A stretch of 36,126 nucleotides of DNA. It comes from a virus (Duplodnaviria; Caudoviricetes). Positions 1-36,126 of the stretch are shown in pieces. The DNA is taken from the IMG/VR virus record IMGVR_UViG_3300047290_000027, positions 1-36,126 of that record. The stretch is one strand, 5' to 3'. The position numbers and the translations under genes are program-made. The notes beneath the pieces are model-generated. The model was not told where the DNA came from. It searched no databases and was given only the letters and a program-made list of their open reading frames with translations. Position 1 is the stretch's first letter. Each line of letters opens with the position of its first letter.

Positions 1-144
1 ACGAACAATGGGCCAAGACCCGCAAAGCCTGGTGCAGCGGGAAGAGTTTCTAACAACACTGAGGCATTGCGAGCACAACAGCGTCTTGCGAAAACTGGCC
101 GTGTCGATGACGCGGCTGATGCAATCTACAAACTCTTGAAATAA
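1..144 (+). CDS. C-terminal fragment of capsid scaffolding protein (same gene as 34826..35818)
   Basis: Positions 1-127 are identical to 35675-35801; frame reads TNNGPRPAKPG...DAADAIYKLLK, TAA at 142-144. Confidence 0.9.
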   Translation, partial: TNNGPRPAKPGAAGRVSNNTEALRAQQRLAKTGRVDDAADAIYKLLK

Positions 145-451
145 GGAAAAATCATGTCTATCGTAAGTAACACATTTACAACCTATAGTGCTAAAGGCAT
201 TCGGGAAGATCTTTCAAATGTAATAACAAATATTGCACCGGAAGAAACTCCATACCAAAGTAATATTGGCCGTGAAACCGTCAGCAATACTTTGTTTGAG
301 TGGCAGACCGACACACTGGCAGATGCAGCTGCAAATGCTCAGTTGGAAGGTGATGACGTTGGCACATTCGATTCAGTCACCGCGACTGTCCGTCTGACCA
401 ACTATGCACAGATCGCACGCAAAACCATTGTCCTATCGAACACTGAAGAAG
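1..451. repeat. Terminal direct repeat, left copy (partner 35675..36126); exact for 127 bp, then divergent
   Basis: Direct comparison of both ends; first mismatch at 128 (A) vs 35802 (T); sequences re-converge at TCGAACACTGAAGAAG. Confidence 0.95.
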
Positions 452-1116
452 TGGTCAACAAGGCTGGCCGCCGTTCTGAACTGGCATACCAGATCGCCAA
501 GCGCGGTTCTGAACTCAAGCGCGACCAAGAATTCATTTTCTTGAATGGCGGTATTGCTGTTGCCGGCAACACTACCACTGCCCGCGTGACTGCATCCTTG
601 GGTGCATTCGTCAAAACCAATACCGACAAGCAAACAAACGGTACAGACCCCAGCTACACCACATTGCCAAACAGTGCGCGTACTGACGGCAACGTGCGTA
701 CTTTCACTGAAACCATTCTGAAGAGTGTGATTCAGAAAGTATGGACTGCTGGCGGCACTCCGAAAATCCTGATGGTTGGCCCTGTCAACAAGCAGCGTGT
801 TTCCGGTTTCTCTGGTATCGCCTCTCAGCGTTACAACATCAATGGTGGTGATCGTCCTGCCACTTTGATCGGCGCTGTTGACATCTACGTCAGCGACTTT
901 GGTCAAGTGTCTGTTATCGCTAACCGCTTCCAGCGCGAGCGTGATGCATGGGTACTTGATCCTGAGTACGCAAAGATGACCGTTCTTCGTCCATACCAGC
1001 AAGTCGAATTGGCAAAAACAGGTGACGCTGAGAAGCGTATGCTGTTGATCGAATTCGGCCACAAGGTACTGGCTGAAAATGCTCACGGTCTGGCAGCAGA
1101 CTTGATCACTTCTTAA
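154..1116 (+). CDS. Major capsid protein (DUF5309/SU10-type, HK97 fold)
   Basis: 320 aa; N-terminal G-REDLS-VI-NI-PEETP and FEWQTD-L motifs, C-terminal LAKTGDAEKR; directly after scaffold gene; AAGGA RBS. Confidence 0.9.
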   Translation: MSIVSNTFTTYSAKGIREDLSNVITNIAPEETPYQSNIGRETVSNTLFEWQTDTLADAAANAQLEGDDVGTFDSVTATVRLTNYAQIARKTIVLSNTEEVVNKAGRRSELAYQIAKRGSELKRDQEFIFLNGGIAVAGNTTTARVTASLGAFVKTNTDKQTNGTDPSYTTLPNSARTDGNVRTFTETILKSVIQKVWTAGGTPKILMVGPVNKQRVSGFSGIASQRYNINGGDRPATLIGAVDIYVSDFGQVSVIANRFQRERDAWVLDPEYAKMTVLRPYQQVELAKTGDAEKRMLLIEFGHKVLAENAHGLAADLITS

Positions 1117-1132
1117 TCAACTAAGAGGAAAA

Positions 1133-1154
1133 GGGGGAGGAGAAATCCTCCCCT
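1133..1154 (+). promoter_or_regulatory. GC-rich hairpin with GAAA tetraloop after the capsid gene (mRNA stabiliser/attenuator)
   Basis: GGGGAGGA-GAAA-TCCTCCCC; no U-tract. Confidence 0.55.
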
Positions 1155-1160
1155 ACTTAC

Positions 1161-1475
1161 ATGGAAAAACGATTTTTTGATGCAAACCCCGAGAAGGGGA
1201 TCACCCGCACCTGGCACTACAACGAGGACACTGATGAGGCAACGATTCAGACAACGCAGGACTTGACTGCCGTCATCGAGGCCAACAAGCGAGACTTTGC
1301 TGCTACTGACAATAGAGCGAACTGGAAGGGTGAATGGCACCACGTTGCCAGCATCCCTGAGTCGATCTACTTTCAGTTAAAGGCCGAGGGCAAATTGGAT
1401 GATCCGGTTTACATGAAAAAATGGTTGAACGATCCCGACAACAGGTTCTTTAGAGTAAGGCCAGGACAGGTATGA
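1161..1475 (+). CDS. Hypothetical head-associated protein
   Basis: 104 aa between MCP and adaptor; C-terminal KKWLNDPDNRFFRVRPG; ATGA overlap with next gene. Confidence 0.8.
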   Translation: MEKRFFDANPEKGITRTWHYNEDTDEATIQTTQDLTAVIEANKRDFAATDNRANWKGEWHHVASIPESIYFQLKAEGKLDDPVYMKKWLNDPDNRFFRVRPGQV

Positions 1476-2125
1476 AATACATTGCAGTCTGCACGCCAGC
1501 GCGTGACATGGTTCATACCAATTACACCTATTGCATGGTCAATATGGTGGCGTACCACACGCTGAACACCACTGATGCTGTCAGCCTCAAGATATTGCAA
1601 GGTACGCTCATCCAGAATCAACGTGCTGACTTGTGCCTTGATGCAATGCGTGAAGGATGCAGCCACATACTTTTCATTGATTCCGACATGACATTCCCGC
1701 AGGACATGATCCAGCGGCTGCTGGCGCATGACGTGGATATTGTGGCGACCAACTGCGCCAGGCGCAGGATGCCCACAGGGCCGACCGCGCAGAACTATGA
1801 CGAGAATGGCAAGCGCCAACAGGTTTACACCATGCCCGAATCCACTGGCTTAGAAGAGGTTGGCTCAGTTGGCACTGGCGTGATGCTGATCAAGCGCGAA
1901 GTGTTCCAAGGAATGTCTGAGCCATGGTTCGATATGCCATGGCAGTACGACACTCGCGGCTACATGGGCGAGGATGTCTTCTTCTGCAAGAAGGCTCAAG
2001 AATTGGGTTTCAAGGTGTATATTGACCATGATGTCTCAAAAGAAATTGGACACATTGGCACGTTTGAATTCCGGCATGAACACACATGGGTCATGAAGGA
2101 ACAGCTTGAAAAAGAGGCAGTCTAA
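1472..2125 (+). CDS. GT-A fold (GT2-like) glycosyltransferase
   Basis: HILFIDSD (DxD), VGTGVMLIKREVF, MGEDVFFC, IGHIG motifs. Confidence 0.8.
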   Translation: MKYIAVCTPARDMVHTNYTYCMVNMVAYHTLNTTDAVSLKILQGTLIQNQRADLCLDAMREGCSHILFIDSDMTFPQDMIQRLLAHDVDIVATNCARRRMPTGPTAQNYDENGKRQQVYTMPESTGLEEVGSVGTGVMLIKREVFQGMSEPWFDMPWQYDTRGYMGEDVFFCKKAQELGFKVYIDHDVSKEIGHIGTFEFRHEHTWVMKEQLEKEAV

Positions 2126-2755
2126 ATGGCATTGACCACCTATACCGAACTCAAATCATCACTGGCTGATTGGCTCAACCGTACTGATTTGACTTCTGTT
2201 ATTGCTGACTTCATCAGCCTGGCAGAGGCACAGATGGAGCGCCAGCTGCGTACACGTCAAATGATTGTGCGTGCCACTGCATCCTTTGCAGCTGCCGCCG
2301 AGTACGGCACCGTACCTGATGACTTCTTGGAAACCAAGTCCATCAAGCTGGATACTAATCCGGTGACATCGCTGACATTCCAAACCATTGAGGCGATGGA
2401 TCAACTATCGAACACCACCTACTTGTCCAGCGGTAAACCACTGTACTTTACGGTGGTGGGCAATCAATTTAGGTTGCTACCGATTCCTGATGGCGCGTAT
2501 ACCGCCGACTTGGTTTACTACGCTAAGTTGACCAAATTGTCATCTACTGTCGCAACCAACTGGCTGCTGACTCAAGCGCCGGACGTTTACCTGTACGGTG
2601 CGCTGTTGCAAGCTGCGCCTTACTTGCAGGATGATGCGAGAATCTCAGTATGGTCATCTTTATACCTGGCTGGCTTAGATCAGCTGCAAGTTGCTGATGA
2701 CCGTGGTTCAACCTCTGGCGGCGCTCTGTTGGCGCGTGCAAGGACATTCGGATGA
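2126..2755 (+). CDS. Head-tail adaptor / tail tubular protein
   Basis: 209 aa; N-terminal Y-EL---LADWLNR-DL----FI-LAE and NWLL--APD-YLYGAL motifs typical of podovirus adaptors; synteny. Confidence 0.7.
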   Translation: MALTTYTELKSSLADWLNRTDLTSVIADFISLAEAQMERQLRTRQMIVRATASFAAAAEYGTVPDDFLETKSIKLDTNPVTSLTFQTIEAMDQLSNTTYLSSGKPLYFTVVGNQFRLLPIPDGAYTADLVYYAKLTKLSSTVATNWLLTQAPDVYLYGALLQAAPYLQDDARISVWSSLYLAGLDQLQVADDRGSTSGGALLARARTFG

Positions 2756-2940
2756 TAGTCACCACCACCAAAGGCGAGATGGACGATTCATTGCTGGAGA
2801 AGCGTGAAGGTTCATTGGACAACGACACCGAGACAACAAGTTGGGTAGAGTACTGGCTGGATGGTGAAATGGTTCACCGATCTGTCCACATGGCGCTCAA
2901 GCGCAGTGTGTTTGCTGATGGTGTTACCCAACAAATTTAA
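2752..2940 (+). CDS. Hypothetical small virion-region protein
   Basis: 62 aa, ATGA overlap with adaptor gene. Confidence 0.75.
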   Translation: MIVTTTKGEMDDSLLEKREGSLDNDTETTSWVEYWLDGEMVHRSVHMALKRSVFADGVTQQI

Positions 2941-2950
2941 GGAATAGATC

Positions 2951-3406
2951 ATGGCAAATACTCAGGCAATGTGTACCAGTTTCAAGGGCGAGCTACTTGT
3001 CGGCCACCACAATTTTGGCACTGGCGTTATTCGCGCTGCGACCACAGCCGACACGTTCAAGGCTGCCTTGTACTTGGCCTCTGCTACCGTTAGCGCGTCC
3101 ACAACAGCCTACAGCGCCACCAATGAGGTGTCAGGCACTGGCTACACCGCAGGCGGCGTGACGGTCACCTTTGGCACTGCGCCAAGCACCAGCGGCACTA
3201 CAGCGTTTGTCACGCCAAGCGCCAGCATTACCTATTCATCAGTGACATTGGGTACAGCCTTTGATGCAGTCCTGATTTACAACTCGACTCAGTCAAACAA
3301 AGCGGTTAGCGTGCATACCTTTGGCAGCCAGACCGTGACTGCCGGTACGTTCACGCTGACCATGCCTACCAATGACGCAAGCACCGGCCTGATCAGGCTG
3401 GCTTAA
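2951..3406 (+). CDS. Thr/Ala/Ser-rich putative virion structural protein
   Basis: 151 aa, AAGGA RBS, FKAALY / EVSGTGYTAGG motifs, beta-rich composition. Confidence 0.7.
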   Translation: MANTQAMCTSFKGELLVGHHNFGTGVIRAATTADTFKAALYLASATVSASTTAYSATNEVSGTGYTAGGVTVTFGTAPSTSGTTAFVTPSASITYSSVTLGTAFDAVLIYNSTQSNKAVSVHTFGSQTVTAGTFTLTMPTNDASTGLIRLA

Positions 3407-3421
3407 TTAAGGGGCAGCGGC

Positions 3422-4249
3422 ATGGCTGCATATGGCTCTGGCCCTTATGGATACGGCGCGTGGGGCATAGGCGTTGTAATTCTCAATGGAAATTCATCTA
3501 CTGGTAATGTCGGCACTGTTGTTTTTACAAAAACAGCGGCTATTTCTGGTAACTCATCAACTGCATCAGTTGGTAGTCTGCTCGTCAATATTTCAATCCA
3601 AGAGGATGGAACAATTGCAACAGGTAATGTCGGATCATTAGCATCACAGCGTACTTTTGGGATTACAGGTAACTCATCAGCCTTATCGGTTGGATCAGTT
3701 GCGCCATCCATAGTAATTCAAGAGGATGGGAATGTATCAACTCTTTCAGTTGGTACGGTTACACAATTTAGAACAGTTGCTGTTATAGGCAATGCTGCAA
3801 CTCTGTCAGTTGGAACACTTGCACCAGTTACATCAATTGCTGAAGATGGGAATTCATCAACCTTGTTGGTTGGCACAGTTGGAGTAACACGGTCTAAGGC
3901 AATTACTGGTAATTCGGCCATAGGTGCTGTTGATACGGTATCAGCTGAGGTCATCTCATTCCAAGACATTACTGGAGTTGATGGAACAGGCGCTGTTGGA
4001 TCAATTGCTGGTTTAACCGTTGAAGTTGCGATAATTGGCGTTGAGTCTGCTGGCGCTGTTGGCACACTGATCGGCTTTGGCTGGGGTGCAGTGCCTGATT
4101 CAAGCGAGACATGGACGGCACAGTCTGATTTCAGCGAGACATGGACACCAGTTGCGGATTCCTCTGGCAGCTGGACACCAGGTTCTGATACCTCAGAATC
4201 TTGGACAGATTTAGCAGACAATTCAATCACTTGGCAAGAAGCCGCGTAA
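3422..4249 (+). CDS. Repeat-rich putative tail/virion appendage protein
   Basis: 275 aa; ~20-aa GN-S-T-(L/G)-VG-(V/L) repeats and C-terminal 10-aa Trp repeats. Confidence 0.75.
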   Translation: MAAYGSGPYGYGAWGIGVVILNGNSSTGNVGTVVFTKTAAISGNSSTASVGSLLVNISIQEDGTIATGNVGSLASQRTFGITGNSSALSVGSVAPSIVIQEDGNVSTLSVGTVTQFRTVAVIGNAATLSVGTLAPVTSIAEDGNSSTLLVGTVGVTRSKAITGNSAIGAVDTVSAEVISFQDITGVDGTGAVGSIAGLTVEVAIIGVESAGAVGTLIGFGWGAVPDSSETWTAQSDFSETWTPVADSSGSWTPGSDTSESWTDLADNSITWQEAA

Positions 4250-4262
4250 AGGGGATTAAAAA

Positions 4263-5309
4263 ATGGCAGATACCACCACCACCAACCTACTGCTGACAAA
4301 GCCCGAGGTTGGCGCTAGTACAGATACATGGGGTACAAAGATTAACACCGATCTGGATACATTGGATGCAGTATTTAAGGCTGATGGTACAGGTACATCA
4401 GTTGGCCTGAATGTTGGCTCTGGTAAGACATTGACAGTTGCTGGTACAGCAAAATTTGCGGGTTCAACATCAGGAACAACTACAGTACAAGCGACAGCAG
4501 TTGCTGGTACTACTACTTTGACGCTTCCAGCAGCTACAGACACATTGGTTGGTAAGGCTACAACTGATACGCTTACAAATAAGACTTTGACAAGTCCAGT
4601 AATTAGCACAATTACAAATACTGGTACTTTGACTCTTCCAACAAGCACAGATACATTAGTTGGTAGAGCAACTACTGATACGCTCACAAATAAAACGCTG
4701 ACAACACCAAATATCAATTCAGCACAAGTTGCCACTGTCTCAGGAACTGCTCCTTTGTATATGTGTCGTGCATGGGTAAACTTTAATGGAACTGGAAATG
4801 GAACTTTTGCTGGCGGTACATCTACTGTTAGTAGAACAGCAGGAAGTACAACTGCCACAGTAACAACAACAAATTCTCATGGATTAATTACAGGTAACAG
4901 TGTTTCGGCTTTGACAGGTGTTGTTGCTGGCGTTTATACAGTTACTGTATTAACTGCAACAACATTCACAATTACAACTGTTGCAACAACTGTTTTAACT
5001 GCCGCATCAATTACATTTGCAGTTAATACCATTCGTGCAAGTGGTAATGTGTCTAGTATTTCAGATAATGGGACTGGTGATTACACAGTAAACTTTACGA
5101 CTGCTATGAGTGATGCTAATTATGCAGTTACGTTTGGGGCTGTTTCTGTTGCGGCAACAGATACTCGTAACCTGTTACAAATTAAAGGTACTTTGGCGGG
5201 AGGGGCTACAACCATGACTACCTCTGCTGTGCGAATTCAAGGTGGCGACACCGCAAACGCAAATGCTCCTGCTGACAGCGCACTTCTTTGTGTTTCTATT
5301 TTTGGCTGA
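4263..5309 (+). CDS. Tail fibre protein
   Basis: N-terminal [16 protein letters not shown] anchor, [10 protein letters not shown] repeats, RAWVNFNG...[17 protein letters not shown]-terminal module. Confidence 0.8.
4515..4709 (+). repeat. Two 84-bp (28-aa) intragenic repeats in the tail fibre (4515-4598, 4626-4709)
   Basis: [28 protein letters not shown] vs [28 protein letters not shown]. Confidence 0.9.
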
Positions 5310-5318
5310 AAGAAACTT

Positions 5319-5522
5319 ATGACCAAACGAATCATTTACCCAACAGATGAAGGCGGCGTAGCTGTCATCACTCCCACACCTGAGTGGCTTGCCGAAGAAG
5401 GCAACACAATAGAGAAACTTGCGGAAAAAGATGTTCCTGCTGGCAAACCTTTCAAGATCATTGATATAACAGATGTTCCATCAGACCGCACATTCCGCGA
5501 TGCTTGGGAGTACACAGCATGA
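5319..5522 (+). CDS. Tail-fibre assembly-like protein (N-terminal part)
   Basis: 67 aa; KDVPAGKPFKII-...P-DR-FR-AW motif; follows fibre gene. Confidence 0.65.
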   Translation: MTKRIIYPTDEGGVAVITPTPEWLAEEGNTIEKLAEKDVPAGKPFKIIDITDVPSDRTFRDAWEYTA

Positions 5523-5740
5523 TTACCATCAATATTGACAAAGCCAAGACCATTGCTCACGATAAGCGCAGAGATGCGCGTTCTGCTGAGTTTGCACCAT
5601 TGGACATCAAGGCAACCATTCCATCTGAGGTAACAGCGGCAGAAGCTGCAAGGCAAGTTGTGCGTGACAAATATGCCGCCATGCAGACTGCAATTGATGC
5701 ATCTACAACAGTTGACGAAATCAAATTGGCTATGTTATGA
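5519..5740 (+). CDS. Tail-fibre assembly-like protein (C-terminal part)
   Basis: Start reassigned to ATG 5519 (ATGA overlap); MITINIDKAK-IAH--RR. Confidence 0.65.
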   Translation: MITINIDKAKTIAHDKRRDARSAEFAPLDIKATIPSEVTAAEAARQVVRDKYAAMQTAIDASTTVDEIKLAML

Positions 5741-5928
5741 GTTTAGAAACAGATTTCTACGCGCACCAAGCATCTTGTGATCAGCGATACAAGAACATTG
5801 AGGAGAAGCTGGAGTCCGGTAAGGCTCGCATGACGCGGATTGAGTACCTGATCTACATTGTCATCGCTTCAGTTTTGCTCGGGCCAGGATTCGCTGCTCA
5901 AATGGTTTCCAAGCTGCTGGGACTATAA
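5737..5928 (+). CDS. Small coiled-coil + single-TM protein (holin/lysis accessory candidate)
   Basis: 63 aa; H---C--RY coiled coil then hydrophobic YLIYIVIASVLLG. Confidence 0.65.
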   Translation: MSLETDFYAHQASCDQRYKNIEEKLESGKARMTRIEYLIYIVIASVLLGPGFAAQMVSKLLGL

Positions 5929-6630
5929 ATTGATCCAATCACGCTATGTCTCATGGCCGCTGGAATCTGTAAGCAGATTCAGGCAGGCTGTGATTTATAC
6001 CGTGAATGCAAAACGCAGTTTGTTGAGATAAAAAAAACAGGTGAAGAAGCTATTGCAATTGGGAAAGAGGCATATGGATTCTGGAAACAGTTCCTGCAAT
6101 TCTTTTCCGGCAAGCCAAAACAGCAACAAGCCAAGCCGGTAGCAGCAAAGAAGAAGAAAGAAAAGTTCGTTGAGGTAGATGAAGAGGAAATACTGAATGA
6201 CGTTGTAGATCAGCTCATTCAGTTTTTCCACTTGCAGCAGCAGCTCGCCGACCATATCCGCGAAAGTGAGGAGCAGTCCAGAACAGTCTACGATCCTGAC
6301 GCTAATCTGTTTGAAGCGGCCATCAAGCGCGTGAGGGCGCAAGACCAGATGCAAAAACTGGTGGAGGACATCAGGATGGCGATGACGTGGAATGCGCCTT
6401 CTGAACTTGGTGCCTTGTACAGCAAGGTCATGGAGATGCGTGAGATTGTTGGCGCAGAACAGGAGGCCGCTAGGCTGGCGCAGGAGTCAAAGGCTGAGAG
6501 GAAGCGATGGCAACGTCAGCAAAGGGAAGCAAGCCAACGGTTAAAGTTGGGAGTAAGCGTCCTGACCCTTATTCTTATTCTGTACCTATGGAGCCTGTTT
6601 TTCGTGCTGACGCACCAGAGGATCACATGA
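5929..6630 (+). CDS. Coiled-coil protein with C-terminal TM helix; probable ATT start at 5929 (first ATG 5953)
   Basis: In-frame ATT GAT CCA ATC ACG CTA directly after upstream TAA; C-terminal LGVSVLTLILILYLWSLFFVL. Confidence 0.7.
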   Translation: MDPITLCLMAAGICKQIQAGCDLYRECKTQFVEIKKTGEEAIAIGKEAYGFWKQFLQFFSGKPKQQQAKPVAAKKKKEKFVEVDEEEILNDVVDQLIQFFHLQQQLADHIRESEEQSRTVYDPDANLFEAAIKRVRAQDQMQKLVEDIRMAMTWNAPSELGALYSKVMEMREIVGAEQEAARLAQESKAERKRWQRQQREASQRLKLGVSVLTLILILYLWSLFFVLTHQRIT

Positions 6631-6851
6631 TGGGAGCAGTGGGCTGGATAGTTTCGGTAATTCTTGTTGCCTTGATGCTGCCACTGTTGGCGTTTATGCT
6701 GCTGGACACCTTAGAGCAAAAACAAGAGGTGAAACAACAGTTAGAAAAAGTGGAAAAATTACGCCGTGAGATTGAAAGGAAAAACCGTGACAAGACTCCT
6801 GATTCCATTACTGATAATCCTGTGTTTGACAGGGTGCGAAGACCGTTTTAG
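6627..6851 (+). CDS. N-terminal TM + coiled-coil protein (i-spanin-like)
   Basis: Start reassigned to ATG 6627 (ATGA overlap); AVGWIVSVILVALMLPLLAFMLL then EQKQEVKQQLEKVEKL. Confidence 0.6.
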   Translation: MMGAVGWIVSVILVALMLPLLAFMLLDTLEQKQEVKQQLEKVEKLRREIERKNRDKTPDSITDNPVFDRVRRPF

Positions 6852-6966
6852 GTATCCATGCCAAGACCCTAAGAATTGGGACAATCCAGAATGCAAACCT
6901 CCGATCTGCACCGCCACTGCGACTTGTCCAGATCAACTTGTTAAACCCGAACCGGAGAAAAAGTGA
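6787..6966 (+). CDS. Small lipoprotein (o-spanin-like)
   Basis: GTG start after AAGGA; signal peptide with lipobox LTG-C; Pro/Cys-rich mature part. Confidence 0.7.
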   Translation: MTRLLIPLLIILCLTGCEDRFRYPCQDPKNWDNPECKPPICTATATCPDQLVKPEPEKK

Positions 6967-7286
6967 TGCCTACAGTTGGATATAAACAAAGCAATCGTTT
7001 GACCGCCGAAGAGATTGAGGTTCGCATTTGGGCAATCGTTATCTTTTCTCTGACCATGATTTTGCTTGGCTCTGTTGCCATGTTCCTCTACAGCGTGTCT
7101 TTTGTGACGCAACCCATGTCCGGTATGGCCGCCATCGATAAGGTGTACACGCAACAGATCAATACCATCATGGTGTTCATCACCGGTGTGCTGGGTGGTG
7201 TTGCAGGCCGTTCTGCTGTCTCTGCCAGCGCCAAGGCGATTGCCAAGGCTGATGCCTCTGACAATGATGAGCCGCCAGCGCCATGA
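6963..7286 (+). CDS. Two-TM holin-like protein
   Basis: Two hydrophobic helices (IWAIVIFSLTMILLGSVAMFLYSV; TIMVFITGVLGGVAG); upstream of Rz and endolysin. Confidence 0.6.
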   Translation: MMPTVGYKQSNRLTAEEIEVRIWAIVIFSLTMILLGSVAMFLYSVSFVTQPMSGMAAIDKVYTQQINTIMVFITGVLGGVAGRSAVSASAKAIAKADASDNDEPPAP

Positions 7287-7756
7287 GCGTATTTAATCCA
7301 TACGTCCTGATAGGCATCGCCTTGGCGGTGCTTTCAGCCTTTGGTGGTGGATACTACAAGGGCAAGGACGCTGAGTACCAGCGCCAACAGCTGGAGATTG
7401 CCGCGTTGAACGCCAAGGCCAGGGAGACTGAGAAGGCCATGGCGCAAGTGGCGCAGAGTTACGGTGACACATTACGAAAGGCGAATAATGTTGCAAGGGT
7501 TAAAGAGACAAAGTTGCGCGCTGATATTGCTAGCGGTGAACGCAAGCTGTTCATTCCTGTCAAAGCCGCCGAGTGCGCCGTATCAGCCGCCACAGATACC
7601 GCCGCTGCCGGTGGAGATCACAGCGGAACAGCATCAGCCGAACTTGACCGAAAGACTGCTGACGATCTTGTCGCCATCGCCGCCGAAGGAGATGCCGCCA
7701 TCCGAAAGCTCAACGCCTGCATCCAAACCTACGAACAAATGAGGACCATGAAATGA
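7283..7756 (+). CDS. Rz-like inner-membrane spanin
   Basis: N-terminal TM, coiled coil, C-terminal AELD---A--L-AIA-EGD-AIR-LNAC; contains nested lipoprotein ORF. Confidence 0.75.
   Translation: MSVFNPYVLIGIALAVLSAFGGGYYKGKDAEYQRQQLEIAALNAKARETEKAMAQVAQSYGDTLRKANNVARVKETKLRADIASGERKLFIPVKAAECAVSAATDTAAAGGDHSGTASAELDRKTADDLVAIAAEGDAAIRKLNACIQTYEQMRTMK
7488..7742 (+). CDS. Rz1-like outer-membrane spanin nested in +1 frame of Rz
   Basis: ATG 7488 after GAAAGG; MLQGLKRQSCALILLAVNAS-C signal-like segment, then Pro-rich sequence; lipobox is non-canonical. Confidence 0.6.
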   Translation: MLQGLKRQSCALILLAVNASCSFLSKPPSAPYQPPQIPPLPVEITAEQHQPNLTERLLTILSPSPPKEMPPSESSTPASKPTNK

Positions 7757-8181
7757 ATCTATCACCAAGTTTTACCCTTGAGGAATTAACCCATACAGAT
7801 CACCGCGAGTTTGATAATTTGCCAAACGAAGAGGAATTAGCCAATCTGTACCGTTTGGCTGAATTCTTGGAACAGGTCAAGGTTGTGCTTGGCGGTAAAC
7901 CGATTATTGTCAATTCTGCATTCAGATCAAAAGCCGTTAATGATGCAGTGAAATCATCTGACAAATCACAACATAGACGGGGTTGTGCAGCCGATATTCG
8001 TGTGCCAGGCATGACACCAGACGAAGTCGTTAAGGCCATCATTGGCTCTGATCTGGAATACGATCAGGTCATTCGTGAGTTTGACCGCTGGACTCATATC
8101 AGTATTCCTAATACTGAAGATGCCGATCCTCGCGCCATGGCTTTGATCATTGACAAGACCGGCACAAGAGCGTTTGCATAA
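7753..8181 (+). CDS. Endolysin, peptidase M15A family Zn peptidase
   Basis: NLS--FTLEEL, SAFRS--VN, SQH--G-AADI, WTHIS Zn-ligand motifs. Confidence 0.85.
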   Translation: MNLSPSFTLEELTHTDHREFDNLPNEEELANLYRLAEFLEQVKVVLGGKPIIVNSAFRSKAVNDAVKSSDKSQHRRGCAADIRVPGMTPDEVVKAIIGSDLEYDQVIREFDRWTHISIPNTEDADPRAMALIIDKTGTRAFA

Positions 8182-8846
8182 TGGCATTAAACCTTGGTCA
8201 GCAGATCACGACACCAGCGCAGCCGAATCTTGGCTCGCCTGGTGCGTCATACGATGAGAGGTTTCAGTCTCAGTCATTCGGTGCGCTCAATACCTACTTC
8301 AGCAAGCTGACGGCGCTGTTTGCGGCGCTGTTCGGGCCGCGCGGTGGTAAGTGGATCAACAATCCCTATGGCGCGTTTCAGGATGGCACAGATCAAGTGG
8401 CGGCCAATACGACAACGGCGTATGCCATCACATTTGACACCACCGACTTCAGCAATGGCGTTACCTTATCGAATTCGTCAAGGCTGAATGTGGCGCAGGC
8501 TGCAATTTACAATTTGCAATTCAGTATCCAGTTTACAAATACCACCAATGCATCTCAAGATGTGGATGTGTGGTTTCGCAAGAACGGCACAAACATTGAC
8601 AAATCAAACAGCAGATTTGGCTTTGCGCCAAGGAAAGGTGCTGGCGACCCATTCCACACCATTGCTGCATTAAACTTCTTTGTCAGTTTGGCGGCCAATG
8701 ACTATGTAGAAATCATGTGGCGTACATCAGATGTTGGTGTGCAGATTGAACACTACGCAGCCAGCAGCACACCCACTAGACCAGCAATACCGTCAGTGAT
8801 TGCCACTCTGACATTCGTGTCTAATCTGTCAACAGAAACCGCATAA
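8181..8846 (+). CDS. Tail-associated protein with C-terminal jelly-roll (C1q/TNF-like) domain
   Basis: ITFDTTD, YNLQFSIQ, VWFRKNG, LAANDYVEIMW; precedes nozzle gene. Confidence 0.6.
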   Translation: MALNLGQQITTPAQPNLGSPGASYDERFQSQSFGALNTYFSKLTALFAALFGPRGGKWINNPYGAFQDGTDQVAANTTTAYAITFDTTDFSNGVTLSNSSRLNVAQAAIYNLQFSIQFTNTTNASQDVDVWFRKNGTNIDKSNSRFGFAPRKGAGDPFHTIAALNFFVSLAANDYVEIMWRTSDVGVQIEHYAASSTPTRPAIPSVIATLTFVSNLSTETA

Positions 8847-8853
8847 TAAAGCC

Positions 8854-10338
8854 ATGGCACTCATACCCTTAAAAATTCCACCAGGCGTGTACCGCAACGG
8901 TACTGAGTATCAGTCTGCCGGACGCTGGTATGACGCTAACCTTGTGCGCTGGTACGAAAACACGCTACGCCCAATTGGCGGCTGGCGCAAAAAGACCGCA
9001 ACAGCATTAACAGGTAAATGTCGTGGATTGCTGACATGGCGTGACAATGGTGGTACGGCTTGGGCGGCCTTTGGTACGAATTCAAAGCTGTACGTCATGA
9101 GTGGCACAACTGCTGTTGTAAAAGAGATTACGCCAACCGGATTTTCTGCTGGTATTGCTGATTCAACCAGCATCACTGGTTATGGCTACAACACTTATGG
9201 CACAGCTGCATATGGTATTCAGCGACCAGCATCTGACACATTTACGCCTGCAACAACATGGAGCCTTGACGCATGGGGTGAATATTTAGTTGGATGCTCC
9301 AACTATGACGGCAAGCTGTACGAGTGGCAGCTGGGGTTTACAACGCCCACACTGGCCGCAGTCATCACCAACGCGCCAACCAGTTGCGCCGCAGTTCATG
9401 CAACGGCTGAAAGATTCCTATTTGCGCTTGGTGCGTCTGGCAATGGCCGTTTGGTGAAGTGGTCAGATCAGGAAAACAACACGGTATGGACACCATTGGC
9501 GACCAATCAGGCCGGTGACTTTGAGATCAATAGCAGTGGCTCACTGAAATGCGGAAAGCGCGTCAGGGGCATCAATTTGCTGTTTACTGACGTTGACGTG
9601 CATACCGCCAGCTATGTCGGCCTGCCCTACGTCTATTCCTTTGAGCGTGTTGGTGCAGGCTGCGGGGTGATATCGGCGCAGGCCGTTGCCGCCATTGATA
9701 CCGCCGCCATGTGGATGAGCAGATCAGGGTTTTGGATATATGACGGTTATGTCAAGCCTATCCCTTGCGATGTCTCTGACTACGTTTTCCAAAACATGAA
9801 CTATGCACAGGCCAGCAAGGTTTACGCAGTACACAACAGCAAGTATGGTGAAGTCTGGTGGTTCTACCCATCGAGCGCCAGCAATGAAGTTGACTTATAT
9901 GTTACCTACAACTACCGCGAAAACCATTGGAACATTGGCGTGATGGGGCGTACTGCCGGTACTGACCGAGGAGTGTTTACCAATCCTTTGATGGTGGATG
10001 CATCAGGCTACATCTATGAGCATGAAGTGGGCTATGCCTATGACTCTGGCATTGTTTACGCTGAGTCCGGTCCGGTGGAGATTGGAAACGGTGACAACAT
10101 CATGTCTGTGCGTCAGGTGATACCGGATGAGCAGACGCTGGGCGAGGTGCAGATATCGTTCAAGACGCGCTTTTATCCGATGGACACTGAGTACACCTAT
10201 GGGCCATACTCAGCCGCAATCCCTACTGATGTTAGGTTCTCTGGCCGTCAGGTGAAGATCAGGTACACCGGTGCCGTGCTAGAGGATTGGCGGGTTGGTG
10301 TCAACCGGATTGAGGCAGTAGCGGCGGGTAAGCGTTGA
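8854..10338 (+). CDS. Tail tube/nozzle (beta-propeller-like stabilisation protein)
   Basis: 494 aa; KIPPGVYRNGTEY, WSL--WGEYL, VKWSDQE, EVWWFYPS motifs; position before GNAT and internal proteins. Confidence 0.65.
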   Translation: MALIPLKIPPGVYRNGTEYQSAGRWYDANLVRWYENTLRPIGGWRKKTATALTGKCRGLLTWRDNGGTAWAAFGTNSKLYVMSGTTAVVKEITPTGFSAGIADSTSITGYGYNTYGTAAYGIQRPASDTFTPATTWSLDAWGEYLVGCSNYDGKLYEWQLGFTTPTLAAVITNAPTSCAAVHATAERFLFALGASGNGRLVKWSDQENNTVWTPLATNQAGDFEINSSGSLKCGKRVRGINLLFTDVDVHTASYVGLPYVYSFERVGAGCGVISAQAVAAIDTAAMWMSRSGFWIYDGYVKPIPCDVSDYVFQNMNYAQASKVYAVHNSKYGEVWWFYPSSASNEVDLYVTYNYRENHWNIGVMGRTAGTDRGVFTNPLMVDASGYIYEHEVGYAYDSGIVYAESGPVEIGNGDNIMSVRQVIPDEQTLGEVQISFKTRFYPMDTEYTYGPYSAAIPTDVRFSGRQVKIRYTGAVLEDWRVGVNRIEAVAAGKR

Positions 10339-10703
10339 GCGAAGAGGAAGAGTTTGAGAGACTGCGCCATCATGTGGCAGCAGCCTTAGAATACTCTGGC
10401 GGCACTCATAAAGTTGAGGACATTGCTGAAGGGATCAGGCGGGGACAGTTTCAACTCTGGCCTGGCAAGGATTCAGTGGTGGTTACCGAGATCATTGTCT
10501 ACCCGCAGTTGAAGGACTTGCACTACTTCCTTGCTGGCGGCGACCTAGATGAACTCCGATTGATGCGACCTATTATCGAATCATGGGGAAAAGAAATAGG
10601 TTGCAGCCGAGTGTCTCTCGCTGGCCGTAAAGGTTGGGAGAGAACATTCTTGAAGGGCGAGGGATACGAACCGAAGTGGTTCATTCTGTGCAAGGACTTG
10701 TAA
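10335..10703 (+). CDS. GNAT-like internal virion-associated protein
   Basis: TTG start; LHYFLAGGDL, W-K-IGC-----GRKGWER--GY; conserved podovirus position after nozzle. Confidence 0.6.
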   Translation: MSEEEEFERLRHHVAAALEYSGGTHKVEDIAEGIRRGQFQLWPGKDSVVVTEIIVYPQLKDLHYFLAGGDLDELRLMRPIIESWGKEIGCSRVSLAGRKGWERTFLKGEGYEPKWFILCKDL

Positions 10704-11618
10704 ATGGCGTACACACAATTACCGAATGGCTTGCTGGATATATCTAATCCGGCATCCACTTTGGAGATGATGAAACAGGATGTGATTCAGCAGCCTGCTA
10801 ACTTACTGTCTGTCAATCCAAGATCATTAAATTTACCAAGTGGCAGTACTGGTGAAAATCCTAATCAGGCACAGGTAAATGCATTCTTTAACAATATGAC
10901 TCCAGGTGAGTTATCTGCATTCCAAGCAAATCAAGCACAAGTTATCAATTCATTGCTTACGCCAACATTTGTCAAAGTGTTGGCTCAGATTATGGGTCAA
11001 GGAAATTCATCAGTTGGTACATCGCCTGGCGCACCAGGTACTGCGGTTGGATATGGCGGTACTGCCGCCAGCGGTATGTCTGGAATGGGGTTCTCTGCTG
11101 GCGCACCGTCAGGTCAATCTGCATCAAGCTCTGGCTCTGGCGAGGGCGGCATGAGTGCTGGCGGTGGTGGCCGTGGCGGTGATGGCGGTGCATCTTCCGG
11201 TGGTGACGGCGGTGGCGCATCATCTGGTGGTGGAGATGGCGGCGGCGCAGGAGCAGGCGGCGGTGGTGGAGCCGGTGGCGGTGCTGGCTGCTGTTTCATC
11301 ATGCTGGAGGCTAGATACGGTGACGGCACCATGGATACCGTGGTGCGCCGATACCGCGATGAGAAGATCACTGAGCGCAACAAGCGCGGCTACTACAAGC
11401 TGGCCGAGGTATTTGTCCCGCTGATGCGTGAGTCAAAGCTGTTCAAATTCATGGTGGCAAAGACATTTGCCGATCCGCTGGTGTCCTATGGGAAGTGGCA
11501 CTACGGTCAGAACAAGCATGGCTGGCTGTTCAAGCCAGTGGAAAAATTCTGGATGAAGGTGTTCAATGTGCTTGGCACTGATACACAATTCATTCGTGAA
11601 AACGGTCAAACGGTTTAA
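10704..11618 (+). CDS. Gly-rich internal virion protein with C-terminal CFI-box-like domain
   Basis: Long G/S/A/D linker then CCFIMLEARYG...RRYRD...GYY. Confidence 0.7.
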   Translation: MAYTQLPNGLLDISNPASTLEMMKQDVIQQPANLLSVNPRSLNLPSGSTGENPNQAQVNAFFNNMTPGELSAFQANQAQVINSLLTPTFVKVLAQIMGQGNSSVGTSPGAPGTAVGYGGTAASGMSGMGFSAGAPSGQSASSSGSGEGGMSAGGGGRGGDGGASSGGDGGGASSGGGDGGGAGAGGGGGAGGGAGCCFIMLEARYGDGTMDTVVRRYRDEKITERNKRGYYKLAEVFVPLMRESKLFKFMVAKTFADPLVSYGKWHYGQNKHGWLFKPVEKFWMKVFNVLGTDTQFIRENGQTV

Positions 11619-11628
11619 GGGGTAATGT

Positions 11629-12357
11629 ATGTCTAAAGGCGGTTCACAAACAAGCTCAACGAGCATTGATCCACAGGTCAAGGCTAAGTATTTGCAGCAA
11701 GTAGGTCAGGCTGAGAAGGTTGCTGGTGACCTTGGAGTACAGCAATTTGCTGGCTTTGATCCAATGTATCAGGCGGCTGAAAAAGCATCCTATGACGCAA
11801 GTATGAAGCCCTTTGGTGCTGAAGACATCATGGCTTTTCAGAATCCTTACGAGCAGAATGTTGTTCAGACATCGCTCAATGATATTGAAGAAGCGCGAAA
11901 GATGCAGGCTCTGAGCGATGCACAGCAGGCCACTGGCGCAAAAGCCTTTGGAGGTTCACGCCAGGCTGTGCAGTCAGCACTCAGCAATGAGGCGGCGCTG
12001 AAGACTGCGGCTAGAACGTCTGCTCAGTTACGCTCTGCTGGCTACGGCCAATCAGCTGCACTGGCGCAGGCTGCACGCAACATGAATCAACAGGGCTATC
12101 AGACCGCCATGAACTTAGGCTTAGGCCGACAGTCACTTGCACAGCAGCAGTTGGACGCGCAAAGGAATCTGGCGCTGCAACGTCTTGGTATCACTCAGGC
12201 TGCTATTTCAGGTCAGCCAGCTAACCTTGGTCAGACAATGACTCAGCCTACCTCACGCAATGTCGGTGCTGGTGCCTTGGGTGGTGCAATGGCTGGATAT
12301 CAGCTTGGCGGCCCATGGGGTGCAGCAGCTGGCGGTTTGTTGGGGGCATTCGGATGA
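11629..12357 (+). CDS. Internal virion/ejection protein
   Basis: MSKGG-QT, FQNPY---VV, AFGGSR motifs; Gln/Ala-rich; Gly-zipper C-terminus. Confidence 0.7.
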   Translation: MSKGGSQTSSTSIDPQVKAKYLQQVGQAEKVAGDLGVQQFAGFDPMYQAAEKASYDASMKPFGAEDIMAFQNPYEQNVVQTSLNDIEEARKMQALSDAQQATGAKAFGGSRQAVQSALSNEAALKTAARTSAQLRSAGYGQSAALAQAARNMNQQGYQTAMNLGLGRQSLAQQQLDAQRNLALQRLGITQAAISGQPANLGQTMTQPTSRNVGAGALGGAMAGYQLGGPWGAAAGGLLGAFG

Positions 12358-12698
12358 CCGACTACCTAGAGTTACTGCGAAAAAACAATCCTGCCAGTGG
12401 CTTGCGTAAGCCGATGATGGGTGAAGGCTTTGACCTGTATGGTGCCAATCAGAAACCTAATCTTGGTATGACTATGCCGTCACCTGATTATGGTGATGGC
12501 CTTGGCATCAAAGCGCCTGAGTCATTCGGTCAGATGCCTGTTGCAAATCCAAAGATGGATGCTGGTCTGGCACTGTCTTTGTTGGATGCTGGACAAGAGA
12601 AGTCCGCAAATATGCAGATGCCGCAGCTGCCAGGCGGCAGCAATCTGACATACGAGCAGTTGATGAAGATGTACGGTGTTACTGGCTTACTTGGATGA
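12354..12698 (+). CDS. Putative internal virion protein
   Basis: Start reassigned to ATG 12354 (ATGA overlap); Met/Pro/Gly-rich, ends GLLG. Confidence 0.65.
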   Translation: MTDYLELLRKNNPASGLRKPMMGEGFDLYGANQKPNLGMTMPSPDYGDGLGIKAPESFGQMPVANPKMDAGLALSLLDAGQEKSANMQMPQLPGGSNLTYEQLMKMYGVTGLLG

Positions 12699-12706
12699 GG
12701 TGAAAA

Positions 12707-14359
12707 ATGGCTGTTGATTTGAATACTGATACTGGTATTGCTGGACGTGTTGTCCCATTGCCGATGAATAAGGGATGGATGGATAACCTTGGTGGATTGC
12801 TGTTTGGTGGTGGTGGTACTGATGGCCTTGAAGGTTATCTGTCACAGCAACAGCAGGATGCTATCCAACGTCAGGCCATGATGCAGGCTGCCGCCTCGCT
12901 ACTTAAATCAAGTGGTAGAACAACGCAGCCCATCTCAATAGGTCAGGCATTGGGTGAGGCATATGGCGCTGGTTCAGCCGGTTATCAGCAGGCGCAGCAA
13001 GGTGCATTTAATCAGCTGATGACAAAGCAGAAACTGGATGAGATGAAGCGTGAGCAGCAATTGCAAAATCTGCTGATGTCTCGCATACCTGGTATGTCAA
13101 CTGGTGCAGCGCCAGCATTACAGACTGCACCAAGTGTTCAGACAATGCCTACTGATGGTTCAGCTGAAGTGCTGCCAAATGTAGCGGTAACAAGCAAACC
13201 GCGTCCTGATATCTTCTCTACTTTGACACCTGATCAGTTGCTGTTGGCCGCAATGAATCCAAAAACAATGCTGCCTAAAGTGTTTGAGGAAAGCCTTAAG
13301 AATGAGAGTTTCAACACATTGACTCCATCTGAGGTTACGTCATTGGGTCTTGATCCACGAGGCAAGTGGCAGCAGAATACTCGTACTGGTCAGATCACAA
13401 GTCTGCAAGCGCCAAAAGATGAATATGCTGTTGTCACAGGTTTAGAAGCAGAGAAATTAGGTTTGTCTGGACTTGGTAAATGGCAAGTAAATAAAACAAC
13501 AAATCAGGCAACACAAGTACCTGGTGATCCAGGTGCATTTGGCGGTGGCTTGCAAGGCAAGGCATACGACATCATTCTGGAGGGAGTAAACAGTGGAAAG
13601 ACAGATACTGTTGAATATGCTTTGGCGCATAGAGAGTTGAGCAAACCTGTTCCTATGGAACAAGTACAGGCAGATGGATCAATCAAGATTGTGTATACAC
13701 AGCCTGCTCCATTGCCGTCAGCTATCCCTAAGCCTACCTATCGTGGGACTATTCCGCAAGTGAAAAATCAGGCAACTGTTGTACCGTCTGGCGTTGCACA
13801 AACAACTCCTGCAACAACTGTCAACGCACAAACAACACCTGTTGCTTCACAAACAAAAAATGTCGGTGAAACTGGTATTCAACCTGGAGTTAAGACAACA
13901 CCTTATGCCCCTACACCCACACAAATTGGTGACGCAAGAAAGCAGATTCTGATTGCAAACAAATTGGTATCTGCAATTGATGTTTTAGAAAAAGATGTCA
14001 AGCAAAATGGTATGCAGATTGGTGGTATGGGTGAGGCTGGAGGCCGTCAAGAAGCATTCTTCCAAGATGCAATCCTGCAACTGAAAGAACTGCAAAACCT
14101 TGGTGTACTTAATGGCCCTGATGAACGCATTCTGTTACAACAACTGGCAGACCCAACAAGCCTAAAGTCATTCATTAAAGGCAAGGGCGGCCCTGAGTAT
14201 GTGCTATCAAAAATTACAGAGTTGCGTAATAAAGCAAATCGTGAAGTTGATATGATTAATAAGCAATTCCCGCAGCCAATTACAGCACCAAGGCCAGAGG
14301 CTCCATTGCCGCCAGGAGTTGCAGACATAATGAAAAAATATCCTCCAAGGAAACAGTAA
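12707..14359 (+). CDS. Putative DNA ejection/internal virion protein
   Basis: 550 aa; GAGGTG RBS; Gln-rich helical N-terminus; two LGL--(R/L)GKWQ-N--T repeats. Confidence 0.7.
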   Translation: MAVDLNTDTGIAGRVVPLPMNKGWMDNLGGLLFGGGGTDGLEGYLSQQQQDAIQRQAMMQAAASLLKSSGRTTQPISIGQALGEAYGAGSAGYQQAQQGAFNQLMTKQKLDEMKREQQLQNLLMSRIPGMSTGAAPALQTAPSVQTMPTDGSAEVLPNVAVTSKPRPDIFSTLTPDQLLLAAMNPKTMLPKVFEESLKNESFNTLTPSEVTSLGLDPRGKWQQNTRTGQITSLQAPKDEYAVVTGLEAEKLGLSGLGKWQVNKTTNQATQVPGDPGAFGGGLQGKAYDIILEGVNSGKTDTVEYALAHRELSKPVPMEQVQADGSIKIVYTQPAPLPSAIPKPTYRGTIPQVKNQATVVPSGVAQTTPATTVNAQTTPVASQTKNVGETGIQPGVKTTPYAPTPTQIGDARKQILIANKLVSAIDVLEKDVKQNGMQIGGMGEAGGRQEAFFQDAILQLKELQNLGVLNGPDERILLQQLADPTSLKSFIKGKGGPEYVLSKITELRNKANREVDMINKQFPQPITAPRPEAPLPPGVADIMKKYPPRKQ

Positions 14360-16470
14360 TGGCTAATCCAACAATTGATGATCTGTATAAGTCATTGCAG
14401 GCTGCTGATGCAGCTGGCGACACGAAAGCTGCACAGGTTCTAGCGGATTACATCAGGTCAATTGAAATTCCATCAATTGGCGGTCAAGATGAAATGAAGA
14501 TAGAGCAGACAACTGGCGCACCATTGCCAGTGCGTGCAGCTGTTGGTGTGGCTACCACCATGCAAGATAAGTTGGCAACGCTGAGGAAATTCTTTCCTGA
14601 CGCGCAACCATACGACAAAGAGAATTTTGTCTACACCGATCCTAAGACCGGACGGCCAACGCTGATGAATGAGAAGAATCCTGTATTTTTTGGAATTCCT
14701 ATCCCATCAATGGGTGATGTATTTGGTGCAATGCCTGAGATCGCAGAGACTGTTGGCTCTGCTACTGGTGCTGCTGTCATGTCTCCATTTGGGCCACCAG
14801 GAATGGTTGCTGGTGCTGGCGCTGGTGGCGCTGCATTCAAAAAGCTGTACGAGATGGGTATGCAGTATGGCGGTCCAACTGTTGAAACTAGAGGCGGCGC
14901 AGAGCAGGCCGCTGGAGTGCTTAAAGACATCACCGTCAATGCAGCCGGTCAGCGCGGTGGTCAACTGATTGAAAAAGGTTTGCCATACCTATTGACACCT
15001 ATCCAGCAGCAAATAATGGGATTACGTCAAGGAATACCGCAGGCTGCGGCCAGACTTGGCATCAAACTGCCTGCCGGTGTAGCTACTCAGAGTCCTGCTA
15101 TTCAGCGTCTTGAGGCTGGACTTGCTCAGACACCTGGCGGCGCTCAAGTAATTTCCCCTAAGTACGAACAGATGCAGCAGCAGATGGGAACTAGCGCAAC
15201 TCAGATTGCAGAGGACTTGTCTCGCGCAGAGCGTGGGCCAGGCGCGGCAGCTGGAGAGTTTTACACTGAAAAGGGTGGACTTGGTCAATTCCTTAAGGGT
15301 AGTGCTCAGGCAGCCGGTAAACGGTTTGAAGATAGACGCAACCAGATTGATGATGTTGTTGCCCATGCCGTTGGATCAAGTAACAGGTTTGCCGCCAACA
15401 ACACGGCGCAACTGGTCAGTGATTTACAAGCACAAATTGACAGAGATCCAAACACAATGGGGCCATTGTTGCAGCCCGTCATTGATCGAGCCATGCGTGT
15501 TGTGTCTGATGCAAAAGCTGGATTTGGTGGCGTTTCGTTTGATGCTCTTAGAAAAGAGAGAACAAGCATTGGAAAAGATTTAGATCGACCAGATATTTCT
15601 GGTCTTTCAGACACTTCAAATTTTGCGCGTTTGTACGCTGCCTTGCGTGCTGATGTTAGCGCAGCCGCCAAACAATCAGGACCGATTGCAGAACGCGCTT
15701 TAAAGTTGCATGATCGCTACGTCAGGTTCAACCGTGAGGTGAATTTGCCAGCCCTGCAAAAGATTGCGGATCAGGACTTAGATGTTGCAGCGGCCAACTA
15801 TGCGTTGTCTGGAACAAAGGACGGAATGGGGCGTTTGCAGCTGCTTGTGCGTAATTTCAAGCCAGAGGAGCGAGACACGCTCGCAGCTTCTGTATTTCAT
15901 CAATTAGGCAATGCCAAGGCCGGTATTAAGGAAGGCGCTGATGTCGGTGCTGATAGCTACCAGTTCAGCGCAAATACATTCCTGACCAACTGGAACAACT
16001 TAAGTGACAGTGCCAAAACCGTGTTGTTTAGCGGTGACAAGTATCGCAACATTGTTCCTGCCATCAATGATCTGGTTAAAGTGACAACTGGTGCGCGTGA
16101 GGCTGGCAAGGCCGTCAATACATCAAACACTGCTGGCGCTCAGATGGTTACATCAGCCCTGCTAGGCACTGGTGGCCTCATAGGTGGCGGCTTAAGCGGT
16201 GACGCTACAACTGCACTACTTGGTGGCGCTGGAGCCTTGGGCGGCCTTGTATTGACCAGCAACATGGCAGCCAGAATGCTTGAGAGTCCAAGGTTCATTC
16301 GTTGGGTGTCTGACACCAGCAGAGCCGTTGTCAACAATCCGAATTCATTGACTGCACAGGTTGCCAAGTTGACCGCCATTGCCGAGGCAGAGCCTGGCAT
16401 GAAGGATTCAATTGAGGCGTACTACAAACAAATCCAACCCATTGCAGTTCAGATGCGTACAGTGAGGTAG
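14359..16470 (+). CDS. Large DNA ejection/internal virion protein
   Basis: 703 aa; N-terminal L--AD-AGD--AA--LA motif; Ala/Gly-rich helical with hydrophobic Gly-zippers. Confidence 0.7.
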   Translation: MANPTIDDLYKSLQAADAAGDTKAAQVLADYIRSIEIPSIGGQDEMKIEQTTGAPLPVRAAVGVATTMQDKLATLRKFFPDAQPYDKENFVYTDPKTGRPTLMNEKNPVFFGIPIPSMGDVFGAMPEIAETVGSATGAAVMSPFGPPGMVAGAGAGGAAFKKLYEMGMQYGGPTVETRGGAEQAAGVLKDITVNAAGQRGGQLIEKGLPYLLTPIQQQIMGLRQGIPQAAARLGIKLPAGVATQSPAIQRLEAGLAQTPGGAQVISPKYEQMQQQMGTSATQIAEDLSRAERGPGAAAGEFYTEKGGLGQFLKGSAQAAGKRFEDRRNQIDDVVAHAVGSSNRFAANNTAQLVSDLQAQIDRDPNTMGPLLQPVIDRAMRVVSDAKAGFGGVSFDALRKERTSIGKDLDRPDISGLSDTSNFARLYAALRADVSAAAKQSGPIAERALKLHDRYVRFNREVNLPALQKIADQDLDVAAANYALSGTKDGMGRLQLLVRNFKPEERDTLAASVFHQLGNAKAGIKEGADVGADSYQFSANTFLTNWNNLSDSAKTVLFSGDKYRNIVPAINDLVKVTTGAREAGKAVNTSNTAGAQMVTSALLGTGGLIGGGLSGDATTALLGGAGALGGLVLTSNMAARMLESPRFIRWVSDTSRAVVNNPNSLTAQVAKLTAIAEAEPGMKDSIEAYYKQIQPIAVQMRTVR

Positions 16471-16472
16471 TC

Positions 16473-17855
16473 ATGGCAAAAGAATCAGGCTTATTAGGTG
16501 ACGTTTTAGACTATTTGCAAGACCCTAACCGCACTCAGCAAGTGCAGGGTTTAGGTGGATTGCTGCAATCTGCCGTCAGCAATGTCGGAGAATCTCAAAA
16601 CAAGTGGCGTGATTTGCAGACGCGTGCGTTTGCAGATAAAGGTAATCCACTGAAGATTACCGATCAGGCTGCATTTGAACAACTGGCAAACATGACAATG
16701 GAAGGCCCAATGTCATTAGCACCAGCTGGCATCACCAAGCGCCAAGCTACCGTGATGAATCCTGAGCGTATTGCGTATCCTGGCATCTACCAAAACCCGC
16801 GTGAATTGGTGCAGGAGGCTACAAACCGTGTAGCTACAGAAAACCCTTTGATGAAACAACTGTTTGGCGTGACCAGACAGGACTTGTTTGATATCTCTCA
16901 GCAAGGTACACGGCCAGGCAACATCACTGATGTGCCATTCAAAACAGCGGCTAATCCTAAAGGCGCTGCACACGCACAACAAGTCATGAACCCGCGCAAC
17001 ATCCAGCGTTTGCAGGACATTGTGGCCGAGGCAAAGCAGCAGCCTGAGTTGTACAAAGGCATGGCCTCTTGGTACACCATGGATCCTCTGTATCAGCGTT
17101 TCGTTGATATTTATGGCCCTGATAAAGCCATTGGTGAGTACAACAAATTCAATACATTGACGGGTATGTCCAGCCCTGGCAGCGAGGTGCTGACAGAATT
17201 AAACCGTGGCACTGCGGCCAACATGATGGACACCATGGGTAGATTTGGTGAATTCAGAAAATATGGCGGTGTTGCTGAACACAAACGCAAATCTGATTTC
17301 CCATCAGAATTAGCCTCTGTAATTGGTCATCCATATCACAGTACCGCACAAGCTGGCCCAATGGAAAAGTATTTGGAAAGCGGCTTGCTGGATATGAAGT
17401 CAGCCAAAGTGCCAAGCTACATTCATGCGTCTGGCGTACCAGAGACAGGTTTTCAGACGCAATGGCCGGTTGGGGACGCACACTGGTCACGCCTGGTAGG
17501 TTTGCCTGACGTGCGTGGCGCAACAACGTCTAAGGGAGTCCCAACAATTCCCAAGGCCAGCGCGTCAGTGCCTGAGATGGTTGCCCTTGGCCCATGGTTC
17601 AATCAGAAGATTGCTCAACCTATGGGAATGGAGGCAGTGCCTGCTCAAGCGGTTATATGGGGCGCAGGCTCAGGAGCAACTGGAGTGACTTCACCAATTG
17701 GCGCACCAAAACTGGAATTGCTGGCGCAACAGATTGGCGAAACAGCTGCTCGTCTTGGTGTTTCACCTGAAACTGCTAGAGATATGGTCATTCGCGGTCA
17801 AGCTCATGCTGGCGGTATGACCAAAGGCGGCCTGCTGTCACCGTCAGACTACTGA
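16473..17855 (+). CDS. Putative internal virion protein with globular enzyme-like domain
   Basis: 460 aa, last gene of late operon; GLL motifs at both ends; WY...SP...K--Y...D-H--R...QA--W pattern. Confidence 0.7.
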   Translation: MAKESGLLGDVLDYLQDPNRTQQVQGLGGLLQSAVSNVGESQNKWRDLQTRAFADKGNPLKITDQAAFEQLANMTMEGPMSLAPAGITKRQATVMNPERIAYPGIYQNPRELVQEATNRVATENPLMKQLFGVTRQDLFDISQQGTRPGNITDVPFKTAANPKGAAHAQQVMNPRNIQRLQDIVAEAKQQPELYKGMASWYTMDPLYQRFVDIYGPDKAIGEYNKFNTLTGMSSPGSEVLTELNRGTAANMMDTMGRFGEFRKYGGVAEHKRKSDFPSELASVIGHPYHSTAQAGPMEKYLESGLLDMKSAKVPSYIHASGVPETGFQTQWPVGDAHWSRLVGLPDVRGATTSKGVPTIPKASASVPEMVALGPWFNQKIAQPMGMEAVPAQAVIWGAGSGATGVTSPIGAPKLELLAQQIGETAARLGVSPETARDMVIRGQAHAGGMTKGGLLSPSDY

Positions 17856-17986
17856 TCAATCCAATCAATGATCCAACCGATGGCCTCTTGTGCTGTCGGT
17901 ATTTCACCTGTATCTGCCTCAACTTCATTAGCCTGGTCAAGTAATTCCATCAGGAATGCTTTGAGTTTTTCTTTTTCAATCATCAT
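17849..17986 (-). CDS. Small acidic hypothetical protein (45 aa, not in ORF track)
   Basis: MMIEKEKLKAFLMELLDQANEVEADTGEIPTAQEAIGWIIDWIDQ; ATGA overlap with upstream gene; GGAG RBS. Confidence 0.65.
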   Translation of the reverse strand: MMIEKEKLKAFLMELLDQANEVEADTGEIPTAQEAIGWIIDWIDQ

Positions 17987-18351
17987 CTATCTCCAAACAA
18001 TGCAGCCACCAGCGGGTCCCGCCGTGGCTTAAGCCTATGACCTCTTTCACGCGCCAAGCGGAAAGCCTTATCGTCCAATGTCTCACGCGCTCTGTGGCGG
18101 CGCAAACGCTCCATGGGTGTCAGCGGTGGCGGTCTGGCCGCATCAGTGCCGATGCCATAACGGTACACGGCCACCAGTATGCGGCCTGATCTAGACCATT
18201 CTTGAATGTGTACCGTGCCAGCCAGCCGCAGCCGCTTGATCATCTGCTGCGCTGAACGCTCGGTGCAGTACACCTTGGCCGCCAGCTCTGGCGCTGTGCA
18301 GCCGGTGCGCTGGAGAATGTCAATGACTCGCGGGAGCCTTGCTGAAATCAA
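17983..18351 (-). CDS. Winged-HTH-like DNA-binding protein
   Basis: TAPELAAKVYCTERSAQQMIKRL HTH pattern; basic C-terminus RRDPLVAALFG. Confidence 0.65.
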   Translation of the reverse strand: MISARLPRVIDILQRTGCTAPELAAKVYCTERSAQQMIKRLRLAGTVHIQEWSRSGRILVAVYRYGIGTDAARPPPLTPMERLRRHRARETLDDKAFRLARERGHRLKPRRDPLVAALFGDR

Positions 18352-19082
18352 GTGTTCTTCTCCTTAATCTTGGCTTGCAAGGCTTCCCCAAAGGCAAGCT
18401 GACCCTGCATCTGGTGACCACCGCGATGGTCTTTTAAGATTTCAAAATAAACATTCTCAATTTGTGTGCGAGTTAGGTTTACCCATGTGCGCTGTGGTAA
18501 GGTGATGTTGTTCTCGCCGATGTAGGCGATCAACGGGACTTTCTTACACTCTCGCCCAGTGACAAGATTTTCTTGCAAAGATTCAATGACGGCTTCAAAT
18601 CGTTCAATCTCAGACTCTCCAAACTCTAGTCCTTCAAGATTGTCCTCAATTCCAGCAAGTGTTAGTTCGCCAATGCAAATGTAGTCTGACAAGTCTTTTT
18701 TGGCGGCAGTCCATTGGGCAAAATGCAAAGTATCTGCCACAGACTTTTGCTCTGGCTGTGCCAAGGCTTCTTTGAAATTTGCTTTTGGTTCTTTCACTAG
18801 CAAAATTAAATTGTGTTTGCTGCCTTGATTTTCTTGCGCCAGCGTGACCGTGCCAAATAGACGGTTGCCGCTATCGTGTTCTTCTGTGCTGACATCAATC
18901 GACACCTCCATTCCCGTCACAAGCGCCGCAATATCTTGCTCTTGTGCCAAGGCTTCTTTGATGGCGGCAATTGCTTTGTGCATTTTTTCTGCTGATGCGT
19001 TGAACTCATCATTGTTTGTCCAATCAATAGACAGCTCTGTCTCCAGCGCATCAAGTGCCAGCTTTAATACTTCTTGTGTCAT
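18348..19082 (-). CDS. Mosaic accessory protein
   Basis: Start reassigned to ATG 19082; linker motifs LALDALE, KEALAQ(P)EQ x2, PQRTWVNLT, KIKEKNT. Confidence 0.75.
   Translation of the reverse strand: MTQEVLKLALDALETELSIDWTNNDEFNASAEKMHKAIAAIKEALAQEQDIAALVTGMEVSIDVSTEEHDSGNRLFGTVTLAQENQGSKHNLILLVKEPKANFKEALAQPEQKSVADTLHFAQWTAAKKDLSDYICIGELTLAGIEDNLEGLEFGESEIERFEAVIESLQENLVTGRECKKVPLIAYIGENNITLPQRTWVNLTRTQIENVYFEILKDHRGGHQMQGQLAFGEALQAKIKEKNT
18757..18961. repeat. 19-bp direct repeat TGTGCCAAGGCTTCTTTGA (18757-18775, 18943-18961)
   Basis: Read directly; encodes KEALAQ twice on minus strand. Confidence 0.9.
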
Positions 19083-19342
19083 GACTTTACCCCACAAACT
19101 TTTTCCATGTACGCCAAATAAAGCTGGTCAACAGTTTGAAACTCTCTGCTGTCGCCATCAAGAAACCAGCATCTTTTCTCGCTATGCCATTTCCCACTGC
19201 GCTTGTTTCGCTTAGTGTGTACTTCATGTTGAAGCCCATGCTTTTCATTGCGGTACATACGTTGTGCGCCGTGGTCAAATGTTATTCCTAATGTGTATCG
19301 GTATAAAAGTTCATCGAATTCTTCAAACGTCAGTTCAGTCAT
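19079..19342 (-). CDS. Hypothetical protein
   Basis: 87 aa, GAGGTG RBS, overlaps neighbours. Confidence 0.7.
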   Translation of the reverse strand: MTELTFEEFDELLYRYTLGITFDHGAQRMYRNEKHGLQHEVHTKRNKRSGKWHSEKRCWFLDGDSREFQTVDQLYLAYMEKVCGVKS

Positions 19343-19577
19343 ACTTGTTCACCTCTGATTGTTTTTTGCCGTAATTGGCTTCCCAATCGTAATAAGCAAG
19401 CCAGTGTGCGCCGCACTTATTGCATCGAGTTTTAAATCTAGGTGAACCCCAATCAACTGTCACATCTTTATGATTACACTTCCATTCTAGGTACATACCT
19501 ATATAAATAATGGGCAATGTAATAAGCCCCGCCCCACCAAAAACTAAAATAACTAATTGGTTAAGATTTTCGTTCAT
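19335..19577 (-). CDS. TM-anchored protein with CxH/CxxC possible Zn ribbon
   Basis: LVILVFGGAGLITLPIIYIGMYL then CNH...RCNKCG; AGGAG RBS; AT-rich. Confidence 0.7.
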   Translation of the reverse strand: MNENLNQLVILVFGGAGLITLPIIYIGMYLEWKCNHKDVTVDWGSPRFKTRCNKCGAHWLAYYDWEANYGKKQSEVNKYD

Positions 19578-19771
19578 GTTTGTTCTCCTGTTCTGGCTCT
19601 AATTATTTTGGCGGCATCAATAACCTTGTCCCAACCCCAATATTCTTGTTCTTCCTCACACGCCTTTGCACAAGCTTCACGTTCAGCTTTGATTGCTGCA
19701 TCTACATCAGATTTTGTCCACAGATTAAATCTCGCTCTAATCCATGCGTTGAATTCGGCTTGTGTCATCAC
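19574..19771 (-). CDS. Hypothetical accessory protein (EREACAK motif)
   Basis: AEREACAKACE...IRAR-GEQ C-terminus; GTG start overlapping upstream stop. Confidence 0.7.
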   Translation of the reverse strand: MMTQAEFNAWIRARFNLWTKSDVDAAIKAEREACAKACEEEQEYWGWDKVIDAAKIIRARTGEQT

Positions 19772-19983
19772 GCCACCTTTTTGTATTTGCCGGACCAGAC
19801 GTAATGGCCGCGTGGCTGCGCGGCACCCATATTACGAAAGAACGTCAGCATGGACTTGTACGGCACGCTGAAACGCTCGGCTATCTCTTTCTTGGTCAGT
19901 CCATTAGAGAGCAGCAGCATGGCTCTGCGGCCATTGATGTCAGGTAGTTTGCGTCCTGAGTTAGGGCGTGATCCACCTTTCAT
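19768..19983 (-). CDS. Small basic HTH-like DNA-binding protein
   Basis: GGSRPNSGRK N-terminus, GLTKKEIAERFSVPYKSM HTH pattern. Confidence 0.65.
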   Translation of the reverse strand: MKGGSRPNSGRKLPDINGRRAMLLLSNGLTKKEIAERFSVPYKSMLTFFRNMGAAQPRGHYVWSGKYKKVA

Positions 19984-20093
19984 TACTTCACCTCAGTCTC
20001 ATCGAGTAGAAACTTGACCACGCACGCAAGCACGATCACCACCAGTGCAATGCCGAGCAGGCCGACCAGCACGAAATTCATCATTGTTTCCAT
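19983..20093 (-). CDS. 36-aa single-TM peptide (not in ORF track)
   Basis: METMMNFVLVGLLGIALVVIVLACVVKFLLDETEVK; GGAGG RBS; TAATG coupling to next gene. Confidence 0.7.
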   Translation of the reverse strand: METMMNFVLVGLLGIALVVIVLACVVKFLLDETEVK

Positions 20094-20157
20094 AGAAATC
20101 CTCCGAGTCGAAATAGAACAGCGCCAGCACCGCCAGCACCAGCAATATGATTTTCAC
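19999..20157 (-). CDS. 52-aa peptide with hydrophobic N-terminus (not in ORF track)
   Basis: GTG start in GTGA overlap; MKIILLVLAVLALFYFDSEDFYG...; overlaps the next ORF by 95 bp. Confidence 0.45.
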   Translation of the reverse strand: MKIILLVLAVLALFYFDSEDFYGNNDEFRAGRPARHCTGGDRACVRGQVSTR

Positions 20158-20423
20158 TTCTGAGCCGCCAGTAGTTCCATCTCCACTTCCTTGACGCGCT
20201 CGCGCAGGATGCTGATCTCTTGTTCCAAACCGGTGATCTTGCGCTGCATACGCTCACGGGTCATGTTCTCGGCGTGCGTCCAGCCAATGAACGTGCCGTC
20301 AGTCACAGCCTGGCGTGCAAGCGTCTTAAAGTCCTCGCGGGTGAGGAATCCACCGCCGATCTCCATAGGTGGCGTGAACTTGTTGACGGCTCGGTCAATC
20401 TCAATCTGCATCTTTTCAGACAT
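20154..20423 (-). CDS. Hypothetical protein with C-terminal coiled coil
   Basis: Start reassigned to ATG 20423 after AAGGAGA; MSEKMQIEID... Confidence 0.75.
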   Translation of the reverse strand: MSEKMQIEIDRAVNKFTPPMEIGGGFLTREDFKTLARQAVTDGTFIGWTHAENMTRERMQRKITGLEQEISILRERVKEVEMELLAAQK

Positions 20424-20670
20424 TTGTCTCTCCTTGTGGTTGTGTGTTGCTCCAGGCTTGCACCAGCAGTGCGGCGTTGTAAGGGATCGGTGTTGCGGTG
20501 GACACAAACAAGCCTTTGCCGCGCTGTTTGCGCCCCCATGCATCCATGGCATTGGCATTCTTCAATTCATTGCGTTTGACAGCGTTATAGACCGCGTGCT
20601 GCTTGTATCCGGCCTCCACCAATTCATCCATGGTGCGCGGTTCTTGGCAGAAGTCTTGTAACTCAGTCAT
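20416..20670 (-). CDS. Hypothetical protein (possible wHTH)
   Basis: Start reassigned to ATG 20670 (ATGA overlap); MTELQDFCQEPRTMDEL... Confidence 0.7.
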   Translation of the reverse strand: MTELQDFCQEPRTMDELVEAGYKQHAVYNAVKRNELKNANAMDAWGRKQRGKGLFVSTATPIPYNAALLVQAWSNTQPQGETNV

Positions 20671-20807
20671 GATGACCACCATGCTATGAGCAGTGCGGCC
20701 AAGCCAGTGCCGATGACAAGGCACAGCAAGTAGTCAGCGCAAGCCTCTGCGCGTTTGCCAAGCCTACGGTGGCAGGCATCAGTCATGGCGTGTTGGGTGT
20801 GGTTCAT
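20667..20807 (-). CDS. 46-aa C-terminal-TM peptide (not in ORF track)
   Basis: MNHTQHAMTDACHRRLGKRAEACADYLLCLVIGTGLAALLIAWWSS; TAAGGAG RBS. Confidence 0.7.
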   Translation of the reverse strand: MNHTQHAMTDACHRRLGKRAEACADYLLCLVIGTGLAALLIAWWSS

Positions 20808-20816
20808 AAGGACTCC

Positions 20817-20978
20817 TTAAAGTTTCCAATATTCGCCAACAGGCAAGCCGTTAGATCGAAGATACAACTCCAACCAAAGCTGATGAATCAGTGCCGCTTT
20901 TAAAAACTCTTCTTCCCACTCATACTTTTTAACTGCCTCGCGCAATTCGCCCATTTCGTTAAATGCTTGTTGGTTCAT
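20817..20978 (-). CDS. 53-aa hypothetical protein, first gene of leftward operon (not in ORF track)
   Basis: MNQQAFNEMGELREAVKKYEWEEEFLKAALIHQLWLELYLRSNGLPVGEYWKL. Confidence 0.65.
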   Translation of the reverse strand: MNQQAFNEMGELREAVKKYEWEEEFLKAALIHQLWLELYLRSNGLPVGEYWKL

Positions 20979-21009
20979 TTAAATGTCTCTCTTGTTTGTT
21001 GACAAATAA

Positions 21010-21037
21010 ATCATATCATTAATTGCTAACATATCAA
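21010..21037 (-). promoter_or_regulatory. Leftward sigma70-type promoter with extended -10
   Basis: Minus strand TTGATA-16 bp-TATGAT with TG at the extended position, ~30 bp upstream of ATG 20978. Confidence 0.55.
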
Positions 21038-21081
21038 ATACCTTACAAATTAGTCAACCATTAACCGATTACAATGTCCCT

Positions 21082-21140
21082 CGCTGGTTCATGCTTCCAG
21101 CAGTTGCCTTTGGGGATCGGTTCACGCGATCCCCTTTTTT
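21082..21140 (+). ncRNA. Candidate ~60-nt small RNA
   Basis: TACAAT -10 at 21070-21075 (no good -35), 5' hairpin GCTGG-TTCATGCTT-CCAGC, intrinsic terminator with no upstream + strand gene. Confidence 0.4.
21112..21140 (+). terminator. Rho-independent terminator
   Basis: GGGGATCG-GTTCACG-CGATCCCC-TTTTTT. Confidence 0.8.
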
Positions 21141-21150
21141 CGCTGTACAC

Positions 21151-21180
21151 TTGACGCTTTCCACAAAACATGGTTAACAT
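21151..21180 (+). promoter_or_regulatory. Rightward sigma70-type promoter (leaderless transcript)
   Basis: TTGACG-18 bp-TAACAT, ATG 8 bp downstream, no RBS. Confidence 0.55.
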
Positions 21181-21187
21181 CATACAC

Positions 21188-21424
21188 ATGAAAGTCTCAC
21201 AGCAAGCAATTCAGGACATCAAGCACAAGATCGAGTCAGCCGGTTACCGGATGTCCGATCTCTGCCGTGTCGCAGAAATCGACCAGGCGCAGCTATCGCG
21301 CTGGGTAAATGGTCAAACAGAACCACTTTACTCTACCGTAATCAGGTTGGAGCAGGCCGCAGACGCGCTCATCTCAGCGCGGCTACAGGTACTCAACAAG
21401 GCCATGGAGGATGCCGTCAAATGA
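21188..21424 (+). CDS. XRE/Cro-like HTH transcriptional regulator
   Basis: MSDLCRVAEIDQAQLSRWVNGQTEP HTH_XRE pattern; first gene of rightward early operon; start reassigned to 21188. Confidence 0.8.
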   Translation: MKVSQQAIQDIKHKIESAGYRMSDLCRVAEIDQAQLSRWVNGQTEPLYSTVIRLEQAADALISARLQVLNKAMEDAVK

Positions 21425-21891
21425 AGGTCACATTGGGTATTGACTGCGGCCTAAACGGCGCAATAGCGGTGCTGGTTGACGGCCAATTGTTGTCGGTACA
21501 CGATATGCCAACGCTGACGGTGGACATCAACAAGAAGACCAAGCGGCAAGTCTCACCGAACTTGTTGGCTATTTTGATCGAGTCTATTAAGCCAGACCAA
21601 GCCATTGTGGAGCGTCCCGCAGCGCGGCCAGGGCAGGGCGTGACGGCCATGTTTGGCTTTGGCCGCAGCCTCGGTGTGGTGGAAGGCGTGCTGGCCGGAC
21701 TCAGTGTGCCGGTGACCTATGTGGCACCAGCGACTTGGACGAAGGCCATGGGCAAGGCGGCCGGCAAGGACGCATCCCGTCAACGCGCCATCGAGTTATT
21801 TCCCGCCATGTCGGAATACTTCAAGCGCGTCAAGGATGAAGGCCGAGCCGAGGCAACGCTGATCGCAATGTGGGGTATCCGCAATGGCTGA
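21421..21891 (+). CDS. Phage RuvC-like Holliday junction resolvase
   Basis: LGIDCGLNGAIA, AIVE, F-FG-S-G, P--W-K, EGRAEA-LIA motifs. Confidence 0.8.
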   Translation: MKVTLGIDCGLNGAIAVLVDGQLLSVHDMPTLTVDINKKTKRQVSPNLLAILIESIKPDQAIVERPAARPGQGVTAMFGFGRSLGVVEGVLAGLSVPVTYVAPATWTKAMGKAAGKDASRQRAIELFPAMSEYFKRVKDEGRAEATLIAMWGIRNG

Positions 21892-22108
21892 CAAGGAACG
21901 ACAGATTATGCGTCAGCACATTGTCTGGCTGGCCGAGATGCTGGAAAAGCAGCGCAAAGCCAATCAGGACAAAGTCGTATTCTTGAAACGCTTGCTCGAT
22001 CCCGAGGACTTAGGCCACGCAACAAGTACTGAGGTGCGCCAGCTGGCGTATCAAATCATCATCAACGAACATCACTTAGAAAGAGATTCATGGCAACAAA
22101 GCAATTAA
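21884..22108 (+). CDS. Hypothetical protein
   Basis: 74 aa; FLKRLLDPEDLGHA---EVR motif; overlaps both neighbours. Confidence 0.7.
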   Translation: MADKERQIMRQHIVWLAEMLEKQRKANQDKVVFLKRLLDPEDLGHATSTEVRQLAYQIIINEHHLERDSWQQSN

Positions 22109-23202
22109 GACTCAGACCGTCAGCAGCGTCCCGCTGGATCGCCTGCCCAGCATCAGCAAAGATGTGCGAGCAAGTCCCGAAACGCCCATCCGGTGAGGCT
22201 GCCAACATTGGCACCGCCATCCACGCGCTGGCCGAAACCTGTTTCCAACTCGATACCGATCCGATGAAGTTTGTAGGGCAGACCATTGAAGGCATTGTCA
22301 TGACTGAGGAGAACTGCGACTATGCATTGCAGCACCTCAAAGCAATATGGGCGATTCAAGATGAACTTGGTATGGTCAAGGTGGAAGTGCCGGTTAAGCT
22401 GTTTGAGGACAAACAAGTACTGTTACAAGGTACTGCTGACGTTGTTGGTCATAACTTCACGAAAATGACAATTGCTGACCTGAAGACCGGCAAAGGCTGG
22501 GTGGACGCTGACACTGAACAGCTGAAAATTTATGCACTTGGTGCGCTTGCAACTTTTAATTTGATGGACATTGAAGAAATCGAATTTCAAATTATTCAGC
22601 CGCATCACGGTGAAAAGCGTATCCATATCATGACGGCGCAAGAGTTGATGGAATGGGAAGACAACGTACTAAGACCGGCGATGGAAGATGCCATCAGTGA
22701 CGCGCCATCTTACAAACCGTCAGAGTCAGCCTGTCAATGGTGCGATGCAAAAACGATCTGTCCAGCGCAGCAAAAGCAATTCGATATCGTGGCGGCGCAG
22801 CCAGACATCAGCGTCATGAAAAAGGAAGAGATCAAGGAAGTCATGCTGGCGCTGACACCAGCACAGATCAGCGACATTCTGGACAAAGCGCCGCTGGTAG
22901 AGAAATTCATAGCAGCGGTGCAGGAACACGCGCTGCAAGCCATGGAGAAGGACGGCATGGTAGTGCCAGGCTGGCAGTTGGCACCAAAGCGTGCATCCCG
23001 CAAATGGATTGATGGCAATGCTGCACGCGAACAATTGACATCAATAGGTTTGTCTGACAGCGACATCTTTGAAACAACCCTAATTACTCCTGCGGCAGCG
23101 GAAAAGCTACTGCCAAAGGAACAAAGAGTTATCTTGGACGAACTCACCGTCAAGGTATCAAGCGGACTCACACTTGCGAGAGATCGTAGTCTGAGTCAAT
23201 AA
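22090..23202 (+). CDS. PD-(D/E)XK Cas4-like exonuclease (DUF2800-like)
   Basis: PS-ASRWIACP-S, GTAIH, GTAD, IADLKTG, QLKIYALGA, CQWC-AK--CPA. Confidence 0.85.
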   Translation: MATKQLRLRPSAASRWIACPASAKMCEQVPKRPSGEAANIGTAIHALAETCFQLDTDPMKFVGQTIEGIVMTEENCDYALQHLKAIWAIQDELGMVKVEVPVKLFEDKQVLLQGTADVVGHNFTKMTIADLKTGKGWVDADTEQLKIYALGALATFNLMDIEEIEFQIIQPHHGEKRIHIMTAQELMEWEDNVLRPAMEDAISDAPSYKPSESACQWCDAKTICPAQQKQFDIVAAQPDISVMKKEEIKEVMLALTPAQISDILDKAPLVEKFIAAVQEHALQAMEKDGMVVPGWQLAPKRASRKWIDGNAAREQLTSIGLSDSDIFETTLITPAAAEKLLPKEQRVILDELTVKVSSGLTLARDRSLSQ

Positions 23203-23236
23203 TGCAATCCCTAAACTTCTGAAAGCGAAACGCAAA

Positions 23237-23833
23237 ATGCTAAATTTATCTTCTGGCGGCGGTAATGGAAACTACATCCGCTTTTCTCCCCAAGCCAATG
23301 CTTGGACAAATAACCTTGGCGAGGAAATCCAACTCGGTAAGGTTGTCTTTGACATCAATGCAGTGCAAACCGGTTGGCTGCAACTCGGTGTTGGTGTACG
23401 CGATTGGCAGCCCGATGTAAGCCTTGGCAAAAAAGGCCCACAACCGACACCCGACCACAAGCGCGGATTCATCATCCACTTCTACAACAAGGCGCTCGGC
23501 CTGTGCGAGTACTCGTCAAGTGGTGTAGGCCCAAATATGGGATTGGAAAAGCTGTACTTGGACTGCGCCGCGCAGCAGGCTGCCAATGCTGGAAAGCTGC
23601 CAGTGCTGGAGTACACCGGCTCTAAGCTGGAGAAGATCGGCAAAGGCACAACCCGCATACCGAACTTTAATATCGTGTCATGGATCGACCGTCCTGCTGG
23701 CATGAACGCTGAGGCTGCTCAGGAGGCTGCACCAGCGCCAGTAGCGCAAGCAAGGCCAGCGTTCATACCGCCAGCGCCAGCACCGGTGAAGACTGCGATG
23801 GCCGCAGCAGTAGCTGATGACGAGATGTTCTAA
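23237..23833 (+). CDS. Putative ssDNA-binding/recombination protein
   Basis: Follows exonuclease; beta-rich core, Ala/Pro linker, acidic-aromatic tail DDEMF. Confidence 0.55.
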   Translation: MLNLSSGGGNGNYIRFSPQANAWTNNLGEEIQLGKVVFDINAVQTGWLQLGVGVRDWQPDVSLGKKGPQPTPDHKRGFIIHFYNKALGLCEYSSSGVGPNMGLEKLYLDCAAQQAANAGKLPVLEYTGSKLEKIGKGTTRIPNFNIVSWIDRPAGMNAEAAQEAAPAPVAQARPAFIPPAPAPVKTAMAAAVADDEMF

Positions 23834-23849
23834 CTGATCGGCTTTAAGC

Positions 23850-23878
23850 ACCGCTGGGTAGCACCAGCGGTTTTTTTT
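23850..23878 (+). terminator. Rho-independent terminator
   Basis: ACCGCTGG-GTAGCA-CCAGCGGT followed by a T run. Confidence 0.8.
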
Positions 23879-23896
23879 CCTCTAAAAAAATACAAC

Positions 23897-25180
23897 ATGA
23901 AATATCTCTCACTTTGCAGTGGTATTGAGGCGGCAACAGTAGCATGGCATCCCCTTGGATGGGAGGCAGTAGCGTATTCAGAGATCGAGAAGTTCCCCTC
24001 ACAGGTGCTGGCGCACCACTACCCACAAACGCCAAACCTTGGCGACATGACGAAATTTAAGGAGTGGTCAATTGAATCAAATGTCGATCTTCTTGTCGGA
24101 GGAACTCCCTGCCAATCATTCTCAGTCGCTGGACTTAGAAAAGGATTGGATGACCCGCGTGGCAACCTCATGCTTACCTATCTTGCCATTGCTGACAAAT
24201 ATCGGCCCCGATGGTTGGTCTGGGAGAACGTCCCTGGCGTTCTGTCATCTAACGCCGGACAAGACTTTGGCACATTCCTCGGAGGGTTGGGGGAACTCGG
24301 GTATGGGTTCGCATACCGCGTTCTTGACGCTCAATACTTTGGAGTGGCACAGCGCCGCCGCCGTGTGTTCGTTGTCGGATACCTTGGAGACTGGCGAGTT
24401 GCCGCAGCGGTTCTTTTTGAGCGCCACAGCCTGCAAGGGCATCCTGCGCCGAGCAGAGAAAAGAGGCAAACAGTTACCTCCTACACTCCAAGCAGCATTG
24501 GAGGGTATAGCGAGGGTGTCGGAACTCTGAGGGCGCATGGCGGGGATATTGGTGGCGGTTCAGAAAATTTAATTGCCGCCCGCATGGTTGCTTTTGGTGA
24601 ATACGCAGTTGATGGAACAGCGTCAGCAATGAAAGCAAGGGATTACAAGGACGCAACTGATTTAGTAGCGCAACCAGTCTTTGAGATGCATGGCCAGGAC
24701 AGCAGAGTGCGTGACCTTGGCGAGACTTGCAGCACAGTCACAAGCAAGTGGGGTACAGGCGGTGGGAATGTGCCTGTGGCTTTGCAACCCATTGCATTCA
24801 GCGGTCAGATGTCAAACCCGCAGACAGATGTGGATATGACGCAAACCCTGCAAGCCAAGAATCCGATGGCGGTGGCAACGCATGACGTAGCTGGAACAAT
24901 GCTTTCCCGTAATACATCAGGCGGGTTTAGCAACAGCATTGACTATGCCTCGGCTGGATACATGGCACTGCAATCAATGGCAGTACGCCGACTCACGCCA
25001 AAGGAATGCGAGAGACTCCAAGGCTTTCCAGACAACTACACCGACATCCAATCAAAGGGCAAGCCAACGCCAGACGGTCCAAGATACAAAGCCTTGGGCA
25101 ATAGCATGGCAGTGCCTGTGATGGCGTGGATCGGACAACGCATACAAGAAGTAGAGGCAATATGCAAGCAGAACAAATAG
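23897..25180 (+). CDS. DNA (cytosine-5)-methyltransferase
   Basis: Motif I SLCSGIEA, IV GGTPCQSFS, VI WENVPG, VIII QRRRRVF, IX RRLTPKECERLQGFPD, X YKALGNS. Confidence 0.95.
   Translation: MKYLSLCSGIEAATVAWHPLGWEAVAYSEIEKFPSQVLAHHYPQTPNLGDMTKFKEWSIESNVDLLVGGTPCQSFSVAGLRKGLDDPRGNLMLTYLAIADKYRPRWLVWENVPGVLSSNAGQDFGTFLGGLGELGYGFAYRVLDAQYFGVAQRRRRVFVVGYLGDWRVAAAVLFERHSLQGHPAPSREKRQTVTSYTPSSIGGYSEGVGTLRAHGGDIGGGSENLIAARMVAFGEYAVDGTASAMKARDYKDATDLVAQPVFEMHGQDSRVRDLGETCSTVTSKWGTGGGNVPVALQPIAFSGQMSNPQTDVDMTQTLQAKNPMAVATHDVAGTMLSRNTSGGFSNSIDYASAGYMALQSMAVRRLTPKECERLQGFPDNYTDIQSKGKPTPDGPRYKALGNSMAVPVMAWIGQRIQEVEAICKQNK
24072..24530 (+). CDS. Nested +1-frame ORF in MTase gene (beta-subunit-like)
   Basis: TAAGGAG 7 nt before TTG start; C-terminal SLSDTLE---PQRFFLSATACKGILRRAEKRGKQLP--L--AL. 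Confidence 0.65.
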   Translation: MNQMSIFLSEELPANHSQSLDLEKDWMTRVATSCLPILPLLTNIGPDGWSGRTSLAFCHLTPDKTLAHSSEGWGNSGMGSHTAFLTLNTLEWHSAAAVCSLSDTLETGELPQRFFLSATACKGILRRAEKRGKQLPPTLQAALEGIARVSEL

Positions 25181-27222
25181 CCAAGCAGCTCGGCAATGCG
25201 AAAAAAGCAAATGGGCAATGGGTAGCCAGCTGTCCAGTACCTGGTCACGGCAAAGGAAATGGAGACAAGAATCCATCACTCAGCATAGACATCAATGATG
25301 ATGGTAAGCCGTTGTTCCATTGCCACGGCGGGTGCTCACAAGAAGACGTGTTCCAGACGATCAGGGAACTGCACCTGCTTCCGGAACTAATGGAGCGCCC
25401 TGATCCACTCGCCAACATTAAACCGATACCGCGCAATGTGCTGGAGCAGGAGTGGCAGTATCAGGACGAGGACAGGACAACGGTATTCGTCAAGCAGCGG
25501 TACAAGGTAGGAGACACAGGGAAAACCTACAGGCTGTACAAGGTTGACGCTGATGGCCGCAGGCACTCAAGCCTTGGGGATGCACGCATAGTGCCGTACA
25601 ACTTACCCGCGCTGCTGGACGCGAAGACCGCAGGCAGGAACATCTTTTTGGTGGAAGGCGAGAAAGCCGCAGATGCCATCACGTCAATTGGCATGATCGC
25701 AACAACGGCGCACACTGGAGCAGGCAGCTGGCCGGAGGCCATCACCGAGTATTTCGCTGGTGCTCAGGTCATCATATTGCCGGATAACGACACGCCTGGC
25801 TGGCAGTACGCACACAAGGCAGTCCAAGCAATACTGCCCATCGCCAAATCGGTAAAGGTAGTTGACCTCGGGCTGCAAGGCCAAGGCGATGATGCCTATG
25901 AATTCATTGAGGCTGGCGCAGGCAGGGACAAGCTGGTGGCGCTGGTCAAGGCAGCGCAAATCATCACCAGCGTGGATCAGGTAACGATGCCCGAAAGGTT
26001 GAATCCGATTACGAATTCAGTGGTGGAAGTCACCATGGCCGCGTGGAACTTAGAGCAGGACATCGCCAAGGAGTTTGAGTCAGAGCCAGCGCCAGCAGTA
26101 CAAGCCAAGCCGCCAAAGCAGATCAACATAGAGCATTGGGACAGCATCCAAGACGAGCCGGTGAAGTGGATGATAGATAAGGTGTTGCCGGTAGGCTCAT
26201 TCAGCGCCTTGTATGGACCACCAGGCTCGTTCAAGTCGTTCATTGCCTTGGACATTGCCGAGGCGATCGCCACAGGCAGGACGTGGATGGGCAATCAAGT
26301 GACAGAGCAAGGCGCGGTGCTGTACCTGTGCGGTGAGGGCTTTGGCGGTGTCGGCGCAAGGATTAAGGCAATTAAGCAGCACCACGGCACCGAGGACGGT
26401 GCGCCGATCTACGTCATCAGGCACCAACTCAACCTGAGATCGAGCGTGGAGGACTTCAACGCGCTCATGATCGCAGTGGAAAACCTAGTCACAGAACTCG
26501 GCATCGACTTCAAGCTGATCATCATCGACACATTAGCTAGGGCATTTGGCGGTGGCAACGAGAATGACTCCAGCGATATGGGATCGTTCATCGCCAGCTG
26601 CGGACGCATCCAGCAGATCGTTCAGGACTGCGCCTTGATGATCCTGCACCACAGCGGAAAGGATGCCACCAAAGGACTGCGCGGCCACTCCAGCCTCTTA
26701 GGCGCGGTAGACACCGAACTGGAACTGATCCGGTTTGAGGACTCCATGAAAGGGATCATCCGCACGGCCAAGCAAAAGGACGGCGAGGACGGCACAAGAA
26801 TCGGCTTTGAGATGGTCAGCGTGGAACTCGCGCCGCCAGCTGGATCGCTGCAAATAGGTGATCCGATCACAAGTCTGGCGGTGCAGGCCAGCGAGATAGG
26901 TGAACACGAAGATAAGAAAAATAACGCCAGCAGTGGATCAAAACTTACCGCGCAAGAGTCTAAAGCACTGACCTGTTTAGAGAATGTGATTAAACAAAAA
27001 GGAATGCTAAAGGCTATGGAGGGTAATCAGAGAATGTGCGTCTTAATAGAAGATTGGGAACTTGAATTTAGGGCGAAATTAGGACGCAAACCAAGCGGAG
27101 ACAAAACATTTGATAAGGCATGGTCTCGCGCTAAAGAGAAACTGACAGCTCATAAACTTATGGATATGAGAGATGAATGGGTATGGATGCTTCATAAGAC
27201 TGTAGACAGTGAGTCTTTTTGA
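25162..27222 (+). CDS. Primase-helicase (Zn finger + TOPRIM + AAA_25/RepA-type helicase)
   Basis: CPVPGH...HCHGGC; VEGEKAAD, LPDND; Walker A GPPGSFKS, Walker B IIIDT, HHSGKD-RGHSSL; start reassigned to ATG 25162 after GAGG. Confidence 0.9.
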   Translation: MQAEQIAKQLGNAKKANGQWVASCPVPGHGKGNGDKNPSLSIDINDDGKPLFHCHGGCSQEDVFQTIRELHLLPELMERPDPLANIKPIPRNVLEQEWQYQDEDRTTVFVKQRYKVGDTGKTYRLYKVDADGRRHSSLGDARIVPYNLPALLDAKTAGRNIFLVEGEKAADAITSIGMIATTAHTGAGSWPEAITEYFAGAQVIILPDNDTPGWQYAHKAVQAILPIAKSVKVVDLGLQGQGDDAYEFIEAGAGRDKLVALVKAAQIITSVDQVTMPERLNPITNSVVEVTMAAWNLEQDIAKEFESEPAPAVQAKPPKQINIEHWDSIQDEPVKWMIDKVLPVGSFSALYGPPGSFKSFIALDIAEAIATGRTWMGNQVTEQGAVLYLCGEGFGGVGARIKAIKQHHGTEDGAPIYVIRHQLNLRSSVEDFNALMIAVENLVTELGIDFKLIIIDTLARAFGGGNENDSSDMGSFIASCGRIQQIVQDCALMILHHSGKDATKGLRGHSSLLGAVDTELELIRFEDSMKGIIRTAKQKDGEDGTRIGFEMVSVELAPPAGSLQIGDPITSLAVQASEIGEHEDKKNNASSGSKLTAQESKALTCLENVIKQKGMLKAMEGNQRMCVLIEDWELEFRAKLGRKPSGDKTFDKAWSRAKEKLTAHKLMDMRDEWVWMLHKTVDSESF

Positions 27223-27224
27223 TA

Positions 27225-27240
27225 CTGTGTTTATATACAT
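27225..27240. promoter_or_regulatory. Degenerate LexA/SOS-box-like sequence
   Basis: CTGT-GTTTATAT-ACAT vs consensus CTGT-N8-ACAG (one mismatch). Confidence 0.3.
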
Positions 27241-27246
27241 TAAAAA

Positions 27247-27334
27247 TGGAGACATTTGGAGACATTTGGAGACATTGTCTCCGTGAATGGAGACACGACA
27301 AACGAGAGTCTATAAGACTCGTAGTTTGTCTCCA
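27247..27334. repeat. Iteron-like repeats, candidate replication origin
   Basis: TGGAGACATT x3 tandem (27247-27276), TGGAGACA at 27288, inverted copies ending 27282 and 27334, hairpin GAGTC-TATAA-GACTC. Confidence 0.75.
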
Positions 27335-27374
27335 TCAGTGTCGCCGACACCAATTTATTTGAAAGGAAACCGAA

Positions 27375-28058
27375 ATGGCAACAAAGCAAAAGAGTAGACA
27401 GCATCCACCAGCAACGAGTCCAAGTCCACAAGCAGACCCTTGGACGATTTATGTGCAATCAAAACTGGTGGAGTTGGAGTCAGCCAAGGCAGTCAGCGAC
27501 AGGAAATGGGGAGAAAATCGACTGATTACTTTAGTTGACAGTCAACTCAGAGAGAAATTCTGGATTCAGAACGCCAGATTGCAGCAAGCAGTCACGGCAA
27601 AGGATCAGCCGAAATTCGATTCAAGCCTGGCGGGAATGATCAGGGCGTATGGCGTGCTGGATCAGTGGGCAGCCGATCAAGGCATAACGCCAGCCAGCGA
27701 CAGCATCCCAAGGATTGAGTGGGAAATGCAAAACGGCCAGGTCATGGTGATTGTCAGAACGGTCAACGAGGCCGTGGCAATACAGCGGGAGCGTCAAGAC
27801 ATCAGCAACCAGAACATCTGGAGCATGGAAGAGATTGAGGTGCTGATGGCCGATCCTCGTATGCAGGAGATTATCAAGATCAAAGCATTATTCCCAACAG
27901 CCAAAGTAACCGGATTCAAACCAGCGCCAGACTTCAAGCTTGGCGGCGCAACAGGATTTGATGACTTTGAAAACGACTTGAAATTCGATGACAATGAAGT
28001 CATGGAAAAGAAATTCGACACCAAACTCGCAGGAAGGCTCAAAAATGCAGCGAATTAA
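27375..28058 (+). CDS. Hypothetical protein
   Basis: 227 aa, GAAAGGA RBS, between primase-helicase and terS. Confidence 0.8.
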   Translation: MATKQKSRQHPPATSPSPQADPWTIYVQSKLVELESAKAVSDRKWGENRLITLVDSQLREKFWIQNARLQQAVTAKDQPKFDSSLAGMIRAYGVLDQWAADQGITPASDSIPRIEWEMQNGQVMVIVRTVNEAVAIQRERQDISNQNIWSMEEIEVLMADPRMQEIIKIKALFPTAKVTGFKPAPDFKLGGATGFDDFENDLKFDDNEVMEKKFDTKLAGRLKNAAN

Positions 28059-28115
28059 ACAATGGGTACTGGATATCGTCCAGCGGATTAAAACGGCTCT
28101 GAGGAGGGTCTGAGC

Positions 28116-28547
28116 GTGGCAGGAAGACCGAAATTCAGACAGGACATGACTCTGCTTGAGGATTTGCCTCACGACATGATTGTGTCCATGTTTGAGGCAG
28201 GCAAGTCACAGACAACGATCTGCTACGAACTTGGCATTGGGCGCAGGGCGCTAGAGCAATGGATCGAAGATACCGATCCCTCTATAATTGCGCGTGCGCG
28301 CGCGATAGCCGCCGATAAGTTGGCGGTAGAGACAATGTCCATTGCGGATGACATGGACGTGGAGCATCCGCAGCGCGATGTCCAGCGTATCCGAACCAGG
28401 CAATGGCTGGCCGAACGATGGGATCAGAAGACTTACGGCTTACAAAAGGCTGCCTCGATCAACATCAACATCCAAGATTTACGCATGGCCGCGCTGCGCC
28501 ATGTTGAAGTGGTTGACGAGTTATCCACAGGCGAGAGGCAGGATTGA
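28116..28547 (+). CDS. terS: Terminase small subunit
   Basis: N-terminal HTH, ARARA-AAD-L---IAD, RIRTRQWLAERW---YG pattern; upstream of terL. Confidence 0.75.
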   Translation: MAGRPKFRQDMTLLEDLPHDMIVSMFEAGKSQTTICYELGIGRRALEQWIEDTDPSIIARARAIAADKLAVETMSIADDMDVEHPQRDVQRIRTRQWLAERWDQKTYGLQKAASININIQDLRMAALRHVEVVDELSTGERQD

Positions 28548-28628
28548 GCCATGATTGAACACATTGCCCTGTGGATAACGCAACTCTGCCTGTTTGTTGA
28601 GCAAATACTGGTCAGTTATCCACAATTG

Positions 28629-28656
28629 ACTTAACATAATGGACATCGTGTAAAAT
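28629..28656 (-). other. dif-like XerC/XerD recombination site
   Basis: Minus strand ATTTTACACGA-TGTCCA-TTATGTTAAGT; XerD arm 10/11 to TTATGTTAAAT; 11-6-11 architecture. Confidence 0.75.
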
Positions 28657-28689
28657 GGAATATGTCAGCATTCTGTAAGAAAGCATATA

Positions 28690-28702
28690 GATCAATGACT
28701 TG
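28690..28702 (+). promoter_or_regulatory. IHF-like binding site
   Basis: GATCAA-TGAC-TTG vs WATCAANNNNTTR (one mismatch), A/T-rich 5' flank. Confidence 0.45.
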
Positions 28703-28865
28703 CATGAATAGTGGATTGTGGATAACTTTCAGCGGTAAAGTGGCCGCTGCTGGCGCTGGAGCGTGCCGCTGGCCGTGGGCGGCTGCGATCCCCCCCTTGC
28801 GCGATTTCGGCGGGGGCGGCTGAAGATGCAACCGAACACCTACCGAATCCCATAGCCCACCGCCT

Positions 28866-30338
28866 ATGACCGACCCCCATACCCCCACTGCGACAAAGCC
28901 GCGCGTCCCGAAAAAAAATTCCGAGGATTTGCTGGCGAATAACCCGTTTGTCGAATTCGTCAAGCTGTACAAGAACAACCCTGTACTTTTCGTCAGAGAG
29001 GTGCTGAACACTGAGCCTGACCCGTGGCAAGTGGAATTCTTGAATCATATTGCGTCAGGCAACCGGCGTATCTCTGTCAGATCAGGCCATGGCGTTGGGA
29101 AGTCCACGGCGAGCGCCTGGGCGATGATCTGGTACTTGCTGCTGCGCTTTCCGGTGAAGGTGGTGGTGACAGCGCCAACGAGCAGCCAGTTGTATGACGC
29201 GCTGTTTGCGGAGGTCAAGCGGTGGGTGAAGGTGCTGCCGCCGATGCTGGCTGATATGTTGGAGGTTAAGCAGGACAGGATTGAGGTGAAAGATGCCAAC
29301 GAGGAGGCGTTTATCTCAGCCAGGACATCTAGAGCCGAGCAGCCCGAGGCGCTCCAAGGGGTTCACAGTGACCATGTGATGCTGGTGGGGGACGAGGCCA
29401 GCGGTATTCCGGAGAAGGTGTTTGAGGCGGCCAGCGGCTCAATGTCGGGGCATAACGCCGTCACGCTGCTACTGGGTAATCCGGTGCGAAGTAGCGGATT
29501 CTTCTACGACACCCATAACCGTCTGGCGGGGGATTGGGTGACGATGAAGGTGTCCTGCGCCGACTCACCGCGCGTGTCTGAGGCTTACATTGAGGAGATG
29601 AAGTCGCGGTACGGCGAGGAGAGCAATGCTTACCGCATCCGCGTGCTGGGTGAGTTTCCAAGGAGTGACGAGGATACGGTTATTCCCATGGAGCTGTTGG
29701 ACTTGGCGATGAATCGGGACGTGGTGGCGAGTCCTTATGCGCCGCTGGTCTGGGGATTGGACGTTGCAAGGTTTGGCTCGGATCGCTCGGCGCTGTGCAA
29801 GCGGCGGGGGAATGCGGTGATTGAGCCGATTAAGACGTGGAAGAATTTGGACTTGATGCAGCTGACGGGCGCGGTGGTGGTTGAGTTTGAGGCGTTGCCG
29901 CCAAGCGACAGGCCGGAGGAGATACTGGTGGACAGCATTGGGCTTGGTGCTGGAGTGGTGGATCGGCTGAAGGAGTTGGGTTTACCGGCTCGCGGAATAA
30001 ACGTCAGCGAGTCACCGGCCATGGGTGGGACTTACCGGAATCTGAAGGCCGAGCTTTGGTACAAGGCCAAGGCGTGGCTGGAGCAGCGGGACTGTCGGCT
30101 GCCCAAGGATGAGTTGCTGGTGGCCGAGTTGGCGACCGTGCGTTATATGTTTACGTCTAACGGAAAGATTCAGATTGAGAGCAAGGATGAGATCAAGAAG
30201 CGGGGGTTGGCCTCTCCGGACAAGGCTGATGCGTTCTGTTTGACGTTTGCCTCAGACGCTGTAATCGGCATGATGGGGTCAAAGGCCAGCACCAAGTGGG
30301 GACAGCCGTTGAAAAGAAACCTGTCAAGGGTTGCATAA
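28866..30338 (+). CDS. terL: Terminase large subunit
   Basis: Walker A VRSGHGVGKS, Walker B LVGDEASG, LGNP coupling motif, nuclease WGLDVARFGSD...SPDKADA. Confidence 0.95.
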   Translation: MTDPHTPTATKPRVPKKNSEDLLANNPFVEFVKLYKNNPVLFVREVLNTEPDPWQVEFLNHIASGNRRISVRSGHGVGKSTASAWAMIWYLLLRFPVKVVVTAPTSSQLYDALFAEVKRWVKVLPPMLADMLEVKQDRIEVKDANEEAFISARTSRAEQPEALQGVHSDHVMLVGDEASGIPEKVFEAASGSMSGHNAVTLLLGNPVRSSGFFYDTHNRLAGDWVTMKVSCADSPRVSEAYIEEMKSRYGEESNAYRIRVLGEFPRSDEDTVIPMELLDLAMNRDVVASPYAPLVWGLDVARFGSDRSALCKRRGNAVIEPIKTWKNLDLMQLTGAVVVEFEALPPSDRPEEILVDSIGLGAGVVDRLKELGLPARGINVSESPAMGGTYRNLKAELWYKAKAWLEQRDCRLPKDELLVAELATVRYMFTSNGKIQIESKDEIKKRGLASPDKADAFCLTFASDAVIGMMGSKASTKWGQPLKRNLSRVA

Positions 30339-30366
30339 TTGACGTAATTGTTTAAAGGGGTAAATT

Positions 30367-30537
30367 ATGAAGATGACAAAAGTGGCGAAGAAGGTGGGCA
30401 AAGTGATGCATGAATTCAAGACCGGCAAGCTGCACTCTGGTGCTGGCGGCAAGGTTGTGAAGAATCCCAAGCAGGCCATTGCCATTGCGATGTCCGAAGC
30501 CAAGATGCCTATGAAGGCCAAAAAAGGGAAGATATAA
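30367..30537 (+). CDS. Small basic protein, DUF6496-like (56 aa, not in ORF track)
   Basis: MKMTKVAKKVGKVMHEFKTGKLHSGAGGKVVKNPKQAIAIAMSEAKMPMKAKKGKI; TAATG coupling. Confidence 0.8.
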   Translation: MKMTKVAKKVGKVMHEFKTGKLHSGAGGKVVKNPKQAIAIAMSEAKMPMKAKKGKI

Positions 30538-31067
30538 TGGCTACCATGCAACGCACCATGGCGCAGGCCATGGATCAAAAGCCTGGCTATCAGGACACCA
30601 GCGCCAGCTGCCCTGCTCCAACGCAGGACGTGACGCTTAACCTGAAGAATCGTGCCAAGGCTATTACCAGCGCGGCTTACGGCCCTGAAAATCCCGCGCT
30701 ACCTAATACGCCGTTCTGGAACAAGAAGGCTGATACATGGGACGTGAGCATTGATGACGCTAAGAAGTCGAGATGCGGAAACTGCGCGGCATTCAATGTG
30801 TCCGATAAGTTGAAGCAGTGCATTGCTGACGGCATTGGCCGTGAGGCTGATCCATGGGGAACGATTAAGCTGGCCGACTTGGGCTACTGCGAGATATTCG
30901 ACTTCAAGTGCGCCGGTACGCGCACCTGTGACGCTTGGGTTGTTGGCGGCCCGAATACCGGTGACGGCGGTGATGGCGGTGAGAATGGGGGAATGGATGC
31001 GGAAACGTCAGATTCTGGAGTTGATTCACTCCTCACTATCAAAATTGGGGGCAGCAATGGCGACTAA
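30537..31067 (+). CDS. Cys-rich putative metal-binding protein
   Basis: CGNC...GYC-----C-----CDAW. Confidence 0.75.
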   Translation: MATMQRTMAQAMDQKPGYQDTSASCPAPTQDVTLNLKNRAKAITSAAYGPENPALPNTPFWNKKADTWDVSIDDAKKSRCGNCAAFNVSDKLKQCIADGIGREADPWGTIKLADLGYCEIFDFKCAGTRTCDAWVVGGPNTGDGGDGGENGGMDAETSDSGVDSLLTIKIGGSNGD

Positions 31068-31215
31068 ATCTGGGCTTTATGCCAACATCAACGCCAAGCA
31101 AAAGCGCATCGCGGCTGGCTCTGGCGAGAAGATGAATAAGGTTGGCTCTAAGGCAGCGCCATCTGCTGCCGACTTCAAGCTGGCGGCCAAGACTGCGAAG
31201 AAGCCGAAGAAGTGA
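31057..31215 (+). CDS. Small Lys/Ala-rich basic protein (52 aa)
   Basis: Start reassigned to ATG 31057; MATKSGLYANINAKQKRIAAGSGEKM...KTAKKPKK. Confidence 0.75.
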   Translation: MATKSGLYANINAKQKRIAAGSGEKMNKVGSKAAPSAADFKLAAKTAKKPKK

Positions 31216-31910
31216 TCTCACCGATATGCATCTCAACAGTACACGGCAAAGGTTTGCGGGTGATGCTCACCAGCATTGCCGAGTACTGTCCAGAAGTGCC
31301 TGTCTATTTGCGAGGGCCAGAGTCCATCATTGGCGGCTTTAACGCTGACTTCAAACTGTTTGGTGTTGCGCGCAATTTTGGTCTTGACTACAACGAGATC
31401 ATTGACCGTGCCTTTACCGATGGGTTTGAGTCAGTGATCTGCGCCAATGACGATATTGTGCTGACACCAACGAGCTACCGGCTGCTGATGGAGGATGTCA
31501 AGCAACTGAAGGCAGAAACCGGTGAGCCGGTGGGCTGGGTTTCTGCGCGGTGCGATGCAGCCAGGCCAGTGCAAAACGTGCGCTCTAACCCATTTAATCA
31601 GCAGCTGCACTACTTCAAGTACCCTTATGAAGACGCAATTGTTCCGATGGAATGCCCCTCCCCTATCTTTGCATGGATTGGTGCCGATGCGTGGAGCGCG
31701 GCTGTATTTCCACCGCTTAATTGGTACTCAGATGACGTTCATTGCGAGGATTTGCGTGCCGCTGGCTTTCACCATTACCTGAGCCGGTCATATGTGCATC
31801 ACATTGGCAGCCAGACGATAGGCATGAACGGTGACGCACTGACCAAGGCCGCCATCCCGTGGCTATTACAGAACAGGCCAGAATATGCAAAGCAGTGGTT
31901 TGACACTTAA
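31212..31910 (+). CDS. GT-A fold (GT2-like) glycosyltransferase
   Basis: ICANDDIVL, WYSDDVHC, YVHHIGSQT motifs. Confidence 0.75.
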   Translation: MISPICISTVHGKGLRVMLTSIAEYCPEVPVYLRGPESIIGGFNADFKLFGVARNFGLDYNEIIDRAFTDGFESVICANDDIVLTPTSYRLLMEDVKQLKAETGEPVGWVSARCDAARPVQNVRSNPFNQQLHYFKYPYEDAIVPMECPSPIFAWIGADAWSAAVFPPLNWYSDDVHCEDLRAAGFHHYLSRSYVHHIGSQTIGMNGDALTKAAIPWLLQNRPEYAKQWFDT

Positions 31911-32382
31911 CTTAGGCTCCGGCAAGGACTACAAGCCTGATTGCGTGAATGCTGACATTCGTGCAGATGTTGGTGCCGATTGGGTGGTGGATATTGGTGC
32001 GCCGATGCAGATTGACCGTCAGTTTTCCAAGATCATTGCCAATGATGTGCTGGAACACATACCGAACTTAGTGCAGGCCATGACCAACTGCCGCGACTTG
32101 CTGGTGGATGGTGGAGAGATGCATATCCATGTGCCGTATGACCTGAGCCATGGCGCATGGCAAGACCCAACACACGTCAGAGCATTCAATGAAAAATCAT
32201 GGGTGTACTACTGCGAATGGGCGTGGTACTTGGGCTGGAAGGGCAGCAAGTTTGAGATGACGCATTTGGAGATGCGCCTAAGCGAGTACGGCGCAAGCCT
32301 AAAATTACCGCAAGATGAGATATTGCGGCTGCCTCGCGCCGTAGACTCTATGTACGTTATTCTGAAGAAAGTAACAGCATGA
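31885..32382 (+). CDS. Class I SAM-dependent methyltransferase (Methyltransf_11-like)
   Basis: LNLGSG, VNADI, DVLEHI, LL-DGG---I-VP, QDPTH. Confidence 0.85.
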   Translation: MQSSGLTLNLGSGKDYKPDCVNADIRADVGADWVVDIGAPMQIDRQFSKIIANDVLEHIPNLVQAMTNCRDLLVDGGEMHIHVPYDLSHGAWQDPTHVRAFNEKSWVYYCEWAWYLGWKGSKFEMTHLEMRLSEYGASLKLPQDEILRLPRAVDSMYVILKKVTA

Positions 32383-34553
32383 TCAACGATTTGCAAATGA
32401 CCACCGACATGGCCGCCGTCAATCCGATGGATGATACCGAGTTACAGGGCATTGTTGCCGGTGAATTGGAAGATGCCGTCAGCTACATTGATGCCGATGT
32501 CTCGCCGATTCGCGCCAAGGGAACAGAGTACTACCGTGGCGACCCCTTTGGAAACGAGGAAGATGGCCGCAGCCAGGTGGTAGCGATGGAGGTGCGCGAC
32601 ACGGTGAGCGCCATGCTGCCAAGTCTGATGCGCGTTTTCTTCAGCACCGAGAATGTCGTGGAGTATGTGCCGCGCGGTCCAGAGGACGTGGCTGGCGCAC
32701 AGCAGGCAACCGACTACGCAAACTACATATTCACCGCCGACAACAATGGTTTCATGACCACCTACGCGCTGTTCAAGGACTCGCTAGTGCGTAAGTGCGG
32801 AATTGCAAAATACTGGTGGGATGAGTCAGAAGAGGTCAAGATTGAGGATTATTCTGGCCTCGATGACCAGACTGTGCAGATGCTGATGAGTGAGCAGGCC
32901 GAGGTCAAGATTGTGGTCAGCTATCCTGATCCATCTATAACCACTGACATGATGCAAATGGATCCGATGACCGGAATGATGCCGCCACAGCCGATGCTGC
33001 ATGACGTGCAGATTAAGCGCACTGTCAAGGATGGCCGCATCAAGATCATGGCCGTGCCACCAGAAGAGTTGGTGATTGATCGCCGAGCCAGATCGTTTGA
33101 TGATGCTGGCATCATTGCCCACCGTCAGATGGCGACCGTGGATGATCTGCTCCAGATGGGCTACGAGTTGGAAGAGATTGAAGAAAATATCTCCAGCACC
33201 GATTTGGATAGCAATGACGAGTACTTGGCGCGCCAGCCGCTGTCCACCACCATGGGTGCCGGTGACAGTTTGAATCCTGGTCAGCGCCGCGTGCTGTACG
33301 TTGAGTCCTATATCCGCGTGGACTTTGACGGTGACGGTATTCCAGAATTGCGTAAAGTCTGCTGCATGGGTTCTGGCTATACCGTGGTGCGTAATCTACC
33401 GTCCAGCTACATCCCCTTTGTGGACTTCCCATGTGATCCAGAGCCACATACCTCACCGCTTGAGGCAATGTCGATATTCGATCTAACGCATGACATTCAG
33501 GAGATCAAGTCCGAGGTGTTGAGAAACACGCTTGACTCGCTGGCGCAGTCGATCCACCCGCGCACCGCCGTGGTGGAAGGCCAGGTCAACATTGATGACG
33601 TTCTGAATAACGAAACTGGTGCAATTATCCGAATGCGCGCACCTGGCATGGTGCAGCCGTTCTCTACGCCATTTGTCGGACAGGCCGCATTCCCCATGCT
33701 GGACTACATGGACTCCATGAAGGAAGACCGCACCGGCATGAGCAAGGCCGCGATGGGGTTGGATGCTGATGCATTGCAGTCCAGCACCAAGGCAGCTGTA
33801 GCGGCCACCATTGGTGCCAGCCAAGGACGGCTTGAGTTGCAGGCACGCATACTGGCCGAGGGCATGAAAAAACTGTTTAAGGGCATCTTGTATCTGATGA
33901 CTACCCACCAAGACAAGCCGCGCATGGTGCGCTTGCGTAATGAGTGGGTGGAGATCGACCCTCGAGTCTGGAATTCCAGCATGGACGTGACGGTGAATAT
34001 TGGCTTGGGCAATGGCGACACCAATGAGCGCATTCAGGCGCTGACCATGATTGCCGGAAAGCAAGAGCAGATCATGCAGCAGTTTGGTCTGAGCAATCCG
34101 GTGGTGACACCGGCCATGTACATCCGCAGCATCCAGAAGATCATTGAGTTGTCTGGATTCAAGGATGCATCAAGCTACATCCAAACGCTGCCGGCAGACT
34201 TCCAGATGCCGCAGGCTGATGCACCAAAGCCAACGCCAGAGGAAGTGCTGGCTCAGGTTCAGGCTCAGTCGATTCAAGCCGACATCCAGAAGAAGGCTGC
34301 CGAGTTGGAGTTGAAACGCGAGCAGATGATCCGCGATGACGATTACCGTAGAGATCAAATGGCGCAAGACTTAATGCTCAAGAAATATGAACTTGAGTTA
34401 AAGTACAACACACAAATTAGCACTGCCGAGATCGAAGCGCGGCAGGCTATGGATCGGGAGGCCATGCAGCAGCAGTCAGCAATTGTCCAGCAGGCAGTGC
34501 AGACGGCGGCGAATGTGCCTCCACCCATCAACCTTAATGGAATGGCTCAATGA
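32379..34553 (+). CDS. Portal protein
   Basis: 724 aa; EYYRG, GRSQVV---V-DTV----PSLMRVF, Gln-rich helical C-terminal barrel; between terL and scaffold. Confidence 0.9.
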   Translation: MINDLQMTTDMAAVNPMDDTELQGIVAGELEDAVSYIDADVSPIRAKGTEYYRGDPFGNEEDGRSQVVAMEVRDTVSAMLPSLMRVFFSTENVVEYVPRGPEDVAGAQQATDYANYIFTADNNGFMTTYALFKDSLVRKCGIAKYWWDESEEVKIEDYSGLDDQTVQMLMSEQAEVKIVVSYPDPSITTDMMQMDPMTGMMPPQPMLHDVQIKRTVKDGRIKIMAVPPEELVIDRRARSFDDAGIIAHRQMATVDDLLQMGYELEEIEENISSTDLDSNDEYLARQPLSTTMGAGDSLNPGQRRVLYVESYIRVDFDGDGIPELRKVCCMGSGYTVVRNLPSSYIPFVDFPCDPEPHTSPLEAMSIFDLTHDIQEIKSEVLRNTLDSLAQSIHPRTAVVEGQVNIDDVLNNETGAIIRMRAPGMVQPFSTPFVGQAAFPMLDYMDSMKEDRTGMSKAAMGLDADALQSSTKAAVAATIGASQGRLELQARILAEGMKKLFKGILYLMTTHQDKPRMVRLRNEWVEIDPRVWNSSMDVTVNIGLGNGDTNERIQALTMIAGKQEQIMQQFGLSNPVVTPAMYIRSIQKIIELSGFKDASSYIQTLPADFQMPQADAPKPTPEEVLAQVQAQSIQADIQKKAAELELKREQMIRDDDYRRDQMAQDLMLKKYELELKYNTQISTAEIEARQAMDREAMQQQSAIVQQAVQTAANVPPPINLNGMAQ

Positions 34554-34810
34554 ACGAAGAACAAGTACGAAAAGGCCGCCGGTCTGAGCAGTTTATGCAG
34601 GACGAGGTATTTGCAACGGCCTTGGAGAAGATGCGTGGCGATTTGCTTTGGGAGTTTGAGAACAGCAAGCCGGAAGAGGCTGCAAAGCGTGAAATTTGTT
34701 GGGCGCAGTTGCGTGCCATTGAGAATTTCAAGAATGAACTCACCAAAATGATTGACAACGGCAAGGTGGCACAGCGTGCCATTGAGCGCGCGCAAAAGAA
34801 TCTTGTTTAA
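34550..34810 (+). CDS. Small helical protein between portal and scaffold
   Basis: 86 aa, ATGA overlap with portal. Confidence 0.75.
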   Translation: MNEEQVRKGRRSEQFMQDEVFATALEKMRGDLLWEFENSKPEEAAKREICWAQLRAIENFKNELTKMIDNGKVAQRAIERAQKNLV

Positions 34811-34825
34811 ATAGGAAAATAGACC

Positions 34826-35818
34826 ATGCAGACAGTAGCACCAACGCCAGCAGGCAGTGCCGTTCAAGGTCCGATGAGTATGGCTGAAGCAGCCGATGCA
34901 CTTGTAGGAATGCTCCCCGAAGAGGGACAAGAGGATTCAGGCGAGTCGCAGTTGCCCGAAGAGGGCGCGGCGGGAGATGATGAGTTGCTGACCGATGCAG
35001 ACGCGGATAGCAATGAAACTGATCCCGAACAATCCGAAGAAGATGAAGATTCTGAAGAGGAAGAACAGCCACAAGTCTTCACCGTCAAGGTTGACGGTAA
35101 AGAAGTCGAGGTGTCGCTGGACGAACTCCAAAAGGGATATTCAAGGACTCAGGATTACACACGCAAAACGCAGCAAATTGCCGAGGTGCGAAAGCACGCC
35201 GAGGCAGAGTTGCAGGCAGTGCGTGCCGAGCGCGAGCAATACGCTCATTTGTTAGGAGCTTTAGAGGCTCAGGTTCAACAGGCAACGCAGCCAAACATTG
35301 ATTGGGAACGTCTTTACCAAGAAGACCCCATTGAGTGGGTAAGGCAGCGCGAGGTGATGCGAGAAAACCAAGAGAAGAATGCGGCTATTCAAAGCGAAAA
35401 GCAGCGCCTGTCTCAGTTGTCGCAACAGGAACAAATGCAGCAGCACCAGATGGTGTTGCAGCAAGAGCAAGAGGCTTTGGTGGCGGCTATTCCCGAGTGG
35501 AAAGACTCCAAGAAGGCTGCGGCTGAAAAAGCCATGCTCGTTCAATTCGGCCAGAAGGCTGGATTCTCACCTGATGAACTTAAGAATGTTCTTGATCACA
35601 GGGCGGTTGTATTGCTGCGAAAAGCGGCGCTGTACGACCAGATGGTGTCCAAGCGTGGACAGATCAAGCCAGTGACGAACAATGGGCCAAGACCCGCAAA
35701 GCCTGGTGCAGCGGGAAGAGTTTCTAACAACACTGAGGCATTGCGAGCACAACAGCGTCTTGCGAAAACTGGCCGTGTCGATGACGCGGCTGATGCAATC
35801 TTCAAACTCTTGAAATAA
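34826..35818 (+). CDS. Capsid scaffolding protein
   Basis: Acidic N-terminus, VKVDGKE-EV-LDEL-KGY---DYTRKTQ, coiled coil, C-terminal RL-KTG--DDAA; precedes MCP. Confidence 0.85.
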   Translation: MQTVAPTPAGSAVQGPMSMAEAADALVGMLPEEGQEDSGESQLPEEGAAGDDELLTDADADSNETDPEQSEEDEDSEEEEQPQVFTVKVDGKEVEVSLDELQKGYSRTQDYTRKTQQIAEVRKHAEAELQAVRAEREQYAHLLGALEAQVQQATQPNIDWERLYQEDPIEWVRQREVMRENQEKNAAIQSEKQRLSQLSQQEQMQQHQMVLQQEQEALVAAIPEWKDSKKAAAEKAMLVQFGQKAGFSPDELKNVLDHRAVVLLRKAALYDQMVSKRGQIKPVTNNGPRPAKPGAAGRVSNNTEALRAQQRLAKTGRVDDAADAIFKLLK

Positions 35819-36126
35819 GGAATTCACCATGTCTATCGTAAGTAACACGTTCACCACATACTCTGCAAAGGGTATTCGTGAAGATTTGAGCAATGTGATC
35901 ACAAACATTTCTCCCGAAGAAACACCGTACCAATCCAACATTGGCCGCGAAACTGTCAACAACACTCTGTTTGAGTGGCAGACCGATGCACTCGCTGACG
36001 CTGCTGCTAACGCACAGCTTGAGGGTGACGATGTCGGCACATATGATGCAGTAACAGCAACCGTCCGCTTGACTAACTATGCTCAGATTTCACGCAAGAC
36101 TATTGTCTTGTCGAACACTGAAGAAG
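35675..36126. repeat. Terminal direct repeat, right copy
   Basis: Matches 1..451 (127 bp exact, then ~78% nt identity in the MCP coding part by hand count). Confidence 0.95.
35829..36126 (+). CDS. Major capsid protein, second allele, 5' 99 codons (truncated by window end)
   Basis: MSIVSNTFTTYSAKGIREDLSNVITNISPEETPYQSNIGRETVNNTLFEWQTDALADAAANAQLEGDDVGTYDAVTATVRLTNYAQISRKTIVLSNTEE; 6 aa differences from 154..450. Confidence 0.9.
   Translation, partial: MSIVSNTFTTYSAKGIREDLSNVITNISPEETPYQSNIGRETVNNTLFEWQTDALADAAANAQLEGDDVGTYDAVTATVRLTNYAQISRKTIVLSNTEE

Follow-up and report, generated by a model that had tools for sequence, protein, structure and literature searches.

Several described systems resemble parts of the locus reported here. 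The Xer recombination sites cer (ColE1) and psi (pSC101) use the accessory proteins PepA with ArgR or ArcA and show topological selectivity. Phage P1 cyclises its genome through Cre and loxP, a recombination site that lies near the packaging start and is duplicated in the terminal redundancy. The datA locus of E. coli has closely spaced DnaA boxes of the same orientation around one IHF site and promotes IHF-dependent hydrolysis of DnaA-ATP, while an oriC-type origin places its array of boxes beside an unwinding element or DnaA-trios. According to the available text of PMC2533119, Cre also acts as a multimer resolvase, and divergent central regions mark plasmid-type Xer sites as well as those of separate replicons or chromosomes, with avoidance of fusion as the proposed reason. 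IMEX, which include CTXphi, TLC and dif-type DJR prophages, have described members that are non-tailed and found integrated at dif (available parts of PMC12715192 and 10.1101/633727). Finally, the accessible text on phage T5 describes conserved DnaA boxes of untested function, in pairs 3 bp apart, in the iss region of the terminal repeat (10.1101/866236).

The DNA stretch of 36,126 bases analysed here, called the window below, holds one podophage genome of about 35.7 kb from an uncultured freshwater bacterial virus. Its gene set includes an SU10-type capsid and portal, an Sf6-like TerS, TerL, a primase-helicase and a repressor-like HTH gene, and no family match to an integrase, resolvase, recombinase or par protein was found among the window ORFs scanned. 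The contig end (35675-36126) matches positions 1-150 over about 150 bp and then passes into a different allele of the capsid gene; the window is a complete circle with a strain-chimeric end overlap. Judged by its motifs, the region between terS and terL carries a block of about 200 bases, the cassette, that is a putative Xer-centred unit to which DnaA-type boxes are accessories. The labels DnaA, IHF, XerC and XerD denote matches to consensus motifs, and offsets are counted from the first T of the XerD arm (28631). The features are as follows, with counts of relatives explained further below.

28116..28547, + strand: terS, Sf6-like small terminase (PF20901, E 1.4e-11; phrog_1482)
28521..28529, + strand: DnaA-type box 1, offset -110; perfect in 57/59 distinct relatives at -110, -100 or -99
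28570..28578, - strand: DnaA-type box 2, offset -61; at most one mismatch in 56/59, perfect in 16/59
28616..28624, + strand: DnaA-type box 3, offset -15, 4 bp from the XerD arm; perfect in 40/59
28629..28656, - strand: XerC/D-type core, 11-6-11, with XerD arm at 28629-28639, spacer at 28640-28645 and Comamonadaceae-type XerC arm at 28646-28656
28663..28679, + strand: two hexamers, TGTCAG and TGTAAG, 11 bp apart on the XerC side (+32/+43); in 109 of 154 distinct cassettes
28690..28702, + strand: IHF-like site, offset +59, XerC side; one mismatch to the consensus
28717..28725, - strand: DnaA-type box 4, offset +86; place and orientation vary among relatives (+82, +86, +94)
28790..28826, + strand: C-run/G-run hairpin, holding the window's only run of at least six C or G
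28866..30338, + strand: terL, large terminase, 55% to phiM5 and 46% to C72C1

The earlier note on this DNA had reported four perfect DnaA boxes in two inverted pairs around a dif-like and an IHF-like site, and this description of the window is borne out. The four perfect copies of TTATCCACA are the only ones in 36,126 bases (shuffle mean 0.21 genome-wide; at least four copies in 0/100 shuffles), and the relaxed pattern TTWTNCACA found the same four sites only in a scan of the window. Boxes 1 and 2 form a 12-nt inverted repeat (28520-28531/28568-28579, 100%), while boxes 3 and 4 belong to one of 18 nt (28614-28631/28710-28727, 89%) that contains the 13-nt perfect pair noticed before. Box 1 is indeed overprinted, in frame, on the last codons of terS, the gap of 4 bp between box 3 and the XerD arm was given correctly, and the IHF-like site is present with its single mismatch. 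The boxes are spaced by 40-92 bp in alternating orientation, without closely spaced same-strand boxes, and no DnaA-trio-like run was found on searching the cassette, the centre of which is moderately AT-rich (62-68%).

The XerD arm contains the sole perfect XerD-arm 9-mer in the window, and the core spacer differs from the usual host dif spacer at two of six positions. KOPS motifs number one per strand, without polarity. The hexamer pair TGTCAG/TGTAAG may possibly be a candidate site of a further regulator. Small ORFs over the cassette region had no Pfam match. A structured RNA was rejected as an explanation of the region for lack of a notable Rfam match, as was a promoter or terminator, consensus sites for which were not found.

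Like cer and psi as described in the available text of PMC2533119, the cassette combines a core of the host XerCD type with a non-dif central region and a conserved flank of about 100-200 bp that carries host-protein motifs. Its IHF side is the XerC side, which is where cer and psi have their conserved accessory flank. It differs in being located on a tailed phage at the likely packaging end, in motifs that point to IHF and DnaA rather than to PepA with ArgR or ArcA, and in conserved boxes that also occupy the XerD side. With IMEX the window phage shares a dif-like site and the lack of an integrase, but it is tailed, no integrated form was found, and its spacer diverges between lineages. With T5 it shares conserved DnaA boxes that occupy non-coding DNA at the end, here the likely end, of a tailed-phage genome; the T5 boxes, however, are paired 3 bp apart, and the available text of that paper contains 0 mentions of XerC (10.1101/866236). 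Consensus boxes and one IHF site within about 200 bp also recall datA and oriC, whereas the cassette is Xer-centred, with neither tandem same-strand boxes nor a trio-like run, and with box orientation that is not conserved. In the full-text literature searched, whose coverage leaves out most subscription journals, we found no account of a cassette that combines dif, IHF and DnaA sites at the terminase locus of a tailed phage. The nearest printed case, as far as the available text of 10.1101/866236 goes, is the set of DnaA boxes in the T5 terminal repeat.

We determined how well the cassette is conserved among relatives anchored on terS (family 1). The sample consisted of the best 80 of 192 viral-contig stretches ranked by TerS similarity, a choice blind to the cassette; 76 of those 80 had at least 230 bp downstream of terS and were usable, yielding 59 distinct cassettes. 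The XerC/D core was present with both arms and 11-6-11 geometry in 76/76 loci, and the IHF-like site was found at +59/+60 in 59/59 distinct cassettes. The earlier note had proposed checking whether boxes and dif are kept together and had allowed that the boxes might be absent from relatives. They are co-conserved, with two to four boxes at no more than one mismatch in each of the 59. Box 4 is perfect at +86 in 31/59; it also occurs, on the opposite strand, at +82 and +94. The symmetry of two inverted pairs is not conserved among the 59 distinct relatives: since box 2 is perfect in 16 and box 3 in 40, and box 4 shifts, this symmetry is a trait of the window's subclade. Under constant arms, the spacer falls into four types, which comprise 46, 6, 5 and 2 cassettes. 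The sequences TGGACA, TAGTCA, TAGTGA and TGAACA stand against TATACA in the host, so that the central region differs from that of chromosomal dif. Retention of the 11-6-11 layout in 76/76 loci while only the spacer drifts is the pattern expected of a recombining site.

The cassette also occurs beside unrelated terminases. Family 2, which came from a pattern scan, has a TerS 24% and a TerL fragment 28% identical to those of the window, and comprises 34 TerS-anchored loci, 33 of them with enough sequence. Of these, 25/33 (17 distinct; family 2a) hold the cassette in inverted orientation to terS; its boxes fall at -110/-61/-15, its IHF-like site lies at +59/+60 in 17/17, and its ungapped identity to the window over -110..+72 is 59-79%. 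The remaining 8/33 are direct cassettes with the IHF-like site at +71. A third TerL family, without a close cultured member, carries the cassette upstream of a G-run and of terS. Across the IHF-offset comparison, many loci of which were picked by patterns that contained the motif, offsets cluster near +51, +60 and +70 with loosely helical phasing (R ~0.5), and one group has +56; several inverted freshwater cassettes have no IHF site. As read from these alignments, the whole putative block is shown to have been transferred and inverted between unrelated terminase modules, and there is strong comparative support for a cassette that is real and mobile. Its position follows the C/G-run before the late genes rather than terS itself.

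In marine relatives (TerL ~56%), 21/21 usable loci of 23 fetched show a perfect XerD arm immediately ahead of the C-run, and no further perfect XerD arm occurs elsewhere in those 21. Their cassettes occur in either orientation and with many spacers, including a host-type spacer in five loci; the XerC arms are mostly canonical, and perfect DnaA boxes were found in none. Of the two arms, XerD varies less; the XerC arm of one locus (L647) is degenerate. Between terS and terL of the GenBank phage C72C1 there are a core, an IHF-like site and a hairpin; the literature search found no paper on this phage. Conversely, the Methylophilales phage Venkman (record ends, L622) has boxes and an IHF-like site beside a likely terS, with no core. 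DnaA boxes likewise lie next to a likely terS in HTVC106P (L624:35256-35565), without an Xer core. An Xer core near the terminase was sought in Venkman, MJing1, HTVC106P, tf and DB2 and found in none. Blastn found the same cassette in no cultured phage or plasmid, and the stretches fetched from cultured or GenBank TerL relatives of family 2 (DU_RP_II, DSL-LC05 and two spring phages) contained no cassette. Taken across these groups, the Xer core is the constant part, and the XerC arm appears to follow the host group. Terminase-like genes lie close to an Xer core and to motifs of the IHF-like or DnaA kind in other uncultured phages (L426, L433, L146), and two more (L424, L429) have tandem Xer cores with such motifs.

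Of the eight genome stretches fetched, five were P4-like integrase-primase elements that carry boxes and an internal core whose spacer is not of the host type. These elements, from genomes of the Rhodoferax family (L332, L333, L335, L336 and L337, in G010, G183, G300, G171 and G088), have their Xer core near the integrase gene, usually with an IHF-like site and away from chromosomal dif. The core is possibly a multimer-resolution site there. In these elements the cassette also has iteron-like repeats at a distance of a few hundred bases.

The core arms match Comamonadaceae chromosomal dif. The single-copy chromosomal dif of the Rhodoferax family (pattern match in 98/301 genomes) has the same arm types and a spacer that is mostly TATACA. 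A near-identical phage contig binned in a Burkholderiaceae MAG is weak evidence of a host link. We scanned metagenomes with a pattern containing neither boxes nor IHF, which gave 120 loci; 104 distinct cores among them had enough flank. Among the 73 cores with a host spacer, at least two boxes were found near two, an IHF site near none and a C/G run near four; among the 25 with a phage-type spacer, the corresponding counts were 24, 15 and 21, and the six remaining cores had no cassette. These counts indicate that the cassette was not copied from the surroundings of host dif. That derivation was rejected on the genomes as well, where a perfect box lay near chromosomal dif at 2/29 sites. One exception, rare in the family, is Rhodoferax sp. 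U2-2l (L221:6001-6040), the chromosomal dif of which has a perfect DnaA box separated from its XerD arm by 4 bp, just as box 3 of the phage is, and adjoins apparent inovirus remnants.

The genome end was placed through phiM5, the closest TerL relative with a named host (55%). Its annotated 357-bp terminal repeat, confirmed by comparing the ends, starts in a small ORF before terL and ends just past a C-run hairpin like that of the window, before a similar heptamer. From this look-alike hairpin we predict a genome-end boundary near 28826/28827, and the phiM5 repeat transferred to the window would extend over about 28470-28826 and hold the whole cassette. Since phiM5 has neither an Xer core nor a perfect box, the hairpin homology only places the genome end. 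Pac sites are often located in and beside Sf6-like terS genes; a pac start inside the gene, together with headful packaging, would likewise duplicate the cassette. Like loxP of P1, the cassette would thus be near the packaging start and is predicted to be duplicated in the redundancy, with the difference that the window has no family match to a phage recombinase and the site is of the host-Xer type. Two cultured lytic phages, HdK5 (L498:170-197) and SYP (L500:134-161), each have a dif-like core with an altered spacer within the terminal repeat (459 and 351 bp, respectively); neither core is accompanied by boxes or an IHF site.

Counting against a duplicated cassette, no doubling of depth was seen in the likely source run, where the contig over 28494-29098 had a depth of 43.2 against 34-55 for its neighbours; contigs, the only form of the 22 runs listed, cannot show ends. 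Contig ends near the cassette were scattered. The 127-bp end overlap of one relative (G306) fits an assembly overlap. In a 35-kb relative (G305; L656:1-20) the contig begins a single base ahead of the site equivalent to the phiM5 repeat boundary, which may reflect a genome end or a break in the assembly. Three runs each have a single contig with a loose end at 28626, and a fourth run has a piece of 35 bases across the core; these may come from other dif sites. No termini for Venkman are given in its paper, nor do the available parts of PMC10386132 and PMC8163748 give termini.

We put at roughly 50% the probability that the cassette is a self-recombination site at the genome end, at which host XerCD circularises or monomerises the phage with IHF and DnaA as helpers. 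At the level of sequence, the comparisons show the core with host-family arms and a variable non-host spacer, the boxes, an IHF site at a fixed distance, and a block that has been transferred and inverted. A block inside the terminal redundancy would give each virion two direct copies. XerCD could recombine these after injection, following the logic of P1 loxP with a host enzyme, and/or resolve dimers of a replicating circle as at cer and psi. The altered spacer would block fusion with host dif. Bending by IHF and binding of DnaA might build or license the synapse in place of PepA and ArgR, which is the weakest step of the proposal; DnaA binding would couple recombination to the state of host DnaA. 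An FtsK-independent route that uses accessory proteins would agree with the lack of KOPS polarity and with the conservation of the flank on the XerC side. DnaA boxes are dispensable in some lineages: because not one perfect box was found in the marine relatives and the boxes of Venkman have no core beside them, DnaA is better seen as an optional helper, and IHF is the better-supported one. Against circularisation counts the need of cer and psi for a supercoiled substrate, unlike freshly injected linear DNA, and multimer resolution would oppose concatemer packaging. Also counting against the reading are the separability of the parts (several inverted freshwater cassettes, for instance, have no IHF site), the loose phasing of the IHF offsets, the unpolarised KOPS and the host-type spacer of five marine loci.

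Among the three interpretations offered in the earlier note, this reading agrees best with the one in which DnaA and IHF are accessories to Xer recombination or to the packaging end, as the cassette moves as a unit around its core with IHF on the XerC side at a near-fixed distance. The other two, a datA-like sink and a DnaA-dependent origin, gained no positive support. The note had also centred the finding on the boxes, and marine relatives keep the core without perfect boxes; the likely genome-end position and the non-host spacer had escaped it. In its widest form, the proposal would be that a single cassette, which brings host XerCD to the ends of the entering genome with DnaA as a novel accessory, is exchanged among many unrelated tailed phages, and also satellites, of freshwater Comamonadaceae, so that circularisation or monomerisation is licensed by the host initiation state. 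We consider this version tentative and rather doubtful.

The motifs might instead be independent host-factor sites that have gathered at the genome end, IHF and DnaA serving packaging or end handling (terminase assembly, or membrane tethering as has been proposed for T5) and XerD or XerCD acting as a roadblock or decatenation aid without recombination. Boxes and IHF without a core in Venkman, and a core and IHF without perfect boxes in marine relatives, are what such separable sites would give, as is an XerD arm steadier than the XerC arm that is degenerate in L647. T5-like phages, moreover, keep eight DnaA boxes in the terminal repeat (available text of 10.1101/866236). Separate sites would not, however, readily account for both arms being held in the 11-6-11 layout in 76/76 loci under a drifting spacer, for a block that travels intact and inverted between unrelated terminases, or for a similar layout in P4-like elements, where no terminase was noted. 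We regard this as a possible but doubtful alternative.

We consider it unlikely that the boxes and IHF-like site are a DnaA-dependent origin, used for the initial replication rounds or to maintain the phage like a plasmid, next to which the dif-like site would resolve dimers. An origin would agree with the four consensus boxes, the IHF-like site, a centre of 62-68% AT and the iteron-like repeats near the cassette in P4-like elements, but there is no trio-like run and no par family match, box number and orientation vary, and marine relatives have no perfect boxes. As the earlier note had stated, the phage also has a primase-helicase with its own repeats, 1.3 kb upstream. These iteron-like TGGAGACA repeats (27244-27334), which follow directly on the primase-helicase as three copies spaced 10 bp apart together with inverted ones, are themselves a candidate replication origin.

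Integration of the phage at host dif by XerCD, with the cassette as attP and terS split from terL in a tailed IMEX, is quite improbable. It would agree with the missing integrase family match, the repressor-like HTH gene and the host-type arms, and also with the commonest spacer type, which matches the host at the three bases next to the XerC arm, and with the host spacer of the five marine loci. This three-base match is nevertheless lost in spacers TAGTCA, TAGTGA and TAATCA, and P4-like elements keep the core internal and integrate elsewhere. In limited samples, no attL/attR hybrid (phage-dif junction) was found among 88 genome loci or 120 metagenome loci, and no TerL above 36% identity in 401 family genomes.

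That the locus is a datA-like sink which titrates or inactivates host DnaA as phage copies rise seems very unlikely. Perfect boxes and an IHF site do lie within 210 bp on DNA that reaches high copy number, but the tight tandem, same-strand boxes of the datA layout are missing, the boxes flanking IHF switch orientation between lineages, and a sink would need neither a fixed register to the Xer core nor a place at the genome end. Finally, it is scarcely credible that the boxes are TerS-recognition (pac) repeats resembling DnaA boxes by chance, as the earlier note had considered: although they lie in and beside an Sf6-like terS, a frequent location of pac, the same boxes recur at the same offsets in inverted cassettes beside a TerS only 24% identical, and also upstream of terS in the third terminase family.

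Genome closure in integrase-less tailed phages with short terminal repeats is mostly assumed, and the self-recombination reading of the cassette offers a testable answer in the form of a host-Xer site at the end. Putative sites of this kind were seen in at least three families of terminase, and cultured phages have them within their terminal repeats. If the reading is true, tailed phages would join plasmids and filamentous phages as users of Xer; if DnaA and IHF are its accessories, this would be a new type of Xer control that links phage establishment to the host cell cycle. The apparent agreement of the XerC arm with the host group could serve as a host-prediction marker for uncultured freshwater phages. 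Elsewhere in the window, genes resembling a glycosyltransferase and a methyltransferase are present in the structural region (1472-2125 and 31212-32382).

Follow-up and report, generated by a model that had tools for sequence, protein, structure and literature searches.

Site and genomic setting

What use a tailed phage without a recombinase of its own might have for a site that resembles the chromosomal dif of its likely host is the question raised by the terminase region of the virus record IMGVR_UViG_3300047290_000027 (Caudoviricetes), the whole of whose 36,126 nucleotides we call the window. Its minus strand reads ATTTTACACGA TGTCCA TTATGTTAAGT at 28629–28656, between the genes for the small and large terminase subunits (terS and terL; Table 1). 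The initial annotation took this stretch for an 11-6-11 XerC/XerD site in a phage devoid of integrase and resolvase, and proposed that the phage either integrates at host dif or resolves its own circular multimers.

The genome is rated complete, its head module is of the LUZ24/phiM5 type, and its sequencing runs are mostly from freshwater. PHROG profile matches uphold both terminase assignments. That the phage has neither an integrase nor a resolvase of its own was also borne out, as PF00589 (integrase), PF00239 (resolvase) and PF12375 (DUF3653) gave no match in the six frames of the window, and comparison of 57 window ORFs with PHROGs revealed no integrase or resolvase. A 227-aa ORF at 27375–28058, between the primase-helicase gene and terS, has no PHROG or Pfam match, and unmatched ORFs of similar size occupy the same place in loci L204 and L257. 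Positions 17983–21424 have a divergent layout, with a block of leftward ORFs without assigned function and an HTH gene (21170–21424); a clear repressor or partition gene was not found in this region. The two ends of the window (1–451 and 35675–36126) share an overlap of 452 bp at only 84.5% identity, nearly exact in its first ~148 bp, and the contig may join two strains.

Table 1. Features of the terS–terL region, in window coordinates.
Feature	Position	Strand	Remarks
terS, small terminase subunit	28116–28547	+	phrog_1482, E 3e-11; PF20901, E 1.4e-11
Inferred direct terminal repeat	28476–28829		limits copied from phiM5, by homology only; encloses the whole cassette
DnaA box 1 (TTATCCACA)	28521–28529	+	inside the 3′ end of terS
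DnaA box 2	28570–28578	−	box (at most one mismatch) at offset −59/−60 in 82/95 gaps
DnaA box 3	28616–28624	+	4 bp from the XerD arm; offset −13 in 62/95 gaps
XerD arm TTATGTTAAGT	28629–28639	−	11/11 to Rhodoferax and many Limnohabitans-genus dif sites; modal base frequency 0.93 (32 representatives)
6-bp spacer TGTCCA	28640–28645	−	private to phages and satellites; in 67/95 phage gaps
XerC arm ATTTTACACGA, Comamonadaceae type	28646–28656	−	10/11 to host dif L327; inner YACRA common to host sites
TGTCAG/TGTAAG pair, 11 bp apart	28663–28679	+	between the XerC arm and the IHF-like site; visible in anchored alignment
IHF-like site GATCAATGACTTG	28690–28702	+	predicted; 33 or 34 bp from the XerC arm wherever found (86/95 gaps)
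DnaA box 4	28717–28725	−	offset +88 in 56/95 gaps
C-run/G-run motif, likely near genome end	28790–28816	+	like a motif in phiM5; kept in cassette-bearing and resolvase phages
terL, large terminase subunit	28866–30338	+	phrog_2, E 1e-47; 55% to phiM5 terL

Homology to Sinorhizobium phage phiM5 makes it likely that the terS–terL gap is a direct terminal repeat: the annotated repeat of phiM5 (357 bp) runs from inside the gene before terL to 13 bp after the C/G motif. Contig depth over the gap exceeds that on the terS side in X3, X4, X5, X10 and X14, slightly so in X8, and not in X1 or X2. Of 82 right contig ends, 20 lie at 28654–28978 as against 10 at 29000–30300, in a scattered pattern. Because both hints have technical explanations, strain collapse giving the same depth picture, they are ambiguous and were rejected as proof of a terminal repeat.

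A host-type Xer core

Taken by itself the XerD arm is weak evidence, matching at one mismatch or fewer in 31 of 100 shuffles. The whole 28-mer, by contrast, agrees at 25 of 28 positions with a single-copy chromosomal dif of the Limnohabitans genus (L327; XerC arm 10/11, XerD arm 11/11); the best match elsewhere in the window is 17/28, and 200 shuffles never exceeded 20/28. An 11-bp XerC arm, a 6-bp spacer and an 11-bp XerD arm like those of host dif are thus all present, the minus-strand reading is confirmed, and the 28-mer is almost certainly a real XerCD site. The XerC-side arm had been described as divergent; given the match to the Limnohabitans-genus dif it is instead host-type, and the spacer alone is private.

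The arms also point to a host. In the published Rhodoferax dif (a table row of PMC2731167), the XerC arm ends in ATACGA and the XerD arm is the same as that of the window; compared by eye with this row, the window site agrees at 11/11 positions of the XerD arm, 8/11 of the XerC arm and 4/6 of the spacer. A dif match was found in 108 of 127 genomes of the genus of a Limnohabitans bin, nearly always in single copy and in the form YACGA-spacer-TTATGT(T/A)AAGT. Counted by eye, the spacers in these 127 genomes are mostly TGTATA, and TGTCCA occurs in one of 111 matches, within a satellite. The Polynucleobacter-genus dif, found in 47 of 61 genomes, has a different sequence, for which reason Polynucleobacter was rejected as host of the window phage; its XerD arm is that of 7 of 95 phage gaps. 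Across the phages compared, the arms track host genera: YACGA/TTATGTTAAGT arms are as in Limnohabitans-genus dif, the TTATGTCAAAT arm is as in Polynucleobacter-genus dif, and the TTATGTTAACT/C arm is as in six other family genomes, whose spacer is TGTATA. From the dif match we infer that the host is Limnohabitans or a near relative, and since the arms follow host genera they could serve as a marker for host prediction.

The site is also retained by relatives. From 160 loci (159 fetched plus the window) we obtained 96 distinct complete terS–terL gaps, with terS identities ranging from 50 to 98%, and in 95 of them the site lies at the same place and in the same orientation. The initial annotation would have given up the Xer reading had the XerD arm not been conserved in relatives; the arm is kept in these 95 gaps. 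Among 32 representatives the XerD arm has a modal base frequency of 0.93, the inner XerC arm one of 0.82 and the spacer one of 0.87, compared with 0.51–0.61 in the flanks, so the core is conserved above its surroundings. All 95 phage spacers differ from that of the host, none being TGTATA; TGT on the XerC side is present in the window, kept in 73 of these spacers and absent from 22. Sites are also present in L165 (terL 77%) and L167 (terL 60%), the latter with the canonical GCGCATAA/TTATGTTAAAT pair. The sole gap of the 96 without a recognizable XerD arm (L079) retains three DnaA boxes.

Searches of 50,697 GenBank phages with the cassette (blastn) and terS (tblastn) gave no meaningful match. 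A full Xer-type site was not found in tf, phiM5, MW202879 or the fetched parts of C72C1, MW202711 and MW202496, and Methylophilales phage Venkman gave one weak match. Further Xer-type sites, with the odd spacers CGGGCA, CGAGCG and CGGGCG, occur in L347 (537–564; G001:C236), L526 and L527, of which L347 is a phage contig akin to the window in its primase region.

DnaA boxes and an IHF-like site around the core

The 28-mer is the core of a cassette of ~200 bp, in which an IHF-like site and four perfect DnaA boxes are spaced in helical phase. These elements, together with the likely terminal repeat and the resolvase exchange described below, were absent from the initial annotation. The window has just four perfect TTATCCACA boxes, all of them in the 205 bp at 28521–28725, and none of 100 shuffles reached a count of four. 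The TTA, TCC and ACA codons of box 1 are kept in 95, 94 and 96 of the 96 gaps, respectively, and the neighbouring codons vary synonymously. Boxes 3 and 4 are part of an 18-bp inverted repeat that flanks the core. The sequence GATCAATGACTTG was called IHF-like from what we take to be the IHF consensus. Its distance from the XerC arm is 43–44 bp in another phage group, and offsets within the cassette move in steps of ~11 bp, with the far box at −97/−99 or −108/−109 and the IHF-like site at 33/34 or 43/44. As at cer and psi, accessory sequence thus stands at a fixed distance from the core, namely the IHF-like site at 33/34 bp in 86 of 95 gaps and the phased DnaA boxes.

Phages whose terL is only 29% identical carry the cassette at 135–140 of 180 identical positions and with the same spacing, but inverted relative to terS and terL. 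The cassette therefore acts as a movable unit, for which internal geometry counts and orientation does not. The L257 and L273 groups have the core with other DnaA-box patterns, L227 and L264 have it without boxes, and because several phage groups and satellites have a site lacking boxes, DnaA is not needed everywhere. The cultured phage Venkman, which has a related portal, carries five perfect DnaA boxes (L420: 1–370, 1758–1798, 38614); three of them lie with an IHF-like site at the ends of the record, which has no clear dif.

A promoter (TTGACT/TAAAAT) overlapping the site had been proposed, with the corollary that Xer binding might repress late genes. Both hexamers are present; they were not flagged by a consensus scan, and TTGACT recurs in 42 of 95 gaps and TAAAAT in one. 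With its −10 element not conserved, and with the cassette inverted relative to terS and terL in other phages, repression of a late promoter loses its footing; the indifference of the cassette to direction argues against a terL promoter as such. That the motifs are a late promoter, or sites for terminase or a phage regulator, which merely resemble host sites is very improbable. They do sit at the terS–terL junction, where packaging signals are expected, and lambda cos uses IHF. A chance likeness of this kind would nevertheless have to accommodate agreement with host dif at 25/28 positions, arms that vary with the host genus, a cassette that flips orientation, sister phages of the same terS family that package without it, and a −10 hexamer confined to a single gap.

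Integration at host dif

Several observations agree with a role of the site as attP, through which the phage would integrate at chromosomal dif in the manner of VGJphi, with exchange by XerC and resolution of the junction by replication, thereby parting terS from terL. The phage has no recombinase gene, as in IMEXs (mobile elements that integrate by way of Xer), and the divergent HTH-gene region at 20978–21170 resembles a genetic switch. The phage XerC-side triplets TCA, TGA and TAT are also found among Limnohabitans-genus dif variants. According to passages of PMC4246890, VGJ requires spacer homology on the XerC side only, and TGT is common to most host sites.

We nonetheless consider such integration unlikely. 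Three overlapping sets of site-bearing loci (100, 47 and 43; 190 in all) showed no host–phage junction at the site, nor did any viral contig show the strict hybrid pattern of a phage XerC flank with a host spacer. In the host genomes, one of 401 at the family level has a ...CCA spacer and one of 127 at the genus level has TGTCCA, in both cases within satellites, and the close terL detected in one genome of each set is the same 3-kb contig. Prophages beginning with terL and ending with terS at chromosomal dif had been predicted; neither gene was found beside 47 host dif loci, and the two genes stay joined in L164 and L165. TGT is lacking from 22 of 95 phage spacers, whereas the six host sites that share the TTATGTTAACT/C arm of these phages have TGTATA. 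These 528 host-family genome searches, which yielded no element integrated at dif between hybrid sites, covered draft genomes and contigs, and metagenome bins often lose prophages. The PF12375 search of the window gave no DUF3653 protein, which we take to be the TLC-type Xer activation factor; other IMEX types do not need one. Of the two fates first proposed for the site, integration at dif thus found no support and recombination of the phage with itself is favoured; the idea that separation of terS from terL acts as an off-switch for packaging depends on integration and is unsupported with it.

Loose contig ends at 28626 looked like junctions; the X4 end resembles the flank of another phage group with the same site (L364/L378 type), and those in X1, X3 and X5 gave no assignment. 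Site-bearing loci that had no terS or terL match were attributed, chiefly from the likeness of their flanks, to other groups of phages; four with a TGTATA spacer look like small replicons. The viral contigs L240, L251, L261 and L266 have a host-type TGTATA site, two of them together with a phrog_453 replication initiator, and are likely filamentous-phage IMEXs of Comamonadaceae. Two integrated DUF927 (PICI/P4-like) elements, L343:3352–12440 (G059:C2) and L406:1–1890 (G383:C5), have a ...CCA-spacer Xer-type site directly behind the primase-helicase gene, and these are the only ...CCA-spacer sites in the host genome sets searched. The element in L343 carries an integrase of its own, and a separate host dif lies on another contig. 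Such sites suggest that satellites, too, use host XerCD on their circles.

Exchange of the cassette with a serine resolvase gene

Sister phages (terL 66–77%) that lack the cassette have a serine resolvase gene of their own in the same slot, as in GenBank MW202879 (terL 66%), where a PF00239 gene lies directly behind terS. Among 54 loci related to MW202879, 48 complete terS–resolvase gaps contain no DnaA box and no full site, and a lone XerD-like arm occurs in two; no resolvase match was found within the fetched flanks of site-bearing loci. Loci with a full terL (redundant rows) comprise 202 with the site, 42 with the resolvase, none with both, one with neither and 14 undetermined. A tree of 20 rows pairs L273 (site) with L428 (resolvase) as sisters, with support of 100/98, and requires three changes of the site label, of which at least two are forced by strong branches. 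Resolvase carriers form a few lineages, and the swap amounts to a handful of events. That a resolvase gene stands in place of the cassette in these phages suggests recombination as the function of this slot.

The small PF00239 resolvase gene (L423:966–1634, minus strand; L424–L477) is the first gene behind the C/G motif. In L428 a promoter-like stretch, TTGACA...CATAAT, was noted by eye at the resolvase, which would make it an early gene adjoining the likely genome end.

The exchange also bears on the proposal that DnaA, IHF and XerCD bind the cassette without recombining it, as a docking or decoy pad that protects or tethers the ends, titrates DnaA or aids the start of replication. The DnaA boxes and IHF-like site are as well conserved as the Xer core, in several groups the primase-helicase gene is closely followed by the cassette, and passages of 10.1101/866236 propose a non-recombinational role for the DnaA-box arrays in the terminal repeat of T5. 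The oriC-like combination of DnaA boxes and IHF-like site is, however, lost in the resolvase sisters, and because these phages keep their RepA-like primase gene, the boxes travel with the Xer core and not with the replicon. A site used for binding only, moreover, need not keep a 6-bp spacer unlike that of the host in 95 of 95 cases, and its replacement by a resolvase gene speaks for recombination. We therefore regard a pure binding pad as improbable.

A model of recombination between phage sites

The explanation we prefer, and think probably correct, is that host XerC and XerD recombine phage DNA with itself, by end-joining or by multimer resolution, probably assisted by IHF and DnaA; the two modes are indistinguishable on present data. 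With the cassette in a direct terminal repeat, the injected linear genome would carry one copy at each end, in direct orientation. Bending and bridging of the two copies would fall to IHF and DnaA, the part that PepA plays with ArgR or ArcA at cer and psi, and XerCD could then circularize the genome by joining its ends, or reduce replicating multimers to monomers, with no need of FtsK. The private spacer would favour recombination between phage sites over recombination with host dif, and a RuvC-like enzyme of the phage (21421–21891) might, more speculatively, finish the Holliday junction made by XerC. FtsK polarity was uninformative, as only two motifs of the type that we take to be KOPS occur in the window.

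Some observations sit less easily with this model. The terminal repeat of phiM5 has neither dif nor DnaA boxes, and the TGT on the XerC side of 73 of 95 spacers is compatible with VGJ-type integration. Synapsis at cer and psi needs supercoiled DNA, as stated in parts of 10.64898/2026.02.23.706985, and because linear DNA is not supercoiled, end-joining of the incoming genome would be difficult. Only tentatively, then, do we suggest the more specific scheme that these abundant freshwater podophages close their injected linear genome by host XerCD at a mobile cassette in the terminal repeat, with DnaA and IHF in place of PepA/ArgR or FtsK; the cassette would pass between unrelated phages and could be exchanged for a small serine resolvase. 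If this is true, circularization, and hence infection, would be tied to the DnaA state of the host, DnaA and IHF would constitute a new set of Xer accessory proteins, and the small serine recombinase of freshwater phages would gain a job.

Comparison with known systems

In the papers found, the phages that employ XerCD are small tailless or filamentous ones and do so to integrate, and the resolution sites are those of plasmids. A literature search that covered sources other than subscription journals and supplements gave no account of Xer sites at the genome ends of tailed phages; 10.1101/633727, from the portion available, concerns an inovirus. What appears new here is the swap with a resolvase, a cassette that is both phased and invertible, and arms that track the host around a private spacer. 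Tailed phages that exchange a host-Xer cassette for a resolvase of their own at a likely genome end would offer a testable route by which DNA with short terminal repeats is circularized or unlinked.

The closest chromosomal counterpart is the dif of Comamonadaceae (Rhodoferax, Limnohabitans), whose arms both match; it differs from the phage site in its spacer and in its surroundings, none of the 35 host-type loci inspected having a DnaA box within 300 bp. With VGJphi, CTXphi and TLCphi, which are IMEXs, the window phage shares a single dif-like site and the lack of an integrase. Its spacer is homologous to host dif only in the XerC-side half, like that of VGJ attP in PMC4246890, a likeness absent from 22 of the 95 phage spacers. 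The window phage differs from these IMEXs as a 36-kb tailed phage with no dif junction or prophage found and no DUF3653 protein, and from CTX in lacking paired inverted sites. The type of head module and a C/G motif before terL, just past which the phiM5 repeat ends, are shared with phiM5 (terL 55%, portal 44%), which, unlike the window phage, encodes an integrase and has a repeat without dif or DnaA box. T5 resembles the window phage in the ordered, helically spaced DnaA boxes of the "iss" in its left terminal repeat (10.1101/866236); two-step injection and a long repeat are particular to T5, and XerC goes unmentioned in the available text of that report.

The ColE1 site cer and the pSC101 site psi are alike in having a dif-like core on an extrachromosomal element without a recombinase of its own, with conserved accessory DNA adjoining, and parts of 10.64898/2026.02.23.706985 describe resolution of direct repeats at these sites without FtsK. 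The window site, known here from its sequence, differs in lying on a tailed phage, likely in a terminal repeat, in having conserved sites on both sides of the core, and in its candidate accessory proteins, IHF and DnaA rather than PepA with ArgR or ArcA. In phage P1, site-specific recombination at loxP by Cre circularizes a terminally redundant genome and resolves dimers. Cre is encoded by P1, whereas the enzyme here would be that of the host or, in sister phages, a serine resolvase. The cassette departs from IMEXs in that no copy integrated at dif was found among the loci and genomes searched, and it would work like cer and psi or like P1 loxP by analogy of function.
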